Below, piece by piece: positions 1-16,903 of a stretch of 16,903 bases of DNA. The notes under the pieces were generated by a model. The model did no database searches, was not told where the DNA came from, and was given only the letters and a program-made list of their open reading frames with translations. Position numbers and translations under genes: made by a program. The stretch's first letter is position 1; each line of letters starts with the position of its first letter. The DNA is from Candidatus Zixiibacteriota bacterium (GTDB lineage: Bacteria; Zixibacteria; MSB-5A5; WJJR01), in NCBI GenBank assembly GCA_036170655.1, contig JAVHPP010000044.1:1-16903 (forward strand), given 5' to 3'.

Positions 1-1
1 C

Positions 2-400
2 GAACTCGGTGTGCGATTCCAGCGACAGATCGACGGTGGTTGTCTCGTTCTTACGCACAAAGATACCAGACCTCGTGACCTCGAAGCATTCCCCGGCTGT
101 GGCGCTGACAGACATCGTGCGCGCGGGAACAGACTGAATCGTGTAGGTCCCCAGCGTGTCCGCTGTCGTTGTCGTGTCGAAGTCACCACCGAAGACGCGC
201 ACACGGGCGCCGGCCGCTGGCGCGGCCGATGCGGCCTGGCTAAAAGGCAGACGGACAGTCCCGCTGACGGCGCCGAAACCGACCGGCTCAGGCCCCTTAT
301 CCTTCCCACATCCGGACATGACCAGCAGGACCAAGACGGCCGCGACCAGTCTCATAGCCCTGAAGAAATGTCCGCTGCTCAGTTGGTGGTGACAGGTCAC
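2..400 (-). CDS. Lipoprotein with carboxypeptidase-regulatory-like (prealbumin-fold) domain; runs off the window start (3' partial)
   Basis: Not in the ORF track; translated by hand. GGAGG RBS at 405-409, GTG at 400 (alternative ATG at 355). MRLVAAVLVLLVMSG-C lipobox, then GAVSGTVRLP...AAGARVRV...TTTADTLGTYTIQSVPARTMSVSA...SGIFVRKNETTTVDLSLE, which fits the CarboxypepD_reg pattern. No stop before position 1. Confidence 0.8.
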   Translation of the reverse strand, partial: MTCHHQLSSGHFFRAMRLVAAVLVLLVMSGCGKDKGPEPVGFGAVSGTVRLPFSQAASAAPAAGARVRVFGGDFDTTTTADTLGTYTIQSVPARTMSVSATAGECFEVTRSGIFVRKNETTTVDLSLESHTEF

Positions 401-461
401 AAAACCTCCATTGCCCAATCTGTCCATTTCACAACGCACGCTCCTTGAACCAAGATAACAG

Positions 462-495
462 AAAAATCCGCCCCGCTCACAAGAGCGGGACGGAT
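462..495 (-). terminator. Rho-independent terminator of the SRPBCC-FKBP-CDGSH unit
   Basis: Minus strand reads ATCCGTCCCGCTC-TTGT-GAGCGGGGCGGAT (13 bp stem with one G-U pair) followed by a T run, about 20 nt downstream of the CDGSH stop. Confidence 0.85.
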
Positions 496-515
496 ATTCT
501 GCTTCAGTGATCAAA

Positions 516-752
516 TCACAGAGTCTTGTGGGAGCCGTCGCAATACGGCTTGTTTGCCGAGTGCTTGCAGCCACACCAAGCGACCTTACGGTCTTCGGTC
601 AGATCGACGATGATTGGCCGGATGTCAGTCGACTTGTGGGAGCCATCGCAATACGGCTGCTTGGCGGAAAGGCCGCATTGGCACCACGCGATGCGTCTGG
701 CCTTCTCCTCAATGACATAGGGGCTTTTCTGAGCGATTACTGGATCAGTCAT
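516..752 (-). CDS. CDGSH iron-sulfur domain protein with two CDGSH motifs (MiNT/CISD3-like)
   Basis: Two C-x-C-x2-S-x3-P-x-C-D-G-S-H motifs (WCQCGLSAKQPYCDGSH and WCGCKHSANKPYCDGSH); GGAG RBS upstream. Confidence 0.95.
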   Translation of the reverse strand: MTDPVIAQKSPYVIEEKARRIAWCQCGLSAKQPYCDGSHKSTDIRPIIVDLTEDRKVAWCGCKHSANKPYCDGSHKTL

Positions 753-830
753 GTCCGTTTCTCCCTGGCTGGCCGTAGGCGGCTACGATCCGCCGTCGTA
801 CATATCCCTGTCACCGCCGACTGTAGGGCA

Positions 831-1352
831 TTACGGCGTGGCTGCGGCATTCTGCACCGACAGCAGCTCGACATCAAAGACCACGCCCGCATTCGGTGGA
901 ATCGGTCCACCGGGTATGCCTCGCTCACCCCAGGCAAGGCCCGACGGGATGATCAAGAGACGGCGCCCACCGACCTTCATTGATCCCAACCCCTCGTCCC
1001 AGCCCTTGATCACCTTTCCTACTCCAATGGGGAACTCCAGCGGTGCGCCACGATCGCGCGACGAGTCAAACTTGGTGCCATCGGTCAGCCATCCCGTGTA
1101 GTGAGCCTTGACCGTGTCACCTGGGGTCGGATTCGGCCCCTGCCCCACGGTGATGTCAATGTACTTCAGACCCGAAGCCGTAGTGACCGTGTCACCTGAG
1201 ACGAGGGGGATTCCCATGGGCTCCTCGGCTTTGGGCTGAGGCTTGGCTTCTTGGGGTGTCTGTGCTGTCTGCTGCGGAGGCGGCGACTCCTTTTTCGTGC
1301 ACCCCAACAAGGCAATGGCCCCCAGCAAGATAACAAAACCAGTCTGTCTCAA
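831..1352 (-). CDS. FKBP-type peptidyl-prolyl cis-trans isomerase, lipoprotein
   Basis: [45 protein letters not shown] and IPPNA..VFDVELL motifs. Likely start is TTG at 1352 with AAAGGAG RBS at 1359-1365 (the ORF track extends to 1412). Lipobox LLG-C followed by a Pro/Gln-rich linker. Confidence 0.95.
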
Positions 1353-1411
1353 TTTGTGCTCCTTTCCGTGAGAGTGAGATGTGATCTTCATTCTCCTTAA
1401 TAACATTTCCA

Positions 1412-1978
1412 TCAGATATTCACCAGATGCAGTTGCCTCGTCCTTGGGCGATCGGTCTCCCGCAGATCAAGCCCTCCCTCCGCGACCGACTTCAAATTCG
1501 CAAGGAAGAAAGCCCAAGCTACACGGGATCCCAGATGAAGATTGTGCCGTCCGGCGGGGGTATCGGGAATATGATACTGCCGCAAGGCGATTTCGCACAG
1601 CTTTCCCTGTTTCCGCAGGAGGAGTTCAACCTCCATCGCATCGCCGAATCCGAAAGTCAGTTTTGTCGGAGGACGCGAATCGAGTATCCATGATTCCCCG
1701 ATAACACCCCCGTTGTAATACCATTCCCACCGGTATCGGTCGCTGGCCGAGCAGCGTTCCTCGTCCGGCCGTTGCGGCAACGACTCAAAGGGCGGCGCCT
1801 GCGCTATCAGGCGCCGACTGCTGGGTAGACCGTCAGACAACGCAAAGGCCGCACTGCGGAGAAACCAACGAGTCAGTCCCCGGCTTGTCGCCCACATGTC
1901 GTAGAGATCATCGGGATTGTCCTGAACGTAGATTCCCAGCCGGAATTGGGACCAATCAAACCGAGCCGCCTTGGACAA
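1412..1978 (-). CDS. SRPBCC/AHSA1 (START-like) domain protein
   Basis: P..LY..WAT..GL.RWF, G.ILD..PP.KL.F.F and C-terminal helix W.FFL.NLKSV.E are typical of AHSA1/SRPBCC. TTG start with AAGGAGG RBS at 1983-1989. Confidence 0.85.
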
Positions 1979-2053
1979 TGGTCCTCCTTGAACCCCTTGA
2001 CGCCACGATGGTTGTCGGATACGACGAAGCCCCCGTGCACGATCAGGTTCTCT

Positions 2054-2082
2054 ATCTTACTGGTTTTGCCGATAACTGTCAA
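2054..2082 (-). promoter_or_regulatory. Sigma70-type promoter of the SRPBCC-FKBP-CDGSH operon
   Basis: Minus strand TTGACA (2082-2077), 17 bp spacer, TAAGAT (2059-2054); perfect -35 and near-consensus -10, about 75 nt upstream of the start. Confidence 0.75.
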
Positions 2083-2169
2083 GAGGTTAGCACCCTGGCT
2101 GGACAGGGCGGACTCCACCCCCAGAGGTTATCTTGTCAGCGGCAGTGCAAAACCCAAGCTTCAAGATGC

Positions 2170-2198
2170 TTGACAATTTCGGGAAAAGCGCGATCTTT
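2170..2198 (+). promoter_or_regulatory. Possible divergent sigma70 promoter for the fibre-like gene
   Basis: TTGACA at 2170-2175; only a weak -10 (GATCTT) at 16 bp spacing. Confidence 0.4.
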
Positions 2199-2246
2199 TC
2201 AATCGAAGGCAAGCGTCCGCTCCTACCTGCCTCTGAGTGGTTTTGC

Positions 2247-3284
2247 ATGAGACGCGTTTTCTGCTGGTCGCTAACCATTGTCTGCCTGCTTTCTGGCTTG
2301 GCTGTTGCAGGCAGCGATGTGCCCCATTTCATCAACTTTCAAGGCCGTCTGGATGATACGACCGGCAATACGGTCGCCGATGGCGCATACACGCTAACCT
2401 TTCGCTTCTTCGACACCCCGACCGCCGGTCAACTTTTCTGGCAAGAGACACAGAGCATCACGACCACCAGGGGGGTGTTCTCTGTCCTTCTGGGTGCGGT
2501 GGACACAATTCCCGCCTTCGTGTTCAACTATGACAGTTGCTTTCTGGAAATCGAGCCGCAGGGCTCGGCGCCCGTGACGCCGCGTGCCCGCATTACCTCT
2601 GTCGGGTATGCCTTCCGGGCGCACACGTCTGACCTTCTGAGCGGCATCTCATTGAACGAGGTTGACGGCGTGGCCCTGCAAGGAAACATCGATACCAAAA
2701 TTGCCGCACATACAGCGATCCCGGATGCCCATCATTCCAAAACAACCAGCGCCAGCGAGTTGATCAGTGGTACACTGGCCAAAGAACGGCTTCCCAAAGA
2801 CGCCATCGATTCCAGCAATCTCGCCACCGATGCGGTCACCGCGGCCAAGATACTCGACGAGCCGGGGATTTCACACTCGTACACCAGCCTGACGACACTC
2901 CCGGTCAGTGTGCGAGTCATCGATTCCACCATGGTCGTTGTGCCCACTTGGGGGTATGTGCTCGTCCTGGCCAGCGGATGGTTCTACAACAACCACGTCG
3001 CAGGACTTGAGGTCCATGCCACCCTGTCCATCTCCGGGTCACGCACCCTTCACGAAGAAGCATACGCTGCCAAGTTCGATATCAGGCCGACCGCACCGGA
3101 ATTACATACCACCGAGAACTTCATGATTCAGCGCGTCTTGACGGTGGGCCCCGGTCAGTTGAAACTCTTCCTCTTGGGCAACCAAGCTGCGCTCGGCACG
3201 CCTGTCACTGTCAATGACGTCCAACTGAACACGCTTTTCTTCCCCACCTCGTACGGGGAAATCGACGTAGCCAAGAACAAGTAG
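2247..3284 (+). CDS. Secreted phage-tail-fibre-like / trimeric adhesin-like protein (hypothetical)
   Basis: ATG at 2247 begins a signal peptide (MRRVFCWSLTIVCLLSGLAVA). It is followed by a VPHFINFQGRL...GVFSVLLG...PRARITSVGYAFRA N-domain, fibre-like motifs (IAAHTAIPDAHH, ASELISGTLAKERLP, LATDAVTAAKI) and a beta-rich C-terminal head. Confidence 0.75.
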   Translation: MRRVFCWSLTIVCLLSGLAVAGSDVPHFINFQGRLDDTTGNTVADGAYTLTFRFFDTPTAGQLFWQETQSITTTRGVFSVLLGAVDTIPAFVFNYDSCFLEIEPQGSAPVTPRARITSVGYAFRAHTSDLLSGISLNEVDGVALQGNIDTKIAAHTAIPDAHHSKTTSASELISGTLAKERLPKDAIDSSNLATDAVTAAKILDEPGISHSYTSLTTLPVSVRVIDSTMVVVPTWGYVLVLASGWFYNNHVAGLEVHATLSISGSRTLHEEAYAAKFDIRPTAPELHTTENFMIQRVLTVGPGQLKLFLLGNQAALGTPVTVNDVQLNTLFFPTSYGEIDVAKNK

Positions 3285-3334
3285 AAGGCGGTTTCTTATA
3301 CGGGCTCTGTCAGGAGCCGCGTCTGGGGCGGCGC

Positions 3335-4501
3335 TCATGCGTCGCGCAACGACTCGACAATCCCGGCGCGGGAAGCACGCACGGCAGGCAGAAAGCCGCC
3401 CGCCAGCCCCATGATGAGAGAAAAGAGGAGAGCACCAGTCAGGATGCGCGGCGACAGGGCAAAGCCGAACGCCAGCTCGGAGAACGTGCCCCAGTTGGTT
3501 GTTGAGACACTGACGAACGACATCAATGAAGCGGCGACCAGCCCGATTCCGCCCCCGATCAGAGAAAGCCAGATGGATTCCGTGAGGAACACCGCGAGCA
3601 CGCGGGCACGAGAGAAGCCGATGGCACGCAGGGTGCCAATCTCGATCGTTCGGCTGGACACCGCCGCGTACATCGTAATCATGGCGCCAATCATGGCCCC
3701 CACGGAGAAAATGATACTAATCACCAACCCAATGACACGGATGAACGTCGCCGTGACCTTGGATTGATCGGTGTAGAATTGACGCTCCTGCTTGACATCG
3801 ACCGTCATGCGGGGGTCGGACTCCAACCGCCGCTTCAACTCGGGGAATTGGGCGGGGTCCCTCATGCGCACGGTGACTGACGAGAAGATGGGGCGCCGGA
3901 ATGCCTGCTGGACCTGCTCCACGTCGCTCCAGAGTTCCGAATCAAAGCCGGAGCCGCCCGCGTCAAAAGTCCCCACAACATTCCAGGCGCGTGCAGCAAA
4001 GGTTACATGTTCTCCGAGACCGCATCCCTGGAAGTTCTCCGCCACCCGGCGACCGGCGATGACCTCTGATGTTCCCGGTGTGAACATGCGTCCGCTTGTC
4101 AGCTTGATATTCGCGCGCATGCCAATCACGCCGGGCTCCGTCCCGCGAATCACCACATTGGCAGGATCATCGTTCTTGCGCTTGTGGAGACTGACCAGCA
4201 CCACGAGCTCATTCGTGGCGACCGGGGAACCATCGGCATGGACCGCCACTTCCGGCTGGGTCTTGACGACACCAGCTTGATCGCGCGACATGATCGAAAC
4301 TGTCTCCGCACTGGCGGCCGCCCGCAGAACAATCACATTCTCCGGCGAGCCAGTCTCAACCAGCGTCTCTTCAAGTCCGTGAGCCATCATCAGTACGGCG
4401 GCAAACACAAAGACAACCAGCCCGAGGCCGAGAACGGTCAGGGTGGTCGTCAGCTTGCGGACCAGAAGATTGCGCAGACTATAGCCGAGAAACAGACCCA
4501 T
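3335..4501 (-). CDS. ABC transporter permease, MacB/FtsX family
   Basis: N-terminal TM after SLRNLLVRK, large periplasmic MacB_PCD region, C-terminal FtsX domain (RTIEIGTLRAIGF...FLTES...GFLPA.RAS). Confidence 0.95.
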   Translation of the reverse strand: MGLFLGYSLRNLLVRKLTTTLTVLGLGLVVFVFAAVLMMAHGLEETLVETGSPENVIVLRAAASAETVSIMSRDQAGVVKTQPEVAVHADGSPVATNELVVLVSLHKRKNDDPANVVIRGTEPGVIGMRANIKLTSGRMFTPGTSEVIAGRRVAENFQGCGLGEHVTFAARAWNVVGTFDAGGSGFDSELWSDVEQVQQAFRRPIFSSVTVRMRDPAQFPELKRRLESDPRMTVDVKQERQFYTDQSKVTATFIRVIGLVISIIFSVGAMIGAMITMYAAVSSRTIEIGTLRAIGFSRARVLAVFLTESIWLSLIGGGIGLVAASLMSFVSVSTTNWGTFSELAFGFALSPRILTGALLFSLIMGLAGGFLPAVRASRAGIVESLRDA

Positions 4502-4567
4502 ATCAACTCACGATGTTACTCACCCGCCATGGCTTGGCCGCCCGGAAATCGCATCAAGCCACAATCT

Positions 4568-5725
4568 CTATCCAACCCGTCGCAACCCATTGACAATCGA
4601 CATTCGAATCGCGTGCCAGGCAGGGAAGATCGCCGCCAGAAGACCGACCAGAATTGCCGCGCCGGCCGCCAGCGGGTATGTCCGGGGATCAATGGGAAAG
4701 GCCGGGAAGAACGCCCTTAATGACGCCCCGACGACCCGCAACACGGGAATCATCATGAGCAGACCAAGTGCCCCGCCCAGACAGGCGATCAGCAGCGACT
4801 CGCCCACGATCAGCCCCAGGATATGCCCGCCATGGAATCCCAGTGTTTTCAAGATCGCATACTCAGAAATCCGTTCGCGCGCGGTCATCGCCATCGTGTT
4901 GGCAGCCACCAGAAGAATAATGCCAACCACAAGAATGGAAATGATCTGCAAAGAGAAAACGATGGTTCCCGCCATGGCGACAAAACTCTGCTGAAAAGCC
5001 GCCTCCGTCTCCGTCAGCGTCGGGTCGGATGAATTCTCAAACTCACGGTCGACTGCCGTGCTGACCGACGCTGCCTTGACAGGGTCATTGATCTTGATCA
5101 CCCACCAGCCCACCTGACCGGCACGCCCCGGCATTTCCTGCTGCATACGCTGATCGATGTAGCTCCAGTTAAAGAGGAACTGGGAAACGTCCGTCGCGTC
5201 TGTGCGGCCCGTGTACACACCACGGATCACAAAGTCCCAGTCCCCCGGGTAGATCATCCCCGTGAGCCGGACCGCGTCGCCGACTTTCCAGCCAAACCGC
5301 TGCATGGTGGCGCTGCCGACGATCGCCGCATTGCGTTCTGTGGCAAATGCCTTCAACGCCGCCGAATCGACAATAAATTCCGGATAGAGCAAAAACGAAT
5401 TGACCCCCTCGAATGCGATCTGCGGAAAGAAGTCTTTGGGGTCTTTGTAGGAGCCGCCGAACCAGGACCCGTACGTGACGCCGATCACCCCCGGCATCCG
5501 TTCAATCTTCTGCTTCTGCGAGACGGGGAGAGTGAAGGTGATGCCGATCTTGTTGCGGCTGATCAAACGGTCGGGAGCCGCCTGCGTCACGCCCGCGTAC
5601 CACGCCGCAATGACCGTCCGCAACAAGCCGAAGGCCATGATCGCGACGGCGATCCCGACGATCGTCAGCAGCGTGCGCAGCCTGTGCCGCAGCACATTCC
5701 TGGGAATCAGATGGAAAACACCCAT
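4568..5725 (-). CDS. ABC transporter permease, MacB/FtsX family
   Basis: RN.LRHRLRTLLTIVGIAVA, ERISEYAILKTLGF, GESLLIA and FPAW.A motifs. Confidence 0.95.
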   Translation of the reverse strand: MGVFHLIPRNVLRHRLRTLLTIVGIAVAIMAFGLLRTVIAAWYAGVTQAAPDRLISRNKIGITFTLPVSQKQKIERMPGVIGVTYGSWFGGSYKDPKDFFPQIAFEGVNSFLLYPEFIVDSAALKAFATERNAAIVGSATMQRFGWKVGDAVRLTGMIYPGDWDFVIRGVYTGRTDATDVSQFLFNWSYIDQRMQQEMPGRAGQVGWWVIKINDPVKAASVSTAVDREFENSSDPTLTETEAAFQQSFVAMAGTIVFSLQIISILVVGIILLVAANTMAMTARERISEYAILKTLGFHGGHILGLIVGESLLIACLGGALGLLMMIPVLRVVGASLRAFFPAFPIDPRTYPLAAGAAILVGLLAAIFPAWHAIRMSIVNGLRRVG

Positions 5726-5780
5726 GAAATCTTGTCCACGCAGCCGGTACGATCAAGCGGTTGCGGACGCTACCCTGCAC

Positions 5781-6479
5781 TCAAACGCGATTCACAACCG
5801 CAGCCCCGTTCAGTTCTCCTTTGTCCAGATGCCGCACGACATGCGCCTTCTCCGCGGCGCGTGGGTCGTGCGTGACCATCACGATCGTCTTCCTGAATTC
5901 CGTGTTCAGCCGTGCCAAAAGCTCCAGCACTTCGGCGGCTGACTGCTTGTCCAAATCGCCGGTCGGTTCATCGGCTACCAGGACGGTCGGGTCGGTCACA
6001 ATCGCCCTTGCAATTGCGACACGCTGTTCCTGGCCGCCGGATAACTGACGCGGGTAATGCCGCAGGCGATCCTTCAGGCCAACCAGTTCCAGCGCGGTCT
6101 GCACATGCTCGCGTCGCTCTTTCGATGACAGCTTCGTCAGCAGCAGCGGGAGCTCCACATTCTCGAAGGCCGTCAGCACTGGAAGCAGGTTATAGAGCTG
6201 AAAGATGAATCCCACATGCCGAGCGCGCCATTGGGCCAGTTGCGATTCTCCGAGCTGGTTGAGCACGGTGCCCGCCACGATGACCTGACCGCTGTCCGGA
6301 TGGTCGATCCCCGCGATCAAATTCAACAGTGTGGTCTTCCCCGATCCGGACGGACCCATCAAGGCCACAAACTCGCCTTCCGGCACAGTCAGAGACAAAC
6401 CGGAAAGCACACGGACTTCGACTTTGTCCCGATGATACGACTTGGTGACGTTTTGAACTTCAACGACCGATTTGGGCAT
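5781..6479 (-). CDS. ABC transporter ATP-binding protein (MacB/LolD family)
   Basis: Walker A GPSGSGKT, signature LSGGQEQR, Walker [11 protein letters not shown]-loop VTHD. ATG at 6479 with CAGGAAG RBS; an alternative coupled GTG lies at 6500. Confidence 0.97.
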
Positions 6480-6496
6480 GGGCGCTTCCTGTGGAC

Positions 6497-7747
6497 TCAC
6501 GGCTTGAGTGTGATATGGTCTCCGTCGCGCAGGTTCACGGGAGGATGGAGAACAACAACCGCGTCGGCATCGAGGCCGCTTCTGATCTCGACGGCCCCGC
6601 CGTATGTTTCGCCGACCGCAACCGGCGTCTCGTGTGCCTGTCCTTCCCGGATCACATACACCACCTGTTGCCCATCGCGGTCGGCAAGCGCTCCCGTGGG
6701 GACGCTGAGAACGGTCTTCGTTGTCAGTGTTGCCGAGTCCGTGTTCGCCGGGAGGAAGCTCACCTTGGCGCTCATCTCCGGCAGCACGCGGGCATCGAGA
6801 TCGTCGAACGCAATCTTGGTCATGACCGTTGCCTTGGCGCGATCGGCGGTCGGGACAATCTTCTTCACACGTCCACGATAGGGCTCGGTGGGAAAAGCGT
6901 CCAGCGTGATCAGGCAGGGCAGGCCAGCCTGAATCCGCTCAATGTTCGACTCGGACACATCGGCTTCCACTTCGAGTGAACTCATATCGGCCAGGGTCAC
7001 CACGGCGCCGCGCGAGGATACGGACGAGGCAAACGGGGCAACCACTTCGCCGACCTCGGCGTTCTTGCTGAGCACCGTCCCGTCGAAGGGCGCGCGTATG
7101 CAGGTGTTCTCCACCTGCACCTCCGCCCACTTGGCGTCCGCCTTGGCCGATTGTATGGCCGCTTCGGCAGAATTGACGCCCGCCAGCGCCGTGTGATGAC
7201 GCGCCTCCGCATTGTCGTAGTCGGCCTGGGCCACCAGCTTGTTTGCGAGCAACTCCCTTGTCCGGTCAAAGATCAACTGCGCCTCTTTGGCTGAGGCACG
7301 GGCGCGTTCAAGTTCAGCTTCCGCTTGAGCGACCCGCGCTCGCGCGGCGCCCAAGGCGGCATCCACATCATTGGCTTCCAGACGGCCGATGATGTCTCCC
7401 GCACGCACCCGGTCGCCTTCCCGGACGTTCAGGATTTCCAGCCGTCCGGTTCCTTTTGATGCCACTGCGGCTCGCCGTTGCGCCACCACATATCCCGTCG
7501 CCGTCAAAAGCGATTGCGCGCTCCCGGGACTGAGACGCTGCACAGTCGCGGTCTCCACCTCGATGGCGCGCGCGCCGCCTCTGGCCACAAAGAACACCGC
7601 CACCGCTCCCAGTAACACCAGTGGCACAACCCATTTCCAGAGCGCCACTCCGGAATGAGGCGGCACGGCCCCAGGCGCGGGACCATCGTCCCGCCGGATG
7701 CGCAGCGAGGAAAGATCGGGCTTGGTTGTGTCTTCGCTCACGTTCAT
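6497..7747 (-). CDS. Efflux periplasmic adaptor subunit (MacA/HlyD-like membrane fusion protein)
   Basis: N-terminal TM anchor, ATGYVVA, lipoyl half-motifs ([25 protein letters not shown]), alpha-hairpin, LEVEADVSE and LPEMSA. Start uncertain (ATG 7747 chosen). Confidence 0.95.
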
Positions 7748-7860
7748 CACAGTTGGGCGTCCCGCACAGCCAGTCGACAACGCAAGAATGAATATACGTC
7801 GTCAATCCATGGCTGTTTCGGGGAAAATGGGGGCCGGACTGAAGATGACACCCCTTCGAA

Positions 7861-8076
7861 CGGGCGTGTCGACAAACCCCGGCAAACGGATCGTCGACAC
7901 GGGAGCGATGAGATTGCTTCGTCACTCCTTGCGCCTGCGGCGCAGTCGTTCCTCGCAATGACATGGGTGGCATTTGGTTTCGAGGACGAAGAACGCAGTC
8001 ATTGCGAGCGAAGCGAAGCAATCTCATGGCCATGAACTACTGGAAACTACGTTCGTCCAGTTTTTCAACAAGCCCG
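7861..8076. mobile_element. Putative MITE-like element with imperfect 17 bp terminal inverted repeats
   Basis: Left end CGGGCGTGTCGACAAAC (7861-7877) matches the reverse complement of 8060-8076, CGGGCTTGTTGAAAAAC, at 14/17. It encloses an inverted REP pair and has no transposase. Confidence 0.45.
7908..8027. repeat. Inverted pair of REP/RPE-like palindromes (GTCATTGCGAG...GAAGCAATC family)
   Basis: Copy 1 at 7908-7962 is ATGAGATTGCTTC-[31 nt with inner hairpin]-CTCGCAATGAC. Copy 2 at 7998-8027 is GTCATTGCGAG-CGAAGC-GAAGCAATCTCAT. Both arms (13 and 11 nt) are exact reverse complements between the copies. Confidence 0.85.
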
Positions 8077-8198
8077 AAAGCGGGGGCCACCGGGAACGGC
8101 AAATCCGAAAAGTAGGAAGGAAAAACCATGCCAAAGAGACCTCTCCGAGCGGAGTCCGGTCATCAACTGAGCGTGCAGGGTTTATTCGCCCAACCGTC

Positions 8199-8948
8199 TT
8201 AGGTCGCAGCCTTCGGCTCGAACTTTCCGTCGACAAAATCGGCGATCTTGCGGGCTTTCTTGGGGCCGATGCCTTCCACCTGTGTCAGGTCTTTCGCCGA
8301 CGCGGTGAATACAGAGCGCAGGTTGCTGTATTTCTTCAGCATCGCTTTGGCGGTCGTGGGGCCGACCTCGGGAAGAGCGCGGAGAATGTACTCTTGGAGA
8401 TCCGCTGGATCCTTGGGCAATAAGCTGTTACCATTACCATGACCATTACCATTACCGTTGCCGTTACTGCCACCATCGGTGGGCACTAACGCCTCGGCAG
8501 AGGCAGCCGCGACAGGCACAGGCTCGCTGATCGACAGCCCCATTCCGTTCTGCGCTTGATTGGTCATAATGTAGATCAATTCAGCGACTTCGTTCGTATC
8601 GCCGACGGTCAGGACCGGCACACGATTGTGCATCGCCACAAACGCCAGAGCGCCCCGCAACGCGCCGGGCGAAGTTGTCTCAGCCTGCGCGAAAAGATCT
8701 CCCTCAATCAGAATAATGGGCTCCGCGGCTGTGTGCTTGAACTCGAGAATGCGGCGGAAGATCGATTTGTCGGCTGTCATGCGGACAAACTCGGCGGCGG
8801 TCATGTGCCAAAGTACGCACTGGTCGGTAATCATAAACTGTCCGCCCCTCAGACTGGACTCGACAATCTGAACGCCCTTCTCTCGGAGGTGACTGACCAC
8901 CGTGCTATCAGAGGAGTAACTGTCAACGATCAAAGTCAGGGTCTTCAC
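8199..8948 (-). CDS. ERCC4/XPF-family domain plus tandem helix-hairpin-helix protein; catalytic motif degenerate
   Basis: Colinear with short archaeal XPF/Hef: LIVD...L..KGV.I....L..G.F...PIILIEGD...ALRGAL, then HhH2 QEYILRALPEVGPTTAKAML...VEGIGPKKARKI. GTG start with AAAGGA RBS. Confidence 0.88.
   Translation of the reverse strand: MKTLTLIVDSYSSDSTVVSHLREKGVQIVESSLRGGQFMITDQCVLWHMTAAEFVRMTADKSIFRRILEFKHTAAEPIILIEGDLFAQAETTSPGALRGALAFVAMHNRVPVLTVGDTNEVAELIYIMTNQAQNGMGLSISEPVPVAAASAEALVPTDGGSNGNGNGNGHGNGNSLLPKDPADLQEYILRALPEVGPTTAKAMLKKYSNLRSVFTASAKDLTQVEGIGPKKARKIADFVDGKFEPKAAT
8427..8465 (-). repeat. Degenerate hexamer tandem repeat encoding an (NG)n linker
   Basis: The + strand GTTACCATTACCATGACCATTACCATTACCGTTGCCGTT encodes NGNGNGNGHGNGN on the minus strand. 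Confidence 0.8.
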
Positions 8949-9366
8949 GCACCACGATCCTTTCTACACATCCAGACGCTCTACGACCTGCAACTTGCCT
9001 GTCAGTAGACTGTAACACCAAACAACCGGCGATGTTCCGCGCCATTCAACCGCGAGGCGAGATGGACAATCGACCAAACCTCGAGTGGGACGGAATTGAC
9101 AGCCCCTGACCAACACGGGACAGACCAGGAAGCGGTCCGCAAATGATACAATCACTGCGCCAATACCAGACACATACTGTATCGGCACGCCCCTGCGGTC
9201 AATCACAATGTACAGCAAATCGGCAATTCCGCAAGCCGTTCTTGCGACAAATCTGGGACTCCGGGCTGGCGAGTTCTGCACAGCATGCCTCTCCGCCTGC
9301 GATGATCTCCCGGAATGGCGCGCGCGACCTGCGGGATCGTAACGGACACGGGGAACAAGAGAACAA

Positions 9367-10662
9367 TTATGTCTTGCGTTCCTTCTTCTGCGCGGCGGGA
9401 AAGAGCACATTGTTGAGAATCAAACGGTAACCCGGCGAATTCTTATGCAGGCTCAAATCCGTGGGCGGGTCATAGATCAGGTGCTGGTAATCCTCGGGAT
9501 CGTGCCCACCCAAAAAGGTGAAAGTCCCCTTGTCCAGATTGCCGTGGAGGTAGCGTACTTCGTTCATCCCTTCGCTCTCGCCTAAGAGCGTGACATACTT
9601 CTTCACGAGGCTCTTCCGGAATGCCGTCGTCTGGCCCATGAAACCATCGACGACGCTGACGTGGTCCTGGACAAGCATCGTCGGAACCGGATCGAGCTTG
9701 GCGGAGAAATCGAATAACGTGAAGTAATCACCCTCGGGCCCGACATGCGATGCCAACCGGTCGGGCGTAGTGTCAATGTCGGAATGCCCATACTCAAAGG
9801 GATCGAGGGACACGGTGAATCCGGTAAAGGCCATGGCTTTGTCATAGTCCAGCTGTTTCTGACAATCCGGATCGGGGGGATCGCCATCGAATGACGCCGG
9901 GACGATATCGGTGTTCAGCGCCGATAAAGCGATGTCCAGGGTTTCTGTCGCCGAGCACATAGCGAAGAGAAATCCGCCACGTGACACGTAGTCTTTGATT
10001 GCCAGAGCGACCGCCTTCTTCTCGTCTGACACTTTCTTGAACCCCAATCGGTGCGCTGTCTCCTCGCACAGTTGGACTTCCTGACGGTACCAGAGTTCGT
10101 TGCGATAGGATCCGTAGAACTTGCCGTACTGGCCGGTAAAATCCTCATGGTGCAAGTGCAGCCAGTCGAATTGATCCAAATCCCCGCGCAGGACCTCCTC
10201 GTCCCAGACCTTCTTGTATTCGATCTGGGCGTAGGCGAGCGCCATGGTCACTGCGTCATCCCAAGGTTCAGTCGTTGGGTTGGTGTAGATGGCGATGGCC
10301 GGCGCTTTTTCCAAGAGGACTGATTCCATATTCTCGTTTTCGATGGTCTGGCGAATCTCGGCCTCCTGACCGGAACCGATGATCTCGTAGGAAACGCCGC
10401 GCACGTCGCAGGTGTCTTTGATGTCAGGATAGGATTCCATCAGGAACGACCCACCCCGGTAGTTCAAAAGCCACTCCACTTTCATGCCGCGTGTCAGGCA
10501 GTGAAACGTCACCCCGTAAGCTTTGAGGTGATCAACCTGCTTCAAGTCCATGGGGATGAAAAGCTTTGCGGCGCTGACGGGGGACGCCGCCAGCGATACG
10601 GCGGCCAAAGCCGTCATGAGTATGAGCAGTGATTGACCAGCGATCTTCATCAAATGACGCAT
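9367..10662 (-). CDS. Conserved secreted protein with class I glutamine amidotransferase-like domain (family often auto-annotated 'asparagine synthetase B')
   Basis: Signal peptide; family motifs IPMD..Q.DHLKAYG, WLLNYRGGSF, PWDDAVT, DWLHLHHEDFTGQYGKFY, GGFLFAMCSAT, GGHDPEDY and NSPGYRLILNNVLFPAA; AAGGAG RBS. Confidence 0.85.
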   Translation of the reverse strand: MRHLMKIAGQSLLILMTALAAVSLAASPVSAAKLFIPMDLKQVDHLKAYGVTFHCLTRGMKVEWLLNYRGGSFLMESYPDIKDTCDVRGVSYEIIGSGQEAEIRQTIENENMESVLLEKAPAIAIYTNPTTEPWDDAVTMALAYAQIEYKKVWDEEVLRGDLDQFDWLHLHHEDFTGQYGKFYGSYRNELWYRQEVQLCEETAHRLGFKKVSDEKKAVALAIKDYVSRGGFLFAMCSATETLDIALSALNTDIVPASFDGDPPDPDCQKQLDYDKAMAFTGFTVSLDPFEYGHSDIDTTPDRLASHVGPEGDYFTLFDFSAKLDPVPTMLVQDHVSVVDGFMGQTTAFRKSLVKKYVTLLGESEGMNEVRYLHGNLDKGTFTFLGGHDPEDYQHLIYDPPTDLSLHKNSPGYRLILNNVLFPAAQKKERKT

Positions 10663-10763
10663 ACTGAAACTCCTTGTCGCAACCGGGTGGCATGATACGC
10701 CATCGGTAAGCCCTTATACGCTCTGATCGGCAAAACGATGATTTTGTGTCGTGGCGCCCTCGC

Positions 10764-11414
10764 TCAGAATCGCAGCGACACGACCAGACGCACTTCGTCC
10801 TCCGGTGTGCGCAGCGCCTGACCACCCCAGAAATCGTCACCCATGCCGCGCGTCCGTTCGAGGGTCAAGAGATAGGCATCAGCATAGGCATCGAACATGG
10901 AGACGAACGCGGTCACTCCGGTTAGCCAGTAGAAATAATTGCGCCGATCGCGCGCGGAATTGTAGGGAGAGAAGTCGGCAACCTGACCGGTGCGTTCCCA
11001 TGTGTGCAGCCGATCCAGCGTCCGGTGACGCCAGATCAGCGCCTTGGTGAAGAAATAGGTCTCGATGCCGAAGTAGATGGCCGCCTTCTGTTTCTTCCCG
11101 TTGCTCCACTGCCCCCACCCGGGAACGGCCACCGACCGCAGCAACATCCCTGTGGGGGAACGCAAGAAAGTACTCTTCCTTTGGACGACGCGGTGCGGCG
11201 GCATTCCCGTGCTGTCCGTACTCAACGGCCCCCTGTGTGCCGTACCAGACAAGGTATCGCGGCGTATAGGTCCCATGTCCCCAGCAGGTCCCGGAGCGGC
11301 CGGAATCGTGCCGTCGTCGTCGGTCACCCGTGATGTGGCAGCGTCTGAGCGCCAGGGACACAACACCATGACAACCACCAGCGCCAAGAACAGACGTATG
11401 CCTGCCGGTCTCAT
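10764..11414 (-). CDS. DUF5683-family membrane protein
   Basis: ATG at 11414 begins a signal peptide (MRPAGIRLFLALVVVMVLC). Motifs SP....LRS.AVPGWGQ..NGK..KA and RDRRN...W......SMFDAYADAYL. The upstream extension to 12068 is antisense to the radical SAM gene and was rejected. Confidence 0.8.
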   Translation of the reverse strand: MRPAGIRLFLALVVVMVLCPWRSDAATSRVTDDDGTIPAAPGPAGDMGPIRRDTLSGTAHRGPLSTDSTGMPPHRVVQRKSTFLRSPTGMLLRSVAVPGWGQWSNGKKQKAAIYFGIETYFFTKALIWRHRTLDRLHTWERTGQVADFSPYNSARDRRNYFYWLTGVTAFVSMFDAYADAYLLTLERTRGMGDDFWGGQALRTPEDEVRLVVSLRF

Positions 11415-11550
11415 GAGAGCGCGCAATGGTTCGTTGGCTTCTGCGCCAAGCATCACCGTGTGTCTCGCCTGCATGCAGGACAATATCGTTCGACGGCCAT
11501 CGAACATCCACTGCTGAGTCCACGCCAACGGGCACAACTGGCCATTGCGC

Positions 11551-11579
11551 TTGGGAAAATCCCCGCCGCCCATTATCAT
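11551..11579 (+). promoter_or_regulatory. Possible sigma70 promoter of the radical SAM-TPR-pyrKD operon
   Basis: TTGGGA, 17 bp spacer, TATCAT. Confidence 0.45.
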
Positions 11580-11687
11580 ACACCGATGCCCAAGACCTGC
11601 CGGTTCAAGATCCGGCCCGAGATTCCCGCTTTCGGGCATGACGATGGGTGCGGCGATAACAGCGGCCTCGCGGCTTCTGCGGTCACA

Positions 11688-12578
11688 ATGGCCAAGAAAA
11701 CCGAGTTGTCCGCGCGCGTCGCGAAGGCAAGTGAGATGCTCGTTGCCTGCTCCGTGTGCCCACGTATGTGTGGCACCGCCCGTCTGGCCGGTGAAATCGG
11801 CCTGTGCCGGGCCGGGAAGAACCTCAAAGTGGCCAGTTGGACCCTCCACCAAGGAGAAGAGCCCCCGATCTCCGGAACCCGCGGCTCGGGGGCGATCTTC
11901 CTGTCCGGCTGTTCCTTGCGCTGTGTGTACTGCCAGAACTACCCCATCTCGCAGATGGCCGCCGGACAAGAAATGAGCGTCGAGGACCTCACGGCGATCA
12001 TGCTCAAGTTGCAGGCGTCTGGCGCCCACAATATCAACTTTGTCACCCCAACGCATTACGCGCCGCAAATCCTTGACGCCATCTTGCGCGCTCGGTCACG
12101 AGGACTGGCCATACCAATTGTGTGGAACACATCGGGGTACGAGCGTGTGGAAACACTGCGTCTGCTCGCCGGAATCGTGGACATCTATCTGGCCGATATG
12201 CGATATGGAGACGACGCGGCGGGCAGGAAATACTCAAAGGTGCCCGACTATGCATCAATCAACCGGGCGGCGATTCAAGAAATGCACCGTCAAGTTGGAA
12301 TTCTCACGCTGGACAGTCACGGGCTCGCCGAACGGGGGCTCTTGGTTCGCCATCTCGTGCTTCCGGGTGGAATCGCCGAATCGAGGACAGTGCTGGAATT
12401 TCTTGCGCAGGCAATTTCACCCCAGACAGCGGTCAGTGTGATGGGTCAGTACTTCCCTGCACACAAAGCAATGAACGATCCCCTGCTGAGACGGCAGATC
12501 ACGGCGGAGGAATACGACGACGTACTGGCCGCCTTTGAGGCGGCAGGACTCGAACATGGGTTCTGTCAGGAACTCTAA
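11688..12578 (+). CDS. Radical SAM protein, PflX family (PFL-activating-enzyme-related, function unknown)
   Basis: N-terminal CSVCPRMC...C, HQGEEPPISGTRGSGAIF, CxxxCxxC (CSLRCVYC), GAHNINFVTPTH, VWNTSGYE, LLVRHLVLPG and VMGQYFP. Start could be ATG 11586 or 11688. Confidence 0.92.
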   Translation: MAKKTELSARVAKASEMLVACSVCPRMCGTARLAGEIGLCRAGKNLKVASWTLHQGEEPPISGTRGSGAIFLSGCSLRCVYCQNYPISQMAAGQEMSVEDLTAIMLKLQASGAHNINFVTPTHYAPQILDAILRARSRGLAIPIVWNTSGYERVETLRLLAGIVDIYLADMRYGDDAAGRKYSKVPDYASINRAAIQEMHRQVGILTLDSHGLAERGLLVRHLVLPGGIAESRTVLEFLAQAISPQTAVSVMGQYFPAHKAMNDPLLRRQITAEEYDDVLAAFEAAGLEHGFCQEL

Positions 12579-12579
12579 G

Positions 12580-15363
12580 ATGCCCACTTGCCATCACCGT
12601 GCCACCGGACGGCGCACCCGGCGCCGTTTCGCTTGGTCTCGCTTCGGACCGCGGCTGGCCACGGTGTGGTTCGTTGCCGCGCTGTTGCCGTTCGCTGCGG
12701 GTGGATGCGTGTACTTTAATACCTTCTATCATGCCAAGAAGTTCTTCAACGAAGGCGAAAAGACACGCAAGAGCACCGGTGACCGGACAGCCGGGATCAG
12801 CGCCGGCAAGAACTCCTATGAGAAGGCGATTGAGAAAGCCAGCAAGATCGTCCAGAAGCATCCCAAGAGCAAGTACCACGACGACGCGCTCTTTCTCATC
12901 GGAACGTCATACTTCTACATCAACAACTACACCAAGTCAGAGGCCGCCTTCCGGGAATTGCTGGCGACCCACCCCAAGTCCAATCTCGTCGAAGAATCGC
13001 GCTTGTATCTGGCGCGTTGCCGTGTGGAGCTGGGAGACGATCCCGCCGCGTTTCGCGCCTTCACTGAGCTGGCCGAAACCGCCCACAAGCCGGCCTGGCG
13101 TGCCGAGGCCATCTTCCAGCGTGGCGGATACTTCCTGAAGAATACATTCTACGATTCGGCGGCCATCGAGTACGATCGCATCTTGAACGAATACAAGGAC
13201 AGTGAACGAACGCTGGATGCACGGTTGCGCGCGGCAGAGACACGCCGTCACCTCGGGCAGTACGATTCCGCCATCGCCCTATATGCCCCGCTGATTGACG
13301 ATAATATCGTGCTGACGCGCTTTCAGGCCCGCGCGGGAACAGGCGAAGCACTCTATGAATCTGACCGGCCGGACTCGGGCAATACCATCTTCCGCGCGAT
13401 GGCCGATGACGAAAAGTACGCCGATTCCATCGGGACAATTCGTCTGCTGCTTGCCCGCGGATTAAAGGCGATCGGGGACGACAAGGGCGCCTGGCGTCAG
13501 TATGAACAGATCACGGCGCTTCTGGAAAAAACCCTCTGGTCGTCGGAAGCTTATTTCCGCATGGCCGAGATCAGGCAGTACCGTGACAAGGATCTGGTCG
13601 ATGCCCGTGATCTCTATGAGAAATGCCGGCTCGAGAGTCCCAACGGACCCTTATCACAACAAGCGCTGACTCGCTCGGCCAACATCACCAAGCTGGAGCA
13701 GTTCCGCAAGGAGTTGGGCCGGGGCGAACTCAGAGGTCTCACCGAGGAGTTCGCCGAGACGAAGCCGTACGATCCTGCGCAACTCCCGCGTCTCGAGCGA
13801 ACGGCGAGGCATTCACCGCGCGAGGCACGGCCACCCGATTATCACCTCGCGTCCGCTGCAGACTCGACCGCGACAGTGTACGGCCCGGAAGCTCCGATGG
13901 ATTCCTCTCTGCAGTTGGCGGAGCCGGCAATCCCGCCGGATTCCAGCGCATTGGTACAAGGCCCCCCGGCTCCGGCCCAAACGCCGGATTCGTCGCGCGC
14001 ACAGAACAATTCTCCGACAACAGCCGAGGCCGAACCATTCGGACCACCCATCTCGCTGGCGACCTACTATGGTCCCCCGGTGAGCCAAGCCGACATCGCG
14101 TACAACGAACGCATCGGCATCCTGCTTTCTGATTCCGACTGGCAGTTGCTGATTGGGGGGAAAGGGGCTTTGGGTCCGCCCTCGCCGGCTTATCTGCATG
14201 AATTTGGGACGGGCAATCTCCTCGGTCCGCCCGCTCCACCCGATTCGGTTCTCAACCGCGTCGTGCTGACTGCCCAAGTCGACAGCGCCACGTTACAAAT
14301 GAAAGCCGCGCGTGACTCAGCCCGCGTCACCCGACAGGCGGAATTGGACAAGATCAAATCGTCTGCCAACGCCCAATTGCAACTCGCTGAGTTGTATCGC
14401 TTCGACCTGGGGTACCCCGATTCGGCGCTGGGGGAGTACGAGAACATGGTGGAACGCTACCCCAAAACACTCTTCGCTGCCAAGGCCCTTTTGGGAGCGG
14501 CCGATGTGTTGATGGATGCTTTGGCGGATACGGTCCAAGCCGTGGCCCATCTCGAACGCATTCTCAGTGAGTATCCCTATTCCGACTACGCCGGTGATGC
14601 GATTGCCCGGCTTCACCGGGAGGGGTCACCGGCCGACACCGCCCATCCACTGCTGGCCTATCGTAAGGCCGAAGAAGCAATGCTCGGAAAACATAATCCG
14701 AAACGAGCCATTGACCAGTTGGAAGAGTTCCTCAACCGTTATCCCGATTCGCGGCTGGTTCCCAACGCGGAGTTTGCCATCGCGTCTCTGCGCGAAACAT
14801 ACTTTCCGACAGAAGATTCGACTGTTCTTTTGGCCTACAAGGAGATCCAGACAAAGTACCCGAGCACTGCGTTCGCCGATGCGGCCGCCCAGAAGCTGAC
14901 ATTCACGGTCAAGCGCCCGCAGAAACGTGTCGTCCCGAAGATCCAAGACACGACGACGACCGTCGGCGCCAACCCCGCGGTGGCAACCACGGCCGACACG
15001 CTGGAAAAAAAACTCGCGCACATGCCCAAGGCGCCACGTCCCAAGTTCCAGGGACCATTTGTGTATCCAGAATCCGAAATCGGGAGAAACTGGAAGGGGA
15101 TTGTCGCCTTCAAGATCCTGATTGGACTCGATGGCCAGATCGTCGAAAAACAACTGGTGCGTCCGTCACCATCACCTGAGATTGACGAAGCGGCACGGAT
15201 CGCGGTGTTGCAAACATACTTCTTTGCCGATTCGCTGGCATTGGACACACTGAACCGTTTCCGCACTGACTGGTGGTACCTGTATGAGATCCAGGTAACC
15301 CCTCCCGCCACCGAGCAGGATCAACTCCAGCAACTCTTTCCCAACCAGCAGAATAACCCGTGA
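12580..15363 (+). CDS. Large TPR lipoprotein (SprE/PorW-like N-terminus) with C-terminal TonB-C-like domain
   Basis: Lipobox AAGG-C followed by VYFNTFYHAKK; KAIEKASKIVQKHPKSKYHDDALFLIG; many TPR/YfiO-like repeats (..YP.S); C-terminal FVYPESE...KGIVAFKILIGLDGQI......PS.SPEIDEAARIAV. ATG at 12580 lies just after the radical SAM stop. Confidence 0.85.
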   Translation: MPTCHHRATGRRTRRRFAWSRFGPRLATVWFVAALLPFAAGGCVYFNTFYHAKKFFNEGEKTRKSTGDRTAGISAGKNSYEKAIEKASKIVQKHPKSKYHDDALFLIGTSYFYINNYTKSEAAFRELLATHPKSNLVEESRLYLARCRVELGDDPAAFRAFTELAETAHKPAWRAEAIFQRGGYFLKNTFYDSAAIEYDRILNEYKDSERTLDARLRAAETRRHLGQYDSAIALYAPLIDDNIVLTRFQARAGTGEALYESDRPDSGNTIFRAMADDEKYADSIGTIRLLLARGLKAIGDDKGAWRQYEQITALLEKTLWSSEAYFRMAEIRQYRDKDLVDARDLYEKCRLESPNGPLSQQALTRSANITKLEQFRKELGRGELRGLTEEFAETKPYDPAQLPRLERTARHSPREARPPDYHLASAADSTATVYGPEAPMDSSLQLAEPAIPPDSSALVQGPPAPAQTPDSSRAQNNSPTTAEAEPFGPPISLATYYGPPVSQADIAYNERIGILLSDSDWQLLIGGKGALGPPSPAYLHEFGTGNLLGPPAPPDSVLNRVVLTAQVDSATLQMKAARDSARVTRQAELDKIKSSANAQLQLAELYRFDLGYPDSALGEYENMVERYPKTLFAAKALLGAADVLMDALADTVQAVAHLERILSEYPYSDYAGDAIARLHREGSPADTAHPLLAYRKAEEAMLGKHNPKRAIDQLEEFLNRYPDSRLVPNAEFAIASLRETYFPTEDSTVLLAYKEIQTKYPSTAFADAAAQKLTFTVKRPQKRVVPKIQDTTTTVGANPAVATTADTLEKKLAHMPKAPRPKFQGPFVYPESEIGRNWKGIVAFKILIGLDGQIVEKQLVRPSPSPEIDEAARIAVLQTYFFADSLALDTLNRFRTDWWYLYEIQVTPPATEQDQLQQLFPNQQNNP

Positions 15364-16187
15364 ACCATTCCCGCTCGGCCACCCTGGTCTGGACCCGTGA
15401 GGTCGGTCCGTCTATTTTCCATCAACGGTTCGCCGAGTCAGCCATCGCCCATCAGGCGCATGCCGGTCAGTTTGTGCATCTGCTCCCCGGCCCCAAGCAC
15501 TTCTTTCGGCGCGCCTTCTCAATCTATGCAACCGACGCGAAAGCCGGTACATTCGACATCTTGCACCAAGCGCTGGGCGAAGGAACTCGCTGCCTGTCCC
15601 GCCTCAAAAAAGGTGACGCGGTGGACACACTGGGACCTCTGGGGAACCGATTTCCCCGGCCCGCACGCGGACGCCGTCCCGTGCTCGTTGGCGGCGGCTT
15701 GGGCATGGCGCTGCTGCGACTTTGGGCAACGGAGCTTTGCCAGCCGCTCCCGACAGGCCGTCGGGACGACAAGGCCCACGACCGGCTGCCTCTCATGCTG
15801 CTTGGCGTGCGCAGCAACTCGCTGGCCGTGCCCCCGGTTGGCCTCGCCCCGATGGGACTGCGCATTCTCTGGGCGTCCGACGATGGCTCCCGTGGCTTTC
15901 ATGGGAACGTTGTTGCGCTCATGGACGAACAAATCGCGCACGGCGGCGTCGTGGCTGAACGTTCCACCGTCTATGGGTGCGGCCCCGAACCGATGATGGC
16001 TTCGCTCGTGCAGTTATGCCGTGAACACGCTATCCCTTGCGCGGTGTCGCTGGAACGTTCGATGCCATGCGGCTACGGCGTATGCATGGGGTGTGTCGTG
16101 CGCGTAAAGGATGGCAACGGGTACGAGACCTACAAGCGCGTCTGTCGTGACGGACCGATATTCGATTCGGAGAAGATTATTTTCTGA
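15360..16187 (+). CDS. pyrK: Dihydroorotate dehydrogenase B electron transfer subunit
   Basis: AGQFVHL, RR.FSI, GPLGN.F, GGGLG, SDDGSRG, GCGPEPMM and 2Fe-2S motif ERSMPCGYGVCMGCV...VCRDGPIF; directly upstream of pyrD; GTG overlaps the upstream stop. Confidence 0.95.
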   Translation: MNHSRSATLVWTREVGPSIFHQRFAESAIAHQAHAGQFVHLLPGPKHFFRRAFSIYATDAKAGTFDILHQALGEGTRCLSRLKKGDAVDTLGPLGNRFPRPARGRRPVLVGGGLGMALLRLWATELCQPLPTGRRDDKAHDRLPLMLLGVRSNSLAVPPVGLAPMGLRILWASDDGSRGFHGNVVALMDEQIAHGGVVAERSTVYGCGPEPMMASLVQLCREHAIPCAVSLERSMPCGYGVCMGCVVRVKDGNGYETYKRVCRDGPIFDSEKIIF

Positions 16188-16193
16188 GACCGT

Positions 16194-16901
16194 ATGCCAG
16201 CACACCAACCCAAATCCCCCGACCTGTCCGTCACGATTGCCGGTGTGACATTCGCCACGCCGGTCTGGACGGCCTCGGGTACAGCCGGCACCGGGGAGGA
16301 AATCGAGCAATGGTGCGATCTGCGCCGTCTGGGGGCGATGGTGACCAAGTCTGTCTCGCTGCGCCCGCGTGCCGGGCACCCCTATCCGCGCACCGCCGAA
16401 ACCCCCAGCGGCATGCTCAACTGCATCGGTCTGCAGAACAAGGGCATCGACCTGTTCATCGCCGAGGAGTTGCCGCGACTCAAACGTATGCCCACCCGTG
16501 CTGTGATCAACATCGTCGGCGACAGCATCGAAGAACTGGTCGAATTGGCACGCCGTCTCGATACCGCCGACGGCGCTGATTGCCTGGAATTGAATCTTTC
16601 CTGTCCCAACGTCGCCCGGGGGATCGATCAGGGGTCTGATCCGATCTGGGTGGGGCAATGTGTCGCCGCTGTCCGGGCGGTGACCAAACGGCCACTGATC
16701 GTGAAACTCACTCCCAACACCAATGACATTGCGTCCTTGGCGCGGGCGGCGGCCGATCATGGCGCCGATGCGATATCGGCAATCAACACGCTGGTCGGCA
16801 TGGCGATCAATCACCAGACCTTCAAGCCGCGCCTGTCGAACATCACCGGCGGTCTCTCCGGACCGGCGATCAAGCCAGTGGCGCTGGCCGCGGTGTTCCG
16901 C
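16194..16901 (+). CDS. pyrD: Dihydroorotate dehydrogenase family 1B catalytic subunit (3' partial)
   Basis: Not in the ORF track; translated by hand from ATG 16194. Motifs ASGT, VTKS, ETPSGMLN.IGLQN, ELNLSCPNV (catalytic Cys), VKLTPN, INT..GM and GGLSGPAIKP. Runs off the window end. Confidence 0.97.
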   Translation, partial: MPAHQPKSPDLSVTIAGVTFATPVWTASGTAGTGEEIEQWCDLRRLGAMVTKSVSLRPRAGHPYPRTAETPSGMLNCIGLQNKGIDLFIAEELPRLKRMPTRAVINIVGDSIEELVELARRLDTADGADCLELNLSCPNVARGIDQGSDPIWVGQCVAAVRAVTKRPLIVKLTPNTNDIASLARAAADHGADAISAINTLVGMAINHQTFKPRLSNITGGLSGPAIKPVALAAVFR

Positions 16902-16903
16902 AT

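Follow-up and report, generated by a model that had tools for sequence, protein, structure and literature searches.

We report that a 249-aa protein encoded in a Candidatus Zixiibacteriota contig is, on the evidence of its sequence and predicted fold, a bacterial XPF-family pseudonuclease by fold, and not an active XPF, a Hef protein or an ERCC1-type partner. The gene lies within the 16,903 nucleotides that were analysed (hereafter, the window). On balance, and by analogy with known complexes, the protein is probably a non-cutting homodimeric binder of branched DNA, convergent with FANCM-FAAP24 and Zip2-Spo16. Slightly less firmly, we lean toward the view that an all-dead homodimer has existed without gene duplication since early Zixibacteria, with the active site swapped for a new conserved binding surface. 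The same reading would make the gene a bacterial re-run of the FANCM/Zip2 path, with decay graded from a near-intact family (f7) to fully dead ones (f1 and f13). Statements credited to published papers below refer to excerpts of those papers.

The catalytically degenerate XPF/ERCC4-(HhH)2 gene occupies positions 8199..8948 on the minus strand and begins with GTG. Its reading frame is intact, and a Shine-Dalgarno-like AAAGGA (8958..8963, minus strand) lies 9 nt 5' of the start codon; a reading of the sequence alone had noted both features correctly. The ERCC4 pseudonuclease domain spans residues 4-135 (8544..8939, minus strand) and matches PF02732 over residues 11-128 (E 4e-12, 46.7 bits versus a cut-off of 24). 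It is followed by a variable low-complexity linker with GN repeats (residues 136-177; 8418..8543, minus strand), which is modeled with low confidence. The (HhH)2 domain (residues 178-245; 8214..8417, minus strand) is the predicted homodimer interface and a probable DNA-binding module; families PF00633, PF12826 and PF14520 match it above their cut-offs within residues 189-239. The profile search that the sequence-only reading had proposed places both domains over the Pfam cut-offs, and Pfam and fold together confirm the short archaeal XPF/Hef layout of ERCC4 plus HhH2. Scores fall below the NCBIfam cut-offs for NF040956 (68.7 versus 300 bits) and NF010337 (129 versus 610). The closest PDB sequences are those of A. 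pernix XPF and P. furiosus Hef. One close database homologue is identical in sequence to the protein of genome G005, which belongs to the same family (f1).

An AF2 model built from an alignment of 121 rows has a pLDDT of 90.3. The nuclease-domain model superimposes on P. furiosus Hef 1J24 with Z 22.8 and rmsd 1.1 A over 133 aligned residues, so that the proposed overlay does return an ERCC4 fold for the N-terminal domain, and the HhH2 model superimposes on Hef 1X2I with Z 13.1 and rmsd 0.9 A over 68 residues. Foldseek agrees with both assignments. When two copies were modeled together, the score was 0.56, compared with 0.00 for the best of 3 controls; of the solved structures used to set the mark for such scores, 20 of 30 homodimers reach it, as does 1 of 23 monomers. 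At least 36% of contacts agreed between runs, and the partner pLDDT was at least 71. Confident contacts are confined to residues 177-246 (HhH2 against HhH2), with nuclease-domain contacts not among them, and the interface includes the clade-conserved residues L210, F214 and F238. The protein is thus predicted to form a homodimer through HhH2, a pass that may reflect the solved relatives 2BGW and 1X2I; since dimers of that type are already solved, the pass speaks to likeness, not binding.

The nuclease domain aligns to A. pernix XPF without gaps, and this alignment bears out the substitutions listed from sequence alone: VDVRE becomes VDSYS, GDY becomes GQF (Q37), ERK becomes WHM (47-49), the following D becomes E53, and DGRLFEQ becomes DKSIFRR, which places R66 at the Q66 position. 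IEG is intact, as is each of the two HhH motifs, in line with the earlier reading. GDxnERKx3D is the Mg-binding and cleavage motif (PMC6411835); its degenerate counterpart here covers residues 36-53 (8790..8843, minus strand) and reads G-Q37, W47-H48-M49 and E53, so that the metal-binding core (D37, E47) and K49 are absent. The further statement that no catalytic residue survives holds for this motif core, and fails for D9 and E82, which are retained; E53 is a conservative change. D9 (8922..8924, minus strand) is the sole core catalytic acid left in this copy. In the structural register, model residues 4..141 correspond to FANCM 1818..1960, and D9 to FANCM G1823 and to the position of XPF D676, a residue cited as essential (PMC3763369). 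Among 48 clade genomes, only 15 have D9.

The degenerate site is a property of a whole clade. None of 40 close database homologues has ERK, contrary to the possibility that close orthologues retain it. Two fragments and four proteins with ERCC4 only were excluded at an earlier stage. Of 244 extracted sequences, 208 then entered the tree, the omitted ones being 35 close homologues and a single mis-extracted row. All Zixibacteria two-domain proteins except that of G082, whose motif is intact, form one clade of 68 (SH 0.998). We scored D9, D37, E47, K49 and D53 as core residues in 67 members, among which are some duplicate rows, after dropping one fragment. None of the five is kept in 11 members, one in 33, two in 16, three in 7, and four or five in no member, compared with all five in 134 of 136 scorable outgroup proteins. 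No complete GDxnERKx3D motif occurs in the 249-aa protein or in any of the 67, yet every canonical residue survives in some clade member.

Families differ in what they keep. In f1, the family of the 249-aa protein, 11 of 15 genomes have D9 and 2 have D37, and not one of the 15 has E47 or K49. All 14 f5 genomes have D37 and R48. All four f7 genomes keep E12, D37, ERK and Q66 and have lost D9 and D53; these members (L002, L003, L029 and L030) look like a FANCM-like intermediate. The second HhH motif is well kept across the clade (G228 in 45 and K230 in 46 of 48 genomes), with the exception of three f6 sequences in which it has decayed (G228 in 0 of 2 f6 genomes). In two f6 loci, L006 and L007, the protein is extended at its N-terminus by a basic segment that begins at the upstream gene's stop codon. 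Disrupted copies comprise L013 (genome G016), with an in-frame TAA, and a split match at G042:C5:1030-1633, where the neighboring gene is split too, possibly through an assembly error; the other aligned clade members have intact reading frames. Among outgroup Hef/XPF proteins, E-F/L/Y/T-K replaces ERK in P0072, P0082, P0110, P0143, P0146, P0151, P0153, P0162, P0170, P0177, P0106 and P0198, and two of these 12 also lack E82.

Selection has acted on the degenerate genes. For 8 within-family pairs, five of which are near saturation, dN/dS is 0.06-0.18 over the whole gene and 0.02-0.16 over the nuclease domain. With 0 of 67 sites complete, these values support the expectation that orthologues share the dead site under purifying selection. 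Certain residues have also been gained, as judged by their frequency in clade and outgroup, respectively: R65 (48/48 versus 18/140), E/D69 (47/48 versus 44/140), R/K72 (46/48 versus 35/139), F/Y103 (48/48 versus 13/139), N108 (42/48 versus 2/140), R/H109 (48/48 versus 28/140), Q131 (48/48 versus 18/140) and L210 (48/48 versus 26/140). These counts are inflated by shared descent, yet they are stable across seven families with 24-50% identity to the 249-aa protein. Residues 61-72 (8733..8768, minus strand) lie on a helix of about 61-73 and include the clade-conserved K/R61, R65, E/D69, K71 and R/K72; position 72 is H in the 249-aa protein. Helix periodicity in the model would place positions 61, 65, 69 and 72 on one exposed face, beside position 66. 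The conserved pair N108-R109 (8622..8627, minus strand) stands at the end of helix 94-107, and Q131 (8556..8558, minus strand) on helix 118-135. The nuclease domain of the 249-aa protein is net acidic (-5).

The sequence-only reading had proposed an ERCC1-like dead subunit of an active heterodimeric nuclease, and the search for a partner argues against this. A second PF02732 match was not found in the host genome (100% complete), and HMMs of the clade and of the outgroup, run unfiltered against 38,866 six-frame ORFs of that genome, recovered only the 249-aa gene (next best E 0.44). Across the phylum, 60 of 239 genomes have PF02732 matches, and in 59 of these there is exactly one; the second hit, in G194, is fragmentary and carries a stop. 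The clade profile is strong in 56 genomes, or 55 if G082 is excluded. The dead-clade gene was not found in 184 of the 239 genomes, so any role it has is dispensable. Intact ERCC4 genes occur in G082, G123, G142, G143 and G163, and all five genomes are without the dead-clade gene. Four of them (G163, G143, G123 and G142; loci L031-L034) carry short ERCC4-only genes without HhH and with intact GDY-ERK, which apparently precede another gene in a mobile-element-like setting.

Two other kinds of partner were considered and rejected. An HMM built from 39 Hef helicase regions detected no Hef-type helicase in the host genome, its best match (79.5 bits) comprising only motif blocks of other SF2 helicases; a split Hef with the helicase in trans was rejected for this reason. 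MrfA/Hrq was rejected because, among 76 genomes hand-picked from the 239, it is present in 32 of 37 positive and 34 of 39 negative genomes. In f7, which is one lineage only, the MrfA/Hrq match is absent from three of four genomes and weak in the fourth.

Upstream of the XPF gene lies a gene for a 431-aa protein (9367..10662, minus strand) that serves as a conserved-locus marker. The protein has no Pfam or NCBIfam match, a signal-peptide-like N-terminus and a weak lead to BPL_N/GATase folds; atlas clusters containing it (Bacteroidota) are automatically named 'asparagine synthetase B'. It is encoded in 227 of 239 phylum genomes, with 61-84% identity among the matches listed in other genomes. Being near-universal and without a family match, the gene marks position more than function. 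The XPF gene lies directly 3' of it in 47 of 50 clade loci, at gaps of 114-494 bp; the exceptions are G004 and G008, which have other neighbors, and G003, at a contig edge. At 20 XPF-negative loci, the 431-aa gene has other neighbors in 19 of 19 informative cases, and one is at a contig edge. We therefore regard a functional link as weak, given the near-universal distribution, the gap, and the other neighbors where XPF is missing, and the 431-aa gene is probably not a functional partner. A repair gene was not seen among the conserved neighbors of clade loci.

In a FastTree phylogeny of the 431-aa gene, XPF-positive families interleave with negative ones, in groupings that resemble the XPF tree. 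Negative loci of f13 and f16 have the same downstream genes, with the XPF gene missing. The interleaved neighbor tree and these gaps suggest early presence in Zixibacteria, vertical descent and repeated loss. A phage origin of the clade was considered and rejected, as single-sequence queries of IMG/VR and INPHARED returned no relative. Viral proteins do, however, occur in atlas clusters of the ERCC4+HhH type.

The nearest active relatives of the clade are standalone XPFs of Chloroflexota and of unclassified bacterial MAGs. The clade and these relatives fall inside a short-XPF group (support 0.98) that includes Bathyarchaeia, and candidate sister groups of the clade have support of 0.12-0.86. 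The dead clade thus nests among prokaryotic standalone XPFs in a tree built without eukaryotic sequences, which agrees with the earlier proposal that catalytic residues were lost independently of eukaryotes. Intact bacterial XPFs of Anaerolineae/Chloroflexota and bacterial MAGs (L116-L119, L155, L157, L166 and L170) share the two-domain layout; unlike in the dead clade, each of the nine scored motif residues is present and the 431-aa gene is not adjacent. A. pernix XPF (2BGW/2BHN) and the C-terminal part of Hef (1J22-1J25, 1X2I) resemble the 249-aa protein in ERCC4+(HhH)2 spacing, in being encoded by a single gene and in its predicted homodimer. The 249-aa protein differs from them in being bacterial, in having lost the motif, and in having no Hef helicase in its gene or genome.

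Among complexes that lack an active subunit, FANCM-FAAP24 is similar in that FANCM has no D9-equivalent and has E at the 53-equivalent position. Family f7 keeps the metal-ligand pair D37 and E47, as FANCM does; the 249-aa protein, unlike FANCM, is also without metal ligands. FANCM-FAAP24 is a translocase-tied heterodimer of two eukaryotic paralogues, whereas here there is one gene, and no translocase was found. Zip2:Spo16 (SHOC1:SPO16) likewise has no active site and has basic residues near the former one; it is a meiotic heterodimer that arose by gene duplication, and shows 13-14% identity in structural alignment. ERCC1 and EME1 share the dead ERCC4 fold with HhH2, but they serve active XPF and MUS81, and no such partner was found for the 249-aa protein. 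With one dead gene per genome, the dimer predicted here would, judged from sequence, also contain no catalytic subunit, and FANCM-FAAP24 and Zip2-Spo16 are better analogues than ERCC1.

Given that HhH2 is kept, catalysis is lost, no partner was found, and FANCM and Zip2 provide precedents, we favor a junction binder over the other explanations. FANCM:FAAP24 (PMC3763369) and Zip2:Spo16 (PMC6411835) bind DNA junctions without cutting them, and both scaffold partners. By analogy, the homodimer would hold bent or branched DNA, such as flaps, forks or recombination joints, and would not cut it. In archaeal XPF, two HhH2 modules grip two duplex arms while one active site cuts (PMC2034474), and the two modules here may grip two arms in the same manner. 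A basic/polar stripe of K/R61, R65, E/D69 and R72, with N108, R109 and Q131, could contact either one arm of the DNA or a protein partner. Such a protein might have an accessory role in repair or recombination, protecting junctions or serving as a scaffold, and RuvC and UvrC, which the host genome encodes, would do the cutting. Points that weigh against this reading are the decayed second HhH motif of f6, the net acidic nuclease domain of the 249-aa protein, the lack of repair genes among conserved neighbors, the failure of MrfA/Hrq to track the gene, the missing Hef-type helicase, and the many phylum genomes in which the gene was not found. Distinctly less probable, though the most serious competitor, is a repurposed adaptor or regulator whose gained surface binds a protein or small ligand, with DNA binding generic (nucleoid-like) or secondary. 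The gained residues are indeed kept more strictly than any former catalytic residue, ERCC1 binds XPA through its former active-site groove (PMC2034474), and f6 lost HhH2 features but keeps R65, N108 and Q131. However, HhH motifs persist in 45-46 of the 48 genomes, and groove residues 47-49 are variable, unlike the conserved ERCC1 groove. That the fixed neighbor is not a repair gene would also suit an adaptor, but most copies of this near-universal gene occur without an XPF gene, and the two genes are apart in G004 and G008.

The remaining explanations range from improbable to very improbable. A nuclease that still cuts, in f7 if nowhere else, through an active site that has moved or is weak falls at the upper end of this range: active-site migration is known in PD-(D/E)xK enzymes (PMC3424549), E/D69, K71 and E82 are conserved, and f7 retains much of the motif. 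Against it stand the near-complete loss of D37, E47 and K49 in f1 and the placement of E69 and K71 on different faces of one helix, as inferred from DSSP; f7 itself lacks D9 and D53, and FANCM, also without the D9-equivalent, is non-cutting (PMC3763369). An inactive ERCC1-like subunit beside an active ERCC4 nuclease would follow the eukaryotic pattern (PMC2034474), and five Zixibacteria genomes do carry intact ERCC4 genes. The dead-clade gene is missing from all five, however, three profiles recover a single ERCC4 domain in the host genome, and single matches are the rule across the phylum, so this explanation is largely refuted and very unlikely. Least probable is a decaying relic without function. 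Repeated losses in the phylum, the in-frame stop in G016 and the split match in G042 are what such decay would produce, but dN/dS well under 1, invariant gained residues and otherwise intact frames refute it.

A survey from 2012 listed ERCC4/XPF/Mus81 as 'Archaea & Eukaryota, no HGT observed' (PMC3424549); the intact standalone XPFs of Anaerolineae/Chloroflexota and bacterial MAGs stand apart from that listing. Dead members of the family have been attributed, in eukaryotes, to duplication with subfunctionalisation (PMC2034474). The literature searched, which left subscription papers mostly outside and included excerpts of PMC11377751 and PMC11212195, yielded no account of a dead XPF in bacteria or in Zixibacteria; in the only paper found on Zixibacteria and XPF, as excerpted, xpf denotes a phosphoketolase. 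A single-copy dead bacterial XPF would mean that a non-cutting function is selectable with neither duplication nor an active partner. It would also offer a one-gene model of about 230-250 aa for XPF scaffold roles beyond cutting, and the clade a natural series of active-site states from which to learn what residues decide whether a junction nuclease becomes a binder of junctions.

Searches for regulatory elements gave no Rfam leader matches at E<=0.1 in 18 loci and no sigma-70 promoter in positions 7700-9500 of the window. In f5 (L020, L024, L090, L092 and others), sigma-70-like boxes lie some 240 bp before the XPF start; the leader behind them is seemingly conserved within f5, contains possible hairpins and has no Rfam match. 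Elsewhere in the window, positions 1412-1978 (minus strand) encode a protein of 188 aa that weakly matches AHSA1/SRPBCC (E 0.002); its TTG start codon and the ATG of the adjacent FKBP-type isomerase gene overlap. Positions 12535-15363 (plus strand) encode a 942-aa TPR/YfiO-like lipoprotein with a proline-rich middle and a TonB_C-like C-terminus.
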